From an uncultured Pseudomonadales bacterium (lineage in GTDB: Bacteria; Patescibacteriota; Microgenomatia; UBA1400; PJMF01), in NCBI GenBank assembly GCA_964457085.1, contig CAYWDM010000001.1:111690-175689 (forward strand): a stretch of DNA of 64,000 nt. The letters run 5' to 3'. The position numbers and the translations under genes were made by a program. The first letter of the stretch is position 1. Every line of letters starts with the position of its first letter. A model generated the notes under the pieces. That model had not been told where the DNA came from, ran no database searches, and saw only the letters and a list, made by a program, of their open reading frames with translations. Below are positions 1 to 64,000 of this stretch, one piece after another.

Positions 1-774
1 CTAGCTCTAGTTCCACTGTGGTGGTGGCGAAACTGGATCTTGCAGTTTCCTAGCGGCATACCCGCTGCTGACTGGCTATTTAATAGTAATGGTATTCGCT
101 GGCGTCCAGCATGGTTTAGATGGCTTGGCTATGAGCGACTCACTAAAATCATGGTTGGCTACACTGGCTTAGTATTACTGGGTGCAAATTTTCTAAATAA
201 AAATACTAAAGAATGGATACTGCTGGGAAGTTGGTGGTTGGGCATCTTCGCCTACTTATCAATCATCGCTACAGGCAACGTGCAACATGATTATTATCAA
301 TCGATTACTATACCCGTGGTTTGTTTAACGTTGGGAAGAGGGGCAGTGGCTCTGTTTGATTTACTGAAAGCAAAATTTGGTCAAAAAACTGCCGCAATCA
401 CAGTCAGCATCATTGTGATCTCCAGTTGGTTTTTTGCTTGGCAGCAAGTCAAAGGTAACTTTAATATTAATCACTGGGAATATGTAGCAGCTGGCAAAGC
501 AGTTGATGCACAGGTGCCAATCGATGCAAAAGTTATTGCACCCGCATTTGGTGACACCATGTTTTTGTTTCAAACCAATCGAACTGGTTGGCCAATTGGG
601 TTTGAGATCGATCAAAAAATCAAGCTTGGTGCCACGCATTATGTGAGTACTAGCTACGATGACGAAGCTCGAATGCTGGAAAAAAACTTCAAAACTGTCC
701 AAAAAAATGAACAGTTTATCCTAATAGATTTAACTCAACCAATCTCTACAGATAGTGCGGAAATGAAACTATGA
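1..774 (+). CDS. C-terminal part of a polytopic membrane protein (possibly a GT-C-type glycosyltransferase); 5' end lies outside the window
   Basis: Reading frame is open from base 1 (no stop upstream). The listed TTG at 40 is an artefact of the window edge. Several hydrophobic helices are followed by a ~110 aa soluble tail. It sits directly upstream of, and overlaps by ATGA, a GT4 gene. Confidence 0.4.
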   Translation, partial: LALVPLWWWRNWILQFPSGIPAADWLFNSNGIRWRPAWFRWLGYERLTKIMVGYTGLVLLGANFLNKNTKEWILLGSWWLGIFAYLSIIATGNVQHDYYQSITIPVVCLTLGRGAVALFDLLKAKFGQKTAAITVSIIVISSWFFAWQQVKGNFNINHWEYVAAGKAVDAQVPIDAKVIAPAFGDTMFLFQTNRTGWPIGFEIDQKIKLGATHYVSTSYDDEARMLEKNFKTVQKNEQFILIDLTQPISTDSAEMKL

Positions 775-1970
775 AAATCTTGATGTTGACTCCGTATCTA
801 CCATATCCATTGCTTTCTGGTGGTCAAATTCGTACGTACAATTTACTCAAAAAATTAGCTCACAAACACGACATCACCTTATTTGCACTGATTAAAGATG
901 ATGAAGAACGACAACATATTAGTGAACTAGAAAAATACTGTACCAAAGTGCGAGTGTTTAATCGTTCAAAACATCCCTTTACTTTTCATAATGTTCTTGC
1001 AGCCCTTTTTTCAACCTATCCATTTCTAGTAATTCGCAATTTAGCACCCAAAACAATTGATGCCATTCGGGATGAACTCTCCAGCAACCAATACGACTTA
1101 ATTCATGCAGAGACTTTTTACATGATGCCGCATTTGCCCAATACAACTATTCCAACTATCCTAGTCGAACAAACCATTGAGTACTTAGGATATGAAAGCT
1201 ATGCCAATCGATCTCCGGCCATATTCAGACCATTCCTCAACCTTGATATCAACAAAATCAAGCGATGGGAAAAATATTACTGGGATAAATGCGATAAACT
1301 GATTGTGATGAGTGAAGATGATAAGAAATTCCTTTCTGATAAATTATCCGATCCTAAAAAAATTGAAGTTGTTTCAAATGGGGTAGACAGTGAGTGGTTT
1401 AATCAAAAAGAACGAGAACTGCCATCAGTACCTACCATTCTCTCTGTTGGAACATTCAACTGGTTACCAAACGTAGAAGCCGTTACTTTTCTTGTTAAAA
1501 AGGTCTGGCCATTAATTAAGCAGCAACTCGCAGTTGCACAGCTATTAATTGTTGGCAACAATCCCACTAAACAAGTTTTGAAATACCAAGAAAGTGATTC
1601 ACAAATTACTGTGGCAGGTCGAATTCCAGATATTCGAGATGCCTTTAAAAAATCACACGTCTTAGTTGCCCCAGTATTTAGTGGCAAAGGGACTCGTTAT
1701 AAAATTCTAGAAGCCATGGCTTCCGGCACCCCCGTTGTCGCTACCGACATTGCAGTTGAGGGCTTGGGTGTGGAAAATGGTAAGCATGTGCTGACTTCAA
1801 ATTCTGCTGAAGGTTTGGCAAAGAATGCCATCAAAGTCCTCAATGACAAACAACTTTGGCAGCAACTTTCAACTAATGGCTATTCATTCGTAATGAAGCA
1901 TTATAATTGGGATGTAATCGCAAATAAGTTAGACTCTATTTATCAACATATTGGTACAAAAAACCGATAA
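771..1970 (+). CDS. GT4-family glycosyltransferase (group 1)
   Basis: N-terminus MKILMLTPYLPYP..SGGQIR and a C-terminal EAMASGTPVVATD motif, both typical of the GT-B fold GT4 family. Start overlaps the previous stop. Confidence 0.8.
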   Translation: MKILMLTPYLPYPLLSGGQIRTYNLLKKLAHKHDITLFALIKDDEERQHISELEKYCTKVRVFNRSKHPFTFHNVLAALFSTYPFLVIRNLAPKTIDAIRDELSSNQYDLIHAETFYMMPHLPNTTIPTILVEQTIEYLGYESYANRSPAIFRPFLNLDINKIKRWEKYYWDKCDKLIVMSEDDKKFLSDKLSDPKKIEVVSNGVDSEWFNQKERELPSVPTILSVGTFNWLPNVEAVTFLVKKVWPLIKQQLAVAQLLIVGNNPTKQVLKYQESDSQITVAGRIPDIRDAFKKSHVLVAPVFSGKGTRYKILEAMASGTPVVATDIAVEGLGVENGKHVLTSNSAEGLAKNAIKVLNDKQLWQQLSTNGYSFVMKHYNWDVIANKLDSIYQHIGTKNR

Positions 1971-2001
1971 ACTACCTCGGTTTACAAAAGGAGCATAGTA
2001 C

Positions 2002-2883
2002 ATGTCAGCTACAAAACCCATGGATCTGAGTATTGTTATTCTCAACTACAATTCACAGTTCTGGCTCAAAAAAACCCTAGATTCACTCAAAAAATACTAT
2101 TTGGATAAAACAAAATTCGCAGTCGAAGTCATTGTCATCGACAATAATAGTACCGACGATTCAGTGAAAATGACCAAACGAGAGTTTAAATGGGCTACGT
2201 TAATCGTCAACCCAACCAACTGTGGATTTGCAGCTGGTAATAACGTCGCACTTAAAGATTCGACAGCCCGATACACCATGTTGCTTAATAATGACATTCA
2301 ATTTACTGAGCAATCCAACCTTGATTTGCTAATTAAGTTCATGGATAAGCATAACGAAACTGCAGTCATTTCACCAAAAGTTGTCCTTACCACCGGACAA
2401 TTAGACATGGCTTGCCACCGTGGAGAACCCACGCCACTTGCCTCACTCTATTACTTCATGAAGCTCGACAAATTGTTTCCGAAAAGTGCCACTTTTGGAC
2501 AGTACCACATGTCCTACAAGGACCTAGATACTCCACATATCATTGATGCTTGTACCGGTGCAGCCATGATTGTTCGCACCAAAGTCATGCACCAAGTTGG
2601 ATTACTAGATGAGCAGTTCTTCATGTATGCCGAAGACTTAGACTGGTGTAAAAGATTTCGCGATGCTGGTCACACTATAGTTTTTTACCCCGAAGTACAG
2701 ATCATTCATCACAAATACAAATCAGGCATCAAAAGCAAATCTAAAACTGTTGCATCAAAAACCAAGAGTTATTTTTACGACACCATGCTGCAGTATTATG
2801 ACAAACACTACCGCCGCCAATATCCAGAACTATATCGAATGTTGCTGAGTGCGTTTTTGTTTATCAAAAAAGAAGGTTTTTAA
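2002..2883 (+). CDS. GT2-family glycosyltransferase
   Basis: LSIVILNYNS...VIVIDNNSTDDS, the classic GT2 N-terminal DXD region. An AAAGGAG RBS lies at 1988-1994. Confidence 0.8.
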   Translation: MSATKPMDLSIVILNYNSQFWLKKTLDSLKKYYLDKTKFAVEVIVIDNNSTDDSVKMTKREFKWATLIVNPTNCGFAAGNNVALKDSTARYTMLLNNDIQFTEQSNLDLLIKFMDKHNETAVISPKVVLTTGQLDMACHRGEPTPLASLYYFMKLDKLFPKSATFGQYHMSYKDLDTPHIIDACTGAAMIVRTKVMHQVGLLDEQFFMYAEDLDWCKRFRDAGHTIVFYPEVQIIHHKYKSGIKSKSKTVASKTKSYFYDTMLQYYDKHYRRQYPELYRMLLSAFLFIKKEGF

Positions 2884-2888
2884 ATCTC

Positions 2889-4019
2889 ATGTCCCTGACA
2901 TCCGGCTATCGAATTGGCATTGATTGCAGACTGGCGGGAAGTCGTCACGCAGGTATCGGCAGGTATACGGCTAATTTAGTGCGTGAGTTATTACTGACTA
3001 CACCAGATAGCATCACCTGGGTATTATTTTTCTCTGACAAAACCCAGCAAGCTGAAATAGTCGCAATAATTCCCAAAAATGTCGAGGTTGTCATCGCACC
3101 AATACGACACTATTCACTTTCTGAACAGCTGAAAATGCCGGGCATCTTTAAAGCTGCAAAGCTAGATTTGCTGCATGTGCCACATTTTAATATTCCACTC
3201 GCTTACACTGGAAAATTGATCGTCACTATTCATGACTTGTTGTGGCACGAGCAGCGGGGGAGTACTGTTACCACGCTTGCTCCGGCAAAATATTGGTTAA
3301 AGTATTTTTTTTACCATCTAATTGTTTGGAAAGCAGTGCATTCAGCACAAAAAATTCTAGTACCGGCAGCTACAATCGCTGGAACTGTTAGCCGATACTA
3401 TCCTGGTGCAAAACAAAAAATCGTGATAACACCAGAAGGAATTGATCAATCATTCCTTGATACTTTGATTGGAAAAAGACGACAGCCACAGTCAGATGCA
3501 CTTGAACTAGTCTATACAGGGTCACTCTATCCACATAAAAATATCGAGGTAGTTCTACAACTATTGCAACAGTATCCTGATATTCACCTAACTATTGTTG
3601 GTTCAAGATCTGTTTTTCGTGACCAAGTCGAACAACGATGCAAGGAGCTATCTGTACAATACCAAGTGACATTTGCGGGCTATTTACCAGATGAGAAACT
3701 CTGTGATCTATACTCAGTATCGGATGTACTCATTCAACCGTCACTTTCTGAGGGTTTTGGACTTACAGGCTTAGAAGCACTCTCGCAGAACCTGCCAGTC
3801 ATTGTTTCTGATATTCCGATTTTTCGAGAAATTTATCAAAATGCAGCAGTCTTCTTCAATCCGCATGATCCAGTCTCTGTCTATGAGGCACTACTTGAAA
3901 CACTTAAAAAACAAACGGAGCTGTTGCAGAATTCCAAAAAATTATTGCCAAGGTATTCCTGGAAATTGATGGCCAATCAGACTTTGAACACCTACCTGCA
4001 AATACTAGAAAAAAAGTAA
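2889..4019 (+). CDS. GT4-family glycosyltransferase
   Basis: EGFGLTGLEALSQNLPVIVSD, the GT4 EX7E-type C-terminal motif. Confidence 0.8.
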   Translation: MSLTSGYRIGIDCRLAGSRHAGIGRYTANLVRELLLTTPDSITWVLFFSDKTQQAEIVAIIPKNVEVVIAPIRHYSLSEQLKMPGIFKAAKLDLLHVPHFNIPLAYTGKLIVTIHDLLWHEQRGSTVTTLAPAKYWLKYFFYHLIVWKAVHSAQKILVPAATIAGTVSRYYPGAKQKIVITPEGIDQSFLDTLIGKRRQPQSDALELVYTGSLYPHKNIEVVLQLLQQYPDIHLTIVGSRSVFRDQVEQRCKELSVQYQVTFAGYLPDEKLCDLYSVSDVLIQPSLSEGFGLTGLEALSQNLPVIVSDIPIFREIYQNAAVFFNPHDPVSVYEALLETLKKQTELLQNSKKLLPRYSWKLMANQTLNTYLQILEKK

Positions 4020-4040
4020 CTTATTCGCACATTTAGAGTT

Positions 4041-5204
4041 ATGGTGAAAAATCCCTCAGTTGCACTTGTCTATGACCGAGTCAACACCGCTTTCGGTGGT
4101 GCAGAGAGAGTTCTGTTAGCCCTACATCAAGCTTTTCCAGACGCACCCCTATATACTGCTGTAGCTGATAAACGTGCTTCAAGATGGGCAGAAGTCTTTG
4201 AGATACGAACTAGTTGGCTACAACAAGTTCCATTCGCAAGTCGACTCCACCGGCTGCTTGCTTCGCTCATGCCGTTGGCATTTGAATCGTTTGATTTGAG
4301 CAACTTTGACGTCATTATTAGTGTCACCAGTGCTGAGGCAAAAGCAGTTATTACCAGAACAAATCAACTGCATGTTTGTTATTTACTCAGTCCACCAAGA
4401 TATTTGTATCACCAAAGAGATGAATTGGTGAATGCTGCCTGGTGGTCATCCGTACCGGGATTATCACAACTTGGCAAACTTGCTCTGAAATATTTGACTT
4501 GGTGGGATCAGACTGCCATGTCTCGTCCAGATATCGTCATTCCCTTATCAAAAGTTGTTGCCAATAGATTTAAGAAAATTTATGGGCGAACAGCAAACCC
4601 AGTGTTGTATCCACCCATTGAGACAAAGCACCTTACTCCAAAAATCACTCAGCAAAAACTAAAACAATTTGCAGACACGCATCCTCACTTTCTGTTACTG
4701 ATTGCACGACTTGTTACCTACAAGCGTGTTGATTTAGCAATTGCTGCTGCCAAAAAATGTAATGTGCCATTAATCATCGTCGGCGATGGTCCAGATTTCA
4801 TCCAACTCAGTTCTCAAACTGGGGTCACAACCTTGTTGATTCCAAAAGTCTCGGAATCTGAACTGGCATGGTTATACTCTAACTGTACAATGGTGCTTAT
4901 TCCTGGAGTCGAAGATTTTGGCCTCACTGCACTTGAGGCAAATGCCTATGGTAAACCAGCGGTAATTAACAAAAATGCTGGTGCCAGTGAAGTAATTGAT
5001 GATGGAATCCATGGAGTACATGTCCAAAAAACTACTCTTGAAAGTCTGGTAACTGCTATTTTAAGCTGCCAAAAACTAGCCTTCTCACCAACCGTGCTTC
5101 GCCAAAACGCTAGTAAATATGATACAAGTATCTTTGTGACTGAATTCAAATCTATGGTTAAAATCGAGTGGGGAAAACAACAATCACGTATAATTCACAG
5201 TTAG
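4041..5204 (+). CDS. GT4-family glycosyltransferase
   Basis: EDFGLTALEANAYGKPAVI motif; GT-B fold. Confidence 0.75.
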   Translation: MVKNPSVALVYDRVNTAFGGAERVLLALHQAFPDAPLYTAVADKRASRWAEVFEIRTSWLQQVPFASRLHRLLASLMPLAFESFDLSNFDVIISVTSAEAKAVITRTNQLHVCYLLSPPRYLYHQRDELVNAAWWSSVPGLSQLGKLALKYLTWWDQTAMSRPDIVIPLSKVVANRFKKIYGRTANPVLYPPIETKHLTPKITQQKLKQFADTHPHFLLLIARLVTYKRVDLAIAAAKKCNVPLIIVGDGPDFIQLSSQTGVTTLLIPKVSESELAWLYSNCTMVLIPGVEDFGLTALEANAYGKPAVINKNAGASEVIDDGIHGVHVQKTTLESLVTAILSCQKLAFSPTVLRQNASKYDTSIFVTEFKSMVKIEWGKQQSRIIHS

Positions 5205-5217
5205 GCAAGGAGTTTTT

Positions 5218-6318
5218 ATGGCAACAGAGCACAGATATGCAGTGATTTTGGCTGGGGGTGGCGGCACAAGACTTTGGCCAAAATCCCGCAACCAAACACC
5301 AAAACAATTTTTAAACCTTTTCGGCAACCAAACTATGATTCAGGTGGCTGCAGAACGCGTCACTAAATTAGTGCCTTGGAAGAATGTGATTGTGGTGACT
5401 AACAGACTCTATTTAGATGATGTTCGAGATCAGTTACCTCAGGTTTTAAGTGAAAACATTATTGCGGAGCCAGAGAAGCGAGACACTGCAATGGCGATGC
5501 TGGTGGGAGCACTCTACGTCAAGAGTAAAGATCCCGATGCCATCATCATGAACGCTGCATCAGATCATGTAATCGCAGATGACAAGGAGTTTAGTCGGGT
5601 AATGACCGCAGCTGTCGAAGTGGCAGCGACAGATCACAAACTGGTAACAGTCGGTATCACTCCTACTTTCCCACATCCCGGTCTCGGATACATTAAAATT
5701 GGCCAAGATTTACGCAAGATTGGTCAAGGATTATCCCTTTTCAAGGTTGATAGCTTCACCGAAAAACCAAATCTACCAACTGCAAGAGCTTTTATCTCCA
5801 CAGGTAGATATTTTTGGAATGCCAATATGTATGTCTGGGGTGCTGAGGATCTCCAAGCTGCATTTGCTCGATATATGCCCAGCATGTTCGAGCTAACCAA
5901 ACATCTGCCAGACCTTGATTCCAAGGCATTTCACAAAGCTCTCCCTGCTGTCTATGCCAAAGCAGAGAGTATTTCCATTGACTACGCCATTAGTGAGAAA
6001 GCCGACAATCTGGTGTTGATTCCTGGAGATTTTGGCTGGAATGATGTAGGTGATTGGAAAGTAGTTTACGATCTGAGTAAAAAAGACTTAGCGAATAACG
6101 TGATCGTCGGCGATAAAGAAAAAGTTAAGACTCTGGCAATTAGCTCTCAAAACAACTTCATTCATGCTGATGGTAGATTAATTGCATTATTTGGCGTTAG
6201 TGACATGATTATTGTTGATACAGAAGAAATCCTGATGATCTGTCCCAAGTCTTCAAGTCAAGACGTTAAGAAAATCGTCGAGCGACTGAAAGAAGAAAAT
6301 AAAAAAGAATATCTATAA
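5218..6318 (+). CDS. manC: Mannose-1-phosphate guanylyltransferase (GDP-mannose pyrophosphorylase)
   Basis: AVILAGGGGTRLWPKSR nucleotidyl-transferase signature. AAGGAG RBS at 5205-5210. Confidence 0.75.
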   Translation: MATEHRYAVILAGGGGTRLWPKSRNQTPKQFLNLFGNQTMIQVAAERVTKLVPWKNVIVVTNRLYLDDVRDQLPQVLSENIIAEPEKRDTAMAMLVGALYVKSKDPDAIIMNAASDHVIADDKEFSRVMTAAVEVAATDHKLVTVGITPTFPHPGLGYIKIGQDLRKIGQGLSLFKVDSFTEKPNLPTARAFISTGRYFWNANMYVWGAEDLQAAFARYMPSMFELTKHLPDLDSKAFHKALPAVYAKAESISIDYAISEKADNLVLIPGDFGWNDVGDWKVVYDLSKKDLANNVIVGDKEKVKTLAISSQNNFIHADGRLIALFGVSDMIIVDTEEILMICPKSSSQDVKKIVERLKEENKKEYL

Positions 6319-6323
6319 ATCAA

Positions 6324-6950
6324 ATGCCATACGAAACCGAAAAACGACTGCTCGACATCACCGTATCATTGGCTCTGATTGTGGCTTTCATGCCAATCTG
6401 GATCTTTGCTCCAATCCTGATTTATCTTGACTCAGGCTGGCCAATTATGTTCATGCACAAACGCATGGGTAAGGGAGGCAAAGAGTTTCACCTCTACAAG
6501 TTTCGTTCCATGGTGCACAACGCCGATGAGATTTTGCATAAAAAAAACCCCGAGTTATTGGCAAAATTCAAAAAAGGCGACTGGAAAATCGAGGCCAAAG
6601 AAGATCCTAGAATCACCAAACTTGGGAGAATTCTCAGATCACTCACAATCGATGAGTTTCCTCAAATCTACAATGTGTTGCGCGGTGAAATGAGTATGGT
6701 TGGTCCTCGTGCTTACCTCAAAGCAGAGCTTGAAGAGCAAACCAAGAAATATCCCATCACCAAAAAGTTTGTCAAAGAAATTCTATCTGTTAAACCAGGA
6801 ATTACCGGTCCCTGGCAAACGAGTGGCCGTAACGAGATACCATTTGCACAACGAGCTGAAATCGACGCACATTATGCAAGAACCAGATCAATCAAAAATG
6901 ATCTCTTGATCTTACTGCGTACTCCAAAAGCCATGATTTCTAAGTGGTAA
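6324..6950 (+). CDS. Polyprenyl-phosphate sugar phosphotransferase (PglC/WbaP C-terminal-domain family), the initiating enzyme
   Basis: Single N-terminal TM helix. YKFRSMV and RGEMSMVGPRA motifs of the bacterial sugar transferase family. Confidence 0.8.
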   Translation: MPYETEKRLLDITVSLALIVAFMPIWIFAPILIYLDSGWPIMFMHKRMGKGGKEFHLYKFRSMVHNADEILHKKNPELLAKFKKGDWKIEAKEDPRITKLGRILRSLTIDEFPQIYNVLRGEMSMVGPRAYLKAELEEQTKKYPITKKFVKEILSVKPGITGPWQTSGRNEIPFAQRAEIDAHYARTRSIKNDLLILLRTPKAMISKW

Positions 6951-6998
6951 ACTTTGTTGGTGTGCTCACACCAATGATTTTGCTATACTGGTAGAACT

Positions 6999-9035
6999 AT
7001 GTCATTAGAACCAGTACAACAACTCGACCAAGAAAACTCATTACTGCCCACAGCTCAGGTTAAAAGACTTGATATTGATGATCTTGGCACCACTTCTGAC
7101 GACGAAACGCTCACACAGTTTACTCAATCAGCAGCAATCAAAACCTCTATGTCACGCAAATCATCATTTAAACCTTGGATGAAAGTATTGTTAGTCATCT
7201 GTATTATTTTGTTGGCAGTTGCTGGTGGTGTAGCTATTGTTGGCTTCAAAGCCTCACAAGTGGCCATCAAATTGCGATCACAGAGCGAAGATGCAAAAAT
7301 ACTTGGTAATTCCGCATATACAGCTTTCAAAGCTCAAAACCTTCCTGAAGCAGAAACAAAGCTCAAAGAGGTTAAAACCAAAGTCGATGAAATGGAAACT
7401 ACCTATCAGGAACTTGCTGTTTACGGCAAAATGCCCCTATTCAGTGGATATTTCCAAGATGGCGAGCATGCTTTCAAAGCTGCTAAGGCATCATTAAATG
7501 GTGGTGAAAAAGCACTAGCTGCAATTACTCCATACGCTGATGTTTTAGGGTTTAAGGGTGAAGGTACTTTCACTGGGGGTACTGCTGAAAATCGCATTAA
7601 AATGTTGATCGAGACGCTTGACAAAGTAATGCCGGTTTTTGACGAGATCAACACTGAATTTAAGATTGCCGAACAAGAATTGGCAGCCATTGACTCGAAT
7701 CGTTATCCCGAGCAATTTAAAGACATGAAAATCCGTTCACAAATTGTTGATGCTCAAAACATGGCTAAGACAACCATCGCCACTCTTGAAGAGTTCCGTC
7801 CTGTTTTGGCACAACTACCAGATATCGCTGGTGGCAAAGGTCAACGCAAAAAATATTTGATCTTATTTCAAAACGACAATGAACTCCGCCCAACTGGTGG
7901 TTTCTTAACTGCTTATGCAGTCGTTTACATAGAAAATGGCAAAGTTACTCCAGAAAAATCAGATGACATCTACGAACTAGATAAGAAATTTACCAAAAAA
8001 ATTCCTATCCCTGAAAAGTTAGGCAAATACCTGGTTACTGAGAAACTCTTTCACATGCGTGACATGAACACTTCACCAGATTTCAAAACTTCGATGGATC
8101 TCTTCTACTCACATTACAAAACCATCAAGACAGAGCCTGACAATATCGACGGCATCATTGCCATTGACACACAAATGCTGACCGATTTAGTTTCGATCCT
8201 TGGTCCAGTTGAAATTGCAGGTTATGGAACTTTTAGTGCTGAAAACGACAAACACTGTGACTGTCCACAAATTGTCTATGCACTCTCAGAAATCATTACT
8301 CGACCAACCCCATACCTAAGAGTAGACCGTAAAGGCATTCTTGGGCCCATGATGCAATCGATTTTAGCCAAGACCTATGGTGCTAACAAACAAGTCTGGC
8401 CAAAACTTTTTGAAACAGCTTGGAAAGGCGTTGAGGGACGTCATATTCAAATGTATTTCATGGATGAAAAAGCCCAAGCTGCTGCAGAAGCAGTGAATGG
8501 AGCAGGCAGAATGATTGCCCCAACCAACGGTGAGGATTTCCTAGCTATCGTTAATGCCAACCTTGGGGGTGCCAAATCAAATCTGTTTATCAATTACGAC
8601 CTCAAACAGACAGTTTCTGCACCAGAAAATGGTCAAATCACCAAAACTATCGAGATTACCTATAAAAACTCTCGAAAAGGTGATAACTGCAATCTCGAAG
8701 CTGGCTTGCTCTGTTTGAATGCACGTCTAAATGACTGGACTCGAATTTATGTTCCAGCTGGTTCGAAACTGGTCGAAGGTAAAGGTTTCATCAAAGAGCT
8801 CACTCAATATGATGAGGCTGGATTCACCGTCTTCGATGGAAACTTCAACCTTGAGCCAATGAGTTCTGCCAAATTAGTTGTAACGTACACAGTGCCATAC
8901 TCTGACGCGACAACTTATAAAACAACCGTGTGGAAACAGGGCGGCATCAGTCCATTCAATAGTATGTTTGATGTGGCTGGTGGCGAAGAGCAGGTGTTAG
9001 TTGATAAAGACACTGCCTTCCAAACCAAGTTCTAG
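6999..9035 (+). CDS. DUF4012-domain membrane-anchored protein
   Basis: N-terminal TM helix. KYLILFQNDNELRPTGGFLTAYAVVYIENGKV matches the DUF4012 signature (RYLVLFQNNAE.R.TGGFIG) found in polysaccharide loci. Confidence 0.7.
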   Translation: MSLEPVQQLDQENSLLPTAQVKRLDIDDLGTTSDDETLTQFTQSAAIKTSMSRKSSFKPWMKVLLVICIILLAVAGGVAIVGFKASQVAIKLRSQSEDAKILGNSAYTAFKAQNLPEAETKLKEVKTKVDEMETTYQELAVYGKMPLFSGYFQDGEHAFKAAKASLNGGEKALAAITPYADVLGFKGEGTFTGGTAENRIKMLIETLDKVMPVFDEINTEFKIAEQELAAIDSNRYPEQFKDMKIRSQIVDAQNMAKTTIATLEEFRPVLAQLPDIAGGKGQRKKYLILFQNDNELRPTGGFLTAYAVVYIENGKVTPEKSDDIYELDKKFTKKIPIPEKLGKYLVTEKLFHMRDMNTSPDFKTSMDLFYSHYKTIKTEPDNIDGIIAIDTQMLTDLVSILGPVEIAGYGTFSAENDKHCDCPQIVYALSEIITRPTPYLRVDRKGILGPMMQSILAKTYGANKQVWPKLFETAWKGVEGRHIQMYFMDEKAQAAAEAVNGAGRMIAPTNGEDFLAIVNANLGGAKSNLFINYDLKQTVSAPENGQITKTIEITYKNSRKGDNCNLEAGLLCLNARLNDWTRIYVPAGSKLVEGKGFIKELTQYDEAGFTVFDGNFNLEPMSSAKLVVTYTVPYSDATTYKTTVWKQGGISPFNSMFDVAGGEEQVLVDKDTAFQTKF

Positions 9036-9037
9036 AC

Positions 9038-9583
9038 ATGGGCAAACGATCAGGCTTTACAGTCACAGGGTTGATACTCAAACGAACGAGTGTCGGCGAA
9101 GCTGACCGCATTGTGACTCTTTTCACTCCAGATCAAGGCAAAGTAGTTTGTGTGGCCAAAGGTGCTCGTAAGCTAACTTCCTCTCAGCGAGGCTCTCTGG
9201 AACCAGGCAACCTTGTGAAAGCGATGATCATCCCCACTCAATCTCTCTGGCTGCTCACTCAAACGACATTGATTTCTGATTTGGGGGATTGTTGGAAAGA
9301 TTTGGCTCAATTGCGTCGAGTAAGCCAAATTCTTGAGATAACTGACAAACTGGTTGCGGAAGCCGATCCAGATCCAGAACTGTTTATTTTGGTTAGCCAA
9401 TTACTCACTAGAATCATCAAGCGAACTGCAAGTGATATCGTGGTGCGGGATCAATTAGACTCAATCATTCAGCATCTGGGTTTCCCAACTCTAGCCGAGT
9501 CTCAACACCAATCAATTTCTGATTATGTTAGTGAGCTAACTGATCGTGAAATTAAAAGTTTTAAATATCTTAAAGTTGAGTGA
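9038..9583 (+). CDS. recO: DNA repair protein RecO (short form, N-terminal OB domain)
   Basis: LILKRTSVGEADRIVTLFTPDQGKVVCVAKGARKLTS aligns to the RecO N-terminal domain (E. coli [38 protein letters not shown]). Only 181 aa, so the C-terminal zinc region is absent. Confidence 0.65.
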   Translation: MGKRSGFTVTGLILKRTSVGEADRIVTLFTPDQGKVVCVAKGARKLTSSQRGSLEPGNLVKAMIIPTQSLWLLTQTTLISDLGDCWKDLAQLRRVSQILEITDKLVAEADPDPELFILVSQLLTRIIKRTASDIVVRDQLDSIIQHLGFPTLAESQHQSISDYVSELTDREIKSFKYLKVE

Positions 9584-9641
9584 TTTTAGGCATATAATTG
9601 CTTTGTTCTAATGCCCTGAATTCGGCATTGATCAAAAAAAT

Positions 9642-10634
9642 ATGCCTCAAGATCCAATCAATCTTCAGTACACTACTATCAAGTCACCACTCCCTGATTT
9701 CATTTACGATGGGTTGAAACAATTTTCTGCAACAGCTAACGCCTATCAGCCACAACCGAAGATCCTAATTGATAAGCTCGCTGCCAAACACCACTTGCCT
9801 AGTGAACTGTTTTTCTTGACTGCCGGCATTGATGAAGCCATTCAAATGTTAATTCTGACGTACAGCAAGAATACCTTTGTATTTACCCCAACATACATTG
9901 TCTATGCTGATGTCGAGGTTTTTGGCGGCAAACTAACTCGCCTTCCTTCGATTATCGACTCCACATTTACCATTGATCCTCAACACATCCCCGGTGCTTC
10001 ATTAATTTTTCTTGCAAATCCAAACAATCCTTCTGGATTTACTGAAAAGTCTGTTGTAATGGAGTTAATTAAAAATAACCCCCAAGCAATTGTAGTCATC
10101 GATGAGGCTTATGGTGAGTTTGCAGAACTCTCAGTTATTGATGAAGTTCCAAAATATCCAAACTTAGTGGTGATGCGCAGTTTTTCTAAAGCATATAGCA
10201 TGGCTGGTAATCGAGTTGGTTATATCGTCGCAGCTCCGAATATCATTGCTGCCTGTCGCAATAAAGTGCAGTGGTCAAACATCTCGTACCTTTCGATAGG
10301 TGCAGCAGTGGTAGCACTCAACCATGAGAACTATTTTTTGGATCTGAGACAAAAAATTGGCCAGAGTAGGGATGAACTCCGTGAATTTTTAGTTGCCCAA
10401 GGTTTTAGTGTCCTGCCCTCAAAAATTAATGCTCTACTATTGCGGTTCTCATCTGAGACAGCTGGAACTGAGTTTGCTGAGTTCTTAACTGCTGAAGGTT
10501 TTATCATCAGCCATGGCAACGGGAATAGTAATATTGGTCTGGATAAATCGTTTGTCAGAATTGCGATTGGTACAGATGAACAGCTGGCAAAATTGCGTCA
10601 ATCCATTCTAAAATTCCACAGCGTGTTACAATAA
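9642..10634 (+). CDS. Class I/II PLP-dependent aminotransferase (HisC-like)
   Basis: RSFSKAYSMAGNRVGYIVA, a PLP-lysine motif of the histidinol-phosphate aminotransferase type. Confidence 0.65.
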   Translation: MPQDPINLQYTTIKSPLPDFIYDGLKQFSATANAYQPQPKILIDKLAAKHHLPSELFFLTAGIDEAIQMLILTYSKNTFVFTPTYIVYADVEVFGGKLTRLPSIIDSTFTIDPQHIPGASLIFLANPNNPSGFTEKSVVMELIKNNPQAIVVIDEAYGEFAELSVIDEVPKYPNLVVMRSFSKAYSMAGNRVGYIVAAPNIIAACRNKVQWSNISYLSIGAAVVALNHENYFLDLRQKIGQSRDELREFLVAQGFSVLPSKINALLLRFSSETAGTEFAEFLTAEGFIISHGNGNSNIGLDKSFVRIAIGTDEQLAKLRQSILKFHSVLQ

Positions 10635-10639
10635 ACACA

Positions 10640-10846
10640 GTGTTGATCCGCCTGGCAGGCGGGGAGCTATAACAAGTTCAGATAAAGCGGATAGGCAGAA
10701 TTGCGTTTCAGCCTATCAAAGGGGGTGGAACCGCGATTCCGCTCAGGATCTTAAAATCCTGACTAGAACCGTCCCTCTACAGTATTTTTTAATTAAATTG
10801 CTGTGGAGCGACGGTTTTTTATTACCCACCACAGCCGAAAGGTTTC
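10640..10846 (+). promoter_or_regulatory. T-box leader upstream of glyQS
   Basis: Exact T-box core AGGGGGTGGAACCGCG at 10720-10735 (consensus AGGGUGGNACCGCG). The variable N is A, complementary to the U73 discriminator usual in tRNA-Gly. A GGC codon occurs in a 5' hairpin (ccgcctGGCaggcgg). A ~200 nt structured leader directly precedes an aaRS gene. Confidence 0.55.
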
Positions 10847-12265
10847 ATGACTGACCAAATCCAGTCACCTCAACCACTTACACTCGACACCATCGTGGCA
10901 CTAGCCAAACGTCGAGGTTTTGTATTTCCCACCTCTGCAATTTATGGCGGTCTTGCCAACTCATATGACTATGGTCCACTCGGAGTCCAACTACTAAAAA
11001 ACATTAAAGATGCCTGGTGGCAGAGTTTTATCACTTCTAGACCTGACATGGTTGGACTTGACAGTCAGATAATGCTCCATCCTCGTACCTGGGAAGCTTC
11101 TGGTCACGTAGCTTCGTTTAGTGATCCTTTAGTTGAAGATCTCAAAACCAACAAGCGCTATCGAGCTGATCATTTGATCAAAGCCTGGCTGGCAACACAA
11201 ACTGATGAGACTCTTCGTGCCACCTCAGTTGAAGACATGAAAATAGAGGACATGGCGAAGTTTATCCTCGATCATCAAATTAAAAGTCCTGAAGGTAATC
11301 AAATCTCAGCACCTCGCTCTTTTAATCTCTTATTTGAGACTGCAATTGGTGCTGTCGCTGGTGAAAAATCCAAGGTCTATCTACGTGGTGAAACCGCACA
11401 GGGAATTTTTAGTAACTTTAAACAAGTACTGGACACCACTCGTACCAAACTACCATTTGGAGTTGGACAAATCGGAAAAAGTTTTCGCAATGAAATTACC
11501 ACTGGTCAGTTCATCTTCAGAACCTTTGAATTTGAGCAAGCAGAAATTGAGTACTTCTTCAACCCAGCACTGAGTGATTGGCAACAAATCATGAGCGACT
11601 GGAAAGACTCAATGTGGAGTTTTGTCACACAGAAACTGGGCATCCAGCAGGAACATCTGCGATGGCGCCAACACACCGATAAAGAACGCAGTCACTATAG
11701 TAAAGACACCTACGACCTGGATTATGAATATCCATTTGGGTGGAGTGAGCTTTGGGGAGTGGCTTACCGTACTGATTATGACCTCAAGCAGCATATGCAA
11801 TTTAGTGGTGAATCTCTTGAGTACATCGATCCATCCACTGGTGAGCGATTTGTACCACATGTGATTGAACCCGCAGTTGGTGTTAACCGCCTATTACTCA
11901 TGGTGCTCTGTGATGCATATTCTTTTGACAGTGAAAAACAGCGAACTGTACTTAAATTCGCACCAAGCATCGCTCCATACAAAGCAGCGATCTTTCCACT
12001 GGTCAAAAACAAACCAGAATTAGTCGGTTTAGCCCAAACTATTTTTGCAAGTCTATCCAAAAAGACTGCTGTTGCTTGGGATGACCGAGGTAATATCGGT
12101 AAACGATATTTAGCTCAAGATGAGATTGGTACTCCAATTTGTATCACCGTTGACTATCAATCACTTGAGGATCAAACGGTTACCATTCGACATCGTGACA
12201 GTGCTCTACAAGAACGACTACCAATAGAAAAACTTGAGGCATACATCGTAGCTATGATAAGCTGA
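10847..12265 (+). CDS. glyQS: Glycyl-tRNA synthetase, alpha2 (GlyQS) type
   Basis: AIYGGLANSYDYGPLGVQLLKNIKDAWWQ and class II aaRS motifs throughout. Confidence 0.9.
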   Translation: MTDQIQSPQPLTLDTIVALAKRRGFVFPTSAIYGGLANSYDYGPLGVQLLKNIKDAWWQSFITSRPDMVGLDSQIMLHPRTWEASGHVASFSDPLVEDLKTNKRYRADHLIKAWLATQTDETLRATSVEDMKIEDMAKFILDHQIKSPEGNQISAPRSFNLLFETAIGAVAGEKSKVYLRGETAQGIFSNFKQVLDTTRTKLPFGVGQIGKSFRNEITTGQFIFRTFEFEQAEIEYFFNPALSDWQQIMSDWKDSMWSFVTQKLGIQQEHLRWRQHTDKERSHYSKDTYDLDYEYPFGWSELWGVAYRTDYDLKQHMQFSGESLEYIDPSTGERFVPHVIEPAVGVNRLLLMVLCDAYSFDSEKQRTVLKFAPSIAPYKAAIFPLVKNKPELVGLAQTIFASLSKKTAVAWDDRGNIGKRYLAQDEIGTPICITVDYQSLEDQTVTIRHRDSALQERLPIEKLEAYIVAMIS

Positions 12266-12273
12266 AAGGAATA

Positions 12274-13083
12274 ATGAAAAAAAATCTCCCACTCATTGTA
12301 GGTGCTGCACTAGTTTTGGCGTTAGTTGGCGGTGCTGTTGTCATGAAACTCAATAATAAGCCACAGCAAACAGTTGAAACCGAACCAGAAAAAAAGAAAA
12401 AGGTGAGCGAACCAATTAATGCTATTGCAGTTAGTGATCGACCATATCTAACTGTCGAACCACTTGCAGATGGTAGAAATATTCTGATCAAGGTATTCAG
12501 TCTCAAAAAACCTGCTACTGAAGCAGAATATGAGCTCGAATATCAAGCAGGTTCATTGTTGCAGGGTGCATTTGGCAATATAAAAATCCCTAGCGTTCCA
12601 GCTGAGACCAAAATTTTACTAGGCAGCTGTTCAGCTGGTGGTGCCTGCACTTACCATGAGGATGTTAGAGGTGGCACTATCATTACTCGATTTAAAGGTG
12701 ACGAAAACTACGCACTTAAAAACGAGTGGAAATATATTGACAACAAAACCAAGGACAATGAATTTAGTTCTAAGGATGCCAAGTTCCAGATAGCGGCAGA
12801 CTCACTCAAAAAAGTACGCTTCATAACTATTACCAACAGTCCGGGATACCCAGAGGAGCCCACTGGAGTAGTCGTATCTGAGGTCTATGCGCTATCCACT
12901 GGTAGTGAGCTAACTGGCACGGCCAAAGTCTCGATCCGAGCCAAAGAAACTGGAGATCTAACCGTCATGGGTTGGGATGGCAAAACATGGACGGCACTGA
13001 CCACCACACTTGCCACTGATGATAATAAGATGGCACAGGCCGATGGCAAACTAATGCAACTCTACCTGGTTGTAAAAAAATAG
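12274..13083 (+). CDS. Hypothetical secreted / membrane-anchored protein
   Basis: N-terminal signal/TM segment (LPLIVGAALVLALVGGAVV) followed by a Lys-rich linker. RBS AAAGGA upstream. Confidence 0.5.
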   Translation: MKKNLPLIVGAALVLALVGGAVVMKLNNKPQQTVETEPEKKKKVSEPINAIAVSDRPYLTVEPLADGRNILIKVFSLKKPATEAEYELEYQAGSLLQGAFGNIKIPSVPAETKILLGSCSAGGACTYHEDVRGGTIITRFKGDENYALKNEWKYIDNKTKDNEFSSKDAKFQIAADSLKKVRFITITNSPGYPEEPTGVVVSEVYALSTGSELTGTAKVSIRAKETGDLTVMGWDGKTWTALTTTLATDDNKMAQADGKLMQLYLVVKK

Positions 13084-13107
13084 CCTCATAACTTTGTTAC
13101 AGGATTA

Positions 13108-13136
13108 GCGCTTGGCCAAAAACCAGGCGCTTTTTT
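13108..13136 (+). terminator. Rho-independent terminator
   Basis: GCGCTTGG / CCAGGCGC stem (one G-T pair) followed by TTTTTT. Confidence 0.5.
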
Positions 13137-13283
13137 GTGGTGTCTGCCAGTTTTCTACAAACTGACTATTTTCCATTTTCTTGACCAACAAACCCGAAAC
13201 AAGCTGACTATTGCATCAGTGTTTGTGGAGTGTTAATTTAATTATGGTAAAAAATGGTAAAAAATCCTATATAATTTCAGCAA

Positions 13284-13706
13284 ATGTTCATAGGCAAGTA
13301 CTATCATCGGCTGGAAAGCAATCAAAGGATTTCATTACCAAAAAAGTTTCGTGACCAAAGCGAAAGTTGGGTGGTAACTAGAGGTTTGGACGGATGTTTA
13401 TTTCTGTTTAAACCTGAAACCTTCCAAAGCGAAATCGCTGAGATCGCAAACCGCTCTTTGACAAAAAAAACTAATCGAGACTTAGTTCGGTTAATGACCA
13501 ATGAGGCACAAGAAGTTATTTCTGATGACAATGGTCGAGTACATCTGCCCGAGTACTTGATTGAGTTTGCCAAACTTCAAAAAGATGTCGTCGTGGTTGG
13601 CAGCTTAAACAGAGTGGAACTCTGGGATCAAAGTGCCTATCACGAATATGTCGCTAAACTGGAACTCTCAGCCGAGACCATCGCAGAAAGTATTGATGCA
13701 AACTGA
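13284..13706 (+). CDS. mraZ: Transcriptional regulator MraZ
   Basis: MFIGKYYHRLESNQRISLPKKFR, the hallmark MraZ N-terminus. First gene of the dcw cluster. TATAAT -10 box at 13268-13273. Confidence 0.9.
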   Translation: MFIGKYYHRLESNQRISLPKKFRDQSESWVVTRGLDGCLFLFKPETFQSEIAEIANRSLTKKTNRDLVRLMTNEAQEVISDDNGRVHLPEYLIEFAKLQKDVVVVGSLNRVELWDQSAYHEYVAKLELSAETIAESIDAN

Positions 13707-14601
13707 CCAACACCAAGCCGTTTTATTACACGAGGCAGTTGAATTACTCAACGTCAGGACTGGTGACTGGTATGTTGATGGGACTTTTGGTCGAGGTGGT
13801 CACACTGAAGCAATTCTTAAGTTGGGAGGCAATGTCATCGCTTTTGATTATGACGAACAAGCAATTCTTGCCGGACAAACTAGATTTGCGACCGAAATTG
13901 CAAACTCAAGACTGATCCTGGTTCGAGAAAATTTCGCCGCTCTCAAGACTATCCTGCCAACTCTCCCTGAGTATGCTGCAAAAATTTCTGGAGCCTTGTT
14001 TGACTTTGGAACCAGTATCGAGCAATTACGCTATGACCAACGAGGTCTGAGCTTTCTCAATGCTGCTGCACCGCTCGACATGAGACTAGACGCAAGGTTG
14101 GGTGTCACTGCTGCGGACTTGATCATGGTCTTACCAGAAAAACAGCTTGCCGATTTATTCTTCGAGGCTGGTGGAGAACTACGCGCTAAAGCCATTGCTA
14201 GAGCAATCGCCAAAGCAAAGAAAAAAGGCGTGGTTTACGCCACCACCGGTGATTTACTCAAAACCATCGGTTCAATCTCAGCTCACCGCCAAGGTCATTT
14301 GCACCCCGCAACTAAAGTCTTCCAAGCACTTCGTATCGCTGTAAACAATGAGCTCAGCAATATTAGTGATGGAATGCCGGTAGTATTTGAAGTGTTACAG
14401 CCAGCATCTCGATTAGTAACGATCGCTTTCCATGAGGGAGAGGATCGAATTGTCAAACAACTCTTTAAGAATTGGGAACAACTCAATTTGGGGACTAGCA
14501 TCACCAAAAAACCAATTGTTCCAAGTCCTGAAGAAATTAACAGTAATAGTAGAAGTCGCAGCGCTAAGCTTCGAGCCATAGAAAAAAATCATGCAAACTA
14601 A
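13696..14601 (+). CDS. rsmH: 16S rRNA m4C1402 methyltransferase RsmH (MraW)
   Basis: YVDGTFGRGGHTEAIL SAM-binding motif. The internal ATG at 13696 is preferred over the 13633 start in the track. Overlaps the mraZ stop. Confidence 0.85.
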   Translation: MQTDQHQAVLLHEAVELLNVRTGDWYVDGTFGRGGHTEAILKLGGNVIAFDYDEQAILAGQTRFATEIANSRLILVRENFAALKTILPTLPEYAAKISGALFDFGTSIEQLRYDQRGLSFLNAAAPLDMRLDARLGVTAADLIMVLPEKQLADLFFEAGGELRAKAIARAIAKAKKKGVVYATTGDLLKTIGSISAHRQGHLHPATKVFQALRIAVNNELSNISDGMPVVFEVLQPASRLVTIAFHEGEDRIVKQLFKNWEQLNLGTSITKKPIVPSPEEINSNSRSRSAKLRAIEKNHAN

Positions 14602-14887
14602 TCGCACCAATACCTTATATGCCACATGGTATTCAATCGGTGTCTTACTCCTGATTTTTCAAGCAGTTTCAACTGTCTATCAACTGAGTACTACCATCAG
14701 TGATGGCCAAAAAATTGCAAAACTCCAACGCGATCATCAAGAATTAACCAACCAAAAAACAACGTCCGAACAGCTTGCAACTTCATTAGTGGCAATTTCC
14801 CAGATCAAAGAACAGTTGCCTGCCGGTTTTGGTGCAGTCACCAAGCCACTGATTGTACGCACCAGTGACAGTGTTGCTTCAAGGTAA
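14591..14887 (+). CDS. ftsL: FtsL-like cell-division protein
   Basis: 98 aa with a single TM helix followed by a coiled-coil region. Sits in the canonical position between rsmH and ftsI. Confidence 0.5.
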   Translation: MQTNRTNTLYATWYSIGVLLLIFQAVSTVYQLSTTISDGQKIAKLQRDHQELTNQKTTSEQLATSLVAISQIKEQLPAGFGAVTKPLIVRTSDSVASR

Positions 14888-14899
14888 TAGACTATCCAC

Positions 14900-16681
14900 A
14901 TGGCACATTTGCCAATCACAGCCCATCAAGATCAACACTCTCATTCAACTAGAGGCAAGGTTTTTTTGTCATTGGTCTTTGTATCGCTTTTTTTCGTAAT
15001 TATCAGACTCGGATTTTGGCAAATAGTGAAAGGCAAGGAACTTCGAAGTGTGGCTGAACGGCAGTCACAGCGACAACTGAAAACTGCAGGGGACAGAGGA
15101 AAAATCTATACCAGCGACAACCACCTGTTGGTCTCAAATCAAGATTACTTTCGGGTGATGCTCAGCAAAGAGTTGCAAAAAGATCCAGCCGTCAGCATTG
15201 TTGATCGACTTGCCCCATTACTAATCGAAGCTGATCCTGAATATCTCCAAGCCTCCTCTGCGGCACAGCGAGAAGAGTTTACTTTGGCATTTACTGAAAA
15301 ACTCACCAAACAATTAAATCGTGACAGCAAATGGATTCAACTTAAAGCAAAAGTCCCAGCTGTCACAAAAGCTAAAATAGAGCTAATCAATCTGAGTGGA
15401 GTAACATTTGAATCATTTAGAGGCAGATATTACCCCGAAGCTTCGATGGCAGCTCATTTATTGGGGTTTGTGGGTAAAAATGATATTGGCGAAGACGTAG
15501 GATACTTTGGACTTGAGGGAGCACTAAACGAAGAACTGACAGGAAAAGTCGATAAACGTTTGGTCTTTACCGATGCCCTCGGACGTGCCTTACCTGGACA
15601 AGACTCAAGTGGCAACCGGGTGATTGATGGACGCGATATCGTATTAACTATTCGGCGAGATCTGCAAAACTTGGCAGAGAGCGAATTGTCTCGAGGCATC
15701 AGAAAATATGGTGCCCGCTCAGGTGAAATCATCATGATGGATCCAAATACAGGCAAGATATTAGCCCTCGCTACCTGGCCAAAGTACGATCCATATAGCT
15801 ACTTTATCTCACCAACCAGTTTGTATAAAAACCCCAGTGTGATTGATACATATGAGCCCGGCTCTACTTTTAAGACAATTACCGTTGCGGCAGCCCTGGA
15901 TGCTGGTGTAATCAACCCAGAAACTCAATGTCCTGTTTGTGCAGTTCCTCGTGAAATAGCAGGCCATGTAATTAAAACTTGGAACAATGAATATCACCCA
16001 AATATCACGATCACTGATGCCTTAGCCAAGTCAGACAATGTGGCCATGATTTATGTGTCTGATTTGCTTGGTCGTGACCGATTTGTCGAATACATCAAAA
16101 AATTCGGCATTAGTGAACCACTAAAAATTGACTTACAAGATGACACTAAAACACCTTTCCCCAGCAAGTGGGGACCGGTTGAGATTGCTACAGCATCTTT
16201 TGGTCAAGGAATCAGTACTACTAGCATGCAATTAATGCGTGCCGTGGGTGTAATCGCAAATGGAGGCAAATTAATGCGGCCTACAATCATCGAAAAGGTG
16301 ATTGATCACCAACTTAACAAAACAATCACTATCGAACCCATTGTGGAAAGGCAAGTAATTAGCCCAGCTGCAGCAGCCAGTGCCGCCAAAATGATGATTT
16401 ACTCAGCACACCACGGCGAAGCACAGTGGACAGTTTCCAAGCACTATACTGTGGCTGCAAAAACAGGTACCTCACAAGTCGTAACCGATGGAAAATATGA
16501 CGAAAATAAAACGATTGCCAGTTTTATCGGCTTCGCTCCACCAGAAAATCCAAAAGTACTAATGTTGGTCAAGTTCAATGAACCCAGCTCAAGCATTTGG
16601 GCAGCCGAAACTGCTGCACCAACTTGGTATGCTGTGGCTGAGAAAGCGTTCTTGCTGCTCAATATTCCTGCAGATCAATAG
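14900..16681 (+). CDS. ftsI: Penicillin-binding protein (FtsI/PBP2-class transpeptidase)
   Basis: SGSTFKTITVAAALDAG (SXXK), SDN, and KTGTSQ (KTG) transpeptidase motifs. Confidence 0.85.
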   Translation: MAHLPITAHQDQHSHSTRGKVFLSLVFVSLFFVIIRLGFWQIVKGKELRSVAERQSQRQLKTAGDRGKIYTSDNHLLVSNQDYFRVMLSKELQKDPAVSIVDRLAPLLIEADPEYLQASSAAQREEFTLAFTEKLTKQLNRDSKWIQLKAKVPAVTKAKIELINLSGVTFESFRGRYYPEASMAAHLLGFVGKNDIGEDVGYFGLEGALNEELTGKVDKRLVFTDALGRALPGQDSSGNRVIDGRDIVLTIRRDLQNLAESELSRGIRKYGARSGEIIMMDPNTGKILALATWPKYDPYSYFISPTSLYKNPSVIDTYEPGSTFKTITVAAALDAGVINPETQCPVCAVPREIAGHVIKTWNNEYHPNITITDALAKSDNVAMIYVSDLLGRDRFVEYIKKFGISEPLKIDLQDDTKTPFPSKWGPVEIATASFGQGISTTSMQLMRAVGVIANGGKLMRPTIIEKVIDHQLNKTITIEPIVERQVISPAAAASAAKMMIYSAHHGEAQWTVSKHYTVAAKTGTSQVVTDGKYDENKTIASFIGFAPPENPKVLMLVKFNEPSSSIWAAETAAPTWYAVAEKAFLLLNIPADQ

Positions 16682-16711
16682 TTCACCTCGGAAAAAATAC
16701 TCCTGAAAATT

Positions 16712-17542
16712 TTAGTCAATTTTTTGGTCTGCTAGTTGCAGAATTTTTTCCAAATCTTGCTGTGTTTCTTCTGGACTCCCTTTGAGTGTAATCGAAACTC
16801 TGGTTTGATTGCGTGAGCGAATTAATTTTAAGGCAGTTGGAGTGGTAAAGTACTCCTTGAACTTGGTTTCCCATTTCTTGACCTCCTCATCAGGTTGTGA
16901 AATTGGACGACCATGTCCAGCAGATTCACCCTTATTGGCAGAATCTTTAAATCTTCTGGCCAGTTCTTCTGCCCGGCGAACCGAAGCATTTTCCTTGAGA
17001 ATAATCTTGTAACACTCAATCATGTCCTGCTCGTCTTCGATGCCAAAAATTGCCCGAGCATGACCCTCAGTAATCTGTTGGCCTAACAAGCCATCACTAA
17101 TAGCGTCAGGTAAATCAAGTAATTTGATAGTGTTGCTAATGTATCCTGCAGATTTGCCGATTCTCTGTGCCACAGTACTTGCTGGCAGACCAAATTCTCG
17201 AATCAATCTTTGGAAAGCCTGTGCTCGTTCGATTGGATTGAGATCGGTGCGTTGCAGATTCTCTACAATCGCCATCTCCAGCATCCCTTTTGGAGTGGTT
17301 TTTTTGATGTGTACCGGCACGTCAGTTAGACCTGCAATTTTTGCGGCTCTCCAGCGTCGCTCACCTGCGATAATTTGATAGCCAGCTGGGGTTTCGGCAA
17401 CTACTAATGGCTCCAAAATCCCATACAATTTTATTGATTCAACTAACTCAGCAATTTCTTCTTTTTTAACTTTCTCTCTGGGTTGAAATGGGTTTGGCTG
17501 CAGGTTATTGATTGGTAGGGTTTGAATAGCTTGATTAGTCAT
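16712..17542 (-). CDS. parB: Chromosome partitioning protein ParB/Spo0J
   Basis: LEPLVVAETPAGYQIIAGERRWRAAKIAGLTDVPV, the ParB box. Confidence 0.85.
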   Translation of the reverse strand: MTNQAIQTLPINNLQPNPFQPREKVKKEEIAELVESIKLYGILEPLVVAETPAGYQIIAGERRWRAAKIAGLTDVPVHIKKTTPKGMLEMAIVENLQRTDLNPIERAQAFQRLIREFGLPASTVAQRIGKSAGYISNTIKLLDLPDAISDGLLGQQITEGHARAIFGIEDEQDMIECYKIILKENASVRRAEELARRFKDSANKGESAGHGRPISQPDEEVKKWETKFKEYFTTPTALKLIRSRNQTRVSITLKGSPEETQQDLEKILQLADQKID

Positions 17543-17618
17543 ATGCTTGATATACCATAATCATCACCTTTTTCACAAGGGGATTTTCACAAGCGAATTA
17601 AAAAGTAGCCTAGTAGCA

Positions 17619-17653
17619 ACAAAAAAGCTGCGTTTTGCGCAGCTTTTTACAAA
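17619..17653. terminator. Palindromic bidirectional terminator (copy 1 of a 35-bp exact repeat)
   Basis: aacaaaaaAGCTGCGttttCGCAGCTttttacaaa: 7-bp perfect stem, TTTT loop, A-run 5' and T-run 3'. Confidence 0.6.
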
Positions 17654-17668
17654 AAATAATCAAAAAAA

Positions 17669-18646
17669 CTATTTGACTACATTCATAATACTAAGCCAGT
17701 CATGGGCTTGCATCATTGACTGTTTTTTAACCCAATCTGGTAGATCTTTAACTACGTCCTGGAGACTAATGGCATCACCTTCAAGAACAGCAGTAACATA
17801 ATGATTTTTACCTACAGTGACATCAACAAATGAACCGTTGCCATCGGTATAATAGTTGAATTTTACATCGCCTTTTTTTGACTCTTCGACTCCAGCTAGT
17901 ACCTGTTTAACCTCGTCCTGCCACTCACGCACGACAGTTTCTCGACGATCCTGCTCATCAGGCGCGTCTGTTCTGTGCTGGATATATAAGTCACCCAAAT
18001 CTGAAATCTTAAAGAATCCATCGCCATCTTTGATTCCTAATTCATCTAGCGCCTTGAACGCGGGTAGAATTTTTTTCTTATGCTCTGCTGACTTCTTGTA
18101 ATTAACATTCATTAAATGAAGAGTTCCATTGGCGTCGAGAAAACCAAGCTGCTGATTCATACCTAGAAAAAAAGTATCGCCACTAAACGACATCGTTCTC
18201 GTTGGCTTAAGTGCTTGCAATGCCAAAATAAAATCCTTTGCATCAGCATACTCTACATATTCACGTCCTTCTTTTTCGCCTAATTCAGACTTCTTCAAAG
18301 TTGGAACCACTTCCTCAATGAATTTTCTAGCTTGAGAATTCACACCAGAATTTTCTGCATAAAATGTTGAGAATCCATCTGGTTCAGGTTTATCAACCTG
18401 ATCTTGCACAATCTCCTTGAGTGATGAAACAAACGCAACTTCATCCAGCTCAGGTGTATCAAGCAGTTTATTGATCTGGGCGATGGTAGCATCTCCGGAT
18501 TCATTATTTGCTCTAGAAGCTGCTCTTACTATATTTACGACTTCTGTTGAAATTGCTGGACCAAATCTTCCCTCAACTTTCTGAACCAAATCATTTAGTC
18601 GAGTTGCGTATGTCTCAAAAGGGATTGTTTTGTGAAATTCAGTCAT
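17669..18646 (-). CDS. Hypothetical cytoplasmic protein
   Basis: 325 aa ORF with host-like composition and no recognisable motifs. Flanked on both sides by the identical 35-bp terminator. Confidence 0.5.
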   Translation of the reverse strand: MTEFHKTIPFETYATRLNDLVQKVEGRFGPAISTEVVNIVRAASRANNESGDATIAQINKLLDTPELDEVAFVSSLKEIVQDQVDKPEPDGFSTFYAENSGVNSQARKFIEEVVPTLKKSELGEKEGREYVEYADAKDFILALQALKPTRTMSFSGDTFFLGMNQQLGFLDANGTLHLMNVNYKKSAEHKKKILPAFKALDELGIKDGDGFFKISDLGDLYIQHRTDAPDEQDRRETVVREWQDEVKQVLAGVEESKKGDVKFNYYTDGNGSFVDVTVGKNHYVTAVLEGDAISLQDVVKDLPDWVKKQSMMQAHDWLSIMNVVK

Positions 18647-18727
18647 TATTCTTTCGTAAAATAGATATCAAAGTTCAGTATCTCACGATATATAACAGAA
18701 CGTCAATCCACTGTGAAGCTTGATTAA

Positions 18728-18763
18728 AACAAAAAAGCTGCGTTTTGCGCAGCTTTTTACAAA
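18728..18763. terminator. Palindromic bidirectional terminator (copy 2 of the 35-bp exact repeat)
   Basis: Same sequence as 17619-17653. Lies downstream of rpmA. Confidence 0.6.
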
Positions 18764-18777
18764 TTCAATAAAAAAGA

Positions 18778-19035
18778 TTATTGATTAACGACGTTAACCA
18801 CAACCTTACCAAGTCGGCGACTGAAGGAAACGACGCCTTCAACCAGTGCGTGCAAAGTATAATCCTTGCCCATACCTACATTTTTGCCTGGCTTGTAGTT
18901 GGCACCTTTTTGACGAATCAAAATATTGCCAGCAATCACAGTTTCACCACCAGCTTTTTTCAAGCCTAAGTGACGACCTCTGCGTTTACCTTGTGCGTGT
19001 TGAATAACGCTACCAGAACCTTTGACGTGTGCCAT
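18778..19035 (-). CDS. rpmA: 50S ribosomal protein L27
   Basis: MAHVKGSGS...[27 protein letters not shown]; no N-terminal propeptide. Confidence 0.9.
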
Positions 19036-19047
19036 ATATATTTCTCC

Positions 19048-20211
19048 TTATTTGGATTGTTTCCAAGTGAAAACGATGATTTGACGCTGCACCACTGCTT
19101 TTGGCCTGGCGTATAGCACCGGATCGACCGTAAGAGTATAGCCGAAGGGCTTAAGCTTGTCAAACAAGTTTTCGAGACTAAAAGTACGTTTTCCACTCTG
19201 GACATACGGGAAAACAACCACCACTCGTGCATCATTTTTCAACCATCTGCACCAGTGCTTAAATGAACCGAGATAGAGCTTTTCTAAACCTTTAAAGATA
19301 TTAGCCAAATCATCCAATTTTGGAGTTGGCTTACCAAGGAAAGGTTCAGTGACTAAATAATCAATTGAGTGGTCGGGGAATGGCAATTGCAGATTTGTGG
19401 CATCAGCTGCTTGGACAAACAGTTTCACTTTTGATTGATACTCGGCAGCGAACCAATTGATGTTGCTCAACGTACCTCTGACAGCAGTTTTATCAAGATC
19501 AGAACCGTGAGCTGCTAAACCAATCATGGCTGACTCGAGTAAAATAGTACCTGAGCCACAGAATGGATCTAATAGTTGCTGTTTGGAAAGTGTTTCAGCT
19601 GGTGTGTTGGCTGCAGCGATGTTGACCATAATTCGAGCCAACTTTGGGGGCAACATACCTTTTTTGCGATCAGCGTATGGTTTGTATCGATCACGAACTG
19701 TCCAGTCATCAATGTCTTGAACTGATAAGGTACGAGCTACAAAAACAGTACCTGCCTCATACACGAGGCACCAATCCTGCACTTTTGTTTGATGTAGTAA
19801 GACTGCTGCTGGCAAACCAGTACCTGGTTGCTTAAGATAACGACTCTTAATTCCCAGTTCGCGCAGTGCTACTTTAATTTCTTGAAGTGAAAATTGTTCA
19901 AAACCAGATTGACCAAACTCTGCAAATCCAAAATCAATACCGTTGGCTGCTGCATGTGGAGCCATGACATCAGCTAATTGGCGAAGCAACGATTGCTCGT
20001 CGTCAGGTAATGGGAAACTAGTTAGTACACCATACAGTTTTACGATACTACCAGAACGCTTGAAAATTGCTTGTGCCTCGAGGTCTGACTCTAATTCAAA
20101 TGCCAATAACTTATCACCACCCACAAACTCTGGCTTTTGACCAACAACCATTTCCAACTCAAGCTTTGATAAAGCTGGAGTCGCACCAACCAAAAAATAA
20201 TATCTGGACAT
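19048..20211 (-). CDS. THUMP-domain class I SAM-dependent RNA methyltransferase
   Basis: DPFCGSGTILLESAMIG methyltransferase motif I. An N-terminal THUMP-like region resembling the RlmL/TrmN family. Confidence 0.7.
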   Translation of the reverse strand: MSRYYFLVGATPALSKLELEMVVGQKPEFVGGDKLLAFELESDLEAQAIFKRSGSIVKLYGVLTSFPLPDDEQSLLRQLADVMAPHAAANGIDFGFAEFGQSGFEQFSLQEIKVALRELGIKSRYLKQPGTGLPAAVLLHQTKVQDWCLVYEAGTVFVARTLSVQDIDDWTVRDRYKPYADRKKGMLPPKLARIMVNIAAANTPAETLSKQQLLDPFCGSGTILLESAMIGLAAHGSDLDKTAVRGTLSNINWFAAEYQSKVKLFVQAADATNLQLPFPDHSIDYLVTEPFLGKPTPKLDDLANIFKGLEKLYLGSFKHWCRWLKNDARVVVVFPYVQSGKRTFSLENLFDKLKPFGYTLTVDPVLYARPKAVVQRQIIVFTWKQSK

Positions 20212-20531
20212 TAGGCTGTGATTTTGTCGATAGTCACCACAGTTTGCTGTTGGCGATGACCCATCGTACGGCGATATCTCGACTTAGATTTGTATTTAAA
20301 AACGCGAATTTTATCTGCCTGTTTGCGAACTCCGACACTCACAGCGACAACCGCACCATCAACAAGTGGCATACCGATGCTGTGCTTCTCACCATCAACA
20401 ACTAATAAAACATCAGTTATCTTGAGTGAATCACCCTCAGCTGAAGAATGTAGTTGGTCAACAACAAATTGATCTTGTTCTTGAACTTTGTACTGCTTGC
20501 CTTGTAATTGAATTACTGCGTATTTTGACAT
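20211..20531 (-). CDS. rplU: 50S ribosomal protein L21
   Basis: MSKYAVIQLQGKQYKVQEQD from the internal ATG at 20531. The track ORF extends further 5' in frame. Confidence 0.85.
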   Translation of the reverse strand: MSKYAVIQLQGKQYKVQEQDQFVVDQLHSSAEGDSLKITDVLLVVDGEKHSIGMPLVDGAVVAVSVGVRKQADKIRVFKYKSKSRYRRTMGHRQQQTVVTIDKITA

Positions 20532-20598
20532 GGGATGGATTATATCATTTCGAGGACATTTTGAAAGTCGCAGTCGGTTACAAACAATATGTGCGGAT

Positions 20599-21678
20599 TT
20601 AAACAATTTTTACCGATATTTTTGATGATTCAACTGCTATTTGACGATGAATCAATCCAAACGTCACGCAAGTTGCCAGTATTGAACTACCACCATACGA
20701 CAACAATGGTAGCGTGATTCCAGTGATTGGTAACAACCCAATGTTCATACCAATATTTATCCCTGTCTGTACAAAAAAATAAATACTAGTTCCAAGCAAC
20801 ATGAATTTTCCGCCTGTTTGCAACTGGTATTGCTTGTCAATTAACCAGGTAATCAACGATGCATAGGCCAATACTACAGTCAGTGTGCCAATAAATCCCG
20901 TTTCTTCAGCCAACGATGCGAAAATGAAGTCAGTTTGTCGCTCGGGCAAAAATCGCAAATGAGACTGAACACCCTGTCCCAAACCTTTGCCCCACAAACC
21001 TCCCGAGCCAACCGCGATTAGTGACTGGCGTGCATTGTATTGAGTGCTTGTTTCCTCGCTAACTTGCCACTGGGTACTAGGATTTAGAAATCCCAAGATT
21101 CGATCCTTTTGATATTGCTTAAATATAAATAGCCAAACAAACACCACACCGATAACCAATGCTCCCGCTGCACTCAACACAACTTTTCTAGGAATTCCAT
21201 ATAACAGTAACATTCCAAATATTGATAAGAAATAGACTACACCAGTTCCGAAATCAGGTTCAAGAAAAATTAATACTCCAGGAAGTATTGCGATCACTGC
21301 GACAAGCAAAAGTTTTTTCCCAACCAGCTTGATACCAGTAGAAAATATCTGGACTAAATACGCCATCACTATTGGCACTGCAAATTGCGAGGGTTGAATC
21401 TTTAAGCCATATCCAACCTCAAACCATCCAGTGGTACCTCTAGTTCGGTCACCAAAAAAAAGTAATCCTAGGAGCACAATTGTAAGTACAACATATATCC
21501 AAAATACAGATCGACGATACAGTGACTCAGGAAGTTGTGTCAGTAAAAAACAGCTAAACCAACCGCCACAAAAAAACCAAAATTGTTTATCAACTAAATC
21601 TGGGCTGATACTTTTGAGCACCACTAAACTAAAGACTGACAAAAAACCACCAATGAGCCACAGAATCGACGAACGCAT
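20599..21678 (-). CDS. SEDS-family peptidoglycan glycosyltransferase (RodA/FtsW paralog)
   Basis: Ten predicted TM segments and SEDS motifs. The ATG at 21678 (MRSSILWL) is preferred over the extended track start. Confidence 0.8.
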   Translation of the reverse strand: MRSSILWLIGGFLSVFSLVVLKSISPDLVDKQFWFFCGGWFSCFLLTQLPESLYRRSVFWIYVVLTIVLLGLLFFGDRTRGTTGWFEVGYGLKIQPSQFAVPIVMAYLVQIFSTGIKLVGKKLLLVAVIAILPGVLIFLEPDFGTGVVYFLSIFGMLLLYGIPRKVVLSAAGALVIGVVFVWLFIFKQYQKDRILGFLNPSTQWQVSEETSTQYNARQSLIAVGSGGLWGKGLGQGVQSHLRFLPERQTDFIFASLAEETGFIGTLTVVLAYASLITWLIDKQYQLQTGGKFMLLGTSIYFFVQTGINIGMNIGLLPITGITLPLLSYGGSSILATCVTFGLIHRQIAVESSKISVKIV

Positions 21679-21724
21679 GATTTGATTGTAGCAAGTGTTT
21701 TTACAACCACTGTGCCAAACTTTT

Positions 21725-24568
21725 TTACACAACGAGCAATAGCTTGGGTTCGTCACCAATGAGTAGTTTGGTGAAGGTTTTTTTCTCGATTTCGCTCTGC
21801 CAGCTTGTTGGCCAACTCTGCAATTGCATTGTTGCAACCTGTCCAACTTTCAAGCCTGCTTGTTTCCTCAGGTTTTGGATTTGGCGCATGATGTCCCGGG
21901 CTTCACCTTCAGCTTTTAGCTCGTCGGTCAAAACTGTATCAAAAACAGGTTCTACTTCCACTTCAGCAATTTTCCAAAATACCTGCTTCACATTGAGTTC
22001 TGACGCAATCACACCTGAAAGTGTATCTGCCATAGTTAGTGCTGTTGAAACAGTAAATGTCACCGATGCTAATGGTTGTCTGACTTTGACACCAGCTTCT
22101 TTGCGTTTTGCATGTGCAGATTCAACTAATTTTCGTACCAACACCATTTCACTATTTAGTACCTCATCAACTTGTGCACTCGCATATGTTGGCCAGTCAG
22201 TTAGGTGAATGGAGCTCTGTGCATCTACCATGGTGTGGTGAACCAACTCTGCAAAAAATGGTGCTACCGGTGCAAACATTTGAGCTAATGTGTAGAGTGC
22301 ATACCCAAAAGTTTGACTTGTTTCTGTTTGAGTTTGATCTTTAATTCGCTCTCGACTCAACCGCAAATACCATGTCGAAATCATATCTACAAATTCCATC
22401 AAGGATCTGCAAGCACGAATCACATCATAGCCATCCATATACTTGGTGACATCTCGAACCAATGTCTCTGTCGCACTGAGCAACCACTGATCCATAATGT
22501 TGGTAACTTTTTCTGGTTTTGTGAATCCAACTTCATGGTTTGCAAAAGTTTGATAGAAACCAAGCACATTCCACCAAATTACAAATACTTTGCGACGGAG
22601 ATCTGAAACTTCTTTTTCCGAAAAATTTAGATTCTCAGATTTCATCACCGTCGAACTCATCAGATATAGTCGCAAACTATCGACACCATATTTATTAATT
22701 AAGACCATAGGGTCGGGATAGTTTTTCTTAGACTTGCTCATTTTTGAACCATCTTCGGCGAGGATGGTCCCGGTGGTTAAAACATTTTCAAATGAAGGTT
22801 TCACAAAAATTCCCACTGAAAGTACATGCATGGTGTAAAACCAAGCTCGAGTTTGAGCTATGTACTCACTCACAAATTGTGCAGGGTAGTTTCGCTCAAA
22901 CAACTCTTTGTTTTCGAACGGATAATGCTGTGCTGCAAATGGCATTGAGCCAGATTCAACCCAACAATCAAAAACCTCGCTGGTACGTTTACCCTTGACG
23001 GTTTTAGCTTCATCAACCCAAACCTCGATTTCATCTAAAAATTCACGGTGGATATCTGTTAATTCGTTGACCAGTTTTGGCTCAACAGCCCACTGAGCAA
23101 GTTCCTTGCGAGAACTGATAACTCGTAGCAATTCAACACCATCGTTATTGGTGCCTCTCCAAATTGGCATTGGGGTACCCCAATACCGTGATCGTGAAAT
23201 ATTCCAGTCAGGTGCATTCTCCAAACCCTTCAAGAAACGGCCATGTTTGAGATGTTTTGGATACCAATTAACGTTTTCATTTTGAGCAATTAATTCACTG
23301 CGTAGTTTAGAGACATTGATAAACCAAGCTGGTAATGGTGCAAAATACAAACGAGTATTACAGCGATAGCAAGCAGGCACGCTATGCGTATGTGGTTTTT
23401 CAGAATACATCAAACCACGAGCCGCTAAATCCGCATTGACCAATGGATTGGTTTTTAAAATGTACATTCCAGCCCATGGAGTTACTTCACTACGTATTTT
23501 TCCTTCACTGTCTACATGCTCAACCAATTGCACATGCTCACGCTGCATTACCCGGTAGTCATCTTCGCCATATACAGCTAAAGTGACGATTCCCGTACCT
23601 TCTTCTGCAGTTACAAACTCATCAGCAATAACCACCCCAATTTTCTCTCCCTTACTGCGATCTGGATACCAATCATAGTGTGGCTCGAATTGCCATGCTG
23701 CCAAATCAGTTCCTGAATATCTCTCGACTATCTCATATGGCAACTCACCGAGCATTGCCAGTGTAGTTTCAGCTAAGACATAAAACTCATCTTGCTGGGA
23801 AACTTTCACATATGTCAAAGTGGGATTAACCGCCAGTGCAGGTGTCGCTAATTTATTCCATGGTGTGGTTGACCATGCTAATAAATAGGTTTTTTCCTGA
23901 CCAACAACTTTATATTTATAGGTATTTGCTGGTTCAGTTACCGTTTGGTAACTGTTATCCATGGCGATCTCAAAGTTTGAAAGTGGAGTAGCACATCGTG
24001 GACAGTACAAGATTACTTTTCGACCCTCATATATCAGTCCCTTGTTGTAGAGTTGGGCAAAGCCCCACCAAACAGATTCCATATAGGGAGCATCCATAGT
24101 CTTATAGCTATGTTCGAAGTCAACCCAGCGACCCAACCGGCCAATGATTTTTTCCCATTCGCTGTCTAAACGAAGCACTTCAGTTCGACAAGCTTGATTA
24201 AATTTGTCGATGCCAAGTGCTTCAATACCTTTTTTGCCACCTTTAATGTCGAGGTTTTTCTCGATCATATTCTCGATTGGCAAACCATGACAATCCCAGC
24301 CCCAAACACGCTCAACTCTTTTACCTCTCATGGTTTGGTAGCGAGGAATGACATCTTTTGTGGTCGATGCAAGCAAGTGACCATAATGTGGCATGCCAGT
24401 TGCAAATGGAGGGCCGTCATAAAAAACGTAGCTATTTTTGCTGTTTTTTGATTCGACAGATTTTTTAAAAGTACCGTCTTGTTGCCAAAACTGCTGTGTT
24501 TGCTCTTCCAACTCCGGAAGATTTGGTGGAGTAGAGAAGTTAAGTTGTTTTTTCATATTTTTTTCCAA
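21725..24568 (-). CDS. ileS: Isoleucyl-tRNA synthetase
   Basis: PHYGHLL (HIGH), WGWDCHGLPIE (IleRS-specific) and KMSKSKKN motifs; 947 aa. Confidence 0.9.
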   Translation of the reverse strand: MEKNMKKQLNFSTPPNLPELEEQTQQFWQQDGTFKKSVESKNSKNSYVFYDGPPFATGMPHYGHLLASTTKDVIPRYQTMRGKRVERVWGWDCHGLPIENMIEKNLDIKGGKKGIEALGIDKFNQACRTEVLRLDSEWEKIIGRLGRWVDFEHSYKTMDAPYMESVWWGFAQLYNKGLIYEGRKVILYCPRCATPLSNFEIAMDNSYQTVTEPANTYKYKVVGQEKTYLLAWSTTPWNKLATPALAVNPTLTYVKVSQQDEFYVLAETTLAMLGELPYEIVERYSGTDLAAWQFEPHYDWYPDRSKGEKIGVVIADEFVTAEEGTGIVTLAVYGEDDYRVMQREHVQLVEHVDSEGKIRSEVTPWAGMYILKTNPLVNADLAARGLMYSEKPHTHSVPACYRCNTRLYFAPLPAWFINVSKLRSELIAQNENVNWYPKHLKHGRFLKGLENAPDWNISRSRYWGTPMPIWRGTNNDGVELLRVISSRKELAQWAVEPKLVNELTDIHREFLDEIEVWVDEAKTVKGKRTSEVFDCWVESGSMPFAAQHYPFENKELFERNYPAQFVSEYIAQTRAWFYTMHVLSVGIFVKPSFENVLTTGTILAEDGSKMSKSKKNYPDPMVLINKYGVDSLRLYLMSSTVMKSENLNFSEKEVSDLRRKVFVIWWNVLGFYQTFANHEVGFTKPEKVTNIMDQWLLSATETLVRDVTKYMDGYDVIRACRSLMEFVDMISTWYLRLSRERIKDQTQTETSQTFGYALYTLAQMFAPVAPFFAELVHHTMVDAQSSIHLTDWPTYASAQVDEVLNSEMVLVRKLVESAHAKRKEAGVKVRQPLASVTFTVSTALTMADTLSGVIASELNVKQVFWKIAEVEVEPVFDTVLTDELKAEGEARDIMRQIQNLRKQAGLKVGQVATMQLQSWPTSWQSEIEKKTFTKLLIGDEPKLLLVV

Positions 24569-24588
24569 TCAGTTTTGCTGACTTAATC

Positions 24589-24672
24589 CAAAAAAGCCTG
24601 CACAACTGACCAATTACTTGATCAATTACGCAGGCTTCTTCACAAATGCAAAGAAAGGTACCAGCCTGGTAC
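24589..24672 (-). promoter_or_regulatory. ileS leader with two tandem terminator-like hairpins (putative attenuator)
   Basis: Minus-sense GGTACCAGCCTGGTACC + UUUCUUUGCAUUU. Then AAGCCTGC..(34 nt)..GCAGGCTTTTTT, ending 28 nt before the ileS ATG. Confidence 0.35.
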
Positions 24673-24838
24673 TACTTAATTTTCTGTGATTACGGACAGC
24701 TCCGGCTCGATCTAGTTTTCAATTCGCACTTAAGCAAATGAATTTCTGCAAGCACCTCGCGTGGTGATAGCCACACTCAAACGGATTTACATAGGTAGTA
24801 TAACACTCGAAAATAAATTGCGAAAAGACTACTTAAAC

Positions 24839-25027
24839 TCATCCAGACCCAAACTTTTTTTCTGCTTCTCTTTTTCTTGCCTCTTCCAATGCTTTTTCTA
24901 ACAACGCTGCTCGTTCCTGCCTTGCTTGTCGCTCAACTGCCTCTTGTCGCAGTTTTTCCTCGTATTCTTTCATCTTCTGTTTTCTCGCAGCTTCCTTAAT
25001 TGGGTCAAAAGGGTATGCATCAATCAT
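24839..25027 (-). CDS. Small highly charged coiled-coil protein (hypothetical)
   Basis: 62-64 aa, K/E/R/A-rich (EEKLRQEAVERQARQERAALLEKALEEARKREAEKK). Immediately downstream of ftsZ. No clear SD. Confidence 0.3.
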   Translation of the reverse strand: MIDAYPFDPIKEAARKQKMKEYEEKLRQEAVERQARQERAALLEKALEEARKREAEKKFGSG

Positions 25028-25069
25028 ATTCAATCTACATAAGGATTAATTTGATCCAACAAAATCAGG

Positions 25070-26398
25070 TTAAGATTTGCGTTGTCTCAAAAACGCGGGA
25101 ATCTCGAACTCATCGTCGAAATCATCAGAATTAGCTGGAGCACTCTGCTGTGCTGGTTTTTCAGCCACTCTAGTATTTTCAAAACTTGTGGAGCGAACAA
25201 ATGGTTGTTCTGCTTCATCTTCACCAGCTATCTGACCCATGGTTTGTGGTTGTGTAAATGCTGATGGTGCTCGGTCAATTTTGCCTGGCTCCTCATCACT
25301 ATCCGGCATGCCAGCTCTGGCAACTACCGTGCTTGGTGATGGTGATCGACGGCGTGAATCTCGGCTGTATGCTCCAAACATCACTCGTTGGTTATATCCA
25401 GGTCGCTCATCAAACCCAGTGGCGATAACACTGACTTTAATCTTGCTACCTAGCTCTTCATCAATAGTGGCACCAAAGATAATGTTTGCATCTGGATCTG
25501 CAGCATCAGCAATGATTGCAGAAGCATCAGAAACCTCAGACATAGTCATATCTGGACCACCAACGATGTTGTACAGAATTCCTTTAGCACCGGTAATAGA
25601 AACTTCGAGCAAAGGTGATGAAATTGCCATTCGAGCAGCCGTAGCGGCACGATTCTCGCCGGTTGACTCTCCAATACCCATGAGAGCACTACCAGAATCA
25701 AGCATGATAGTTTTCACATCTGCAAAATCAACATTAATTAATCCTGGAGTAGTAATCAAATCTGAAATGCCTTTGACACCCTGACCCAACACATTGTCAG
25801 CTAATCTGAAAGCATCCAGCAAGGTCATTTTCTTATCTACAACTTCCATCAAGCGTTGGTTGGGGATCACAATCAAAGTATCAACGACATCGGTTAGACT
25901 TTCGATGCCTTCTTCAGCGGTCTGCATCCGACGAATGCCTTCAAACGCAAATGGCTTGGTAACAACTGCGACAGTCAAAGCCCCAGATTCTTTAGCGATC
26001 TCAGCTACAATTGCTGAAGCACCAGTTCCAGTGCCACCACCCATACCAGCAGTAATAAACACCATGTCGGTATCAAATAGCAAATCTTTCAATTTTTCGC
26101 GACTCTCTTCAGCTGCAGTACGACCCACTTCAGGGTCGGCACCTGCACCAAGTCCACGAGTAAAATTACTGCCAATTTGAACTTTAGTCTCTGCTTTTGA
26201 GGTCAGCAATGCTTGAGCATCAGTGTTAATAGCAATAAACTCAACATTTTGAATTTGCTTGGACATCACCATCGAGTTGATAGCATTGCCACCACCACCT
26301 CCAACACCGATGACCTTGATCTTTGCAAATGTAGTATTGGATGGTTTAACGAGTCCCATAAGTTGGTGTGCGCCTCTGGCGCGATTCTTGTGTATCAA
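25070..26398 (-). CDS. ftsZ: Cell division GTPase FtsZ
   Basis: [13 protein letters not shown] and [18 protein letters not shown] tubulin signature. The track start is TTG; the true start may be the ATG 13 codons downstream (MGLVKP). Confidence 0.9.
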
Positions 26399-26432
26399 AG
26401 TATAGCATAGCCATAACTACATACAGAATGTG

Positions 26433-27740
26433 TTATGGCAACACTGACTTAAATATTCCCATGATTTTTTGACCAATAGAACCTAGATTAAATGAGCTTA
26501 GGAAAGAAGGAAATGCACTTCCGGAAGACACAACCTCGCCACCACCTTGCTTAGCACCATATACGATCAGGCCAATACTGGTTGCATACGAAGGTTTATC
26601 AATATCACTAACTAGTCCATCTAGTTTCTTGGGATTCCCGATTCTGACAGGTAAGTTCAATGCTTTACGGGCAGTGTCAGCAATTCTAACTGTCTGAGCC
26701 CCACCTCCGCACAACACCAAGCCAGCAGGTACTCGACTCACCAAATCTTGCTCAACTAATTTCTCAGCAACTAAATCAAAAATTTCTTTAATTCGTGGAG
26801 CCATGATACCTTCAATCAAAGTGCGCTTTGATAATTTCTCACCACCATTGTCGACTCCTAATTTATCCAGATCTAATTGATCTGCCTTGCGACGTCGACG
26901 ATTTAGTTCCTCCTTAGATTCACCTGGCATTGGTTGGATAACTTGAAGATCTTCTAAACCGAGGGCTAACTTTACTTTTTCAGCTGCGTCCAAACTAATA
27001 CGGCAACCTAAGGCAATATCTTGAGTAATGTGACGGGCACCGATTGGCACAGATCCAGAATATTCTAAGCAACCATCAACATATGCACAAATTGAAGTGG
27101 TGCCAGCACCAATATCAATCGTGACCACTCCCAGTTCTTTCTCGGTTTCAGTCAAAACTACTTCTGCTGAAGCAAGTCCAGAAAATACAAAACCGTCCAC
27201 TTTGAGTGCTAAATCATTGAGACATTTTTCAAGATTCTTAAGCGAAGTGGTCATAGCACTAATAATATGCGCCTCTGACTCAAGTCGAACACCGGTCATA
27301 CCAACCGGGTCTTTAATACCTTCCTGTGAATCAACCTTAAAATCTCTAGGTACCACATGAATAATTTCGCGATCAGCTGGAAGTGAGATAGCACGAGCTG
27401 CTTCAATTACACGATTAATATCTAGCCGAGTAATTTCTTGATCTGGAGAAGCCACAGCCACTACGCCTTTTGAGTTGCGCGATGTAATGTGAGTGCCACT
27501 AACAGAAACGAACGCACTTTTTACTTCAAAGCCGGCCATACGCTCTGCAGCATCGACGCTTTCACTGATGGTATTGAGCACCTGCTCAAGATCAACAATA
27601 ACACTGCGTCGCATACCCCTTGAGGGAACCACTGAAACGCCAACCACACGCAGCAACCGATCTTCGTCGATAACAGCAATGAGGGTGACGCACTTATCAG
27701 TGCCCAGATCAATAACGGTAACTACTCGATTTTTTGACAT
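26433..27740 (-). CDS. ftsA: Cell division protein FtsA (actin-like ATPase)
   Basis: MSKNRVVTVIDLGTDKCVTLIA and conserved FtsA phosphate-binding motifs. Confidence 0.9.
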   Translation of the reverse strand: MSKNRVVTVIDLGTDKCVTLIAVIDEDRLLRVVGVSVVPSRGMRRSVIVDLEQVLNTISESVDAAERMAGFEVKSAFVSVSGTHITSRNSKGVVAVASPDQEITRLDINRVIEAARAISLPADREIIHVVPRDFKVDSQEGIKDPVGMTGVRLESEAHIISAMTTSLKNLEKCLNDLALKVDGFVFSGLASAEVVLTETEKELGVVTIDIGAGTTSICAYVDGCLEYSGSVPIGARHITQDIALGCRISLDAAEKVKLALGLEDLQVIQPMPGESKEELNRRRRKADQLDLDKLGVDNGGEKLSKRTLIEGIMAPRIKEIFDLVAEKLVEQDLVSRVPAGLVLCGGGAQTVRIADTARKALNLPVRIGNPKKLDGLVSDIDKPSYATSIGLIVYGAKQGGGEVVSSGSAFPSFLSSFNLGSIGQKIMGIFKSVLP

Positions 27741-27860
27741 ATCAACAACGAGTCATTTCTGTGTCTAACTATACAGAACTTAGAAGCAACTGTCGATAAG
27801 TTTATATGACTTATCACCAAATTGCTGCAGAGTAATCAGTACTCCAAGCTTACTCTAACA

Positions 27861-28667
27861 TCACTTACCTACAAATCTAATCACTGGAAACTTAAAACGC
27901 AAGTCAATTTCTGAAATTTTAGCCTCTGAAGTTCTCTCATTATTCTTGATTTCTTGTTCAATTAATTTTAGTCGTGCCAACTCAACTTGAGGAACTGATT
28001 TTGCTGCCACCAAAATACGTCTGCCATTTTGAAATAAAATTGAGATTTGATTGAGATCGTCGAATCCAATATAGGTAACCTCAGAACCAGCATCGTTTGC
28101 TGATTCAAGCCAATTGAGAATGAGTGAGTGCTCCTTTAGTGCCATGTTGTCAGTCCAAACCGCTTTTTGACTCCAAGCTTGACTAAAAAAACAAACTGGA
28201 ACCGAAATTTTTTGTGAAATTTGTTTAACCTTACCTTGCTCATTAACCACATACCACTCTTTTTGATCCTCCGTTACCAAATATTTTGGCTGGCTCACGT
28301 TAAAGTACAACTCAACTGTAGCGGGTAGTCGCTTACGAAGGTGAGTGAAATAAATAAGTTGATCTGACACTGAAATTTGTTGAATTTGTTGCAAACTGTT
28401 TTGGTCGTCGAGTTTTGAAAACAACAATGATTTACCATACAAGCCAGTTGCAGCCTGGCATTCTTGACTACTAATCTGTTGATTAGCTAGAAAACAATTA
28501 AGGTTTTTTATCACCAACCATTTCCAAAATAGCTGATAAAAACCAAAACAGAACACCGAAATCACACTTATAACGATAATAATTATTCCAACAATCTTTG
28601 CCACTTTTAAAACTTGAAGTGGATGTCGGTTTGCCTGTCCACTATGGCTACGATTATGGTGCAACAT
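27861..28667 (-). CDS. ftsQ: FtsQ/DivIB-like cell division protein
   Basis: Cytoplasmic N-terminus, one TM helix, then a POTRA-like and beta domain. Positioned between murG and ftsA. Confidence 0.55.
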   Translation of the reverse strand: MLHHNRSHSGQANRHPLQVLKVAKIVGIIIIVISVISVFCFGFYQLFWKWLVIKNLNCFLANQQISSQECQAATGLYGKSLLFSKLDDQNSLQQIQQISVSDQLIYFTHLRKRLPATVELYFNVSQPKYLVTEDQKEWYVVNEQGKVKQISQKISVPVCFFSQAWSQKAVWTDNMALKEHSLILNWLESANDAGSEVTYIGFDDLNQISILFQNGRRILVAAKSVPQVELARLKLIEQEIKNNERTSEAKISEIDLRFKFPVIRFVGK

Positions 28668-29754
28668 ATTTCATCAGTAAAAATAGCTTAGCAGTTGCAT
28701 CAATTGGCAAATGTAGTGATTGCAAACGAAGTTGTCTGAGTGCATACGTTCTATCCAAATCATCTATAGCAGCCAACAATTTTTGTGTCGATAACTCATT
28801 TTGCTCTAAAATGGTTGCCCCTCCGATACTTTCTAGCCATTTAGCATGTGCTTGCTGCTCACCATCAGCAGATCCAGGCAGTGGCACAAGTATGGCAGGC
28901 ACTGCCATAACTGCTAATTCATAGATTGTGTTTGCCCCAGACCGACAAATAGTTCGTGCATGTTGACGATATAACCAAAAGAGATCTTCGGCATTTAACC
29001 AAGCAGCACAGACATAATTTGGATATTCATCAGCCAATTTACGCAAACTTTGTTGAATACCATCCGCCTGAGTGCCGTCGTTGTGACCTATTTGATGCAC
29101 CACATACCATTTACTCAACAACTCAGGGAGAATTTTTAATACTGCCTGATTGATTGCTTGTGAACCCTGACTGCCACCAGTAACTACTAGAATTGGTAAG
29201 TTTTTATCATTTATATACCAAGTAGGCTGCGGCAAATTTTGATTAAAAGCAGCAGGACGTATGGCATTTCCAATCACACTGGTTGTTTGCTTTGGAAAAG
29301 TGCCCACTGTTTCTGGAAAACTAAGGGCAATTTGGTCCGCAAATCGTACAATTAATCGATTAGCCAAACCTGGTACCATGGTCTGTTCATGTGCCACAAC
29401 TTTAATCCGCAGTAATTTTGCAGCAAGCACCACGGGTACTGCCAAATAGCCACCAAATACTACTACTACATCAGGTTTAATTACTGATAATTTTTGAAGT
29501 GCTACTAAAATCGCCCAGACTAATTGTGGTAGTAACCATGGCCATTGCCATGTTCGACCAGCTAATTTGGGAGAATTAAATGCAATAAAAGTCGCTTTCC
29601 TTGCCTGGACCTCATCTGATTCAACAGCTTTCTGTCCTGGCCTACTAAAAATCCTCCCGAAAAACCACCACTGCACACCCAATTGGTGATGACTCGTGTG
29701 ATCCATTAGTGCTAGAGCTGGGGTTAGATGGCCGCCAACAGTTACTGCTTTCAT
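28654..29754 (-). CDS. murG: MurG (UDP-GlcNAc:lipid I GlcNAc transferase)
   Basis: VTGGSQGSQAINQAV and the GGY..P N-terminal region typical of MurG. Confidence 0.85.
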   Translation of the reverse strand: MKAVTVGGHLTPALALMDHTSHHQLGVQWWFFGRIFSRPGQKAVESDEVQARKATFIAFNSPKLAGRTWQWPWLLPQLVWAILVALQKLSVIKPDVVVVFGGYLAVPVVLAAKLLRIKVVAHEQTMVPGLANRLIVRFADQIALSFPETVGTFPKQTTSVIGNAIRPAAFNQNLPQPTWYINDKNLPILVVTGGSQGSQAINQAVLKILPELLSKWYVVHQIGHNDGTQADGIQQSLRKLADEYPNYVCAAWLNAEDLFWLYRQHARTICRSGANTIYELAVMAVPAILVPLPGSADGEQQAHAKWLESIGGATILEQNELSTQKLLAAIDDLDRTYALRQLRLQSLHLPIDATAKLFLLMKYVAP

Positions 29755-30923
29755 AGCTGCGTATATTCTCGCACAGTACGGGTGTGTCTATCTCCAGATG
29801 TGTGACTAATTTGCAATAAAACTCCAATGATAAAAAATAGCATTAATAACGATGAGCCTCCATACGAGAAAAAGGGTAGAGGGATGCCAGTGAGCGGCAC
29901 CAGGGCAACAACAGCAGCTAAATTAAGTACTATTTGGCCACTAATCCACAGCATGATGCCATAACCCACCAATCTCTCAAATGAATTTGGCTTGGTCATG
30001 CCAGTCAACAAATACAGCAAATAAATAAAATAGCCAAAAAGACTAATTAAAAAAACAGAACCTACAAACCCTACCTCCTCTGCAACCACTGCAAAAATCG
30101 AGTCACTGCTTGCCTCAGGAATATATAAATATTTCTGATGCGAGTTGCCGATACCCTTTCCCATCATGCCTCCGCTACCAAGTGCAATCGTAACTTGTCT
30201 CACATGAAAGCCTGCACCATAAGGATCTTTCTCTGGATTCAAATAGGTAGTGAGCCGCTGTAAACGATATGGAGAAATAATAATCGCGATAATCATCAAT
30301 AAAATCCCTAATCCAAAAAATGGTAGTAGTTTACGAATGCTACCGTACGCCAAAAAATACATTCCAAATGAAATCCACAATACTACCAACAGCGAACCCA
30401 AATCTGGCTGCAAGATAATTAGTAAGGCTGGCAAACCCACAAATATCAAAAAAGCACCCAGTCGTTGATGCTTTATCATCCACGAGGCAAAAAAAATAAT
30501 CACTGCAAACTTATAAAACTCAGCTGGCTGGAATAATGTAAATCCCAAATTTATCCAACGGTGTGCACCGTTCAGCTGTACACCAATTCCAGGCAAAAAA
30601 ACAGCAATTAAAAACAAAAAACCGATTCCATACCATAAAACTGCCGTTTTTCGCCAAAACTCTGTTGGCAAAAATCTACCAATAAGTAATGTCACCATAC
30701 CGAGCAGCATCCATAATGATTGCTGGCGTAAAAAGTGATATTGGTTGCCAACCATAGCAAAACTCTCAGCAGTGGAAGACTCAAAGACAAAAAATAAGCC
30801 AATGACACATAAGATTGCCATTACCGCCAAGGTTTTAATTCCCAAACTGGAAAGTTCCAACGCACTCCAAAAACGTTGTCTCAAACTAGCTGATTGCGTG
30901 CGTCGCCCCACTTGTATCATCAC
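29751..30923 (-). CDS. ftsW: FtsW (SEDS family)
   Basis: Polytopic; FAVVAEEVGFVGSVFLI SEDS motif. Adjacent to murG and mraY. Confidence 0.85.
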   Translation of the reverse strand: MMIQVGRRTQSASLRQRFWSALELSSLGIKTLAVMAILCVIGLFFVFESSTAESFAMVGNQYHFLRQQSLWMLLGMVTLLIGRFLPTEFWRKTAVLWYGIGFLFLIAVFLPGIGVQLNGAHRWINLGFTLFQPAEFYKFAVIIFFASWMIKHQRLGAFLIFVGLPALLIILQPDLGSLLVVLWISFGMYFLAYGSIRKLLPFFGLGILLMIIAIIISPYRLQRLTTYLNPEKDPYGAGFHVRQVTIALGSGGMMGKGIGNSHQKYLYIPEASSDSIFAVVAEEVGFVGSVFLISLFGYFIYLLYLLTGMTKPNSFERLVGYGIMLWISGQIVLNLAAVVALVPLTGIPLPFFSYGGSSLLMLFFIIGVLLQISHTSGDRHTRTVREYTQL

Positions 30924-30975
30924 CTACATTCTGTGCAGTTTTATCTTGAAAAATCAACTCCAAACTCACTAGGAA

Positions 30976-32019
30976 TTAAATAACAGCCAGCCAAACACCA
31001 AACAAGGTCAACATAATCTGCATCAGCCAAACTCGTTGGACAATTTTTGGCTCTTCCCATCCAGCTTGTTGTAACGTCAGATGAAAAGGTGCTGCAGGCA
31101 TCAATTTGCGTTTCAAAAATCTCTTACTAAGCAGCTGTGCAAATGAAGTACTAATCTCAAAAACAAAAATAAAACCGATCACCACTAAAGCGATCACTTT
31201 TCCCAACAGTAGTCCGACCACTGCCAACGTAGCACCAAATGCCATCGCCCCAACATCACCCATAAAAATTCTGGCAGGAAAAACGTTGAAGTATAAAAAT
31301 GACACCAACGAGCCAATCCACAAAACCAAAAATAACGAGAGGGGAATATCAAGAATTGCCGCAGACAAAAACCACAAGCCAAACAATGAAATCATCAGAG
31401 TGCCTGAAGCCAAGCCATCAAGTCCATCGGTAATATTCACCGCATTGGCAAAGGCCACAATCACAAAAATCGCGAAAGGAATAAAAAACATACCCAACTG
31501 AAAGGTACCAATAAAAGGGATATGAATGAATGAAATTCCCAAACTAAAGTACAACAAACTGGAAATAATAGTCGCTAACACTAGTTGTAAAAATAATTTG
31601 TGATGCATTCGCAAACCAAAGAACTGTTCTTTATCAAACCCGAAAAACTTTTTGATGTCATCGTACAAACCAAGAATACCAAATGATAAAAAGGTAAAAA
31701 ACAAAATATTAACCTCTGATTGGTAGTTGGTATAGACACTAGTCACCTTAATCCCAAACCAGCTTAGTAGGGGCAATAACAAAGCAAACAAGAAACACAC
31801 TACTAAAATCACTAACAAACCACCACCAACAGGGACTCCCGCTTTTACTCCGTGAAATTTATCAAAAATTGGGGTGGTCTTACCAAATGCATCTTTGGTA
31901 ACTTGATTTGCACGCTGAAATTTTAGTGCATACAGCAAGTTAATAAAGGGCACAATTACGATACTGGTGACTAAGAATGAGAAAATTAAAAAGCCTAATG
32001 ATAATGCTAATGAACTCAT
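30976..32019 (-). CDS. mraY: Phospho-N-acetylmuramoyl-pentapeptide transferase MraY
   Basis: NAVNITDGLDGLASG motif. Confidence 0.9.
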   Translation of the reverse strand: MSSLALSLGFLIFSFLVTSIVIVPFINLLYALKFQRANQVTKDAFGKTTPIFDKFHGVKAGVPVGGGLLVILVVCFLFALLLPLLSWFGIKVTSVYTNYQSEVNILFFTFLSFGILGLYDDIKKFFGFDKEQFFGLRMHHKLFLQLVLATIISSLLYFSLGISFIHIPFIGTFQLGMFFIPFAIFVIVAFANAVNITDGLDGLASGTLMISLFGLWFLSAAILDIPLSLFLVLWIGSLVSFLYFNVFPARIFMGDVGAMAFGATLAVVGLLLGKVIALVVIGFIFVFEISTSFAQLLSKRFLKRKLMPAAPFHLTLQQAGWEEPKIVQRVWLMQIMLTLFGVWLAVI

Positions 32020-32024
32020 ATAAA

Positions 32025-33380
32025 TTAACTTCTCGTTATTTTAGCTCCCAGTAATCGAAGTTTTTCTTCGATTCGCTGATAGCCTCGTTCCACTTGTTCG
32101 ATGTTGTGCAAAATGGTGGTGCCACTGCCACTGATCGCAGCTAACATTGTAGTCGCTCCAGCACGAAGATCATGTACAGTAAATTCGCCACCGGTGAAAT
32201 TGGTTGGGCCATAAATTCGAATCGCATGGATATCAGCCTCAGTGCCATCTTTCCACTCAAAATTGTATACATCTTCTGGGTGCTTTACCTCAGGATTAAA
32301 ATATTCAATTTTTGCTCCCATTTGTTTTAATGTCTCCACATATTGGAACCTGTTTTGCATTACCGTCTCGTGTATCACAGAAGCGCCCGTTGCATGACAA
32401 ACTAATGTTGCCCACAGTGGCTGCCAATCAGTCATAAATCCAGGGTGGATTTCAGTTTCAATATCGGTGGCACGAAGTGGTTGTTTGTAAAAAAAGCGAA
32501 TTCCATAATTACCGATTTCATATCCGCCACCAATCTCATCCAGTTTGTTTAAAAAGGCAATTAAGTCCTCACGATTAGCATTTTCGACCACGATATCGCC
32601 CTTAGATGCAATAGCGGCACAAGCGTATGAAACGGCCTCATTTCGATCTGGCATAATCCGATGAATACATCCACCAAGACTTGCCACACCCTCAATTTCA
32701 ATAACTCGAAAAGCTCTACGTCGAATCTTGGCACCCATTCCAATCAAGAAACGAATTAAATCATCAATTTCTGGCTCTAAAGCAGCGTTCTCCAAGACAG
32801 TCGTACCTTTTGCCAACACCGCTGCCATCAGTAAAGTCTCGGTGCCGGTATGTGTATTCTTGTTAAATTTATAGGTTGTTCCGACTAGACCATTAGTTTT
32901 TGCTCGAAGCATGCCATTTTCTTGCACTAGCTCCACACCCATGGCTCGCAAGCCATCCATGTGTCGCTCAAGTGGTCTCTTACCGATCTTGTCACCACCA
33001 GGTAAAGGCACTTCAGCTTGACCAAATCGTGCCAACAGTGGACCAAGGAAAAGTGTCGAAGCACGTGATGCTTCACCATGATTTGAATCGATACGAAATG
33101 ACGATAATAACTCAGGCTTTATAAACAATGTCTGCTCACCAGCATCTTGGACTTCTGCTCCGAGTTGGCCAATGATTTTTTTAACCAAATCGACATCTGA
33201 AATCGCAGGCAAATTGAGCAGTCGTGATTCCTGTCGACTGAGTAGTGCAGCAATCATCAACTTATAAGAAGCATTTTTTGCACCACCCACACGCACGCAA
33301 CCTCGAAGTGGTGTCCCACCTTCAATAGTAAAAGTACCGCCGGTAACTACTTGATTGGTCATAGCGAAATCATACCGCAC
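32025..33380 (-). CDS. murA: UDP-N-acetylglucosamine 1-carboxyvinyltransferase MurA
   Basis: FTIEGGTPLRGCVRVGGAKNASYKLMIAALL, the EPT-family N-terminus. Confidence 0.9.
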   Translation of the reverse strand: MRYDFAMTNQVVTGGTFTIEGGTPLRGCVRVGGAKNASYKLMIAALLSRQESRLLNLPAISDVDLVKKIIGQLGAEVQDAGEQTLFIKPELLSSFRIDSNHGEASRASTLFLGPLLARFGQAEVPLPGGDKIGKRPLERHMDGLRAMGVELVQENGMLRAKTNGLVGTTYKFNKNTHTGTETLLMAAVLAKGTTVLENAALEPEIDDLIRFLIGMGAKIRRRAFRVIEIEGVASLGGCIHRIMPDRNEAVSYACAAIASKGDIVVENANREDLIAFLNKLDEIGGGYEIGNYGIRFFYKQPLRATDIETEIHPGFMTDWQPLWATLVCHATGASVIHETVMQNRFQYVETLKQMGAKIEYFNPEVKHPEDVYNFEWKDGTEADIHAIRIYGPTNFTGGEFTVHDLRAGATTMLAAISGSGTTILHNIEQVERGYQRIEEKLRLLGAKITRS

Positions 33381-34403
33381 TTACGAAATAAAAAACACTT
33401 CCTCGTGCAACTCAACTGCAAAAAGTGTCTGTACCTTTTCTTTGATCAAGTTAATTAATTGTAATAATTCTTTAGCAGTACCACCACCGTGATTCACAAT
33501 AAATGCTGCGTGCTTATCGCTCACTTCAAGAGCTCCTACTCGAGTATTTTTTAGCCCTGCTTGGTCAATTAAAAAACCACCAGGGACATAACTTTTATCA
33601 GCAAATTGAGGAAAACGCTGTTTCAGTGCATCGGAATTTGGTACATTTTGGAAAATACACCCAGAACTTGGCATTCCCAGTGGTTGCGTTTCAGCTCGGT
33701 ACTTAATTGCACGAGTAATTAATTCTTTTGAAGTAGCAGGGTTCCCAGATTTTAATCGAAACTCAACAGCCACAATGATTTCTTTCGTTGATTGAAACCT
33801 TGAATGATCATATCCAAAATCACATTCTTCTAATGACAACCATTTTAAATTACTTTCAAGATCAATAACTTGAACTCGTTCAATATGTGCACTAATTAAA
33901 TCTGATAAATAATGAGCATTGTTAAACACTGCTCCGCCCAACATTCCTGGAACACCTAGGAAAAATTCAAGTCCGGTCAGCCCCTGATCTACAGTCTTTG
34001 CAACTAATGTTGCCATTTTAATGCCTGCACCCACGGTTACTAGAGTACCCAACTCATTTTGTTCACCCAGCATAAACTCGTTATTGGTAAGTCTAATCAA
34101 GACACCAGCTACTCCAGCATCTGCGACTACCACGTTACTCATACCACCAATGACTCGGCTTGGAATACCCTGTTGTCGGCAAAATTGGTTGACTTTTTGC
34201 AGCACGTCTAAATCTGCAACCTCCAAGTACAGCTCTGCAGCTCCACCTAGTTTAAAATACGCTATTGGTGACAGTGCAAAATCAAGCTTCCAATCAAGTG
34301 TTGGAAAAGCGGCTACTAGCTGCTGTTGAGTTACTGTCATACTCTTATTGTACTGTATGAGTGAAATAAACACTGATTTGAATGGTATTTTGTTGCTCGA
34401 CAA
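33381..34403 (-). CDS. murB: UDP-N-acetylenolpyruvoylglucosamine reductase MurB
   Basis: FAD-binding FKLGGAAELYLEV and PGMLGGAVFNNAHY motifs. The true start is probably the internal ATG (MTVTQQQ) ~21 codons downstream of the track start; that start would leave it clear of truB instead of overlapping it. Confidence 0.85.
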   Translation of the reverse strand: MSSNKIPFKSVFISLIQYNKSMTVTQQQLVAAFPTLDWKLDFALSPIAYFKLGGAAELYLEVADLDVLQKVNQFCRQQGIPSRVIGGMSNVVVADAGVAGVLIRLTNNEFMLGEQNELGTLVTVGAGIKMATLVAKTVDQGLTGLEFFLGVPGMLGGAVFNNAHYLSDLISAHIERVQVIDLESNLKWLSLEECDFGYDHSRFQSTKEIIVAVEFRLKSGNPATSKELITRAIKYRAETQPLGMPSSGCIFQNVPNSDALKQRFPQFADKSYVPGGFLIDQAGLKNTRVGALEVSDKHAAFIVNHGGGTAKELLQLINLIKEKVQTLFAVELHEEVFFIS

Positions 34404-35112
34404 ACCAATCGGTTATTCGAGTCACAATGTAGTAAACACAGTTCGGAAGGAAACTGGTGTAAAGCGAGTGGGGCATACTGGTACTCTCGACCCATTCGCT
34501 ACCGGGTTGCTCATTATCTTAGTCGGTAAAAAGTTCACCAAACTTCAAGATTTATTTCTCAAACAAGATAAACACTATCTCTGTGAATTTGAATTGGGTT
34601 ATGAGACCACGACTCTCGACAAAACTGGCGAACTCACACTCCAAACTCCACAAGACCAGATCATAACAATTACTCAGAAACAAGTTCAAACTGTAATGAA
34701 ACAGTTTATCGGGCCACAATTACAACAAGCCCCCGCATTTGCAGCAATCAAAGTTGCTGGAGAAAAACTCTATAGTCATGCTCTCAAATTGCTACACAAT
34801 CCGGATCACGCTGATTTTGAAGCCTGGCAGTCCCAACTTCCAAAACGTCAAATCGAGATTTTTGAGATCGTTTTAACGCAGTTCCACGCTGCCTGTAGTA
34901 CTAAATCTGCATGCTGCACCATCTCAGTTCACTGCAGTAGTGGCACTTACATTCGCTCACTGATTCGAGATATTGGCAAAGCACTCAACACCTATGCCAC
35001 TGCAATTTCACTCAAACGTACCCAGATAGGCACCATCAGGCTTTCTGACGCACAACAAGTCGACCAACCAGAATCTTGGGTTTGGCATCAAAAAACTGAA
35101 CTTCTCAACTAA
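34348..35112 (+). CDS. truB: tRNA pseudouridine-55 synthase TruB
   Basis: GHTGTLDPFATGLLIILVGKKFTKL catalytic Asp motif. The start may be the ATG 3 codons in (MSEINT). Confidence 0.85.
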   Translation: MYCMSEINTDLNGILLLDKPIGYSSHNVVNTVRKETGVKRVGHTGTLDPFATGLLIILVGKKFTKLQDLFLKQDKHYLCEFELGYETTTLDKTGELTLQTPQDQIITITQKQVQTVMKQFIGPQLQQAPAFAAIKVAGEKLYSHALKLLHNPDHADFEAWQSQLPKRQIEIFEIVLTQFHAACSTKSACCTISVHCSSGTYIRSLIRDIGKALNTYATAISLKRTQIGTIRLSDAQQVDQPESWVWHQKTELLN

Positions 35113-35115
35113 AAA

Positions 35116-35742
35116 TCAATACTTCGGCGGAATGATCTGCCCCATGGCAGTAAATGGAAAATAGCGGAAAAATGCTCTGCCAACAATTCCTGATTTTTTA
35201 ACTGGTCCCCAGGTTCGAGAATCGGCTGAATAAGGTCGGTTGTCACCACACACAAAATACTCATCTGGTCCAACCGTTATTGGGCCATTCGACGTGTATT
35301 TTCCTGGCATGATCGGAAAATCTTCAGGAATATATGGTTCAGATACCGGCACACCATCCACAACTATCTGACCATCCTTCACTTCAACTGTTTCACCTGG
35401 CAGTGCAAGAACGCGTTTAATAAAATCACAACCAGTACCCTTAGGACAATTCGCTGCCTCAGGTGCATGAATCACCACCACTTCACCCCGTTCAGGATTT
35501 CTCATTCGGTAGGTAACTTTATCGGTTAAAACGTACTCACCACTCTGGAAATTTGGCACCATTGACTGACCGTTCACTTGATGCGGTTGCATAAAAAAAA
35601 GATATACCACCAAAAAAATCGAGAGAGCGATAACTAATGTCTCGATCATGTCTAAGAAAAAAGCACCTAATTTTGAAAATATCATAGTCAGAAGACCCAT
35701 ACATTTTGGGTCTGTGCTCATACTACCTATGTTAAACAACAC
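35116..35742 (-). CDS. lepB: Signal peptidase I (S26 family)
   Basis: Ser/Lys catalytic boxes (SMVPNF..., RVLALPGETVEV, YFVCGDNRPYSADSR). Confidence 0.85.
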   Translation of the reverse strand: MLFNIGSMSTDPKCMGLLTMIFSKLGAFFLDMIETLVIALSIFLVVYLFFMQPHQVNGQSMVPNFQSGEYVLTDKVTYRMRNPERGEVVVIHAPEAANCPKGTGCDFIKRVLALPGETVEVKDGQIVVDGVPVSEPYIPEDFPIMPGKYTSNGPITVGPDEYFVCGDNRPYSADSRTWGPVKKSGIVGRAFFRYFPFTAMGQIIPPKY

Positions 35743-35848
35743 TCTGCAATAGGAAAAACAAAATTTGAATAGCTACTGCAGAAGAACCTGTTGCCTAAAT
35801 TATAACTTCCCCCACACAGTCATGATCTGACTCAGCTATAATAAATCT

Positions 35849-37096
35849 ATGGGTTATACCAAAAATGCTATCTCTGGGTTGAGTTGGCAAACTGTCCTCA
35901 AAATTGGCACTTCAGTACTGACTTTGGCGAAAATCTCAATACTTGCTCGTTTGCTGAGTCCCACTGATTTTGGTCTGTTTAGCTTGACAGCAGTGGCCCT
36001 GGGAATTACTGAAAGCCTGACGCAGACTGGCATAAATCTCACTATTATCCAAGCAAAACAATCTGTACGGTATTTTCTTGATACCGCTTGGGTTATTGCC
36101 ATAGCTAGAGGCTTTGCAATTGGGTTGATTATGGTCGCAGTAGGCTGGGGAATTAGCCAATGGTACAACGAGCCCGCATTATTTGCTCTAATTGCTGCTA
36201 CTGCTTTAGTCCCGATCATCAAAGGTTTTATCAATCCAGCAATAGTTTCGATGCACAAAGAAATGAAGTTTTTTCAAGATAGTGCCTATCGGTTTTCACT
36301 GTCACTAGTCGAGACTATCATCGCACTTGTTTGCGGTTTTGCACTTCATTCGGTCTGGGCTCTAGTGGTGGCACTCATTGGCACCGCTTTGTTTGAAGTT
36401 CTAATTTCATTTGTTTTTTTTGCCGATCGTCCAGTGTTCCATTACTATAAATCTCGAGCAGAAGTCATTATTAATAACGGAAAATGGCTCGGAATTGCAA
36501 CACTATTAAACTATTTAAATGAAAATGCTGACAACGTTGTGTTGGGGAAAATAGTGGGTACCCATAGTCTGGGACTCTATCAAAACAGTTATGCGCTAGC
36601 ACATAAAACTAACTACGAGATGGCAAAATCCATTCACCATGGTGTCATTCCGATTTTTTCTAAACTCAGCGACCAACCAGATAGATTAGTGGCTGCATTT
36701 AAAAAATCTCTCGCCTCCACGATTGTACTTTCGATACTAGGCAGTATCCCGCTCATATTCTTCCCTGATCTTGCAGTGCGAATTGTTTTGGGCTCAAAAT
36801 GGCTAGAGGCGGTACCATTACTCCCAATCCTAGCTGCAGCCGGAGCAGTGCAGAGCGTTAGCGTGGCCAGCTACACTTTATTTCTCGCCAAAAAACATTA
36901 CCATGTGCTCAACACACATCTTTGGATCACACTACTGACAATGGTAGGATTATTGCTTTGGCTAGCTCAAAAATATGGTGTGCAAGGTGCAGTTTGGGGA
37001 GTGTTACTCTCTAGAATTATATCTTTGCCAATCTTGGTGTATGGAGTCCGCTGGAGTCTAATGCACCCCACTAACTCGATTCATGAAAATAAGTGA
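35849..37096 (+). CDS. Polysaccharide flippase (Wzx/MOP superfamily)
   Basis: 12-14 TM helices. N-terminal QTVLKIGTSVLTLAKISILARLLSPTDFGLF is typical of the Wzx/RfbX family. Confidence 0.7.
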   Translation: MGYTKNAISGLSWQTVLKIGTSVLTLAKISILARLLSPTDFGLFSLTAVALGITESLTQTGINLTIIQAKQSVRYFLDTAWVIAIARGFAIGLIMVAVGWGISQWYNEPALFALIAATALVPIIKGFINPAIVSMHKEMKFFQDSAYRFSLSLVETIIALVCGFALHSVWALVVALIGTALFEVLISFVFFADRPVFHYYKSRAEVIINNGKWLGIATLLNYLNENADNVVLGKIVGTHSLGLYQNSYALAHKTNYEMAKSIHHGVIPIFSKLSDQPDRLVAAFKKSLASTIVLSILGSIPLIFFPDLAVRIVLGSKWLEAVPLLPILAAAGAVQSVSVASYTLFLAKKHYHVLNTHLWITLLTMVGLLLWLAQKYGVQGAVWGVLLSRIISLPILVYGVRWSLMHPTNSIHENK

Positions 37097-38621
37097 AATG
37101 AAAAAAACTAGTCCAAGTCATAAAAAAAAGAGTGCTTTACTCGCGACTGTTACCAGTTTTCTCAAAACACATTGGCTTGCCATTATTCTGGTCGCAATTG
37201 GCACTTGGCTCAGAATCGTCGATTTGCCAAACAACGCTATTGTTTTTCCTGACGCAGGCAGAGACTTACTTGAGGCAGTGACTGCAATCAAAAACCACGA
37301 GTTTCCATTGTTAGGTATTCCTTCAAGTATCCCTCGTTTTAAACAAGGACCTCTTTCAATCTGGCTTAATATGTCTATTTACTCCGCCGTAGGCTACAAA
37401 ATGGAAACATATAGTCTTGTGTATGCTTTTATTGGCATCCTGGCGATAATCGGCATTTACGAAACTTGTATTGTATTTTTTAATCAACGAGTGGGTTTGA
37501 TTGCCCTAGCCTTACTCAGCTTTTCACCACTAGCCATTGCCCATAGTCGCATGGCTTATCACACCACACCGATCCCAATTTTCACGATTTTTTATTGGTG
37601 GGGTTTACAGGCACTACTTCAAAATAAAAAACACGGGGTTTTCTGGGCAGTACTTACTGGTTGGCTGTTGTTTCAATTTGAACTGAGCCTGTTTCCAGTG
37701 TTACTAGCCATTCCCATAGTTTTATATCTCAAGAAAACTACATTCTTAAAATGCTGGAAAGATTGTCTGTTCGGGACTCTACTTGGATTGCTACCACAAA
37801 TCATTTTTGATCTCACACATAAGTTTGCACAGCTGGGTGGATTTGCAGTTTGGATGGGTTATCGAATTATCAGTCTCATTCTCCCTGGACAACATACTAT
37901 TAGTAGTCACAAGCTCTCACAATTTTGGACCAGTGTCAGCACCTATATACCTAGAATCTGGGGAGTCGATGTGAACTGGGTAAACGTTTTGCTCTTGTTG
38001 TTGTTTGTGCTTGGATTCATTCAAGTTTACAGAATTTGGAAACAAACTAAAAACCAATCATTTGGACTGTTGTTGTTACTATTTTTTTTAATCACTCTTG
38101 GCTATTTTGTCCACGGTTCGCCATCAGAAGCATACTATCCGATTTACCTAATTTTGCTGCCACTAATCACTGCAGCTGGTTTGGAATCACTAGGCAAAAA
38201 ACAATTTTTAGTCAGTCTCTGCGTTGTTTTAATTGTTGGAACTGCAAATTACCAAACGGTTATTCGACACTCGTTTTTTGTCAGCAATACACAGGAAATG
38301 AGCTACGGTCCGAGCAACTCTGAATTACAACAAATTGCCAGTGTACTACAAGCAGCCAATCGTCCCAAAATCACCATCGGTCTTGGTGGTGGAACAACTC
38401 AGTTTCCAAGTAGTTTTGATAATATCAAATGGGCAGCTGCTCAAAACCATCAAAAACAACCAAAGATGGAGCTCATGCTTGAGCCAACTACACCAGAAAT
38501 AGCCGAAGTACTCTATTTACCAAATAAATTAGTACAGTCTTCAGCTCAAAAAAACTCCAGACAAATCAAGTTTGCGAGTCAAACACTGCTGTGGCAAAAA
38601 ACACCTAATGCCAGAAACTAA
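37083..38621 (+). CDS. GT-C fold membrane glycosyltransferase (ArnT/PMT-like, GT39/GT83)
   Basis: Polytopic, with a DxD/DE-like motif in the first extracytoplasmic loop (FPDAGRDLLE); 512 aa. Confidence 0.5.
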   Translation: MKISEMKKTSPSHKKKSALLATVTSFLKTHWLAIILVAIGTWLRIVDLPNNAIVFPDAGRDLLEAVTAIKNHEFPLLGIPSSIPRFKQGPLSIWLNMSIYSAVGYKMETYSLVYAFIGILAIIGIYETCIVFFNQRVGLIALALLSFSPLAIAHSRMAYHTTPIPIFTIFYWWGLQALLQNKKHGVFWAVLTGWLLFQFELSLFPVLLAIPIVLYLKKTTFLKCWKDCLFGTLLGLLPQIIFDLTHKFAQLGGFAVWMGYRIISLILPGQHTISSHKLSQFWTSVSTYIPRIWGVDVNWVNVLLLLLFVLGFIQVYRIWKQTKNQSFGLLLLLFFLITLGYFVHGSPSEAYYPIYLILLPLITAAGLESLGKKQFLVSLCVVLIVGTANYQTVIRHSFFVSNTQEMSYGPSNSELQQIASVLQAANRPKITIGLGGGTTQFPSSFDNIKWAAAQNHQKQPKMELMLEPTTPEIAEVLYLPNKLVQSSAQKNSRQIKFASQTLLWQKTPNARN

Positions 38622-39357
38622 CTCAAAACTTGCAGTCAGCGTTCTAATCCTAGCTCCCAGCATATCCACACAATCGATATTGTCTAAGAACCAGTTACAG
38701 CGTGCAAGAGATTCAGCATCATTTGCAGATGAAGTAATCATTGTTGAACATACAGAACCGATTACTGACTTTGCCAAAGCACGCAATAATGCTATGGATC
38801 ACGCAAAGTACGACTGGGTTTTCTTTTTAGACAGCGATGAGTGGTTTGCAGTTGGTGCTGACGATGCAATTGCAGAATTACTTTCAGACAAACATATTGC
38901 TGGATTATGCATCCGCCGAATTGACGTCTTTCACAACAAGATACTTAAATATGGTGAAACTGGTCAGCATTTTTTACTACGATTCATGAGAAAAGACAAA
39001 AGCTGTTTTGTTAGGCCAGTACATGAGTTCGCACAAGTTATGGGCTGCGTGAAAAACAATAATTTAACCATCTGGCATGAGGGACATCACGATATCAATG
39101 ACTTCATCAAGAGCATAGCTCGCTACAGTAATTTGGAAGCCGAGTGGCAAATAGAGTCTGACCCAAAGATTTCAAGAGTAAAAGTGATACTACAAATGGT
39201 AACTTATCCAGTTGGTAAGTTCTTGTTAAATTATATTTGGAAGGGTGGCATTTTTGATGGTTGGCACGGTTTGGTCTATGCAGTGGTGATGAGTTTGCAT
39301 TCGTTATTTGTTCGTATTTTTTTGCTGGAAAAAATCAATCAGAATTCAAATAAATAA
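38608..39357 (+). CDS. GT2-family glycosyltransferase (WaaE/KdtX-like)
   Basis: VSVLILA...FLDSDEWF DXD region, and a C-terminal GWHGLVYAV segment typical of the WaaE-like subgroup. The ATG at 38608 is preferred over the track start. Confidence 0.55.
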   Translation: MPETNSKLAVSVLILAPSISTQSILSKNQLQRARDSASFADEVIIVEHTEPITDFAKARNNAMDHAKYDWVFFLDSDEWFAVGADDAIAELLSDKHIAGLCIRRIDVFHNKILKYGETGQHFLLRFMRKDKSCFVRPVHEFAQVMGCVKNNNLTIWHEGHHDINDFIKSIARYSNLEAEWQIESDPKISRVKVILQMVTYPVGKFLLNYIWKGGIFDGWHGLVYAVVMSLHSLFVRIFLLEKINQNSNK

Positions 39358-39374
39358 ATGAATAAATATTAATA

Positions 39375-40616
39375 ATGCTAAAAAAGATTGATTTATCATT
39401 TGTTTTGCTAGTATTTTTACTTTGTACAATATGCTTAGGTCAATTAACACGATTTAGTCTTTTTGGAATAACTCTTTACGCACAAGACATACTTCTAATC
39501 GTTGCATTTCTTAGCTCTGTAATCATAAATCCAGGTACATTTACTAACATATTGAAAAAAATCTGTCTATTTTGTGTCAGCAACAAACTGATTATGGCAA
39601 TGGGGCTTTGGATTTTGGTTGGATGGGGAATAGCGTTATCCAAATCGTCACTCTCATTGATGGCAGTTTTGACTACACTACGACTTGTTTTTTACAGTCT
39701 TTCCACGGCAACACTATTTTCTAATTTGTCAAAATCAAAGTTATGGGTCTCAACTGGTATATTTTTCACGAGTTTTCTGATGAGTATCTTAGGAATCTTT
39801 CAGTATCTACTACTGCCTGATGTGAGATTTTTGCAAATCTATGGTTTTGATGATCACTATTATCGACTGATTGGTCCACTGCTTGATCCAAACTTTGCAG
39901 GTTTGATAGTGATAATCGGCTGGCTATTTTGGCAAAAAATACAACCTAATATTCTTAATTGGCTAAAACAGCAAAAACTAAAATCGTTTGCTAGTACAAT
40001 GTTGTCCTTCTTGGTAGAAATCACTTTAGCAACTGCACTCGCAATGACCTTTTCAAGATCTAGCTGGCTGGCATTTATATTGGTCAGCATTTTTTTATTG
40101 ATTTCAAAAAAGTTAAATTGGAAACTGGTCACGAATTTCTTTCTTAAAACTGTCATCGTGTTTTGTATTGTCATCATCCTGCCCAAACCAACAGGAGAAG
40201 GTGTGGTGATTACTCGTACCAGCACCATTAAAGCTCGAGCAGAGCTAGGTCAGGAATTGGTCAAAGATTGGAAGCCAATCGAATGGATCTTTGGTAAAGG
40301 CTTATTCAATGTCAGACTGCAAAACTACTCCTCACAGTCCTTGGTGCCAAACACGGCTTGGCAACCAGATAATATTCTGCTGCAAATTATGGGATCGCTT
40401 GGGTTGATTGGAAGTCTGTTAGTGGCGTTGTTGGCTTATCAACGACGACGAGAATTGATGGAGCTGTCGATCACAACGCAAGCATTATTTGTGGCAATTT
40501 TTATCCATGCCCAGTTCAATAATAGTTTTTTTCAACCACAAATTTGGCTACTCTTTACACTTGGAATTTTAGCTGATCAAAAACCTCAGAATTTAAAAAC
40601 GAAATTGGACAATTAG
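39375..40616 (+). CDS. O-antigen ligase/polymerase-like membrane protein (Wzy_C family)
   Basis: ~10 TM helices with a large loop carrying MTFSRSSWLAFILVSIFLL, consistent with the O-antigen ligase domain. Confidence 0.5.
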   Translation: MLKKIDLSFVLLVFLLCTICLGQLTRFSLFGITLYAQDILLIVAFLSSVIINPGTFTNILKKICLFCVSNKLIMAMGLWILVGWGIALSKSSLSLMAVLTTLRLVFYSLSTATLFSNLSKSKLWVSTGIFFTSFLMSILGIFQYLLLPDVRFLQIYGFDDHYYRLIGPLLDPNFAGLIVIIGWLFWQKIQPNILNWLKQQKLKSFASTMLSFLVEITLATALAMTFSRSSWLAFILVSIFLLISKKLNWKLVTNFFLKTVIVFCIVIILPKPTGEGVVITRTSTIKARAELGQELVKDWKPIEWIFGKGLFNVRLQNYSSQSLVPNTAWQPDNILLQIMGSLGLIGSLLVALLAYQRRRELMELSITTQALFVAIFIHAQFNNSFFQPQIWLLFTLGILADQKPQNLKTKLDN

Positions 40617-41318
40617 CTCAGTTTCTGCCTGATTTCCAGCCTTATCAACCACTTTAATCTTGAGTTTGTTCTCACCCTCACTCAGCGAGTAGAGGATGGA
40701 GAAACTACCATCTGCCTTGGCATAATTGAGACGATCATTCACGTAGACTTTTGCATCTGGTTTTGCCATCCCTTTGATCGTCAAGTTTTGATTCTTGCGA
40801 CCTTCAATTTGTGCACCTGCAGCAGGTTCATCAACCTTGATTTCAACTGGCAGGTTGTCCATGTAGACTTGGTAGGTAATTGATTTTGCAGATTCATTTC
40901 CAGCACCATCCACGCCATACACTTCCAAACCATTTTCACCCTGATCGAGTCTTAAGTCTTGAGTAAAAGTGCCGTCAGCACCTGCTTTCACACGGCTAAT
41001 CTCACTACCATTTAATACAAACACAACAGAAGAATCTGCCTCTGCAAATCCAGAGAGTGCTACAGAAGCACTGCTGGTCGCATCAAGTGGAGCAGCCAAA
41101 ATAGGAATTTGAGGTGGCATCTGGTCACTCACGTCCATGCCTTTGTTGCTGTCCAGAAACTTGAAAAAGAATTTAATGGCGTTGGGCATAATCACCACCA
41201 CAAACACACCCAAGATTACTATGCCCAATACCACAAACCAAACAGTTTGTAGAACTAACTGTCGTTGTTCTTTTTTTACTAATCTAGAGGAAACGTGATG
41301 CACTGGTTCTGGAGTCAT
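40593..41318 (-). CDS. Membrane-anchored protein with tandem bacterial Ig-like repeats (hypothetical)
   Basis: N-terminal TM helix. Two ~70 aa repeats (..VKAGADGTFTQDLRLDQGENGLEVYGVD.. / ..AKADGSFSILYSLSEGENKLKIKVVD..). Confidence 0.45.
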   Translation of the reverse strand: MTPEPVHHVSSRLVKKEQRQLVLQTVWFVVLGIVILGVFVVVIMPNAIKFFFKFLDSNKGMDVSDQMPPQIPILAAPLDATSSASVALSGFAEADSSVVFVLNGSEISRVKAGADGTFTQDLRLDQGENGLEVYGVDGAGNESAKSITYQVYMDNLPVEIKVDEPAAGAQIEGRKNQNLTIKGMAKPDAKVYVNDRLNYAKADGSFSILYSLSEGENKLKIKVVDKAGNQAETELIVQFRF

Positions 41319-41370
41319 AAGACTATTCTAGCAGAAGTGCAAAATGGGAGTTAGTATCCTCATGAAAATG

Positions 41371-41443
41371 AGCCAGAGGTGGGAATCGAACCCACGACCT
41401 ACGGTTTACGATACCGCCGCTCTACCAACTGAGCTACACTGGC
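41371..41443 (-). tRNA. tRNA-Thr (anticodon CGU)
   Basis: Folded by hand: acceptor GCCAGTG/CTCTGGC (one T-T mismatch), D-arm GCTC/GAGC with AGTTGGTA loop, anticodon arm GCGGT/ACCGT with loop ATCGTAA, T-arm GTGGG/CCCAC with loop TTCGATT. The overlapping plus-strand ORF 41344-41694 is spurious. Confidence 0.85.
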
Positions 41444-41532
41444 TAACTGGTGCATTGTACAAAAGATATCAGGGGAGAGCAAATAAATTACTGGCAAATT
41501 TAAAAAAATTAAGCCAAATAAGGATTATTCAA

Positions 41533-41556
41533 GGGGTGCGACTTACGCCGCACCCC
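41533..41556 (-). terminator. Rho-independent terminator
   Basis: GGGGTGCG / CGCACCCC stem with an 8-nt loop, followed on the minus strand by a U-rich tract. Confidence 0.5.
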
Positions 41557-41565
41557 AAGAAAAAA

Positions 41566-41760
41566 CTACTCTTTCTTTTTCTCCTTCGGTTGAACAACCC
41601 CACGGGTTGCCTTATCAACACCAACGAGTTGCGCGATGCCCCAAAGAGCAAGCAATACCTCGTCGATGAAACCAGGAACAAAAAGAGCGACTAAACCAAG
41701 CACAAGGAAAAGCAAAATGCGCTTGGCTGGGGACAGCGAACCTATCCCTTTGAAATTCAT
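41566..41760 (-). CDS. Small membrane protein (64 aa)
   Basis: Strong AGGAGG RBS 8 nt upstream of the ATG. Two hydrophobic helices. Confidence 0.5.
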   Translation of the reverse strand: MNFKGIGSLSPAKRILLFLVLGLVALFVPGFIDEVLLALWGIAQLVGVDKATRGVVQPKEKKKE

Positions 41761-41786
41761 AGAACTGCCTCCTTACTGAATGATGA

Positions 41787-43004
41787 TTAGTAGATCGGAG
41801 TGCTGTTACGCTCCGCATAACTAATTAGCCGCTTGTGAGCAGCCAATGAGCCATCTTTCTCGCCCGTTACAGCCCAGATCTCACCATTGACTAGTGCGAT
41901 CTCAGCTTGCTGAGGGTTTGTGGTAAAGCGCTCAAACCGCCGAGTACGGGTTTGCGATACATCTACCTTTGGATAGGGAGCCATCGGTAAACCGGTGAGC
42001 ACCCACTTCGAGGTGGTACCGCTGTCCATGGTTTCATCCGTGAAAGCGGCCTCGGACGATTTCTTGTCCTTAGCAGCCAACAAAACAGACGAAACTACAG
42101 TCAACGAACGGTCTCCAAAATCCCCAGCCACTCCCAATAGTTCTGAAACATACTGGATAGAGCTGGTATAGATACCGCCTGAGATCATGCCACCTTCAGC
42201 CGCCACAACCGTGGATCGACTGTGTGCCATAACAGCACGGGTAACAGAATCGCAAATAAACACCACATCATATCCTGCTTGTGTAAGTCGACGAGCTCGC
42301 TTCACAGCAAACTCGAAAACCTGCACCTGGATATGCAATGGATCCTCACGAGGAGAAGTGAAGAATTCACCACGCTCAGGACCAACCAGATCCCAAACTT
42401 TTTTGTAATCGGTGAAGTCTTCAGATCTTTCTCCTAGATGAAGAACAATGGGATACAACTTCGCATCTTCTTTCGTAAGACGAAGCAGTGCTTCCCATAA
42501 TGCCAGCAGAACGCTGGTTTTACCACTGCCGCCTGGGGCGGCTAGGTAAATGGACTGGCCTTTGCCAATCGGGGCCAACAAAGTCAGCACCCGCAAAGAC
42601 AAATTGCCAAACTTTTCCACTCTCAAAGGACGAGTGGGATAGTTGGCCCCGAGAAATATACGCTTGTCGCGCAAATCCTCAGCCTCGCCAACGATCCGTG
42701 GCCACGCAGAGACCATTGCTGGATCTGTGCAGCCATTAACCGAGATGATGCTGTCTGGACTCTCGGAACTGAGTTCAACCAAATCGCCTTCTTCCAGATT
42801 CCACCTTAACACCACCGATGGACTAACCACCAGTGAATATTGAGGAGCATTGGGAGATTGCGCTTGGTCAATCAGATGCTGACGCCGGTGAGTTCTGAGT
42901 TTCCCCAGATTTCCCGGTATTAACGTTGTGAGTGGCGGCACGCGTTCCCCGTAAACGAGGACTGCGTTTGGATCCACTCCTTGCTGAAGCACCCATGCTT
43001 TCAA
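41787..43004 (-). CDS. Divergent Rho-family RecA-like ATPase (transcription termination factor Rho homolog)
   Basis: [31 protein letters not shown] versus Rho [40 protein letters not shown] versus [38 protein letters not shown] versus HVQVAEMVIEKAKRLVE..VIILLDSITRL. TTG start with an AGGAGGTG RBS. Higher GC than the surrounding genes. Confidence 0.65.
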   Translation of the reverse strand: [405 protein letters not shown]

Positions 43005-43219
43005 GGTTCACCTCCTGAGTGACTGAATGGGGTTTGACTCACCTCGCCTCTTTTTAAGGCATAGGGGAAAACTTAGTCCTATCAATTAATTTCAATAAGA
43101 CAAACTTTTCCCCTGTGCCAAATAATCCTTATTTGGCTGTTAAAGAACAAACACAACAAGAGAGCTTGGCCAACGGGCAAGGGGTGGAAAACCACCCCAA
43201 GCCCGAAGACACAAACTAA

Positions 43220-44401
43220 CTAACTTTCACGGAATGCGGGCCAGGGGTTTTCCATGGCTGGTGCATCGGTAGATGCAGGGATGACGGATTGACCATTTCT
43301 TCGATCCCAAATTCCAGGATCATCAGCTGTCAACAAGTCAATTACTTTGCCATCCTTTCCAACTTTTGCCCTTAGGGCCTCAAGATCAGCCACTTTGAAA
43401 GTGCCTGTTCTTAGGTTTCCTTGGAGCCCAACCTTGATTTTCTCTGCTTCCACAGCCAGAGCTCTAATGATTTGATTGGTCGACATGCACCAATCAACGC
43501 CACCAATGATGTTTGTGGCAAACTGCATGGCACTGGGAATGATTAGATACCCTGTGCCACTCTTCGAGTATAACAAGCGATTCCAGAGGTCCTGGAGGGC
43601 ACCAGTTCTACTCGGTCCCATGTTTTTGGTTAATCTGTCGATATCAGTTCCAGCCAATAACTCTTTGCAAGGAATTAGATCACCAAATGAAGCATCTGGA
43701 TCTTTCCCAAACAAAGTTGGCCTGACATTTATCTCCACCATAAACATGTTTGTGATTACCAACCGAGAATGCCGAGATTCCCAAGCTTTCACCCAATAGA
43801 TCAAGGGTAAAATGAAAAATGGCACTACGAAACCAACTAGAAAGTACCAGTAGTTCATTTCTGGCACCACTTCGCTGATCAACCCGGTGGTAACAATGAC
43901 ATAGAATCTATAGAGAAACTCTACAATGACGACCAATAGTCCGAAGACAAAGCCGGCACCAACAGCAGCCAGACTGGATGAGAACGTTACCCAACCAGCT
44001 GTTGCCATCAAATTCTTGTCAATGACAAGTTGGAGCTTTTCTCCTTCCTGCATAACCCAAGGCATAGAGCTTGGGAGCCACAGAAAATCAAAAACTTTGG
44101 AGATTAGAGGCTCTACTACCCGAACTATCCAGGCAATCAGAAACCAGAAAATCACCAATCCTACCACCGTCCAACCAATAGCTAGTAGGATCCTTACGAT
44201 GTTTTCCACACGTACCTCCTTTGTGGGTGGTACTCCTCTTACTTCCATACTCGCGAGAGTTGGGGAGCAGATGAAGCACCATGAATGAAGTGGATTGACA
44301 CCGGTATCCTTCAAGAGGACACCGTCGGCCGTTCTGCTCCCTTTTTCGGAGCTAGGGCTTTGTCTCATTGTTTTTTTGTCACTGCATGTCATGGTTGACA
44401 T
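43220..44401 (-). CDS. Polytopic membrane protein (hypothetical)
   Basis: Four TM helices then a ~200 aa soluble domain. The first 40 codons lie inside the 446-bp repeat and are identical to those of the ORF at 46192-48261. The true start may be an internal Met (MEVRGVPP). Confidence 0.45.
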   Translation of the reverse strand: MSTMTCSDKKTMRQSPSSEKGSRTADGVLLKDTGVNPLHSWCFICSPTLASMEVRGVPPTKEVRVENIVRILLAIGWTVVGLVIFWFLIAWIVRVVEPLISKVFDFLWLPSSMPWVMQEGEKLQLVIDKNLMATAGWVTFSSSLAAVGAGFVFGLLVVIVEFLYRFYVIVTTGLISEVVPEMNYWYFLVGFVVPFFILPLIYWVKAWESRHSRLVITNMFMVEINVRPTLFGKDPDASFGDLIPCKELLAGTDIDRLTKNMGPSRTGALQDLWNRLLYSKSGTGYLIIPSAMQFATNIIGGVDWCMSTNQIIRALAVEAEKIKVGLQGNLRTGTFKVADLEALRAKVGKDGKVIDLLTADDPGIWDRRNGQSVIPASTDAPAMENPWPAFRES

Positions 44402-44727
44402 GTCTTGAGAAACAGTGACACAGAGCCCTAGCTATATATCTGAAAAAGAAGAGTGGAGAAACAAACCAAAAAAGAAGTTATCAGTTTTTTTATTTTAATA
44501 AAAACATCTTTGTTTTTATATATCTCTCTTGTTGTGTTGTTAAAGATCTACCAAGCAAAACAGTTGAGAACTATACGCAAACAGAGACGCAGTGTGATTT
44601 GTGTTATACAGATCACGGTCTCTGTTGCACCTCTCAACCGATTATATTTACTTGGTCACTGTTTCGACTTCGAGAAGTCTCATCAGGTCTAGGCAAAACC
44701 TAGACGACAGTGCACAACAAGAGAGTG
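44282..44727. repeat. 446-bp direct repeat, copy 1 (100% identical to 48142-48587)
   Basis: Verified block by block. Contains a hammerhead ribozyme, an AT-rich putative promoter, nested hairpins around a start codon, and 40 shared codons. Confidence 0.9.
44657..44712 (-). ncRNA. Type III hammerhead ribozyme (copy 1)
   Basis: Minus-strand RNA 5'-CACUGUC|GUCUAGG-UUUUG-CCUAGAC-CUGAUGA-GACUUCUCGAAGUC-GAAA-CAGUG-3'. Closed stem I (7 bp), complete CUGAUGA core, stem II closed by G10.1-C11.1, GAAA, and a 6-bp stem III with a GUC cleavage triplet. Confidence 0.8.
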
Positions 44728-44767
44728 TTGCTTGGACGGAGGGAGAAGAGCACAATGCCCAACTCCC

Positions 44768-46189
44768 TCACGGTCCAATCAACGCCGGTGCCGCACTAGT
44801 CGGTACCGTTTCAAAGATGAGTAAATCACCAGATTCTGACCACTTTGCAGTGATCTCATGGTCAGTAGTATTCTCAATCACTAAATCCGCACTCTGACAA
44901 TTTATGCCCACCGTGAAGATAGGATAAAATGGATAGAAAGTGTGAGAAGGAGCTTTGGCTACTACAAGACCTGGTACTTGGCTTGCCCAGTTTTTGATGA
45001 CTGAAGCATTGGCACAAATACCACCAGCACTGATGTTTGCCGCGAATTTATATTGATCCCAGCCGGTCTCGTTCGTCTGTTGACAGAACGACCAAGTGCC
45101 ATTGGCTGGAACTACTATTGTCTGGTTTAAAGTTGACCAAAGCGCTACGTTATAGGCTTGGCCATCTGCAACCGGGACATCGCGGGTGAGATTGATTGTC
45201 AATTGCCCTGAACCAGGTACGAGTGTACCTCCAGGTAGACCAGCAGCTGCATTACCAGCTTCGGCCTGCCAATTCTCTGGCAAGAGACCCATCTCTTGGA
45301 AAAACTGAATGCTTGCTGACTGGAAAAATGCATATTCTCCAGGAGAACCAAATGATAGGCTGGTCTGGACATCAAAACCGCCCAAACCTCGACCGGCATA
45401 AATATCAGCCGTCGCTACCAACTGACGTCGGTAGGGCTCATCGTGGTTCCACCCATAAAGAACCTTCACTCTTTCCTCTACAGTCATGTCAGAGCGATAA
45501 CCCATGCGATTTACTTCATAGGCCATTGCAAAAAACATGACTTTCTGGTCCCAGAAGTCACAAGATTTGACAACCGGGTCAGTTGAGGTTTGAAGCGCCA
45601 CCTTACAGATTCGCCAAGCAGTGGTGGGAATAAACCCACCAGCACCAAGCTCACCTGCAGACGCGTGCCCCAACCAATCTGAATAATCTGACTTGATGTA
45701 TTGAGCTGCCACTGGGTTATGAGCCCGAATGTCCTGCTCTTTCCATAAAGCCAATAACTCCAGGCCAGCTTCCTTTTCTTTAGCAGCTATGAGGTTTGTG
45801 TTCCCCATTGCTGATGCAAGACCAGGCGAGCTACCCAGATTTGTTCCGCCTGCACTTTCGCCGCTATGGAGAGACTGCAAAATGGCGAGGTCAAGCTGAC
45901 CTTTCCACTGAGCGTTCACCCATGTGATTGCGGCTTGAGCGTCAGCCACAGCTGTCGGATCAAGTCCGATCGCCTTTACCGTCACCTCGTCGGTGGCAGA
46001 GAGCGAGTAGGAGAGTTCCGACCGAACCCCGAGGATCTGAGCCATCATGCGCTCATAACCCTCGGGGTTGGTATCATGTTGGTACAACAGGTAGACGAAT
46101 CCACCCATCGGAACAACACAGCTGACGACTGTGGCCACCACGATCGCAAGCAAGATGAGTTTTTTTGATAAGTTACGATGTCGCCTCAC
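44768..46189 (-). CDS. Membrane-anchored cell-wall-active protein with a lytic-transglycosylase-like region and a C-terminal VanW-like domain
   Basis: N-terminal TM helix. SGESAGG...AGELGAGGFIPTTAW resembles the SLT ES / AGAxGLMQ motifs. The C-terminus GGICANASVIKNWASQVPGLVV...YPFYP..G.DL.IEN resembles the VanW domain. Confidence 0.45.
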   Translation of the reverse strand: MRRHRNLSKKLILLAIVVATVVSCVVPMGGFVYLLYQHDTNPEGYERMMAQILGVRSELSYSLSATDEVTVKAIGLDPTAVADAQAAITWVNAQWKGQLDLAILQSLHSGESAGGTNLGSSPGLASAMGNTNLIAAKEKEAGLELLALWKEQDIRAHNPVAAQYIKSDYSDWLGHASAGELGAGGFIPTTAWRICKVALQTSTDPVVKSCDFWDQKVMFFAMAYEVNRMGYRSDMTVEERVKVLYGWNHDEPYRRQLVATADIYAGRGLGGFDVQTSLSFGSPGEYAFFQSASIQFFQEMGLLPENWQAEAGNAAAGLPGGTLVPGSGQLTINLTRDVPVADGQAYNVALWSTLNQTIVVPANGTWSFCQQTNETGWDQYKFAANISAGGICANASVIKNWASQVPGLVVAKAPSHTFYPFYPIFTVGINCQSADLVIENTTDHEITAKWSESGDLLIFETVPTSAAPALIGP

Positions 46190-46191
46190 GG

Positions 46192-48261
46192 CTAATCGCT
46201 CCTACCTAAACTCTCTACCAACACAGCTGGCAGGTGAACCTGCAAATGTGCGAGTAATTCTTGCTCGGATTCGGCTTTCCCAAATCGTCTAGGATCGTAC
46301 ACGTCAGCCATTTGATGGCCATCGTTTCCCAAACGAACGAGAATACTGCAAGACTCTACGAAACCGGCTGGGAAGTCTTTCACCAGCTCTTCCACCGAGT
46401 GAACGGTGAAATAGATATGTTGCCGATCCTTACGGACCGTATCTACAGCTTCGCGCATCTTGAGACGCGCACGTGCACCCAGTTGAGGACCGGTTTGGCC
46501 CAAAAATGAGTCTGCTGCTGATGGAAAACTCACCATGTCATCGAAAACGACATGGATTGTCCTACCACTCTCAACAGTCCACAAAGCCCACGCCTGAGTT
46601 AGTGCCTCGTAAAAGGCAAGAACCCAATTGTAGTACCGTAGGCTGTTGACCTTAGGTCTAATTGCAAGTGGCAACCAGCTTTCACCAGTTGTTCTCCACT
46701 TTTCTGCCAGTTTCCTGACAAAATCTTGAGCCTTTGCCGAATCCTTACGGAACAGCTCCTGTTCAAGATCAATGGCAGTTCTGTCGCCCTCTCCCTGATT
46801 GACATCAGGAAGATCTATTTCAACGACTTGACCACCAAAGGCTTTCGACCATTTATGACTCCCCTCCTTATCAGCGCTTTTCAACTGAACAAATACAACG
46901 TCAGCTGATTGCTGCAACATATAGAATGCTGCAAGCGTTGATTTTCCCGTCCCAGATGGACCCTCGAAAATCGTTGAGGGATACCTGGAGGCGTTCAAGA
47001 AAAAGGGTTGCTCCGGTTTTGCCAATTTACCGATCATGGCATAACCGAATGAGTGAGCTGTCTTCGGGGAGACAGATTCAGCGAGTTTGGCAAGTAGCTT
47101 CTCCGGCTTTTTAAGCAGGAAAGGTTTCCAAGCAGGTGGGGGTTGGTGACCTACCATGAAGCCAAAGTGAGCCTCACGGACTGCATTCCCAGTCAACCGC
47201 TCCCAACCTGGACCAATCAAGTCAAGCCTATCTTGAAGTGAATCAAGATTTGTTTGACCATTACTCGCAACCGCACTTTCTGCTCGAATAACTAACCGAA
47301 CATAAGCACGATTTTCAACTCTTTCGAGATGAAGCAGCACGTCAACATTGAGTGCCAATAGCTCATCGAGCTGGCGCTGCAATTCTGAGAGCTGTTTTTC
47401 AGGGTCTTTTTCCAGAGTTGCTATCACCCCAGTCCAAAACCCTAGCGCCTTACTACCTAGAAGCACATCGCTCATTCGCCAGCGGATAGCCAGCGGTGCA
47501 GCAATTAACTCGGGTTGTAAGGTGCCTGTGTACGTCATCGAAGACAGGTCAGCGTTATTTCTGCCATACTGACTTCGATTAAGCGTTGCCCGGACGAAGT
47601 TTCCTGATTCATGGTACGAAACCAGGTGACCTTCCGCAAAACGGCGCTGCTTATCTAAATGACGGCGAATGTTCAACCATGGTGCCCAAAGAACCAATTC
47701 TCTACCAAAAGGTTTTGAACCGGTGGGCACAGCCCATTCACTGACAGAAGCCAGGAATTCGGCGTATGGTTGGATCGCCTGCTTGCGTAGTTGCGCCTGG
47801 CGCAACATCTCCTTAAACGTCCCAGTGTCTTTCGGCACAGCACGAAAAAGAAGAGTAAACTCAGGCAACAATCTTGTCAGCTGCGCCAGATCAGGAACAC
47901 CACGGTTAAAATACACCGCCGCATTCCATCCCTTTTGAGCCTCATGACTGTCACTAACGTACCTACGGGAAAATCCCGCAGCGCCACCATCCAATGATGC
48001 TATCTGAAGATCGATCATTTGTCTTGATTCGACCAACTGATTTCTCACTGGTACTGGCAATTGAGAACCTAACGTGGCCACAGTACCTCCTTGTGGGGGT
48101 ACCTCGTCTCGCTCCTTTTGAGGGGAACAAAACAAAGTACCTGAATGAAGTGGATTGACACCGGTATCCTTCAAGAGGACACCGTCGGCCGTTCTGCTCC
48201 CTTTTTCGGAGCTAGGGCTTTGTCTCATTGTTTTTTTGTCACTGCATGTCATGGTTGACAT
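46192..48261 (-). CDS. P-loop NTPase, VirB4/TraC(ConE)-like ATPase candidate
   Basis: Walker A IFEGPSGTGKSTLAAF in the C-terminal half. Walker B-like HVVFDDM ~130 aa later. 689 aa. The first 40 codons are shared with the 43220-44401 ORF through the repeat. The true start may be internal. Confidence 0.45.
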   Translation of the reverse strand: MSTMTCSDKKTMRQSPSSEKGSRTADGVLLKDTGVNPLHSGTLFCSPQKERDEVPPQGGTVATLGSQLPVPVRNQLVESRQMIDLQIASLDGGAAGFSRRYVSDSHEAQKGWNAAVYFNRGVPDLAQLTRLLPEFTLLFRAVPKDTGTFKEMLRQAQLRKQAIQPYAEFLASVSEWAVPTGSKPFGRELVLWAPWLNIRRHLDKQRRFAEGHLVSYHESGNFVRATLNRSQYGRNNADLSSMTYTGTLQPELIAAPLAIRWRMSDVLLGSKALGFWTGVIATLEKDPEKQLSELQRQLDELLALNVDVLLHLERVENRAYVRLVIRAESAVASNGQTNLDSLQDRLDLIGPGWERLTGNAVREAHFGFMVGHQPPPAWKPFLLKKPEKLLAKLAESVSPKTAHSFGYAMIGKLAKPEQPFFLNASRYPSTIFEGPSGTGKSTLAAFYMLQQSADVVFVQLKSADKEGSHKWSKAFGGQVVEIDLPDVNQGEGDRTAIDLEQELFRKDSAKAQDFVRKLAEKWRTTGESWLPLAIRPKVNSLRYYNWVLAFYEALTQAWALWTVESGRTIHVVFDDMVSFPSAADSFLGQTGPQLGARARLKMREAVDTVRKDRQHIYFTVHSVEELVKDFPAGFVESCSILVRLGNDGHQMADVYDPRRFGKAESEQELLAHLQVHLPAVLVESLGRSD

Positions 48262-48587
48262 GTCTTGAGAAACAGTGACACAGAGCCCTAGCTATATATC
48301 TGAAAAAGAAGAGTGGAGAAACAAACCAAAAAAGAAGTTATCAGTTTTTTTATTTTAATAAAAACATCTTTGTTTTTATATATCTCTCTTGTTGTGTTGT
48401 TAAAGATCTACCAAGCAAAACAGTTGAGAACTATACGCAAACAGAGACGCAGTGTGATTTGTGTTATACAGATCACGGTCTCTGTTGCACCTCTCAACCG
48501 ATTATATTTACTTGGTCACTGTTTCGACTTCGAGAAGTCTCATCAGGTCTAGGCAAAACCTAGACGACAGTGCACAACAAGAGAGTG
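48142..48587. repeat. 446-bp direct repeat, copy 2
   Basis: Identical to 44282-44727 and offset by 3860 bp. Confidence 0.9.
48517..48572 (-). ncRNA. Type III hammerhead ribozyme (copy 2)
   Basis: Identical 56-nt sequence to copy 1. Confidence 0.8.
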
Positions 48588-48625
48588 AGAGAAGGTGGGC
48601 ATCTTACGACGCCCACCTCTTCACA
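48588..48625 (-). terminator. Terminator-like hairpin downstream of the 99-aa gene
   Basis: GGTGGGC..(10 nt)..GCCCACC followed on the minus strand by uucucuc. Confidence 0.4.
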
Positions 48626-48629
48626 TTTA

Positions 48630-48929
48630 CTACTGCTTTAATCTCCACTCTTCGTCTTCATGTCCTTTACCGCTTTCTTCACACTGACGCATATAGCGTC
48701 GATTTTTAATCCACCCAGGAATTCGAGTGAGCATGAAAATTACGGCAATAACTCCAAACACTTGGTACGTATATTTGGAATAATTAAACATGAGAACAAT
48801 CACGGCGCCACCAACCATAGCGATCACTTTCGTAATCAATGGCAATCCGTGCGAGCGATCGAACCACTCGTAGCGAGATCTTTTTAGCCAACGCTTGATT
48901 CCTCGAATCACTGGAGATGACGTGTTCAT
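48630..48929 (-). CDS. Small two-TM membrane protein (VirB3-like by size, topology and position; hypothetical)
   Basis: 99 aa with two hydrophobic helices. Lies immediately upstream (in operon order) of the VirB4-like ATPase. Confidence 0.4.
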   Translation of the reverse strand: MNTSSPVIRGIKRWLKRSRYEWFDRSHGLPLITKVIAMVGGAVIVLMFNYSKYTYQVFGVIAVIFMLTRIPGWIKNRRYMRQCEESGKGHEDEEWRLKQ

Positions 48930-50338
48930 GGTAGATCATCTCCATCGCTAATCACGATCGTATCCTTACCGGTAAACGGGTCGGATGCTGACTGCGAAGC
49001 GGAATCATCGAAATTGCTGGACAAATCACTTGGCCCTGTAGGCAGCACGTCGTCATCTGACACCAAAGTGTCTGAGACTATTGTTGCTGTAGTTGTGCCA
49101 ACTTGAGTGATTGTCCCTTCGATTTGCGTTTGGGTAGTGGGCAACTCATCCAGCTTGTCCACATCGTCACTGACGACAATCGTAGCCGCATCAACCGAAG
49201 CTGAACGACTCTTCTCATCACCGGTTTCGATTACGGGCAGCTCATCTTCTAAATCATGAGAGTCTGCCCCGTAAACCACTTGCTTAGGTGAATCCGAAAA
49301 TTCATCGTTTGCTGTTTCCTTAACCTGACCATCGACGACTCCGCTAGTTGCAGAGAGAAGACCGTCATTGGGAGGATAAGCATAGATGACATCAGAGTCG
49401 CCTTGTGGACCGTTGCCACCACTGCCACCACCGTCCACACCATCATCCGAAGAATTAGGCGTGAAAGGAAAAGGCACGAATGTTGCTGTGCTAGAAGCAT
49501 CAGCTCCAGTACCTTCGGCGGGCAGTTCGTCTTGAGCTGATTCTTGCTCGTCAGCGCTTTCACTTGGCATATAAACAATCGCCAAGATCGGCGGCAAAAA
49601 GTAAGTAACCAACCCCAGAATTAGCATTGTCACCAGATAAATCAGGTTAAACGCAACAAAGCTGCTCACGATCGCATTATCCGGACGGATGCTGCCAAGC
49701 AATTCTGTCACATTTTTGACCACTTCTGGTGCCAGTATCCAACCAGCAATACTCGCCGCAGCAACCCCAAGAGGCCGCCACGACCAAGTCATTATCGCGA
49801 CCGCAACACAGATGATGAGCACCACTGAGGTGACAATCTGCATCGCAGCATGAAATAACGGCCAGTTGAGAATGAACGACAACGCCCATATGAAACTGAG
49901 TGGGTTGGTGTCACCGACTGGAATCGGAAACGTCCAACCCAACTGAGTAGCAATCCAGCTGAGCGTGAGCGCCTCAGGCCAAGTAGCTCGGCCGAGTTGC
50001 TCAATGGCTGGTAAGATATAAGGGAGTATTCCTACCCCAAACATCAAACCAAACATTTTACGGACTTTACCCCAATTTTGTTTCTTCAAGCCAGAAATAA
50101 TGCCGAGTAAAGCAATCGGCACAAGGCACTGAAGAACAGAGAGCAACCCTTTGGCTGCAGATTGGGATAGATTGATGAACGCCATGCTTTTTAAGGGCAC
50201 CGCGTCATCAATTGCCCGATCGATTGCGCCACATCCCGAAAGAAATAGCATCGAAAGGGTTAGAATGATCGCGACCCTGAGTTTCATGGTCGCACTTCTA
50301 CTTGATACTGGAGACGAGGTTTGTGATGAGCAAACCAA
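48926..50338 (-). CDS. Polytopic membrane lipoprotein with a long acidic disordered C-terminal tail (VirB6/ConG-like candidate)
   Basis: Lipobox LSGC after a signal peptide. At least six TM helices. ~170 aa D/E/S/T-rich C-terminus. Likely start at the internal ATG near 50287 (MKLRVAIIL). Confidence 0.45.
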   Translation of the reverse strand: MVCSSQTSSPVSSRSATMKLRVAIILTLSMLFLSGCGAIDRAIDDAVPLKSMAFINLSQSAAKGLLSVLQCLVPIALLGIISGLKKQNWGKVRKMFGLMFGVGILPYILPAIEQLGRATWPEALTLSWIATQLGWTFPIPVGDTNPLSFIWALSFILNWPLFHAAMQIVTSVVLIICVAVAIMTWSWRPLGVAAASIAGWILAPEVVKNVTELLGSIRPDNAIVSSFVAFNLIYLVTMLILGLVTYFLPPILAIVYMPSESADEQESAQDELPAEGTGADASSTATFVPFPFTPNSSDDGVDGGGSGGNGPQGDSDVIYAYPPNDGLLSATSGVVDGQVKETANDEFSDSPKQVVYGADSHDLEDELPVIETGDEKSRSASVDAATIVVSDDVDKLDELPTTQTQIEGTITQVGTTTATIVSDTLVSDDDVLPTGPSDLSSNFDDSASQSASDPFTGKDTIVISDGDDLP

Positions 50339-50546
50339 TCCCCTGTGTCAGTGGACCGCTGGTGATGATATCCTTGGCTGCAAAAGCTGAAAGCGCCAGG
50401 ACAAACCACATCGCGACGACGACAGAAGTGTCGCCCCAAGAGGTCATCTTCTTGACCTTATTCACAGACTCGGGGAACACAGTGACCACACCAAACACTA
50501 TCATGGCGCTGATCAGAGCCGTACCGAAGTTGATTAAAGCTTGCAT
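50298..50546 (-). CDS. Small membrane protein (82 aa)
   Basis: AGGAG RBS 6 nt upstream of the ATG. Two TM helices. Preceded by conserved structured leader A. Confidence 0.45.
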   Translation of the reverse strand: MQALINFGTALISAMIVFGVVTVFPESVNKVKKMTSWGDTSVVVAMWFVLALSAFAAKDIITSGPLTQGIGLLITNLVSSIK

Positions 50547-50571
50547 GTTTACTCCTTATTTCTGAATGGTT

Positions 50572-50664
50572 GAATGGATTGACGATTGGAACAACGACGG
50601 GCGTCTTGCGACGCCGTGAGGATGCCCCATCTAGGGGCGGACAATTTGTGCGATATGCACCTCC
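50572..50664 (-). promoter_or_regulatory. Conserved structured 5' leader, copy A
   Basis: Minus-sense GGAGGUGCAUAUCGCAC..CCCCUAGAUGGGG..GGCGUCGCAAGACGCC (GNRA-like loop), then RBS and ATG. ~85% identical to copy B. Confidence 0.45.
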
Positions 50665-50950
50665 GTTAAGGATGGGATGTAGTGCAACGAACAGCTTTGC
50701 CCTTTTTTTGGGCTTGGGCCTAATAAACACTCATAAAAAAATAAGCGCTCATTGAGCCCAAGCCACGACAACCAACAGCTATATAAGAAGTTTAGTAAAT
50801 TCTCTTGTTGTGCTGTTAATGAGCAAGGCGACAAGTAACCTATTACAATAACAAGTTCTTATCGAAATACCCAGGCCAAATATGGCCAGATAACAACACA
50901 ATTATGCGGTTATCCAGCAATACTTTAAAAAGTAGGGGAATGAGTATTCA

Positions 50951-50984
50951 TTCAATTATGAGAGCGAAGTTTCCTTCGCCCTCA
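50951..50984 (-). terminator. Rho-independent terminator of the 153-aa gene
   Basis: 15-bp near-perfect stem ATTATGAGAGCGAAG / CTTCGCCCTCATAAT with a T-rich tail on the minus strand. Confidence 0.5.
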
Positions 50985-51006
50985 TAATTTCTGAATGATT
51001 GGTGGC

Positions 51007-51468
51007 TTATGTCGTGGTGTCTACGGACAGAGTCGACGGAGCGACGGGATAGGCAAACATCGGCGCCATCTCCGCATCACTCATGCCGCATGCTTTTGCC
51101 ATAATGCGTGCAGAATTAGCAGACGCTTTATTGATTTGGCTTCGAGTGTTAATGCGGAGAACTTCCACATCGCCAATCATGCCAACCAAAAAACCATCCT
51201 TTAACTCTACACGGACAAAACACATGCCCTTTGGGGCAAGCAGGCGAGTGTACAACTTACGTGCGAAAATCTCGCGCGAAACAGCTGTGCTCAACTTCAA
51301 GCTCATCTTGGGCGACTCGTAATCCCAGATGACTTCCCCACCGGGGTCGTCAGTGCTGAAACCACAAACAAACAACAACTGCGCTTCATTAGTGCAGATG
51401 ATCGCAAAACCGTCTTCTGGCATGCGAATCGAACGTGACCCTTTCGAGGCCGGGGCTTGTTTAGCCAT
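51007..51468 (-). CDS. Hypothetical protein (153 aa)
   Basis: GAAGGAG RBS then ATG at 51468 (MAKQAPASKG). Preceded by leader copy B. Confidence 0.5.
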   Translation of the reverse strand: MAKQAPASKGSRSIRMPEDGFAIICTNEAQLLFVCGFSTDDPGGEVIWDYESPKMSLKLSTAVSREIFARKLYTRLLAPKGMCFVRVELKDGFLVGMIGDVEVLRINTRSQINKASANSARIMAKACGMSDAEMAPMFAYPVAPSTLSVDTTT

Positions 51469-51493
51469 GACTGATACTCCTTCTAACTTGAAT

Positions 51494-51584
51494 GAATGGA
51501 TTGACAACGAGCAACGACGGGCGCCTTATGACGCCGTGAGGGTACCCCATCTAGGGGCGGACAATTTGTGCGATATGCACCTCC
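51494..51584 (-). promoter_or_regulatory. Conserved structured 5' leader, copy B
   Basis: Same three-hairpin arrangement as copy A, with a compensatory U-A to U-G change in the third stem. Confidence 0.45.
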
Positions 51585-52082
51585 AAAAAAAACAGAATGT
51601 AATACGGGCATGCTCTTTTTTTGAGCTGGGGCCAAAGCTACTAACAGGTATGACTATTAACAGCTTTGACCTCAGCTCTTATACTCATTCCCCTGTTAAG
51701 GTGCGAAACGACAAAAAAATTGCAACGCAAATGCTGCAAATATTTATATCGTTTTGCTATCAAATCTAAACAAAAAGTATCCTATATATATCAGTAGAAA
51801 AACATTACAGGACGTGTTATACATCTTCAATATGTAAAAGTCAATATACTTTGATAGAGTTCAACTCGATAAAAAATACAAAAAAACCTTCTCCCTCTTG
51901 CGAGAGAGCAGGCGATGCCACAAATGGAACGATATTTTGGCAGTCTGTTGAGCGGCATTCTGACAAACGCATTCACTTCAGTTCATCTCGAATTCTCGAT
52001 CAACCTTGTCAACAAATAACAAACAACTATGAGTTTTTACTCCAGACACAATTGCATTAGAAAAACTAATCCATACCTGAAT

Positions 52083-52445
52083 TTAATACATTTTTCCACC
52101 AACCACAGCAAAAACCTTATCAGGCCTAATCAATACACAGTCACCCTCGCCATCTGGGACTCCAAGCGTCAAACACTCAGAAATAAAAGGACCAATCTGA
52201 CGTGGTGGAAAATTTACCACTCCTAGAACTAGGGTATTCAATAATTGATCTGGCGTATAGTGTTTTACCAATTGAGCACTAGATTTCTTGGTTCCAATTT
52301 CAGCACCAAAATCTATTAACAGTTTGTATGCTGGCTTCCGAGCTTCAGGAAATTCTTTAACCTCTACAATCTTTCCAACTCGAACGTCAATTTTTTGGAA
52401 ATCTGAATATTCAATTTGCGAGAATGGTAGGGTAGAAACAGACAT
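52083..52445 (-). CDS. csaA: tRNA-binding protein CsaA/Trbp111 (EMAP-fold)
   Basis: KIDVRVGKIVEVKEFPEARKPAYKLLIDFG, the tRNA-binding OB fold. Confidence 0.8.
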   Translation of the reverse strand: MSVSTLPFSQIEYSDFQKIDVRVGKIVEVKEFPEARKPAYKLLIDFGAEIGTKKSSAQLVKHYTPDQLLNTLVLGVVNFPPRQIGPFISECLTLGVPDGEGDCVLIRPDKVFAVVGGKMY

Positions 52446-52607
52446 AACTATTCCTTAATTAACAAAAATAAAATCTATCTACTCATATCTTACCAGATTA
52501 AAAAAACTAACTACAAGTCTGGTGAAAAGTAGTGAATAGATTAATATAGTATTGTTAAAGCCGTAGTTATTCTAACAAACGAGCACTATGTATCGATGTA
52601 TACTAAT

Positions 52608-52776
52608 ACTACCTTCGGGGTAGGTTGATCTTGCGTAACCGCGAGAAAATACCAATCGGTGGTACACTCCACGAGTCTTGCTTGCGAGACATGATCTGGT
52701 GAAACTCCAGAAGCGACCGTATAGTCGGGTATAAAGAAGGTACTCAAAAAACCACGCTATTTTGCGTGGTGTTTTG
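52608..52776 (+). promoter_or_regulatory. FMN riboswitch (RFN element) with intrinsic terminator
   Basis: P1 UACCUUC/GAAGGUA. 5' UUCGGGGUAGGUUGA..ACCG..CGGUGGUA and 3' UGGUGAAACUCCAGAAGCGACCGUAUAGUCGGGUAUAAAGAAGG, closely matching RFN UGGUGAAAUUCCAAAGCCGACAGUGAAAGUCUGGAUGGGAGAAGG. Terminator CCACGC/GCGTGG + UUUU at 52752-52776. CCCCGAAG at 52782-89 is complementary to the P1 5' strand, and GGGGCAU pairs across the SD. Confidence 0.75.
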
Positions 52777-52812
52777 AGATGCCCCGAAGTTATATAAATT
52801 ACTGTAGGGGCA

Positions 52813-53379
52813 TTGATGAAATTTTTAAATAGTTTCTCTAATCGGGATATCGCACTTTCCGCTGCATTAGCAGCTGTTTCAGCTGTTCTCCAATTCGTTC
52901 ATATTGGCTACCAGTCGCCACAGTGGGGAATGTGGATTGACGTGGTTGCAGTTTCCTGGGTGATTGCGTATTTCTTATTGGGAACTCGAGCTTCGCTACT
53001 GGTCACACTCACCGGCTCACTCATCATCACACTTTTTGCACCCGACACCTGGCTTGGTGCCTCGATGAAATTAGTGGCAACACTCCCGATACTTTTCTCA
53101 TTATTTATCTGGAAAAAAATCAAAAATACTGGCTACTCGAACCCTAGAAATCTCGCAGTCCCTGTCATAGCAGGCATGATTATTCGCTGCGCAGTAGTAC
53201 TTCCTGCAAATTACTACTACGCAATTCCCATCTGGACTGGACTAACCCCAGCTCAAGCTATAGCAGCCATCCCCTGGATGGCCATCGCCGGATTTAATAT
53301 TGTCCAAAGTATTTTAGATGTCGCACTTGCTTGGATAGTGGTCTATCGATTCAAGGTAATTAGATTTAAACAAGGCTAA
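52813..53379 (+). CDS. ribU: ECF-transporter S component, riboflavin-type (RibU-like)
   Basis: 188 aa, 5-6 TM helices, directly downstream of the FMN riboswitch, followed by ecfA and ecfT. Confidence 0.6.
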   Translation: MMKFLNSFSNRDIALSAALAAVSAVLQFVHIGYQSPQWGMWIDVVAVSWVIAYFLLGTRASLLVTLTGSLIITLFAPDTWLGASMKLVATLPILFSLFIWKKIKNTGYSNPRNLAVPVIAGMIIRCAVVLPANYYYAIPIWTGLTPAQAIAAIPWMAIAGFNIVQSILDVALAWIVVYRFKVIRFKQG

Positions 53380-53386
53380 GTTAGCT

Positions 53387-54133
53387 ATGAAAAGTGGCAT
53401 TCAACTGCGATCAGTCACGTTTCAATATCCTGAAAAGCCACCAGTGCTTCGAGATATCTCGCTGTTTATTGAAAAAGGTGATTTTGTGGGGATCACCGGG
53501 GTAAATGGCTCGGGAAAAAGCACCCTCACCTACCTATTGAACAGCATTATTCCTCATGCAATTCCAGGCCAGCTAACAGGCGAAATCACTATTAATGGTA
53601 TAAACACTCGAGAAAAATCAATCGCTTACTTCGCCAGCCAAGTTGGGATGGTATTTCAAAATCCTGATTTTTCTCTATTTAATCTCACAGTGGCTGACGA
53701 GATTGCCTTTGGCCGTCAAACTGCAAAAAGCTCAATTGATGCTTCAGAAATTACTAAACTACTCAAGCGAGTGGGTTTGGATGGTTTTGAGTCTCGAGAC
53801 CCGCAAACATTGTCATTTGGCGAAAAACAAAAAGTGAGTATCGCCAGCGTGTTAGCACTCGACGTGTCATACATAGTCTTAGATGAACCAACGGCAATGC
53901 TCGACTATGCAAGTTCGATTAGTCTCTATCAACTCTTGCAGGAACTTAATCGAGAAGGCAAAACCATCATTACCATTGAGCATGATACTGATTTTCTCTG
54001 GGCTTACACCAAGAGAACCGCAATTATTGATCGGGGTACTATCAAAGCATATGGCAAGACTAACGTCGTACTCTCAAACATAAAGCAACTCAAGCAACTA
54101 GGTATCAAGCGACCACATTCACGCATCATATGA
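53387..54133 (+). CDS. ecfA: ECF transporter ATPase (EcfA/CbiO family)
   Basis: ITGVNGSGKSTL Walker A, LSFGEKQKVSIA signature and ILDEPT Walker B motifs. Confidence 0.8.
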   Translation: MKSGIQLRSVTFQYPEKPPVLRDISLFIEKGDFVGITGVNGSGKSTLTYLLNSIIPHAIPGQLTGEITINGINTREKSIAYFASQVGMVFQNPDFSLFNLTVADEIAFGRQTAKSSIDASEITKLLKRVGLDGFESRDPQTLSFGEKQKVSIASVLALDVSYIVLDEPTAMLDYASSISLYQLLQELNREGKTIITIEHDTDFLWAYTKRTAIIDRGTIKAYGKTNVVLSNIKQLKQLGIKRPHSRII

Positions 54134-54711
54134 CACAACTCTGGTTAACTCGTCTCAAATTGTTGCTATTACTAGCCACTACCTCCACACTGATCTTAAT
54201 TAGAAATCCCAACATCAGCCTGACGATATCAGTGCTTATAACAGTAATCGTCATCTCGACTATTAAACGGCAAAATATTGCAAATAGAATTAAGCCGTTA
54301 TTGGCTATTTGCTGTCTGGCGATCGTTTCTCAACTACTGGGAAATCACTTGGCGTCTTTAACAGACAGATTACTGCTTGGTATTGCCCATGCAACAAAAC
54401 TTTTAGCACTTAGTTTATTGGTTTTCCAATTTACTCAGACCACCTCCGCCAACAGCCTGGTGCGAGTTTTTTCTTTTCTGCCTCCTAAAATTGTACTGCT
54501 ACTAACAATCAGTTTTTCCCTAGTTCCTGTGATGATACGAGAAATTGATGCCATTCAAATTGCTCAAAAATCAAAAGGGCTCCAGTTCCAAGGGCTCCAG
54601 GCTTGGCGCAGTTTTATACCAGTAATTGTGCCACTACTCAACAGAACCTTAACTCGAGCTCAGCAGATCGCCATTGTGCTTGAAATTAGAGGATTTGAGA
54701 ATAAAAAATGA
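54130..54711 (+). CDS. ecfT: ECF transporter transmembrane T component (EcfT/CbiQ family)
   Basis: Polytopic 193 aa protein overlapping the ecfA stop, with the characteristic Arg-containing coupling region near the C-terminus. Confidence 0.65.
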   Translation: MTQLWLTRLKLLLLLATTSTLILIRNPNISLTISVLITVIVISTIKRQNIANRIKPLLAICCLAIVSQLLGNHLASLTDRLLLGIAHATKLLALSLLVFQFTQTTSANSLVRVFSFLPPKIVLLLTISFSLVPVMIREIDAIQIAQKSKGLQFQGLQAWRSFIPVIVPLLNRTLTRAQQIAIVLEIRGFENKK

Positions 54712-55240
54712 GCGGGTATTGGGCAGGTGTTTCATTACTCAAGCACGAGTAGTTAATCATCCTCACTTGCCGGCAGGAGTCATCCCATGCCTCGCATACT
54801 CGGCAGCTTGCCACCCATTTTGCCACTTCATAAAAATACTGGCTCTGCGAGCCACTATTTTTATGAGCGGGTAAAGGGAGTCGGACCCTCTTCTCATCCT
54901 TGGGAAGGATGCATTCTACCGGTGAACCATACCCGCACCATGAGACCAGTGCTGATTATAACCAACTTCATCATTTTTGCACCAAACGAATCTGTTCACC
55001 TGATCTAGCAGGAACGTTTTCACCATTTTTCATCTTGAGATAATATTGAAATTAGCTAAAGATTATCTTTGAGGTCATCAGGGAGTCTCCCACGGGACTA
55101 GGCAGGAGTTTGCTAATTTAGAACACCAGCAATTACACTTGTTCTCTTGCTGGCGGAACCCTTATTCATTTCATTCATCGGGTTGATCCGGTCCAAGCTC
55201 ATCATAAACAAAAAAATCCCTTGCGGGATATTTTTGTTTA

Positions 55241-55316
55241 TGGCGACCTCAACGGGAGTCGAACCCGTGATCTTCTCCGTGACAGGGAGACATGTTAACC
55301 ACTACACCATGAGGCC
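55241..55316 (-). tRNA. tRNA-Asp (anticodon GUC), CCA encoded
   Basis: Folded by hand: acceptor GGCCTCA/TGAGGTC, anticodon arm TCTCC/GGAGA with loop CTGTCAC, T-arm ACGGG/CCCGT with loop TTCGACT, discriminator G then CCA. The overlapping plus-strand ORF 55147-55437 is spurious. Confidence 0.9.
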
Positions 55317-55472
55317 AATGGAGTGCATTATAAGAAAAATAAGCGGTTTTGCCAAGCGGCTTAATATAGCTGTAAGATATCTCTCAACGGTTGTTGTTGA
55401 AAAACAGTGCCATGTATACTATAGGTACTATAATTAGCTAGTAATTATTTTAGGAGGCTCTCGCCAAATTCT

Positions 55473-56054
55473 ATGTTAATCCCACTCATCATCGTTGCAG
55501 CATTAGTTTTTTACTTGATCTCAGTTTTCAATTCACTTCAGACACTCAAAACCCAGATCACAGCTAGTATTCAAGAAATTGGCAATCAATTGAAGCGTCA
55601 AGCATCTTTGATTCCAAATCTAGAAACTGCCACCAAGGGTTATTTAAAGCATGAAAAAGGTGTCTATGAGATGCTGACCAAAGCTCGCATGAGTGCACAA
55701 AAAGCAAGTGAGAGTGGTGAGTCGGCAGACATTTCTAAAGCAATCGATAGTTTACAGTCAGTAATTCCACAAATTATCGTCACAGTAGAGAGCAATCCTG
55801 AACTTAAAGCAGATCAAACAATCGGTAAGTTCATGTCAGAACTCACTGACACCGCAGACAAACTTACCTACGCTAGAAGAAGTGTGATTGATTTGTCACA
55901 GGCATTTAATCAAATGCTCGTGGTATTTCCCTCTAACTTAGTTGCCAACGTCTTTGGCTTCAAGCCAGAAAAGGGCTTGGAAACACCAATGAGTGGTGAC
56001 CATGTCTCAGTCAGTGCTTCAGAGACGAAAGACGTCAAAGTTACTCTTGACTAG
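55473..56054 (+). CDS. lemA: LemA-family membrane protein
   Basis: N-terminal TM helix then the conserved LemA region (NSLQTLKTQI...LETATKGYLKHEKGV...). AGGAGG RBS upstream. Confidence 0.75.
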   Translation: MLIPLIIVAALVFYLISVFNSLQTLKTQITASIQEIGNQLKRQASLIPNLETATKGYLKHEKGVYEMLTKARMSAQKASESGESADISKAIDSLQSVIPQIIVTVESNPELKADQTIGKFMSELTDTADKLTYARRSVIDLSQAFNQMLVVFPSNLVANVFGFKPEKGLETPMSGDHVSVSASETKDVKVTLD

Positions 56055-56087
56055 AGAAAGCAAATTTTCGCGACAGGAAACCGTGCT

Positions 56088-56996
56088 ATGACGCACTATA
56101 ACTTGATAGCTAAAAATCAGCAGCAATCATGGATTGTGTTGATTTTGTTTATGGGGTTTATCTCCCTGTCCGCATATTTGATTACAGTTGGTCTTGGGTA
56201 TGGTCCTGACACCATCGCGATTGCCCTGATACTTGCAGGTATTTCAAGCTTTGCCGGTTATTATTTCTCTGACAAAATTGTGCTCAGCATCTCTGGAGCT
56301 CGACCAGCTACCAGGACAGAGTTTTTCGATTTTTACACCATCACCGAAAATATCTGCATGGCTCAGCGAATGCCAATGCCGGCACTCTATGTAATTGAAG
56401 ATAGTGCCATGAACGCATTTGCCACTGGTCGTGATCCAGAGCACAGTGCGGTTTGTGCTACTACTGGGATACTGAGTCGCCTGAGTCGTGGCGAATTAGA
56501 AGGTGTGATTGCCCATGAACTTAGTCATGTCCGTAATTACGATATTAGATTGATGTCGGTAGTTAGTGTTTTGGTTGGCATGTTAGCACTACTTTCAGAC
56601 TGGTTACTGCGAATGAGTAGCTGGGGTGGAGGACGACGTCGTTCTGATCGTGAAGACAATCAAGTGCAGTTAATCGTTTTCTTTGCTGGACTAGTCTTAG
56701 CTTTTTTGTCACCAATAATCGCCAAACTAATTCAACTAGCAATCTCACGTAATCGAGAATTTTTAGCAGATGCATCTGGGGCAGGTATGACCAAAAATCC
56801 AGAAGGGTTGGCGAGGGCACTAGAAAAGATTTCGCAGGATCAAGAACCACTGGAGGCTGCAAATAAAGCCACAGCACATTTGTATATTTCAAATCCACTT
56901 AAAAACACTCATGGTGGAGTCAGCTGGTTCGCAAAACTATTTAATACTCATCCGCCTGTCGAAGAGCGAATTAAACAGCTGAGAGCACTTACGTAA
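56088..56996 (+). CDS. htpX: Zinc metalloprotease HtpX (M48 family)
   Basis: HELSHVRNYD HEXXH motif and four TM segments. Confidence 0.85.
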   Translation: MTHYNLIAKNQQQSWIVLILFMGFISLSAYLITVGLGYGPDTIAIALILAGISSFAGYYFSDKIVLSISGARPATRTEFFDFYTITENICMAQRMPMPALYVIEDSAMNAFATGRDPEHSAVCATTGILSRLSRGELEGVIAHELSHVRNYDIRLMSVVSVLVGMLALLSDWLLRMSSWGGGRRRSDREDNQVQLIVFFAGLVLAFLSPIIAKLIQLAISRNREFLADASGAGMTKNPEGLARALEKISQDQEPLEAANKATAHLYISNPLKNTHGGVSWFAKLFNTHPPVEERIKQLRALT

Positions 56997-56997
56997 C

Positions 56998-57504
56998 ATG
57001 CCAGAAGAGCCACGGCTGCCAAACGCTTGGGAGAAAATCTTGTATAGATCTCCACAAATTCAACCGGAATTAAGTGCGGACGTGCAGATAATTGTCTCTG
57101 AGTTGTTAAAAATTGAGCAATTTATTGATACGATTATTCAACTGGGGGGCCATAAAAGATGGAAAACACTGCTTTCACTAGCACCAGAAAATACCGCACA
57201 TAGAGAATCGCAGACGCCACAGATTAGACTCTTACGTATAGTTCATAATGATCGCGTCATTGGCTTATTGGCAAAACTCAAGGAAAAAGATCCCAAACAA
57301 GCAAAGAAATATGCCAAAATTTTGAGCAAGACCACCCTAGCTCAACGCTACATTAATGAAGCAACGGCTCCACAAGGAGAGATAGAAATAACTCATGATA
57401 GAAAATCCTATCGACCAATCATTCAAGACTTAATCAACTGGCTCAGATCGTGGAAAAAAACTCCCAAGAATAATTCTGTCACTGCAATTGTAAAAAAAGC
57501 ATAA
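56998..57504 (+). CDS. Hypothetical protein
   Basis: 168 aa ORF with no recognisable motif. Tightly packed after htpX. Confidence 0.4.
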   Translation: MPEEPRLPNAWEKILYRSPQIQPELSADVQIIVSELLKIEQFIDTIIQLGGHKRWKTLLSLAPENTAHRESQTPQIRLLRIVHNDRVIGLLAKLKEKDPKQAKKYAKILSKTTLAQRYINEATAPQGEIEITHDRKSYRPIIQDLINWLRSWKKTPKNNSVTAIVKKA

Positions 57505-57546
57505 GCTGATCCTGTCAAACAAATTATTTTTTGCTACACTACAAAG

Positions 57547-57864
57547 TTGATGTCAAAAAACACGGTTTCACCAAACCAAGTCCAACATATTGCAAATCTA
57601 GCAACTATTCCAGTGTCCCAACAAGAGATTGAGAAACTCGCAGTTGAATTTAGCGAAACCCTTGACGTTGTTGATCAGCTTCGTACCCTCGATACCAGTA
57701 AAACCGCCATTACCTATCAGGTGACTGGCATGCAGAATGTGTGGCGCGAAGACATCGTCACGCCAGCACATAGTTTTACTCAGCAGCAAGCTTTGGCAAA
57801 TGCCTCACAAACTCACCAAGGCTACTTCGTGGTACCTGGACTGTTAAAAAATAAAGATTCCTAA
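57547..57864 (+). CDS. gatC: Glu/Asp-tRNA amidotransferase subunit C
   Basis: VQHIANLATIPVSQQEIEKLAVEFSETLDVVDQL, the GatC fold. Followed by gatA and gatB. Confidence 0.8.
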   Translation: MMSKNTVSPNQVQHIANLATIPVSQQEIEKLAVEFSETLDVVDQLRTLDTSKTAITYQVTGMQNVWREDIVTPAHSFTQQQALANASQTHQGYFVVPGLLKNKDS

Positions 57865-57915
57865 CAAAACAACCCAAGACACCACAACAGTAGCACCCAA
57901 GAAATAAGGAAAAAA

Positions 57916-59313
57916 TTGTATATGCTCAACACTCTAACACTCAAATCAGCAATCGATAAACTCAAATCAGGTGAGATCTCACTTGAAAATCTGTATCAAG
58001 ATACGATGGCTGCGATCGCAAAAGATAACAGTCGTTTAAATATTTACCTGACATTGAATGAATCAGCTTTAGAACAAGCAAAAAAGCAAAATAATACACC
58101 ATTGGCAGGCGTGCCAATTGCAGTTAAAGACAATTTCTGCACTGCAGGCATTCGCACTACAGCTAGTGCAAAACTCTTGGAAAACTTTGTCCCGGTTTAT
58201 GAATCTACCGTAACTACTCGACTACTGAAGCAAGGCGGTGTCATTATTGGCAAAACCAACATGGATGCTTGGGCACATGGTTCGTCAACTGAGACTAGTG
58301 ATTTTGGATCGACTAAGAACCCACGAAATCCAGAACATTTACCTGGTGGTTCATCTGGTGGCAGTGCTGCTGCAATCTCTGCAAATCTCTGCATCGGCAG
58401 CCTTGGCAGTGAAACTGCCGGCTCAATTCGTCAACCAGCTGCTTGGTGCGGCGTGGTGGGTCTTAAGCCCACATATGGTCGAGTGAGTCGGTATGGCGTC
58501 ATCTCCATGGCTTCATCCACTGACAGTCCAGGTCCAATTGGCAAGACTGTTGAAGACACTACTATTTTACTGAACACCTTTGCTGGCCCAGATCCACTTG
58601 ATGGTACCAGTCATCCTGAAGCAGCACCTGACTTCACTCAATTTTTGAATAAAAGTATTAAAGGCCTAAAAATTGGGGTTATTTACCATGACATTGCCGG
58701 CATGGAAGAGATCAACTCTACATTTGAAGAACAGTTAAAGGTTTTTACTGAACTTGGGGCTATTGTGGAAAAAACCACTGCTCTCGATCCAAAATATGCC
58801 ATTGGCGTGTATACCGTTGTGCAACGTGGTGAGGTCAGTAGTAATCTTGCTCGGTTCGATGGCATTCGCTATGGTCATGACCGTAGTTTCTTTGGCAGAG
58901 AGGCCAAACGACGCATTATGCTTGGTACTTTCACATTGGCAAAAGGCTATGCTGAAAAATACTACGAGCTGGCACAAAAAGTCAGAACCATGTTTATTGA
59001 AGATTACAACAAACTATTCCAAAAATACGATGTGTTGATAGCACCAACTTCACCAGGATATGCCAAAAAACTTGGTGCCAGTGCAGCTTCACCCATGTTT
59101 GGTGAATTGGAGGATATGCTGGTTGAAGCAAGCTCAGTGGCAGGATTGCCTGGCATAAATGTGCCTTGTCATCTTGATCCTACCAGTAACTTATTCCTAG
59201 GAATGAACATCATCGCCCCAATGTGGCGAGAAGATTTGGTGATTCAAGTCGGCGATGCTTTTGAAAAGAACACCCCTTGGAACACTTGGAGGCAAGATGT
59301 CACTATACGATAA
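57916..59313 (+). CDS. gatA: Glu/Asp-tRNA amidotransferase subunit A (amidase)
   Basis: GGSSGGSAAAISANLC amidase signature and DAWAHGSSTE. Confidence 0.9.
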   Translation: MYMLNTLTLKSAIDKLKSGEISLENLYQDTMAAIAKDNSRLNIYLTLNESALEQAKKQNNTPLAGVPIAVKDNFCTAGIRTTASAKLLENFVPVYESTVTTRLLKQGGVIIGKTNMDAWAHGSSTETSDFGSTKNPRNPEHLPGGSSGGSAAAISANLCIGSLGSETAGSIRQPAAWCGVVGLKPTYGRVSRYGVISMASSTDSPGPIGKTVEDTTILLNTFAGPDPLDGTSHPEAAPDFTQFLNKSIKGLKIGVIYHDIAGMEEINSTFEEQLKVFTELGAIVEKTTALDPKYAIGVYTVVQRGEVSSNLARFDGIRYGHDRSFFGREAKRRIMLGTFTLAKGYAEKYYELAQKVRTMFIEDYNKLFQKYDVLIAPTSPGYAKKLGASAASPMFGELEDMLVEASSVAGLPGINVPCHLDPTSNLFLGMNIIAPMWREDLVIQVGDAFEKNTPWNTWRQDVTIR

Positions 59314-59803
59314 AAAAATCGGTCACTTTATGGTTGCCGTTGGTGCAATCATCGAAGATGTAGGTACCAATAAAATTTTATTGGTTAAAAGAAACGACCC
59401 TTTTCATTTTGGTGAATGGGAAGTTACGTACGGTCGACTTGATCAACATGAGGAAATCCTTGAGGGACTTGCTCGTGAATTAAAAGAGGAAACAGGTATA
59501 ACCAAATTTGAAGTCATTCAAGTGTTACGACTCTGGCACATCTATCGGGGAGAGAAAAAAGCAGAAAATGAAGTCATGGGTACTACCTTTCATATCCAAG
59601 TTAGTAGCCCAACGATCACTTTGAGTGATGAACACTCAGAATTTCGTTGGGTCAGCGTCGAAGAAGCACTGCAAATGATTTCTGTCAAAGGTATTAAAGC
59701 AGACATGGCTCACTTCGCGGAGATGATGCATTCGAAGCAACAACATGTATTAGTTGCCCAAGCAGATGAGACTACCAGTAGCATAATTTCAAGAAAAAAA
59801 TAA
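59297..59803 (+). CDS. Nudix hydrolase
   Basis: Nudix box GRLDQHEEILEGLARELKEETGI (GX5EX7REUXEEXGU). ATG at 59297 preferred; overlaps the gatA end. Confidence 0.7.
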   Translation: MSLYDKKIGHFMVAVGAIIEDVGTNKILLVKRNDPFHFGEWEVTYGRLDQHEEILEGLARELKEETGITKFEVIQVLRLWHIYRGEKKAENEVMGTTFHIQVSSPTITLSDEHSEFRWVSVEEALQMISVKGIKADMAHFAEMMHSKQQHVLVAQADETTSSIISRKK

Positions 59804-59826
59804 ATACCAAAAACTAAGAAAAAATA

Positions 59827-61176
59827 ATGAAAAAAATAAAATACTACCCAATTATCGGTTTAGAAGTTCATGCAGAACTCAAGACAAAATCAAAAATGTT
59901 TTGTGGTTGTAAGAATGATCCATTCCATGCTGAAACTCCAAACTCGAACACATGTCCGGTCTGTTTAGGCATGCCGGGTGCACTACCAGTTGCCAACCAA
60001 AAAGCTATTGAATGGACCATCAAGCTTGGTTTAGCACTCAATTGCAAAATCAGTCTATTCTCAAAATTTGACCGCAAACATTATTTTTATGCAGATCTAC
60101 CAAAGGGATATCAGATTAGTCAGTATGATCAACCATTCTGCTACGACGGGTATATTGATACCAGCGAAGGCAGAGTCAGAATTCATCGCATTCATCTAGA
60201 AGAGGACACCGCAAAATTGCAGCATCAAGTCGTTGATGGCAAAAAGGTCAGTTTAGTTGATTTTAATCGCAGCAGCGTTCCCCTGGTGGAAGTGGTTACA
60301 GAGCCAGATATTAAAAATGGTGAACAAGCCAAAGAATATGGCAAAAAACTACGAGGCATCATTCGCTATCTGGACATTGGCGACTGCGACATGGAACAAG
60401 GTGGTATGAGACTTGAAGCCAACATCTCACTGTCACCAACTCAATACGACGGTAGCGAACAGTTTGTGTTGCCTGCATACAAAATTGAGGTTAAAAACAT
60501 CAATTCATTTCGTTTCTTAGAACAAGCAATTAACTTTGAAATTGAACGACAATCTGTTGTTCTGGACGACGGTACGGTTCCTATCCAAGAAACTCGTGGA
60601 TGGGATAGCGTCAAAAACTGTACTTTTTCACAGCGAAGTAAAGAATCTGCTGAAGATTATCGGTATTTTCCAGATCCAGATCTAGCACCTTTTTCTTTTA
60701 CCACTGAATATATTGAAAAATTACGAGCAAAATTACCAGAACTGCCAGAGGAAGTCATGAGTCGATGGCAGAAAGAATACGGAGTCGAAACTACTGTGAG
60801 TGAGCAATTAGTAACCTCGCCAACCACAGTGGCATGGTATGACCAAGTCATGAGTCTGGCACAAACACAGCAAATAGCCCCAACCAAGATACTGAACGCA
60901 TTGATAAATAAAAAAATCGCTGTCACCACATCTCAACCACCACAGATGGCCATTGATGCATTCACCGCTCAAAATAGCACTGATGTTGTGGGCGAGAGTG
61001 AGCTTGAGACAGCTATTACCAATGTCTTGGTTGCAAATCCTGACACCGTAGAAAAGTTCAAATCGGGCAAAACAGCAGTGGTTGGTTTCATTATCGGTCA
61101 AGTGATGAGAACCATGGGCAAAAAACTCGATCATGCCGTCGTTTCTAGTGCTGTCATCAAAGCACTCTCAGCATAG
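59827..61176 (+). CDS. gatB: Glu/Asp-tRNA amidotransferase subunit B
   Basis: MKKIKYYPIIGLEVHAELKTKSKMFCGC, the GatB N-terminus, and a conserved C-terminal YqeY-like domain. Confidence 0.9.
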   Translation: MKKIKYYPIIGLEVHAELKTKSKMFCGCKNDPFHAETPNSNTCPVCLGMPGALPVANQKAIEWTIKLGLALNCKISLFSKFDRKHYFYADLPKGYQISQYDQPFCYDGYIDTSEGRVRIHRIHLEEDTAKLQHQVVDGKKVSLVDFNRSSVPLVEVVTEPDIKNGEQAKEYGKKLRGIIRYLDIGDCDMEQGGMRLEANISLSPTQYDGSEQFVLPAYKIEVKNINSFRFLEQAINFEIERQSVVLDDGTVPIQETRGWDSVKNCTFSQRSKESAEDYRYFPDPDLAPFSFTTEYIEKLRAKLPELPEEVMSRWQKEYGVETTVSEQLVTSPTTVAWYDQVMSLAQTQQIAPTKILNALINKKIAVTTSQPPQMAIDAFTAQNSTDVVGESELETAITNVLVANPDTVEKFKSGKTAVVGFIIGQVMRTMGKKLDHAVVSSAVIKALSA

Positions 61177-61226
61177 GCACACAAACTGACAACAGACCAA
61201 CATCCTCGACTATAGCTATGGTATAA

Positions 61227-64000
61227 ATGGTGTTAGTGAACACAGCAAAAGACGCCATTTCCAGCAAAACTGAAACTCCAAAGAGCGACTCGGGTTCTCA
61301 ATTTGTGCATCTTCACGTCCACACTCAGTACTCGATGTTGGATGGTCTGTGCAAACTCTCTAAATTGGTTGATAAAGCAGTAAGCTGTGGACATACATCA
61401 CTAGCAATAACTGACCATGGCAATGTCTATGGTGCAATTCACTTCTACAATGCTTGCAGGAAAGCCGGAGTCAAGCCAATTATTGGCTGTGAGTTATATA
61501 TTGCTAAAAAATCTCGATTCGATAAGCAGGGCAAGCCTGGTTCAGATCAAGAGCATTTGACTGTTTTAGCCATGAATGCCGATGGCTACCGAAACATACT
61601 CAAGATGGTGACTACTGCACATCTTGAAGGGTTCTCATACAAACCGCGAATTGATCAGGAAATTTTAGAACAATTTAGCAAAGATATCATCGTGCTCTCA
61701 GGCTGTTGGTCGAGCCCTATTAACCATTTATTAAAAGATGGTGACTATGAGGGTGCAAAAGAAAAAGCTCTTTGGTACAAATCAGTATTTGGGAACCGGT
61801 TTTACATTGAGTTACAGTTGCCACCCTCATTTCCAGATGCTAAGCAACGCATGCAGCAGCTCTTGAGTCTAGCCAGAGAAATTGATGTGCAGGTTGTGGC
61901 CACCAATGACATTCATTACATTGAAGTAGATGACGCAGAAGCCCAAGATGCACTATTGTGCGTCCAAACTCGAAAACTGATTTCAGATGAAAAACGGATG
62001 AAGATGATCGATCATCCTGATTTTTACTATAAAACTACTGCTCAAATGCAGGAGTTATTCCACGATATTCCCGAAGCAATTGAAAACTCCACTGTAATTG
62101 CAGATCGCTGTAACGTCACCATTCAAACCGGACAACTGAATTTTCCTGCATATCCGCTGCCAAAAGGTGAAACAGAATCATCACTACTAGCCATCATGGC
62201 AAATGAAGGCATGCACAAGAAATTTAAAATAGTCACGAAAGAAGTCACTGACCGTCTCAAATACGAACTTGATATTATTCAACAAAAAGGCTATTCGACC
62301 TACTTTTTAATCACCCAAGATTTTGTTAACTGGGCAAAAAGCCAAGGGATTGGTGTCGGACCAGGAAGAGGTAGTGCTGCAGGCTCACTAGTGGCTTATT
62401 CGCTCAACATTACCACCCTGAATCCACTCGAGCATGGTTTGCCATTTGAACGATTCTTAAACCCTCAGCGACCAACGCCGCCTGATATTGATATGGACTT
62501 TGCTGATGATCGCCGTGATGAAGTGATTAGTTATGTGGCAGAAAAATATGGACATGACCATGTGGCACAAGTGATTACTTTTGGAAAAATGGAGGCACGC
62601 GTCGCCATTCGTGATATTGGCAGAGTGCTGGGTTTGCCATACGAAGATCCAGATAAAATTGCCAAACTGATTCCCAATGATCCCGGCAAACATGTCACTT
62701 TAAGTGACGCTCTGGCACAAGTGCCTGAGCTTGCTGAATATTACAAGCAACCTAAGATCAAGAAACTCATTGATTTGGCAAAAAAAGTTGAAGGCACTTC
62801 ACGTCATACCAGTGTTCATGCCGCGGCAGTGATTATTGGTGATAAACCGCTCCCAGAATACACCGCACTCCAACGCGATACTAAGTCTGGAAAAATGATC
62901 ACCCAGTACGATATGTATGCATTGGACTGCAACGTCTCTGATGATGCAATCGGTTTGTTAAAGTTTGATTTTTTGGGCCTGCGAAACTTATCAACTATTC
63001 AGACTGCAGTTCGGCTCGTTAAAGAAAATAAAAAAATTGAATTAGATATCGATACATTGCCTCTGGATGATCAAAAAACATTCGACTTGCTTTCCAGTGG
63101 CGATACCACTGGAGTATTCCAACTTGAGTCTGGTGGCATGAGACGGGTTGCTAAAACACTGCAACCAAACCAATTCAGTGATATTACTGCTATGGTGGCA
63201 CTATACCGACCAGGACCAATGGAGCTGATTCCCAAATTTGTAGAAGGCAAGCACAAACCTGAAACCGTGGTCTATCCACATCCCAGTCTAGAACCGATTC
63301 TCAAAGAAACCTATGGAATCATGGTCTACCAAGAGCAGATTTTGCAGATTGCCAATGTCATGGCTGGCTACTCCCTGGGAGAAGCCGATATTTTACGTCG
63401 GGCTATTGGTAAAAAGAAAAAAAGCCTGCTGGATGAAAATAAAAAAGGTTTTATTAAACAATCAGTTGATAAAGGTTATAAAAAAGAGATTGCTGAAAAA
63501 GTCTGGGGCTTTATCGAAGCTTTTGCCAACTACGGTTTCAACAAATCCCATGCTGCTTGCTATGCACTCATCGCGTATCAAACAGCTTATCTCAAAGCAC
63601 ATTTTCCAGTGGAATACATGACCGCACTGATGAGTGTTGAGTCGAATTCACATGGGGCAAACCGAGATGAAAAAGTGGCCGTCGCCATTGAAAATAGCAA
63701 AAAGATGGGCATCAAGATTTTGCCACCAGATATCAATAACTCTAGCGATGACTTCACCATTGAAGCCCACCCAGGATCACTCCAAGACTTGGCTGTGCGT
63801 TTTGGATTTACTGCTATTAAACATGCTGGAATCGCTGCAATTGAAAATATTTTGGCAACCCGAAAGCGAGTAGGTAAATTCACCTCGTTCACTCAATTTA
63901 TTCGAGAATCTGATGGTCGAAAAGTTAATAAAATGGTCTTGGAATGTTTAATTAAAGTTGGTGCATTTGATCAATTTGGGACTAGAGCCAGTATGCTCGA
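61227..64000 (+). CDS. dnaE: DNA polymerase III alpha subunit, N-terminal ~925 aa (3' end outside the window)
   Basis: ATG at 61227 preceded by an in-frame TAA. FVHLHVHTQYSMLDGL PHP-domain start. The frame stays open to 64000, which is why it is absent from the ORF track. Confidence 0.9.
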   Translation, partial: MVLVNTAKDAISSKTETPKSDSGSQFVHLHVHTQYSMLDGLCKLSKLVDKAVSCGHTSLAITDHGNVYGAIHFYNACRKAGVKPIIGCELYIAKKSRFDKQGKPGSDQEHLTVLAMNADGYRNILKMVTTAHLEGFSYKPRIDQEILEQFSKDIIVLSGCWSSPINHLLKDGDYEGAKEKALWYKSVFGNRFYIELQLPPSFPDAKQRMQQLLSLAREIDVQVVATNDIHYIEVDDAEAQDALLCVQTRKLISDEKRMKMIDHPDFYYKTTAQMQELFHDIPEAIENSTVIADRCNVTIQTGQLNFPAYPLPKGETESSLLAIMANEGMHKKFKIVTKEVTDRLKYELDIIQQKGYSTYFLITQDFVNWAKSQGIGVGPGRGSAAGSLVAYSLNITTLNPLEHGLPFERFLNPQRPTPPDIDMDFADDRRDEVISYVAEKYGHDHVAQVITFGKMEARVAIRDIGRVLGLPYEDPDKIAKLIPNDPGKHVTLSDALAQVPELAEYYKQPKIKKLIDLAKKVEGTSRHTSVHAAAVIIGDKPLPEYTALQRDTKSGKMITQYDMYALDCNVSDDAIGLLKFDFLGLRNLSTIQTAVRLVKENKKIELDIDTLPLDDQKTFDLLSSGDTTGVFQLESGGMRRVAKTLQPNQFSDITAMVALYRPGPMELIPKFVEGKHKPETVVYPHPSLEPILKETYGIMVYQEQILQIANVMAGYSLGEADILRRAIGKKKKSLLDENKKGFIKQSVDKGYKKEIAEKVWGFIEAFANYGFNKSHAACYALIAYQTAYLKAHFPVEYMTALMSVESNSHGANRDEKVAVAIENSKKMGIKILPPDINNSSDDFTIEAHPGSLQDLAVRFGFTAIKHAGIAAIENILATRKRVGKFTSFTQFIRESDGRKVNKMVLECLIKVGAFDQFGTRASML

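What the first reader, a model, noticed from the sequence alone, without database searches (positions are those of the whole stretch)
50555..51600. A ~92-nt three-hairpin 5' leader present twice upstream of two different small island genes
Copies at 50572-50664 and 51494-51584 (minus-sense) are ~85% identical. Both contain GUGC-AUAUC-GCAC, CCCC-UAGAU-GGGG and GGCGUC-(GCAA/AUAA)-G(A/G)CGCC hairpins. A U-A to U-G change in the third stem preserves pairing. Each copy ends 6-10 nt before a strong RBS and ATG (82-aa membrane protein; 153-aa protein). Conservation of structure rather than of coding sequence suggests a cis-regulatory RNA (riboswitch, thermometer or protein-binding leader) or a conserved promoter-operator cassette of the island.
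Basis: seen in the sequence. Interest (0 to 1): 0.55.

Follow-up and report, generated by a model that had tools for sequence, protein, structure and literature searches.

The report
Duplicated hairpin leader before two genes
Two near-identical ~95-nt hairpin-rich stretches really do sit in the untranslated leaders of two neighbouring genes of a rare, horizontally acquired gene cluster, but they are a clade-specific add-on to a larger shared leader design kept alike by gene conversion, not a riboswitch-like conserved RNA family.

Summary
There are two minus-sense copies (50572-50664 and 51494-51584) sharing a 40-nt identical core, where none is expected by chance.

The element matches no Rfam family. 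A covariance model built from it finds only one further instance, before the orthologous g2 gene of a diverged relative (L006).

It is constrained: 79% identical between the window and L006, against 38% at four-fold degenerate sites. Structural support is only anecdotal, with one compensatory pair and three wobble changes in three sequences.

Hairpins 2-3 are absent from the orthologous leaders of two other lineages and from L006's g1 leader. One of those lineages (L015) carries a different GC-rich insert in both of its leaders. The g1 and g2 leaders are therefore homogenised within genomes (concerted evolution).

The parts conserved across the cluster family are:
- a long hairpin followed by a GCYC-A7-GRGC mini-hairpin (4-5 per cluster);
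- an SD-like GGAGGUGC;
- a CA-rich tract just before the RBS.

The same 8-gene cluster carries two type III hammerhead ribozymes (before g5 and g7), complementary boxes bracketing each transcription unit, and a Rho-fold paralog.

Best reading: a cis-acting 5'-UTR RNA module for coordinated mRNA stability or translation, not a ligand sensor. Its mechanism is unproven.

The parts
50572..50664 (-). Copy B of the three-hairpin element, in the leader of g2 (82-aa membrane protein). H1 is 50660-50657 / 50651-50648. H2 is 50638-50634 / 50628-50624. H3 is 50615-50610 / 50605-50600. The SD-like GGAGGUG is at 50664-50658. This is the 'home' copy, because it is also present in relative L006.
   Evidence: CM R1, 106.9 bits
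51494..51584 (-). Copy A of the element, in the leader of g1 (153-aa protein). H1 is 51580-51577 / 51571-51568. H2 is 51558-51544. H3 is 51535-51530 / 51525-51520. It is a lineage-specific replacement: relative L006 has unrelated sequence here between the conserved ends.
   Evidence: CM R1, 105.9 bits; only one R1 hit in L006
50571..50583 (-). 3' box GUCAAUCCAUUCA, the start of the CA-rich tract running to the RBS (AAGGAG 50557-50552). The same box is at 51505-51493. A variant, GUCAAUCCACUUCAUUCA, ends the 465-nt repeat before g5 and g7.
50699..50764 (-). Long imperfect hairpin (50764-50711) plus mini-hairpin GCCC-A7-GGGC (50713-50699), upstream of copy B. This is the cluster-wide leader module.
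   Evidence: CM R2, 75.7 bits
51612..51678 (-). Long imperfect hairpin (51678-51623) plus mini-hairpin GCUC-A7-GAGC (51626-51612), upstream of copy A.
   Evidence: CM R2, 68.3 bits
51816..51844 (-). Candidate sigma70-type promoter of g1: TTGACT-17 nt-TATAAC. The two hexamers and the 17-nt spacing are conserved in L006 (TTGAAA/TATGAT) and in L011 and L008 (TTGACT/TATACT), while the spacer sequence varies. It places copy A inside a ~345-nt 5' UTR.
   Evidence: read from sequence; TSS not mapped
51007..51468 (-). g1: 153-aa protein of unknown function. Near-orphan, with 2 clusters among 5.8 billion proteins.
   Evidence: AF2 model unusable
50298..50546 (-). g2: 82-aa predicted membrane protein. 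First gene of the g2-g3-g4 unit.
50801..50822 (-). Direct box UUAACAGCACAACAAGAGA in the g2 leader. Its complement CUCUCUUGUUGUG lies after g4 (48587-48571), immediately 5' of a hammerhead.
   Evidence: (D5, I19, I20)
48518..48571 (-). Type III hammerhead ribozyme between g4 and g5. An identical copy is at 44658-44711 between g6 and g7.
   Evidence: (RF00008 full length, 30.7 bits, E=2.7e-5, below the gathering score of 48.5)
41787..43004 (-). g8: Rho-fold paralog and last gene of the cluster. Its own RBS is GGAGGUG.

Best explanation
The ~92-nt element is a transcribed, cis-acting segment of the 5' untranslated leaders of g1 and of the g2-g3-g4 unit. These belong to a rare, horizontally acquired 8-gene envelope-machinery cluster.

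Every unit of the cluster has a long modular leader: a long hairpin, an A7 mini-hairpin, an SD-like GGAGGUGC, one or more stable hairpins, a CA-rich unstructured tract, and then the real SD.

The three-hairpin block (mainly hairpins 2-3) is a clade-specific elaboration of the 'stable hairpin' slot. It arose in the g2 leader and was copied into the g1 leader of this genome by gene conversion between the paralogous leaders.

Inferred mode of action:
- It works at the RNA level, without a ligand.
- Together with the decoy-strength SD (GGAGGUG, fully complementary to the canonical 16S rRNA 3' end) and the CA-rich standby or enhancer tract, it sets the stability and translation efficiency of the processed mRNA.
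- Because both leaders carry the same block, g1 and g2-g4 behave alike.

What is shown: presence, copy number, constraint, leader location relative to a conserved promoter, clade restriction, and concerted evolution. What is inferred: RNA-level action, and the stability/translation role.
For: - Two copies, with none expected by chance.
- The element lies downstream of a promoter conserved in four lineages.
- No promoter-like site lies inside it.
- The element core is 79% identical between the window and L006, against 38% at four-fold degenerate sites and 51% in the adjacent spacer. The 31-nt centre has one change across three copies.
- 98% of stem cells are paired. There is one C-G/U-G/U-A series, and three wobble changes that pair only on the sense strand.
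- Within-genome g1-vs-g2 leader identity is 0.78, 0.88 and 0.92 in three lineages. Orthologous L011 and L015 leaders are only ~0.48 identical, because a different ~120-nt GC-rich hairpin insert sits in both L015 leaders.
- GGAGGTG, or GGAGATG in L006's g2 leader, recurs in every g1/g2 leader inspected, including distant L017; in L008's hybrid leader the equivalent position reads AAGGAGGCG instead.
- The adjoining long hairpin + A7 module shows 9 of 15 pairs with double-sided changes. A model of it finds 4-5 copies per cluster and nothing elsewhere.
- Hammerheads in the sister leaders show that this cluster's transcripts are processed RNAs. This agrees with PMC3088659.
Against: - Only three sequences exist, so covariation has no statistical power (309/500 shuffles reach the observed score).
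- Folding energy is unremarkable.
- Hairpins 2-3 are dispensable in L011 and in L006's g1 leader, so any role is accessory.
- Loops and linkers are as conserved as stems. This suggests sequence-specific recognition that the model does not explain.
- No transcript ends, RNase data or reporter data exist.
- The high identity to L006 could partly reflect recombination between lineages rather than selection.
Confidence: 0.45

Rival explanations
1. The element is a processing or self-cleavage site. It would be a new small ribozyme, or a specific RNase target, that generates a 5' end inside the element after ...UUGUC. This would be analogous to the hammerheads that cut at GUC in the sister leaders.
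For: - The cluster already uses two hammerheads per copy.
- Bacterial self-cleaving ribozymes tend to cluster near each other (PMC6765202).
- A Logan contig (L004) has an Illumina adapter fused exactly at UUGUC|CGCCCC.
- UGUCC is conserved in all g1/g2 leaders.
- The 31-nt centre, including loops and linker, is nearly invariant.
Against: - No match to any ribozyme family in Rfam, even in a 156-nt scan.
- No CUGANGA/GAAA core.
- Hairpins 2-3 are absent in L011, which keeps UGUCC.
- The adapter junction is a single observation from a run of unknown library type and was noticed post hoc.
Confidence: 0.07
2. The element is an attenuator linked to the cluster's Rho-fold paralog (g8). The C-rich, G-poor tract after hairpin 3 would act as a loading (rut-like) site, or hairpin 3 as a weak intrinsic terminator. 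Leader read-through would then be tuned by g8 or by the host Rho.
For: - g8 has a full-length Rho fold. It forms its own subfamily found only in this cluster.
- The tract CCCGUCGUUGUUCCAAUCGUCAAUCCAUUCAACCAUUCA is C-rich and G-poor.
- Hairpin 3 of copy B was flagged as terminator-like.
Against: - The Rho RNA-binding Pfam domain is not detected, and the Y80 equivalent is Val.
- The tract is short (~40 nt).
- The terminator call applies to copy B only, and the T-tract is poor in copy A and in L006.
- g8 could equally be a translocation ATPase of the envelope machine, since FliI-family ATPases are the next-best match.
Confidence: 0.12
3. The element is a ligand- or temperature-sensing riboregulator (riboswitch or RNA thermometer).
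For: A multi-hairpin leader just upstream of an RBS. A possible three-way junction closed by GAG/CUC (G6-C51, A7-U50, G8-C49). The centre is highly conserved.
Against: - No Rfam family matches.
- It is not conserved in orthologous leaders.
- The downstream genes are membrane or unknown proteins, with no metabolic link.
- The real SD is unpaired in predicted folds.
- L015 has a different insert in the same slot.
Confidence: 0.05
4. The element is a DNA-level feature: an operator or promoter cassette, or a recombination substrate. It would be repeated because a DNA-binding protein or recombinase uses it.
For: - The leaders do recombine. L008's g7 leader is a g1/g7 hybrid, with six genes deleted.
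- Leader pairs are homogenised.
- Loops are conserved as well as stems.
Against: - No promoter-like hexamers lie in the element.
- The wobble changes would be A-C mismatches on the other strand.
- Small 4-6 bp hairpins are not typical operators.
- No recombinase or repressor is recognisable in the cluster.
Confidence: 0.08
5. The element is a functionless GC-rich hairpin insertion that spread between the two leaders by gene conversion.
For: It is clade-restricted and dispensable in L011. Different inserts occupy the same slot in L015.
Against: 79% identity against 38% at neutral sites, and 51% in the neighbouring spacer, argues for purifying selection. The element is not dispersed elsewhere.
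Confidence: 0.13

Closest known systems
Hammerhead-flanked genes in prophage-like regions, i.e. processing of polycistronic RNA (Perreault et al. 2011, PMC3088659)
   Same: The same gene cluster has two type III hammerheads flanking blocks of genes. Repeated, structured intergenic RNA signals mark each transcription unit of a horizontally acquired cluster.
   Different: The three-hairpin element lacks the hammerhead core and matches no ribozyme family. It sits next to the RBS, not at the unit boundary.
STAB-SD 5' mRNA stabiliser of Bacillus thuringiensis cryIIIA (Agaisse & Lereclus 1996; cited from my own knowledge, not read here)
   Same: A strong Shine-Dalgarno-like sequence (GGAGGUG) lies deep in a long 5' UTR, 75-190 nt from the start codon, with no conserved ORF behind it. 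It is conserved in nearly all g1/g2 leaders inspected. The leader appears to be processed.
   Different: No evidence that the mature 5' end lies just upstream. In several lineages the motif is base-paired. The host's RNase J/Y repertoire is unknown.
putL/putR RNAs of phage HK022 (from my own knowledge)
   Same: Two similar copies of a multi-stem-loop RNA in the leaders of two operons of a mobile element, acting in cis.
   Different: put RNAs are two-stem structures directly downstream of promoters, and they act on RNA polymerase to suppress termination. There is no sequence or structure similarity. No terminators to bypass were identified here.
RNase III processing stems of T7 early mRNAs and of rRNA operons (from my own knowledge)
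   Same: Repeated long imperfect hairpins occur before each gene block. Complementary boxes bracket each unit and covary between lineages: CACAACAAGAGAG / CUCUCUUGUUGUG, and GGGGAAUGAGUAU / AUACUCAUUCCCC.
   Different: These features lie next to the three-hairpin element, not within it. Cleavage has not been shown.

Membership tests
Any Rfam 15 family (riboswitches, leaders, ribozymes, sRNAs) | Score at or near a family's gathering threshold with its covariance model | tested here: not met
   Nothing over the element at the gathering threshold. Nothing at E<=10 over 1.9 kb or over 156 nt; the best hits were 13 bits to unrelated families.
Riboswitch (generic) | Aptamer conserved with covariation across orthologous leaders in diverged genomes | tested here: not met
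   Model R1 finds only winA, winB and L006-g2 in 208 kb. L011, L015, L017 and L006-g1 leaders lack hairpins 2-3. One compensatory pair, with no statistical support.
Riboswitch / RNA thermometer | Expression platform: the SD or start codon is sequestered, or a terminator forms, in an alternative fold | tested here: not met
   The real AAGGAG is unpaired in the centroid folds of both copies. Only copy B's hairpin 3 passes a loose terminator filter.
Hammerhead ribozyme (for the element itself) | CUGANGA and GAA core, three helices, UH cleavage site | tested here: not met
   No core motif in the element. UGUC|C is present, but without the catalytic core.
Hammerhead ribozyme type III (for the neighbouring g5/g7 leaders) | Full core, G10.1-C11.1 and A15.1-U16.1 pairs, GUC cleavage site, stems I and II closed, compensatory changes | tested here: met
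   RF00008 aligns 1-54/54 at 30.7 bits, E=2.7e-5, below the gathering score of 48.5. A strict descriptor finds exactly 2 per cluster and none elsewhere. Stem II and stem III covary between lineages. Catalytic activity was not tested.
STAB-SD-type 5' stabiliser | SD-like sequence complementary to the 16S 3' end in the 5' UTR, not used for initiation | tested here: met
   GGAGGTG, or GGAGATG in L006's g2 leader, occurs in every g1/g2 leader inspected; L008's hybrid leader has AAGGAGGCG at that position. The putative uORF changes frame between the L011 copies, so no conserved peptide exists.
STAB-SD-type 5' stabiliser | Mature mRNA 5' end just upstream of the motif; stabilisation depends on 30S binding | not testable with these tools
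   No transcript-end data or half-life data.
Dispersed repeat (REP/MITE-like hairpin element) | Many copies scattered in the genome, outside one operon | tested here: not met
   Only two copies in 64 kb. None in other loci except the orthologous site. No exact hits in three public collections.
Intrinsic terminator / attenuator | GC-rich stem followed by a U-tract, conserved | tested here: inconclusive
   Copy B's hairpin 3 is flagged, with tail CGTCGTTGTT. Copy A and L006 have poorer tails. No equivalent exists in L011.

The most novel reading that the evidence does not exclude
The nearly invariant centre of the element (UAUCGCACAAAUUGUC|CGCCCCUAGAUGGGG) could be a new RNA-processing motif, either self-cleaving or recognised by a cluster-specific factor such as the Rho-fold paralog. 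It would operate alongside hammerheads in an operon whose mRNAs are cut into units and closed by 5'/3' complementary boxes. The adapter-fused contig end at GUC|C would then be a genuine RNA 5' end.
Probability: 0.07. Interest if true: 0.8.

Novelty: new variant of a known kind. Interest (0 to 1): 0.5.

Why it matters
On its own, the element is a small, clade-restricted leader RNA of unknown role. Its context is what gives it value. This rare 8-gene cluster is carried at different chromosomal sites in different uncultured bacteria. Every transcription unit in it has a long, modular, covarying leader. Two units are released by hammerhead ribozymes. Each unit is bracketed by complementary 5'/3' boxes. 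A private Rho-fold ATPase is encoded at the end.

The biological role of bacterial hammerheads is still largely unknown (PMC6765202). A compact, repeatedly organised system like this one offers a tractable case for testing how ribozyme cleavage, leader structure and translation signals cooperate. The concerted evolution of the leaders is also a clear natural example of gene conversion keeping regulatory RNAs matched.

Tried and rejected
- **Rfam.** Scanned at gathering and permissive thresholds, wide and narrow. Nothing for the element or for the L015 insert.
- **Exact-pattern scans.** Viral, genome and metagenome collections gave 0 hits.
- **Protein-guided scans.** A g1 alignment found no relatives in the genome or metagenome collections.
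- **Upstream ORF / leader peptide.** The idea was GUG CAU AUC ... UAG, with GUG changed to AUG in L006. Rejected because the SD abuts the start codon, and a 1-nt indel between L011's two copies changes the frame and the peptide.
- **Degenerate hammerhead in the g1/g2 leader.** L011 has UCGAAAAACAG-loop-CUGUC|C. Rejected because there is no CUGANGA core.
- **tRNA-like fold.** ARAGORN finds none there.
- **Defence system or phage identity of the cluster.** No PADLOC hits. Only one weak PHROG hit of unknown function.
- **g5 ATPase profile against PDB.** Only P-loop noise.
- **g1 structure prediction.** Unusable, pLDDT 39.
- **Host identification.** Exact protein look-up returned no names.
- **Library type of the SRA runs.** No paper found.
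Full report
**1. Observation**

Reading the minus strand of 49800-52400 shows the two stretches described.

- A 40-nt core, GGAGGTGCATATCGCACAAATTGTCCGCCCCTAGATGGGG, is identical at 50664-50625 and 51584-51545. No match occurs in 100 dinucleotide shuffles, even allowing 3 mismatches.
- The ungapped 93-nt repeat is 85% identical (D2).
- The stem-3 segment occurs exactly twice.
- RNAfold recovers the three hairpins in both copies. In copy A it also recovers a short closing helix (GAG/CUC) around hairpins 1 and 2. The energies are not unusual (z = -1.5 and -0.5).
- The genes downstream are an 82-aa membrane protein (g2, 50546-50298) and a 153-aa protein (g1, 51468-51007).

**2. Context: a GC-rich 8-gene cluster**

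The region 41.6-51.9 kb has 0.47-0.51 GC, against 0.35-0.42 in the flanks. It abuts tRNA-Thr. All eight genes are on the minus strand:

| Gene | Product |
|---|---|
| g1 | 153 aa, unknown |
| g2 | 82 aa, membrane |
| g3 | 452 aa, polytopic lipoprotein |
| g4 | 99 aa, membrane |
| g5 | ~630-689 aa, P-loop ATPase |
| g6 | 473 aa |
| g7 | ~330-393 aa |
| g8 | 405 aa |

Pfam, NCBIfam, PHROGs and PADLOC say little about them. In distant relatives g6 is an SLT + M23 peptidoglycan hydrolase.

g8 is a Rho-family paralog:
- All of its best matches among solved structures are Rho (E ~1e-23, residues 57-369).
- NCBIfam Rho models score ~95 bits, far below their cut-offs.
- A confident AF2 model (pLDDT 84) matches Rho over nearly its whole length (TM ~0.7).
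- It forms its own small subfamily, P0005-P0015.

**3. Relatives**

g1 and g3 are near-orphans, with two clusters each among 5.8 billion proteins. The loci obtained were:
- L006 is a syntenic fragment (g1-g4; proteins 54-73% identical).
- Through g8 I obtained the full cluster in L011/L012/L013 and L015, sited between ychF and rpsF, which is a different host site.
- L017 is a distant full cluster.
- L014 and L018 are partial clusters.
- L007 has the same right flank as the window.
- L008-L010 retain only g7-g8.

The element itself has no exact match in the viral, genome or metagenome collections. A g1 profile found no further loci. Assemblers break contigs inside the 40-nt core, as expected for a repeat.

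**4. What comparison shows about the element**

(a) L006 has the element before g2, diverged. Before g1 it keeps only the ends (GGAGGTG... and ...GTTGTCAATCCATTCA), with unrelated sequence between them. The rest of that leader aligns at ~84%. The window's copy A is therefore a lineage-specific replacement.

(b) L011's two leaders are 88% identical to each other but lack hairpins 2 and 3. After GGAGGTGCATATCG comes an AAAACA/UGUUUU hairpin, and then UGUCC runs straight into the CA-rich tract.

(c) L015's two leaders are 92% identical to each other. Both carry a different ~120-nt GC-rich insert with GNRA-type loops (GUAA on two hairpins), found nowhere else.

(d) A covariance model of the three-hairpin structure finds only its three training sequences in 208 kb. 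The next hit scores 9.9 bits.

The three-hairpin block is thus confined to the window/L006 clade. The g1 and g2 leaders evolve in concert within genomes.

**5. Is it constrained, and is it structured?**

Between the window and L006, identity varies sharply by region:

| Region | Identity |
|---|---|
| Four-fold degenerate sites | 38% (86/226) |
| Element core | 79% |
| Long hairpin + A7 module | 87% |
| Spacer between the two | 51% |

The central 31 nt has one change across the three copies. This argues for purifying selection.

On the three sequences, 98% of stem cells pair. One pair runs C-G, U-G, U-A, and three others change through G-U. Shuffles reach the same score 309 times in 500, so there is no statistical power. 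All of the wobble changes pair only on the sense strand. This weakly favours a sense RNA.

**6. The larger leader design**

Upstream of every copy lies a long imperfect hairpin. Its stem base is conserved (GCUUGGG.../...CCCAAGC) and its top varies. A GCYC-A7-GRGC mini-hairpin follows it.

- Across nine leaders, 9 of 15 predicted pairs show double-sided changes.
- A model of this module also recovers the g5/g7 leaders of the window, L011 and L015; the g7 leader of L018; the g8 leaders of L014 and L007; and, weakly, the window's g8 leader. It hits nothing else in 178 kb.
- GGAGGTG, or GGAGATG in L006's g2 leader, recurs in every g1/g2 leader inspected, including L017; L008's hybrid leader has AAGGAGGCG at that position.
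- A CA-rich (A/U)UUCA-repeat tract precedes every RBS. It is shared with the 465-nt, 97%-identical repeat before g5 and g7 (44262-44727 and 48122-48587).
- A sigma70-like promoter upstream of g1 keeps its hexamers and 17-nt spacing in four lineages. This places copy A inside a ~345-nt 5' UTR.

**7. Ribozymes and bracketing boxes**

The g5 and g7 leaders contain a complete type III hammerhead: CACUGUC|GUCUAGG...CCUAGAC CUGAUGAG ACUUC..GAAGUC GAAAC AGUG.

- Rfam RF00008 aligns end to end (30.7 bits, E=2.7e-5). The score is below the gathering score, and the hit is missed in wide scans.
- A strict descriptor finds exactly two per cluster in the window, L011-L013 and L015, and none elsewhere.
- Stems II and III covary between lineages.

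This matches the arrangement described for prophage-like regions, where several hammerheads flank genes and are thought to process polycistronic RNA (PMC3088659).

Each unit is also bracketed by complementary boxes. CACAACAAGAGAG lies in the leader. CUCUCUUGUUGUG lies at the end of the unit, directly 5' of the hammerhead. There are three compensatory states across lineages: ...GAGAG/CUCUC..., ...GAGAU/AUCUC... and ...GAAAG/CUUUC....

g1 is bracketed by GGGGAAUGAGUAU / AUACUCAUUCCCC. In L011 and L015 this is GAAUAU / AUAUUC.

**8. Interpretation**

The evidence best fits a cis-acting 5'-UTR RNA segment. It is an accessory, clade-specific hairpin block in a modular leader whose conserved parts are the long hairpin/A7 module, the SD-like GGAGGUGC and the CA-rich tract.

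By analogy, and from my own knowledge rather than tests here, three precedents apply: SD-like 5' stabilisers (cryIIIA STAB-SD), 5' hairpin protection, and CA-rich standby or enhancer tracts. On that basis I infer that it tunes mRNA stability and translation, and that homogenisation keeps g1 and g2-g4 matched.

Riboswitch or thermometer, DNA operator, neutral insert, Rho-paralog attenuator and new ribozyme remain as rivals, with the weights given in the rival list.

**9. Unexplained**

Contig L004 (SRR21799893) has an Illumina adapter fused exactly at ...UUGUC|CGCCCC.... That position is inside the invariant centre, after the same GUC triplet that the hammerheads cut. The library type is unknown. 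If the library is RNA, this would be a 5' end inside the element.

**10. Verdict**

The feature is real and conserved above the neutral rate, and it is a new sequence. It is not a member of any described RNA family. It is not a widely conserved structure, and it is not shown to sense anything. Interest is moderate for the element itself. The surrounding ribozyme-processed, box-bracketed, concertedly evolving leader system is the more remarkable finding.

Noticed in passing
window 48518-48571 (-) and 44658-44711 (-); L011 4748-4801 and 8449-8502; L015 4678-4730 and 8416-8468; L013 1210-1263 and 4911-4964; L018 ~1340-1420: Complete type III hammerhead ribozymes lie between g4|g5 and g6|g7 of the cluster. 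Rfam RF00008 aligns full length at 30.7 bits, below the gathering score, and wide scans miss it. Stems II and III covary between lineages. A strict descriptor finds exactly two per cluster.
   Followed up: yes
window 44262-44727 and 48122-48587 (-); L011 4730-5029 = 8431-8730: The leaders of g5 and g7 share a ~465-nt repeat at 97% identity (100% in L011). It includes the hammerhead, both boxes, a long hairpin and the first bases of the annotated ORFs. The listed 689-aa and 393-aa ORF starts are therefore probably too far upstream. The true starts likely follow AAGGAGGUAC near 48075 and 44200.
   Followed up: partly
window direct boxes 50801-50822, 48385-48406, 44525-44546; inverted boxes 48571-48587, 44711-44727, 43150-43164: Each transcription unit is bracketed by complementary boxes. 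CACAACAAGAGAG lies in its leader and CUCUCUUGUUGUG at its 3' end, just 5' of the hammerhead cleavage site. Three compensatory variants occur across lineages (GAGAG/CUCUC, GAGAU/AUCUC, GAAAG/CUUUC). This suggests 5'-3' pairing of processed mRNAs, or inverted protein-binding sites.
   Followed up: partly
window 51681-51693 and 50935-50947 (-): A 13-nt box GGGGAAUGAGUAU lies upstream of g1's long hairpin, and its exact complement AUACUCAUUCCCC lies after g1's terminator-like hairpin. L011 and L015 have GAAUAU / AUAUUC, which is compensatory. This could be a long-range RNA duplex or a DNA inverted repeat bracketing g1. On the opposite strand the box overlaps a promoter-like TTAACA-17-TATACT.
   Followed up: partly
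window 41787-43004 (-): g8 is a divergent Rho-fold paralog (AF2 pLDDT 84; the top 50 PDB fold hits are all Rho). It forms a private subfamily found only at the end of this cluster. The Rho RNA-binding Pfam domain is not detected.
   Followed up: partly
L008 8333-8862 (also L009, L010) versus L011 1358-1828 and 8390-8851: Genomes with the same host flanks as L011 lack g1-g6. The leader of their g7 is a hybrid, with a g1-type 5' part (promoter, box, long hairpin, A7, GGAGG) and a g7-type 3' part. The deletion therefore arose by recombination between the repeated leaders.
   Followed up: partly
L004 1-40 (corresponds to window 50635/50636): An Illumina adapter is fused to the g2 leader exactly after ...UUGUC. 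This marks a library fragment end inside the element's invariant centre. The library type is unknown.
   Followed up: partly
window 50981-51001 versus 50552-50572 (-): The first bases after g1's stop codon (AAUCAUUCAGAAAUUAUGAG) resemble the pre-RBS tract of g2 (CCAUUCAGAAAUAAGGAG) at 86%. This hints that g1 plus a leader copy arose by duplication or insertion within an ancestral leader.
   Followed up: no
window 52607-52745 (+): An FMN riboswitch (70.5 bits) lies upstream of a membrane protein and an ECF-type ATPase, in the host flank just outside the cluster.
   Followed up: no
L011 17552-17752, L008 17510-17709: glmS ribozymes lie upstream of glmS in the host genomes that carry the related clusters.
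   Followed up: no
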